A stretch of 5,481 nt of DNA from a virus. The notes beneath the pieces were generated by a model. It was given only the letters and a program-made list of their open reading frames with translations, was not told the DNA's origin and did no database searches. The stretch covers positions 1 through 5,481 of IMG/VR virus record IMGVR_UViG_3300045988_000486, one strand, 5' to 3'. Below, piece after piece: positions 1 to 5,481 of the stretch (position 1 is the first letter of the stretch; the number at the start of each line of letters is the position of its first letter). The position numbers and the translations under genes are program-made.

Positions 1-40
1 AAAGAAACAGAGGTTTAGAAAAGCCAGAGGGCTATTATAG
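1..40 (+). CDS. VP4: Partial 3' end of replication initiator VP4 (duplicate of 5405-5444)
   Basis: Codons from position 2 read KKQRFRKARGLL then TAG (38-40). This is identical to the C-terminus of the 4422-5444 ORF. Confidence 0.9.
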   Translation, partial: KKQRFRKARGLL

Positions 41-77
41 TGTCAGTGGGCCTAATCCTATCAAGAAGAGGATTAGG
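1..77. repeat. Terminal direct repeat, copy 1 (identical to 5405-5481); circular-assembly overlap
   Basis: Hand comparison shows bases 1-77 are identical to 5405-5481. This implies a circular unit of 5404 nt. 77 nt is a common de Bruijn k-mer length. The repeat boundary cuts through the VP4 3' end and through a hairpin, which argues against a biological terminus. Confidence 0.95.
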
Positions 78-82
78 CCCAC
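46..82 (+). other. Perfect 14-bp stem / 9-nt loop hairpin, starting 6 nt after the VP4 stop
   Basis: GTGGGCCTAATCCT (46-59) is the exact reverse complement of AGGATTAGGCCCAC (69-82). The loop is ATCAAGAAG (60-68). No T-run follows (ACCAAAGCTTCAC). Confidence 0.85.
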
Positions 83-125
83 ACCAAAGCTTCACAGTTA
101 TCCATGGTTAACTTAAATAATCTGA

Positions 126-151
126 CAAGGGGGGACAAAAGTCCCCCCTTG
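126..151 (+). other. G/C-rich hairpin, 11-bp perfect stem with AAAA loop
   Basis: CAAGGGGGGAC (126-136) pairs perfectly with GTCCCCCCTTG (141-151). The loop is AAAA (137-140). Confidence 0.8.
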
Positions 152-154
152 CGT

Positions 155-174
155 GTACGCCCCCAAGGGGCTAC
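155..174 (+). other. Short G/C hairpin (8 bp with one bulge, 3-nt loop)
   Basis: GTA(155-157)/TAC(172-174) and GCCCC(159-163)/GGGGC(167-171) pair. C158 is bulged and the loop is CAA (164-166). It sits directly 3' of the 126-151 hairpin. Confidence 0.55.
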
Positions 175-204
175 CGCAGGAGAACGGAGTTACGAGCTGT
201 AACA

Positions 205-262
205 TACAGGCATACGCGCACGCGCGAAACACGCACGCACGCACGCCTGTATTTTTTATTTT
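205..262 (+). terminator. Candidate factor-independent terminator: closing stem around a repeat-rich interior, then T6-A-T4
   Basis: TACAGGC (205-211) pairs with GCCTGTA (245-251), a 7-bp stem. It is followed immediately by TTTTTTATTTT (252-262). The 33-nt interior (212-244) is larger than in canonical terminators, so this is tentative. Confidence 0.4.
210..246. repeat. Two alternating purine-pyrimidine tracts, including tetranucleotide repeat C(ACGC)4
   Basis: GCATACGCGCACGCGCG (210-226, 17 nt) and CACGCACGCACGCACGC (230-246, 17 nt) strictly alternate purine and pyrimidine. They are separated by AAA. A further 10-nt alternating tract, GCGTGTACGC, lies at 151-160. Confidence 0.85.
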
Positions 263-306
263 ATAATATAACTTGTTGTAGCCGTAGTAGTAGGGGCTGT
301 GGAAAA

Positions 307-471
307 GTTGAAAACCATAAATTTGAAACATAACATCGTAAAAAATAAGCATATTTCATTGTTGAAAGATTTGTTGAAAACTTGTTGAAATGTTGAAACA
401 CTTTACCAAACTAAAATCTATTGCGTATAATGATGTTGAAAAGTATGTGGAAAATGTTAAAAGCGTTGAAA
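307..471 (+). repeat. Iteron-like array of same-orientation (T)GTTGAAA repeats
   Basis: Exact GTTGAAA occurs at 307-313, 361-367, 373-379, 384-390, 392-398, 435-441 and 465-471. One-mismatch copies are at 322-328 (TTTGAAA), 447-453 (GTGGAAA), 456-462 (GTTAAAA), 494-500 (GTTGATT) and 692-698 (ATTGAAA). An inverted copy, GTTTCAAA, is at 583-590. Confidence 0.9.
402..431 (+). promoter_or_regulatory. Candidate sigma70-type promoter inside the repeat array
   Basis: There is a perfect -10 box TATAAT at 426-431. The -35 candidates are TTTACC (402-407, 18-nt spacer) or TTACCA (403-408, 17-nt spacer), each 4/6 to TTGACA. No gene follows directly, so its function is unclear. Confidence 0.3.
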
Positions 472-596
472 ACTCGCACAGCGAGCAAGGAAAGTTGATT
501 TAGCTGAGCTCCGCCATAGCTCCGCACAGCAAACGCTTGCGCGTAGCAGAATAAAGGAGCAGGGGCAGCAGCTGAAGAAAAAGTTTCAAAAACCTC

Positions 597-625
597 TTAA
601 CGAAATAGAGAAAGTATGCTATAAT
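597..625 (+). promoter_or_regulatory. Candidate sigma70-type promoter with extended -10, upstream of the gene array
   Basis: TGcTATAAT at 617-625 is an extended -10 with a perfect hexamer at 620-625. TTAACG at 597-602 is 4/6 to TTGACA with a 17-nt spacer. It would give a 5' UTR of roughly 85 nt before the first ORF at 717. Confidence 0.45.
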
Positions 626-716
626 GCAAAATAGAAAGGGTACCACTGGAAACGGATGGTTCGAAAGAATATCGTGAAACCCAAACAGAACATTGAAAAA
701 AGAATAGGAGCGCAGA

Positions 717-923
717 ATGTACGATAGAGCATATTATGAGCTGTATAAAGGATACAGAGGGCCGGAAACACCGGACGAATGTGAATACTTCATCCGAAAG
801 CTTTACAGACAGCTTAAAAAAGCGTATACTGTAGAAGAGGCGAAAGCCATCATCGAAGAAATCTACAAATACAGGAGCCAAAAGGCAGAAATGGAGTTGA
901 AACAGTGGCAATCATCAGTGTGA
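717..923 (+). CDS. Hypothetical small protein (68 aa, tyrosine-rich, predicted helical); no family recognised
   Basis: The ATG is preceded by AGGAG (706-710) with 6-nt spacing. It is the first ORF downstream of the extended -10 promoter. It is on the same strand and contiguous with the phage gene array. It has 10 Tyr in 68 residues. Confidence 0.55.
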   Translation: MYDRAYYELYKGYRGPETPDECEYFIRKLYRQLKKAYTVEEAKAIIEEIYKYRSQKAEMELKQWQSSV

Positions 924-1048
924 AGAGTATCGAGAAAGCCATCAAAATCATGATGGACATTCTCGAGAAGCTGGACGAAATTTATCACGCGCTGCACGAC
1001 AAGGAGGATGACAGCAATGGCAAAACGCACGAAGATGACCAGCAGTAA
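920..1048 (+). CDS. Possible small ORF (42 aa from GTG 920, or 32 aa from ATG 950); amphipathic N-terminus, acidic C-terminus
   Basis: GTG 920-922 overlaps the TGA 921-923 of the upstream ORF (GTGA), which suggests translational coupling. It translates as VKSIEKAIKIMMDILEKLDEIYHALHDKEDDSNGKTHEDDQQ. There is no clear Shine-Dalgarno site. Its 3' end overlaps the next ORF by 32 nt in another frame. Confidence 0.3.
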   Translation: MKSIEKAIKIMMDILEKLDEIYHALHDKEDDSNGKTHEDDQQ

Positions 1049-1136
1049 AGACAAAAAGGTCTTTACCCAGACGGCAAAAAAGACAAAAGCCGTCAACGTC
1101 AGCCCGAAGAACATGAGAGGAGGCACCAGACTGTAA
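1017..1136 (+). CDS. Small highly basic DNA-binding/packaging peptide (phiX174 J-like, gokushovirus VP8-like), 39 aa
   Basis: AGGAGG (1002-1007) lies 9 nt upstream of the ATG. The product is MAKRTKMTSSKDKKVFTQTAKKTKAVNVSPKNMRGGTRL, with 12 of 39 residues K or R. The KKxF..TA.KTK...N...P..MRGG.RL pattern ending in RGGxRL is typical of microvirus small basic proteins. An in-frame ATG at 1008 abuts the SD and is less likely. Confidence 0.8.
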   Translation: MAKRTKMTSSKDKKVFTQTAKKTKAVNVSPKNMRGGTRL

Positions 1137-1378
1137 TGCTGAGACATTATTATGCAATCTATGACAAGGTGGCCAAGACCTTCAGCGGCCTTTTCGAGCA
1201 GCAGAACGATGCAGTTGCAAGCAGGCTCTTCGAAAGCCAGCAGAAGAACAAGGACAGCTTTATCAGCGTCAAGCCGGAAGACTTCCGGCTGCACTACATC
1301 TGCACCATGGAGGACGAGACCGGCGAAATCGTCGATAACGTCAACACGTGCGTATGTGAGGGCAAGCCCAATGAGTGA
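1136..1378 (+). CDS. VP5: VP5-like non-structural protein (80 aa), thought analogous to phiX174 protein C
   Basis: The ATG overlaps the upstream TAA (TAATG), and GAGGAGG (1117-1123) lies upstream. The pattern YAIYDKVAKTF...ND.VA.R.F....PEDF.L..I....DETGEI resembles the conserved small protein encoded just before VP3 in gokushovirus-like genomes. The size and position fit. Confidence 0.7.
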   Translation: MLRHYYAIYDKVAKTFSGLFEQQNDAVASRLFESQQKNKDSFISVKPEDFRLHYICTMEDETGEIVDNVNTCVCEGKPNE

Positions 1379-1847
1379 GTTTCGGAGCGCGTACAGCGGA
1401 CAGGTAAGACATACGAGCCTGACCGGCAACGGCCGTGAACCTGAGTATGAGTACAAGGTAACGGAAGAAGGCCGGGAGCTGGTAAAAACCGGCGAAACAG
1501 ACGTCTATGCACTCATCCAGAGCCGTCTGGATGAAACCAAAATCGAAAACATCATCAAGCGGGCAACGTATGACCCGACTGCACTGGGCAGTCAGGACTG
1601 GCAGACCAGCGAGACGATGACCGATATTTCGGACGCACCGACGAACTACCACGAGTGGTATGGACGCATCAAGGACGCGGAAGCAGAGTTTGACAAGCTG
1701 CCCATCGAAGTCAAAAACAAGTGGGACAACGATGTAGAAAAATACATCATGGCCTATGGAACCCAAGAGTGGGCAGACAAAATGGGCATAGCAAAACAGA
1801 AAGCCGAAGCAGAAAAACCGGCTGAAAAAAGTGAGGTGAAAGAATGA
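1371..1847 (+). CDS. VP3: Internal scaffolding protein VP3 (158 aa)
   Basis: ATG 1371 is preceded by GAGGG (1358-1362). The stop overlaps the VP1 start (ATGA). The length, the position just before VP1 and the C-terminal pattern D.SD.P......A..EFDKLP.EVKNKWDND match gokushovirus VP3. The track ORF's ATG at 1152 is in-frame but would overlap the entire VP5-like gene. Confidence 0.85.
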   Translation: MSEFRSAYSGQVRHTSLTGNGREPEYEYKVTEEGRELVKTGETDVYALIQSRLDETKIENIIKRATYDPTALGSQDWQTSETMTDISDAPTNYHEWYGRIKDAEAEFDKLPIEVKNKWDNDVEKYIMAYGTQEWADKMGIAKQKAEAEKPAEKSEVKE

Positions 1848-3460
1848 ACCGCAACAGTGAATACAACTTTGCACAAAATCCGCAAGTCGGAGTAAGCCGC
1901 AGCCGATTCCAGCGCAACAGCGACAACAAAACGACCTTCAACACGGGCGACCTCATCCCAATCTATCTGGATGAGGTGTTACCGGGTGATACGCACCAAA
2001 TCGACGTTGCCTGTGTCATGCGAATGGCGACACCCATCTTCCCGGTAATGGACAACGCCTATTGCGACTTCTACTTTTTCTTTGTGCCGGACCGCTTGCT
2101 CTGGGAGCACTGGAAAGAGTTTATGGGTGAAAACAAGGAAACCGCATGGACACCTAAGACGGAGTACAGTGTGCCGCAAGTAACGGCACCGAAAGGCGGA
2201 TGGGAAGAAGGTACGCTGGCGGACTATCTGGGACTGCCTACCAAGGTCGAGGGCATCAGCGTAAGCGCTCTGCCCGGCCGAGCATACGGCCTAATCTACA
2301 ACGAGTGGTTTCGAAACCAGAACGTCACGCAGCCGACGCTCGTAGAAGTAACGGATGCGACCACGACCGGCAAAAACGATGGCAGCGCTACCAACGACAG
2401 TGCTATCACGTTGGCAAAACCTCTCAAGGCGGCGAAGGTGTTTGACTACTACACCGGAGCTTTGCCGGAACCGCAGAAAGGCGAACCAATTACAATTCCA
2501 TTGGCCGGAGACGCGCCAATCGTCGGCAAAAACGTCAATGATGGGGAAAACATCGAATACTCCCTACGGGTCGTTGACGGAGGAAATGTACGGGTGTCGG
2601 ATTTTTACATAAACGCACCGGACATAAAGTTCCCGAACGGCAGCACACGAGTACAGGACGAAAGCCAAAACGCATTCCTGTACGCAGACCTTGGCGGCGT
2701 CACGGCGGCGACCATCAACCAGCTCCGGCAGGCTTTCCAGATTCAGAAACTGCTCGAAAAAGATGCACGAGGCGGCACGAGATACCGCGAAGTATTGCGC
2801 GAACACTTCGGGGTTATCTCTCCTGACTCTCGTATGCAGATTCCGGAATATCTGGGCGGCTACAGACTGCCTATCAATGTATCTCAGGTTATCCAGACCT
2901 CTTCGACCGACGGCACGAGTCCGCTGGGCAACACAGCGGCGTTGAGTGTTACCACGATGAACAAACCTATGTTTACCAAGTCCTTTACGGAACACGGATT
3001 TATCATGGGACTCGCAGTGGTACGAACCGACCAAACCTATCAGCAGGGTATCGAGCGCATGTGGAGCCGCAAAGGCCGGTATGATTACTACTGGCCGGTA
3101 CTAGCAAACATCGGCGAGCAAGCCATCCTCAACAAAGAAATCTATGCACAGGGCAACGCAAAGGACGATGAAGCATTCGGCTATCAGGAAGCATGGGCCG
3201 ACTACAGGTACAAGCCCAGCAAAGTAACTGGGCTTTTCCGAAGCAACGCAGCACAGAGCCTCGATGCATGGCACTATGCACAGGACTACGACGCACTGCC
3301 TACTCTGAGCACGGCTTGGATGGAGCAGACCGACAGCGAAATGAAGAGAACACTGGCAGTGCAGAATCAGCCAGACTTCATCGCGGACTTCTACTTTATG
3401 AACAAAACAACCAGATGCATGCCGGTGTACAGCATTCCCGGCCTCATCGACCATCACTAA
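1844..3460 (+). CDS. VP1: Major capsid protein VP1 (phiX174 F-like jelly-roll), 538 aa
   Basis: The N-terminus has SRSRFQRNSDNKTTFNTGDLIPIYLDEVLPGDT, and the core has ARGGTRYREVLREHFGVISPDSRMQIPEYLGG. Both are hallmark Microviridae F/VP1 motifs. GAGGTG (1833-1838) lies 5 nt before the ATG. Confidence 0.97.
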   Translation: MNRNSEYNFAQNPQVGVSRSRFQRNSDNKTTFNTGDLIPIYLDEVLPGDTHQIDVACVMRMATPIFPVMDNAYCDFYFFFVPDRLLWEHWKEFMGENKETAWTPKTEYSVPQVTAPKGGWEEGTLADYLGLPTKVEGISVSALPGRAYGLIYNEWFRNQNVTQPTLVEVTDATTTGKNDGSATNDSAITLAKPLKAAKVFDYYTGALPEPQKGEPITIPLAGDAPIVGKNVNDGENIEYSLRVVDGGNVRVSDFYINAPDIKFPNGSTRVQDESQNAFLYADLGGVTAATINQLRQAFQIQKLLEKDARGGTRYREVLREHFGVISPDSRMQIPEYLGGYRLPINVSQVIQTSSTDGTSPLGNTAALSVTTMNKPMFTKSFTEHGFIMGLAVVRTDQTYQQGIERMWSRKGRYDYYWPVLANIGEQAILNKEIYAQGNAKDDEAFGYQEAWADYRYKPSKVTGLFRSNAAQSLDAWHYAQDYDALPTLSTAWMEQTDSEMKRTLAVQNQPDFIADFYFMNKTTRCMPVYSIPGLIDHH

Positions 3461-3534
3461 ATTGGGCAAAACGCCGAAAACAGGCGTGGCAGCACAACAC
3501 CCAGATACAGCAATATAACCAAAAGAAAGGAGAC

Positions 3535-3562
3535 AGCCGGGGACAAAACCCCGGCTATTTTT
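3535..3562 (+). terminator. Hairpin plus T5 between VP1 and VP2; candidate partial terminator or attenuator
   Basis: AGCCGGGG (3535-3542) pairs perfectly with CCCCGGCT (3549-3556). The loop is ACAAAA, followed by ATTTTTG (T5 at 3558-3562). It lies 75 nt after the VP1 stop and 5 nt before the VP2 start region. Confidence 0.55.
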
Positions 3563-3566
3563 GAAA

Positions 3567-4421
3567 ATGGCAATACCAGCCTTTTTAGGAGCCTTATCAA
3601 CAGGCGCAAAAATCTTAGGCGGCGTGAGCGGCCTGATAAACGCCGGAACCGGCATATTTAACGCGCTCAAAGGCACGTCGGGCAGCGGCAGCACCTCAGC
3701 TGACAGTTACAACAGAGCGCACGGCGAAGGCGGCTCTAGCATGACCAGCGAAAGCGGAGTAAACATGGACCAGACAAAAGAGCTGGCAAAATACTTTCTG
3801 GGGCAGAGCCAACAAGCGCAAGGCATGCAGAGCATGCAAAACAACAAAAACTCTCTCATGGCACTGGGCTTAAACACTCTGGGAGCTATCCAGCAGGGCG
3901 TTTACAATCGCATCCAGCAGGACGCAGCAATGTCCTACAACTCCGCAGAGGCAGCAGCTAACAGAGCGTGGCAGGAGCGCATGAGTAACACAAGCTATCA
4001 GAGGGCAATGGCCGACATGAAAAAAGCCGGCTTAAATCCAATACTGGCGTATCAGCAGGGCGGAGCAAGCACACCGGGAGGAGCGCAAGGCACAATCGGG
4101 CAAAGCAGTATGAGCGCGCCGAGTGTCGGAACACAGTCGGCAAGTATGCCGACAATCTCCGGCACAACCGCAAACTACTCGAAAACCAAAGCGGAAAGTT
4201 GGAACTGGACAGACTCAAGCGGAGAGATGCACAGCAGCGGTTACAACAGCTATCAGACGGACTTCCCGGACTTAACCGGATGGCTCAACCAAAACAACAA
4301 CAGCGGCAAAAAAGCCGGGAGCAACACGGTGGACGCGCTAAGCGGAGCTGACCACAAAGCAAAAAGCGGCAAAGTGCCAAATCTTAATCCGATGAACAAA
4401 TATATTAACGGAGGTAAATAA
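3567..4421 (+). CDS. VP2: Minor capsid / DNA pilot protein VP2 (phiX174 H-like), 284 aa
   Basis: It has a hydrophobic Gly-rich N-terminus, [29 protein letters not shown]. The signature [26 protein letters not shown] is characteristic of microvirus VP2. The track ORF starts at TTG 3561, but ATG 3567 is preferred. The gene sits between VP1 and VP4. Confidence 0.92.
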
Positions 4422-5444
4422 ATGAGCTGCGCAAGACCACTCATCAGAGTATACAATCCAAATGACCACAACATAACAGGGTCAATCATGACCTTGGAGA
4501 CGTACCGCGAAAGAACACACAATCCAACAGCAACTTATGAGAGTATCGCATACCGAACAGACGTAATGCTCCTACCATGCGGTAAATGTATCGGGTGCAG
4601 ACTCAGACAGCGGCAAGACTGGGAGACGCGAATGTTAATGGAGTCAAAAACACTGACGCCAGTGTGGTTTTTGACGCTGACGTGGAATCAAGAATATGTG
4701 CCGGGTATGGTAAGAGAAACAGGCGAAATTATAAGAGGTGCAGCGCATCAGTGGACGACCGGAGACGCACCGGAAGTGGTGCAAATTCTCCTACAAGAGG
4801 ACATGGTACGCTTTAACAAGAGGCTGAGGAAAAAACAAGAAACGTCCAATAAATGGGGCTTAGACCTGAGATATTTTTACTGTGGCGAATACGGCGAAAA
4901 CACGGGAAGACCGCATCATCACGGCATTTATTATGGTTTAGAGATACCAGACCTCAAGAAAAAAAGGGGTGATAATCCGTACTTCGAAAGCGAAGAGATA
5001 AACAAAATATGGGGCATGGGCAACGTCATCATCGCAGAGGCATCACCGGAAACGATGGCCTATGTAGCAGGGTATGTAACCAAAAAGACATACGGAAACG
5101 ACAACAAAAGGTATAGGGAGTTAGGTTTAACACCGCCGTACTGTTGCATGTCAAGAAATCCGGGTCTGGGCTATGACTACTACACGAGCCATAAAGAGCA
5201 GATGTACGCAGATGATGGGCTATATTTTAACGGTAAAAAAAGGCCGATACCGAGGTACTTTGATAAAAAATACGAAGAAGAAAACCCGAAAAGACTATGG
5301 AGCATAAAAGAAAAACGACAGTCGAGCGCAATAAACGCCTTAAAACTCAAAATGGCCAATACAGGATTGACCATAGAGCAGGAAGCAAAAGTAGAGGAAG
5401 AGACAAAGAAACAGAGGTTTAGAAAAGCCAGAGGGCTATTATAG
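4422..5444 (+). CDS. VP4: Rolling-circle replication initiator VP4 (HUH endonuclease, phiX174 A-like), 340 aa
   Basis: GGAGG (4410-4414) lies 7 nt upstream, and the ATG directly follows the VP2 TAA. Motif 1 is FLTLTW (4668-4685), the HUH motif is PHHHGIYY (4911-4934), and the two-tyrosine motif is YVAGYVTKK (5061-5087; compare phiX174 A YVAKYVNKK). An N-terminal LPCGKCIGCR cysteine cluster is typical of gokushovirus VP4. Confidence 0.96.
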   Translation: MSCARPLIRVYNPNDHNITGSIMTLETYRERTHNPTATYESIAYRTDVMLLPCGKCIGCRLRQRQDWETRMLMESKTLTPVWFLTLTWNQEYVPGMVRETGEIIRGAAHQWTTGDAPEVVQILLQEDMVRFNKRLRKKQETSNKWGLDLRYFYCGEYGENTGRPHHHGIYYGLEIPDLKKKRGDNPYFESEEINKIWGMGNVIIAEASPETMAYVAGYVTKKTYGNDNKRYRELGLTPPYCCMSRNPGLGYDYYTSHKEQMYADDGLYFNGKKRPIPRYFDKKYEEENPKRLWSIKEKRQSSAINALKLKMANTGLTIEQEAKVEEETKKQRFRKARGLL

Positions 5445-5481
5445 TGTCAGTGGGCCTAATCCTATCAAGAAGAGGATTAGG
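5405..5481. repeat. Terminal direct repeat, copy 2 (identical to 1-77)
   Basis: Same sequence as bases 1-77. It contains the VP4 3' end and the 5' arm, loop and part of the 3' arm of the 46-82 hairpin. Confidence 0.95.

Follow-up and report, generated by a model that had tools for sequence, protein, structure and literature searches.

The Microviridae serve as the textbook example of rolling-circle replication driven by Rep, in which DnaA has no role, and we know of no precedent in this family for a DnaA-dependent step. The origin elements of small circular single-stranded DNA replicons, such as the 30-nt gene-A origin of phiX174 and the iterons of CRESS-DNA viruses and geminiviruses, are read by the replicon's own HUH Rep. 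The plasmid and prophage origins P1 oriR, pSC101, F and RK2 combine DnaA boxes with Rep iterons. In the basal unwinding system of bacterial oriC (Richardson 2016, 2019; Pelliciari 2021, 2023), represented in B. subtilis by incC boxes 6/7, DnaA-trios and an AT-rich 27-mer, a GC spacer of 4 bp on average (Pelliciari 2021) lies between the trios and the boxes. Under the published rules for this system, the first box may deviate from TTATCCACA or the species box at no more than 2 positions and the second at no more than 4, the spacer may measure 0-16 nt, some 4 nt of it GC-rich, and at least 3 NAN triplets (consensus 3'-GAT-5') are required. Host-protein sites have also been described on phages: conserved, ordered DnaA boxes and variant boxes occupy non-coding DNA in the injection-stop region of T5-like phages (bioRxiv 10.1101/866236), and 0A boxes are found on the small lytic Firmicute phages phi29 and Nf (PMC2731898). 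Literature searches that paired the Microviridae or gokushoviruses with DnaA or its boxes yielded nothing relevant, searches on the box strings presented below returned primer lists only, and one for CRISPR-based links between gokushoviruses and Oscillospiraceae hosts gave nothing informative; as the initial annotation had remarked, an array of this kind is not a standard described feature of the Microviridae.

The window analysed here (5,481 nt) is a circular gokushovirus genome of 5404 nt with 77 nt of terminal redundancy, and its long non-coding region spans positions 47-716. Exact GTTGAAA occurs eight times in the window, always on the + strand (307, 361, 373, 384, 392, 435, 465 and 896), seven of the copies lying within 307-471. 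Our recount agreed with the initial annotation on these seven copies and the extra one at 896, on the start-to-start spacings of 12/11/8 and 12/9/9, on the 9-mer GTTGAAACA common to 392-400 and 896-904 and on an inverted copy, found at 584-590. The one-mismatch copies it listed at 322, 447, 456 and 692 were also recovered, but the one at 494 (GTTGATT) has two mismatches. A one-mismatch GTGGAAA at 299, which had been overlooked, is the most informative site. In 200 dinucleotide-preserving shuffles GTTGAAA was found 0.85 times on average and 4 times at most. One-mismatch copies are just mildly enriched over the whole window (27 observed, 16.7 expected), so that the signal resides in the clustered exact copies. 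With its flanks the motif reads TGT[T/G]GAAAA, the reverse complement of TTTTC[A/C]ACA. It had been suggested that the copies are redundant -35-like TTGAAA hexamers or phased A-tracts that bend the DNA; TTGAAA does resemble TTGACA, the copy at 308 is part of a weak promoter-like match, and every unit ends in an A-run. We give these readings, together with chance, a negligible probability: none of the 200 shuffles reached the observed count, conservation extends beyond the hexamer to a 9-mer that has T at -1 and G at position 2, and the chromosomal origins described below, a counterpart that neither the -35 nor the bending reading explains, contain these units in both orientations.

When compared with the DnaA-box consensus TTWTNCACA, as used in PMC7561715, TGTGGAAAA (298 and 446) is an exact match and TGTTGAAAA is off at one position. 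The first of these sites, at 298-306 on the + strand, is the reverse complement of TTTTCCACA and has 1 mismatch to TTATCCACA. It is followed 8 nt further on by a second tandem box, AGTTGAAAA, at 306-314 on the + strand (core 307-313), which has 3 mismatches to the E. coli consensus and matches the host variant introduced below. The two 9-mers share one base at this pitch, which host origins show too, and the tandem pair is kept in all phage modules. About 45 nt of A-rich spacer lead to the second cluster. This spacer contains a weak box-like TTTGAAA with one mismatch (322-328, + strand), whose membership of the array is doubtful because it is not kept as a box in other clades. Cluster 2 (360-399, + strand) is made of TGTTGAAAG, TGTTGAAAA, TGTTGAAAT and TGTTGAAAC, with cores at 361, 373, 384 and 392; GTTGAAAgnttTGTTGAAAacttGTTGAA(A/T)tGTTGAAA is conserved there across clades, and the cluster is similar to GTTGAAAgattGTTGAAAaGTTGAAAa of the chromosomal origin L175. 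Cluster 3 (434-472, + strand) comprises TGTTGAAAA, TGTGGAAAA, TGTTAAAAG and CGTTGAAAA, with cores at 435, 447, 456 and 465, of which TGTGGAAAA (447) is a perfect box and TGTTAAAAG (456) has one mismatch. Its counterpart in other clades is GTGGAAAacctGTTGAAAgtGTTGAAAgtGTTGAAAa, and GTGGAAAacctGTTGAAA is found also in the Ruminococcus origin L204. At homologous box positions, relatives carry TGTGGATAA, TGTGGAAAA or TGTTGATAA, some of them adding an inverted TTTTCCACA after the array.

The DNA ahead of the proximal boxes has a distinctive composition. An all-A/T tract of 21 nt, ATTTTTTATTTTATAATATAA, occupies positions 251-271 (100% A/T in 20-nt windows) and is a candidate DNA unwinding element; its 5' part is also the T-run following a hairpin at 201-255. 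Forty-eight aligned phage modules and the chromosomal origins L175, L204, L135 and L246 all have an A/T-rich stretch in this position. The triplets TTG TTG TAG CCG TAG TAG TAG, of the DnaA-trio type, follow at 273-293 on the + strand, with three consecutive TAG at 285-293 and an extra one at 279-281. CTTGTTGTAG-NNG-TAGTAGTAG is almost invariant in 48 unique phage modules. A GC cluster, GGGC, separates the last triplet from the first box (294-297); the spacer measures 4-5 nt in all phage modules and is variable yet G-rich, and it reads GGGG in L175, L135 and L246. The composite TAGTAGTAG-N2-8-GTKGAWA is found once in the window and in none of 200 shuffles. Read 5' to 3', the succession of A/T tract, triplets, GC spacer and tandem boxes is that of the bacterial basal unwinding system, and the layout at 251-314 agrees with its published rules in boxes, spacer, trios and A/T region.

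The likeness to the B. subtilis system extends to the orientation of the parts, to the number of 5'-TAG-3' triplets (at least 3), the spacer of about 4 nt, the two tandem boxes and the distal clusters, and to the strand opposite the triplets, whose 5'-TnnT-3' repeats are of the type of the DnaD recognition element. The orientation of the proximal box towards the trios is also that of the origins L135, L175, L204 and L246, of the canonical modules on other viral contigs, of E. coli oriC (DUE-R1) and of C. difficile oriC2. Since TAG triplets and an A/T tract adjoin it, the array forms part of an oriC-type unwinding module, and array, triplets, spacer and A/T tract together very probably constitute a DnaA-box/trio module. 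The earlier suggestion that the array is origin-like agrees with this oriC-type layout. The alternative of operators for a host protein came closest to the truth, DnaA being the likely protein, but it missed the TAG triplets and the A/T tract. Unlike the basal unwinding system, the phage module is located on a 5.4-kb single-stranded DNA phage genome, its boxes are mostly TTTTCAACA instead of TTATCCACA and point nearly all one way, and its trio run is extended by two TTG triplets; its function is a prediction. It lies between VP4 and small ORFs and not next to dnaA and dnaN, and it therefore resembles or mimics an oriC module rather than being a chromosomal origin. The phiX174 origin contains CAACTTG^A, which AACTTG ahead of the trios resembles. 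As a Rep nick site this string was rejected: it is missing from relatives that lack the module and inverts along with it, and is thus part of the module rather than a general-purpose Rep site.

A chromosomal counterpart emerged when 185,579 species genomes were scanned for GTTGAAA triples with close spacing. At least five dnaA-dnaN spacers carry such a triple (L135, L175, L204, L217 and L246), all from Oscillospirales among the matches listed, with host assignment from metagenome-assembled genomes; the flanking dnaA, dnaN, rnpA, yidC and jag genes were identified by Pfam. The order in L135, L175, L204 and L246 is A/T-rich stretch, triplets of the TAG type, 4-nt spacer (e.g. GGGG), then TGTTGAAAC with a second box, and many more boxes lie beyond this trio-proximal pair. 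TAG is repeated 4-6 times at the triplet position of host origins, with five TAG or, in L246, CAG TAG TAG TAA TAG. L217 has a TAG run without an adjoining GTTGAAA-type box, the nearest one being about 135 nt away. The sites at these loci concentrate inside the dnaA-dnaN spacer (21/33 in L175, 32/40 in L204 and 22/27 in L246), and the L246 origin contains no box type other than this variant. Host (n=87) and phage (n=88) sites have similar flanks, with T at -1 in 86% of both, T rather than G at core position 3 in 83% and 84%, respectively, and A at +1 in 70% and 60%; box spacing peaks at 9 and 11 in both sets. All five host DnaA proteins share the changes P423 to V/A, T435 to S and H439 to Y, which affect three of the six E. 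coli base-contact positions in a list reportedly given by Fujikawa in 2003. The comparison thus exposes TTTTCAACA as what appears to be a previously undescribed Oscillospirales DnaA-box variant, with shared changes in the recognition helix. The dnaA-dnaN origins of Oscillospiraceae, Ruminococcus and Negativibacillus resemble the phage module in box variant, flank profile and 9/11-nt spacing, and L175, L204, L135 and L246 share with it the junction of TAG run, G-rich spacer and TGTTGAAA; sub-arrangements such as GTGGAAAacctGTTGAAA are common to host and phage. The host origins differ in being longer, with much longer A/T regions and boxes in both orientations, and in lacking the phage-specific AACTTGTTG ahead of the trios. 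That the phage uses TGT[T/G]GAAAA, the box variant of gut Oscillospiraceae and Ruminococcus, within the layout of their chromosomal origin suggests that these are its hosts, and that the phage may recruit the host initiation machinery. The T5 variant TTATCAACA has the same C6-to-A change; however, T5 is a dsDNA phage of Enterobacteria, and its boxes are paired in inverted repeats without trios or DUE and are proposed to serve DNA injection rather than replication.

The module is widespread among gokushoviruses. We collected 99 modules (96 unique) from phages whose Rep proteins are 32-97% identical, and the triplets and proximal boxes are nearly invariant among them. At VP1 identities of 77% or more, nearly every complete relative has it, while it is missing from related clades with VP1 53-57% identical; a search of these module-less relatives for arrays of another box variant found none. 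The expectation of an orientation-consistent protein-binding array conserved in relatives has thus received strongly positive support. In KT264799 the distal clusters are lost, and the A/T tract, the triplets and two boxes are kept. Two other apparent deletion variants (L005 and L282) were discarded as artefacts, being linear or partial contigs broken inside the repeats, and the evidence from deletion variants is limited to KT264799. In one gokushovirus clade the module is inverted relative to the genes. The + strand at 245-480 folds worse than shuffles (z = +1.3), and a designed single-strand fold was rejected; together with the clade-level inversion this indicates action on duplex DNA. The window has no A-site-like hairpin with a duplex box (TGTGGAAAA...TTTTCCACA), which is confined to some relatives (L001, L003 and L026). 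A coding role of the array region was rejected as well, since the ORFs at 113-352 and 261-401 (both on the - strand) are unconserved and relatives differ by non-triplet indels. An Rfam search of the whole window for known RNAs (E <= 1) returned only a spurious miRNA match to a CG/CA hairpin.

These comparisons bear on the proposal that the repeats are iterons of the kind that theta plasmids and CRESS-DNA viruses have, bound here by Rep (VP4). They are one-way direct repeats in a non-coding region beside rep and near a stable hairpin, as iterons could be, and like the elements of phiX174, CRESS-DNA viruses and geminiviruses they would be origin elements of a small circular single-stranded DNA replicon. 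Iterons should nevertheless co-vary with their cognate Rep, whereas the motif is constant over the full range of Rep identity, and its flanks and spacing are the same even in phages with Rep only 32-47% identical. The motif moreover fills the dnaA-dnaN origins of Oscillospiraceae, which have no microvirus Rep. A Rep-iteron array is accordingly very improbable, the module following a host origin and not a phage Rep. With P1 oriR, pSC101, F and RK2 it shares the situation of a mobile replicon with host DnaA boxes beside an A/T-rich region, but these origins need the iterons of their own Rep, with DnaA as a helper, whereas the phage has a chromosomal layout with trios and no separate iterons were seen. 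A better candidate for a Rep-specific site than the array module is the stable hairpin at 46-82 on the + strand, just 3' of the VP4 stop and outside the array proper (loop TATCAAGAAG; -16.3 kcal/mol, z = -7.9). Its TATCAAG loop is kept across clades while its stems covary, and it may be a strand-specific element, either a Rep nick site or a terminator.

Spore formation is common among Oscillospiraceae, and the units might be read as variant 0A boxes (TGTCGAA) bound by Spo0A~P, which would silence or arrest the phage in sporulating cells and trap its genome in the spore, as happens with phi29 and Nf. TGTTGAA differs from TGTCGAA by one mismatch, two TGTtGAA boxes of phage Nf were footprinted by Spo0A (PMC2731898), and the oriC of B. 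subtilis has 0A boxes that overlap its DnaA boxes, initiation there being blocked by Spo0A~P (PMC5295017). The modules would then be comparable to the host-regulator sites of phi29 and Nf, yet TGTCGAA is not found once in the 96 unique phage modules (27.8 kb) or the five host origins (4 kb), position 4 is always T or G, and the DnaA-box consensus TTWTNCACA is matched perfectly at 165 sites. The pitch is also wrong for a Spo0A dimer: boxes 3 bp apart, i.e. a 10-nt pitch, are rare in hosts and absent in phage arrays, whose pitches are 8, 9, 11 and 12 but never 10. Finally, the sites hold the DnaA-defining, trio-proximal position in four of the five host origins (L135, L175, L204 and L246). Spo0A operators are for these reasons an improbable account, weaker than DnaA boxes, although Spo0A may cross-bind alongside DnaA.

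DnaA is also a transcription factor in bacteria, and its boxes could flank phage promoters so that early expression tracks the replication status of the host. Both promoter-like sites reported earlier, at 402-431 and 597-625, are indeed consensus matches. The first, TTTACC-18-TATAAT on the + strand, has cluster 2 on one side and cluster 3 on the other, the latter extending over the predicted start region. Triple GTTGAAA sites are likewise present upstream of genes in Oscillospiraceae genomes; the small divergent gene that follows triple boxes in five of these genomes matched no Pfam family. The -10 element of the 402-431 site is however kept only in the closest relatives and is missing there in other clades, which retain all boxes. 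Transcription control also leaves the triplets and the A/T tract unexplained, and the module occurs in both orientations relative to the genes. As the purpose of the module we find it quite improbable; 402-431 is possibly a DnaA-modulated promoter specific to the window's clade. The isolated GTTGAAA at 896-902 (+ strand), 424 nt from the array and coding, is retained in L001 and L002 together with the conserved 68-aa ORF that contains it, and is probably unrelated to the array.

Box clusters titrate DnaA in bacteria, as at datA and the B. subtilis DnaA-box clusters (review PMC5295017). About ten boxes per replicative form could in the same way act as a decoy or a sensor for host DnaA, with no replication start at the module: host initiation would be blocked or delayed, or phage development tied to the DnaA-ATP level. 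This reading draws on the same box evidence as an unwinding site, titration would follow automatically from amplification of the replicative form, and the phage boxes all point one way where host origins have mixed orientations. A pure sink, though, has no need of triplets, GC spacer and A/T tract at exact origin geometry, and these are the most conserved part of the module and the part that KT264799 kept. A titration locus is a box cluster without unwinding apparatus; here the cluster is joined to trios and an A/T tract. We therefore regard a decoy as unlikely. The reading that we prefer, and that we hold to be somewhat better than an even bet, is that the array comprises about ten host DnaA sites which, with the triplets, the spacer and the A/T tract, give the phage genome a basal unwinding system of the oriC type; the chance that the module works as an actual origin or unwinding site is, in our estimate, only slightly above even.

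The sequence architecture is observed, as are its conservation and its resemblance to chromosomal origins; from these we infer how DnaA binding and unwinding might proceed and lead to replication. The substrate would be the double-stranded replicative form, on which DnaA-ATP would occupy the boxes, the distal clusters at 360-399 and 434-472 serving to increase the local DnaA concentration. DnaA on the proximal boxes (298-314) would seed an oligomer extending onto the TAG triplets of the + strand, and this oligomer would stretch and melt the adjacent A/T tract. The opened DNA would then admit host helicase loaders of the DnaD/DnaB/DnaI type found in Firmicutes, leading to replication of the replicative form, and may also let the phage HUH Rep reach single-stranded DNA near the neighbouring hairpin. 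Several points weigh against this scheme. Binding of DnaA to TTTTCAACA is predicted from sequence, and C6 is the least tolerant position of the E. coli DnaA box. At 21 nt the A/T tract is short and shares sequence with a terminator T-run, the proximal boxes overlap by one base at their 8-nt pitch, clades with VP1 53-57% identical manage without the module, and titration or regulatory roles would need the same boxes.

The presence of a host-origin module in about 100 gut gokushoviruses implies that these phages may have an undescribed dependence on the host initiator, or manipulate it, and the module makes their replication and persistence in gut Firmicutes testable. The box variant would also assign a host (Oscillospiraceae/Ruminococcus) to phages without a cultured one. 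More tentatively, and in our view rather doubtfully, many mammalian-gut gokushoviruses might carry a working copy of their host's origin, the duplex form being, for at least part of the cycle, a DnaA-dependent mini-chromosome and not only an intermediate of Rep rolling circle. If so, such phages could be carried like plasmids, in step with the host cell cycle, and because the box variant is one base away from the Spo0A box, it could permit shut-down and entrapment in the spore. From this variant, the host lineage of uncultured microviruses could then be predicted by sequence alone.

The window is a circular gokushovirus genome with a unit of 5404 nt and an exact terminal redundancy of 77 nt (1-77 = 5405-5481), its nearest GenBank records being gut gokushoviruses of dog, human and pig (84-91% identity). 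Genes are found on the + strand only: VP4/Rep (4422-5444, continuing round to 1-46), VP5, VP3, VP1 (1844-3460) and VP2, all identified by Pfam, and a 68-aa ORF (717-923); the non-coding region spans 47-716. Exact GTTGAAA occurs eight times, on the + strand only, with seven copies at 307-471 and one at 896, compared to a mean of 0.85 and a maximum of 4 in 200 dinucleotide-preserving shuffles. The copy positions and spacings reported in the initial annotation were reproduced, except that its site at 494 has two mismatches and that a GTGGAAA at 299 had been overlooked. With its flanks the repeat unit reads TGT[T/G]GAAAA, and its reverse complement, TTTTC[A/C]ACA, is judging by sequence very probably a DnaA box. 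TGTGGAAAA, present at 298-306 and 446-454, is an exact fit to TTWTNCACA, the consensus applied to clostridial origins (PMC7561715), and TGTTGAAAA is one position off. In relatives, the homologous positions are occupied by TGTGGATAA (a perfect E. coli-type box), TGTGGAAAA or TGTTGATAA, and an inverted TTTTCCACA lies directly past the array end in several of them. Position 4 of the unit is T or G only in 96 unique phage modules and five bacterial origins.

Directly 5' of the first box we found a GGGC spacer (294-297), preceded by the triplets TTG TTG TAG CCG TAG TAG TAG (273-293) and by a pure A/T stretch of 21 nt (251-271). The basal unwinding system, which was defined in B. subtilis and is a predicted feature of most bacterial origins (Richardson 2016, 2019; Pelliciari 2021, 2023), has this same order of A/T-rich DNA, trios, GC spacer (about 4 nt) and two tandem boxes, as does C. 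difficile oriC2 (PMC7561715). The window has a single instance of the trio-spacer-box composite, and 200 shuffles gave none. The identical order is seen at the E. coli DUE-R1 junction, in a sequence which we take to be that of the junction and which is present as a single-copy locus in all but one of 5426 E. coli genomes (5425). Opposite the trios, the other strand has TnnT repeats, the DnaD recognition sequence in B. subtilis.

GenBank relatives keep the module with place and orientation unchanged, among them MT135268 at only 59% Rep identity; it is present in 44 GenBank gokushovirus records and annotated in none of them. IMG/VR was scanned for three closely spaced GTTGAAA, with figures that are lower bounds: the matches listed include at least about 55 gokushovirus contigs, which share 32-97% Rep identity and 44-87% VP1 identity with the window. 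All of these start with an A/T tract, CTTGTTGTAG-NNG-TAGTAGTAG, a variable G-rich stretch of 4-5 nt and two tandem boxes, and in the common layout two four-box clusters follow, the first behind about 55 nt of A-rich spacer and the second after a further spacer of about 40 nt. The initial annotation had proposed conservation in relatives as a check of the motif, and over 48 aligned unique modules the proximal boxes and triplets are indeed nearly invariant, whereas the spacer varies. Relatives were also gathered by VP1 alone, which gave a sample free of motif bias: at VP1 identities of 77% or more, virtually all complete genomes have the module, which is missing in a 53-57% clade and again present in some 47-50% clades. 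No comparable array was found in the module-less relatives checked. From this architecture and conservation, both established computationally, we consider it highly probable that the array is a DnaA-box/trio module, to which DnaA is predicted to bind.

KT264799 has lost both distal clusters, and what remains is the A/T tract with the trios and two boxes. The same boxes would also serve a DnaA decoy or sensor, but this role appears improbable, as it leaves unexplained why conservation is highest in the trios and A/T tract and why KT264799 kept them. DnaA-controlled transcription may operate at the clade-specific promoter-like site at 402-431, but it does not cover the module as a whole. In one clade with Rep about 32-35% identical (L018, L029, L054, L059, L067, L088, L098, L125), the whole module lies opposite the gene strand, just upstream of VP4, with an inverted TTTTCCACA ending the array. 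Moreover, 245-480 folded as single-stranded DNA shows less structure than shuffles. On these two grounds we argue that the module would act on duplex DNA, in the replicative form, and not on the packaged strand. In another contig (L096) the proximal unit (GTGGAAAaGTTGAAAagtaataaattttaacgatgaaacgaaaattaaaag) is present as a tandem duplication, and a 13-kb 'Bacteriophage sp.' from human faeces (MT836079.1, 8485-8547) has the A/T-tract and trio part only (81% over 64 nt).

The same three-copy pattern was searched in one genome per species for 185,579 species, again yielding lower bounds. The matches listed were enriched for Oscillospiraceae, Ruminococcus and Negativibacillus, and at least five lie inside the dnaA-dnaN spacer of metagenome-assembled genomes (L175, 1586-2329; L204, 6478-7760; L246, 1628-2496; L135, 1-420; L217, 2831-3540), the flanking dnaA, dnaN, rnpA, yidC and jag being identified by Pfam and tblastn. 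The initial annotation had proposed iterons for the phage Rep, a reading contradicted both by these chromosomal copies and by the lack of co-variation with Rep. The L175 junction, ...tatatgttTAGTAGTAGTAGTAGGGGG-TGTTGAAAC-TGTTGAAAA..., exemplifies four of the five spacers (L175, L204, L135, L246), where dozens more GTTGAAA, GTGGAAA, TTTCAAC and TTTTCCACA sites follow; in L217, TAATGG comes after the TAG run and the first GTTGAAA-type boxes are about 135 nt off. Sites inside the spacer make up 21 of the 33 in the fetched locus for L175, 32 of 40 for L204 and 22 of 27 for L246. The L246 spacer, indicated to be an origin by its position and trios, contains 23 GTTGAAA and no GTGGAAA; if it is an origin, GTTGAAA must therefore be the L246 DnaA box. 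Among 87 host-origin and 88 phage-module sites, respectively, T occupies -1 in 86% of each, core position 3 is T instead of G in 83% and 84%, and A is at +1 in 70% and 60%, with box pitch maxima of 9 and 11 nt in both. The dominant form in the five host spacers is TTTTCAACA (~83%), with TTTTCCACA in the minority, and we found no literature description of this Oscillospirales variant. The DnaA recognition helix reads RDHSTxVY in these hosts versus RDHTTVxH in E. coli and B. subtilis, and P423 -> V/A, T435 -> S and H439 -> Y are common to all five host proteins. Fujikawa in 2003 reportedly counted positions 423, 435 and 439 among those contacting bases in the E. coli DnaA complex. The substitutions are consistent with, though no proof of, a shifted box specificity.

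Spo0A sites are in principle a serious candidate for these repeats: TGTtGAA boxes of phage Nf were footprinted by Spo0A (PMC2731898) and 0A boxes overlap DnaA boxes at B. subtilis oriC (PMC5295017). However, phage modules and host origins contain no Spo0A consensus TGTCGAA versus 165 perfect DnaA boxes, no phage array shows the 10-nt pitch of Spo0A dimers, which hosts too show only rarely, and sites occupy the trio-proximal position in L135, L175, L204 and L246, four of the five host origins; together these make the Spo0A explanation very unlikely. Spo0A may cross-bind in addition to DnaA, which would be interesting. Triple GTTGAAA sites were also seen in Oscillospiraceae 65-270 nt upstream of a conserved divergent small gene (L143, L151, L161, L181, L188), whose product of 84-115 aa (M[IV][KR]G[VIT][NS][KR]xI[IV]E[IV]..., hydrophobic C-terminus) matched no Pfam family in these five genomes, and in the gyrB-gyrA spacer of L170; they look like a DnaA (or Spo0A) regulon.

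Directly after the VP4 stop lies a very stable hairpin (46-82; -16.3 kcal/mol, z = -7.9), whose loop TATCAAG(A/T)A is kept at homologous sites (L001-L335) and whose stems show covariation from clade to clade (GGGCCTAATCC, AGCCCAGTACC, CAGCCAAGTAAC). The distance from this hairpin to the trios is 48-392 nt, and Rep nick site, rolling-circle origin and terminator are its candidate roles. In the inverted-module clade, a related hairpin recognized by eye stays oriented with the gene strand and is again next to the module's A/T end. An optional insert (83-255), missing from L001, L003 and L007, contains the hairpin GGGGGGAC-AAAA-GTCCCCCC (126-151) and, at 201-255, an imperfect hairpin in which CG and CA alternate, followed by a T-run; this second hairpin looks like a terminator and is prone to form Z-DNA or a cruciform. 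Most other clades have similar CGCGCACGCGCG hairpins ahead of the A/T tract. Within 473-560, a small hairpin directly past the last box (CTCGC-ACA-GCGAG, or GCGC(GC)-ACA-GCGC in other clades) is followed by a conserved GC-rich stretch (GCTGAGCTCCGC...), which in another group of relatives is replaced by a conserved block unrelated to it, aaggcagtccggcgagcgaaacc...cacgtcatgctcttcgcacggcgcaccgcgcc.

P1 and pSC101 are among the mobile elements known to carry DnaA boxes. In T5-like phages, DnaA boxes form an ordered array that includes the same C6-to-A variant as the window boxes (bioRxiv 10.1101/866236). No paper connecting Microviridae or gokushoviruses with DnaA boxes was found in a search of largely open-access literature. 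Modules with canonical trios and TGTGGATAA occur as well in IMG/VR contigs that are not microviruses (L251, L259, L260, L264, L269, L271, L274, L275). These larger viral contigs carry an A/T tract, TAGTAGTAG(TAG), GGGG/C, TGTGGATAA(TGTGGATAA) and more TGTGGATAA boxes, and their fetched stretches contain no dnaA. Phages in general may mimic origins more widely, or the contigs may be mis-binned plasmid or host DNA.

The phage module has all the sequence features of an oriC basal unwinding system and would work like one, but unlike oriC it is not a chromosomal origin. We slightly favour a true origin or unwinding role, in which host DnaA-ATP would occupy the boxes on the replicative form, the two proximal boxes would nucleate a DnaA oligomer extending onto the TAG trios and the A/T tract would then melt. 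On the opened DNA, host helicase loaders would begin replication; alternatively, opening would give the phage Rep access to single-stranded DNA by the neighbouring hairpin.
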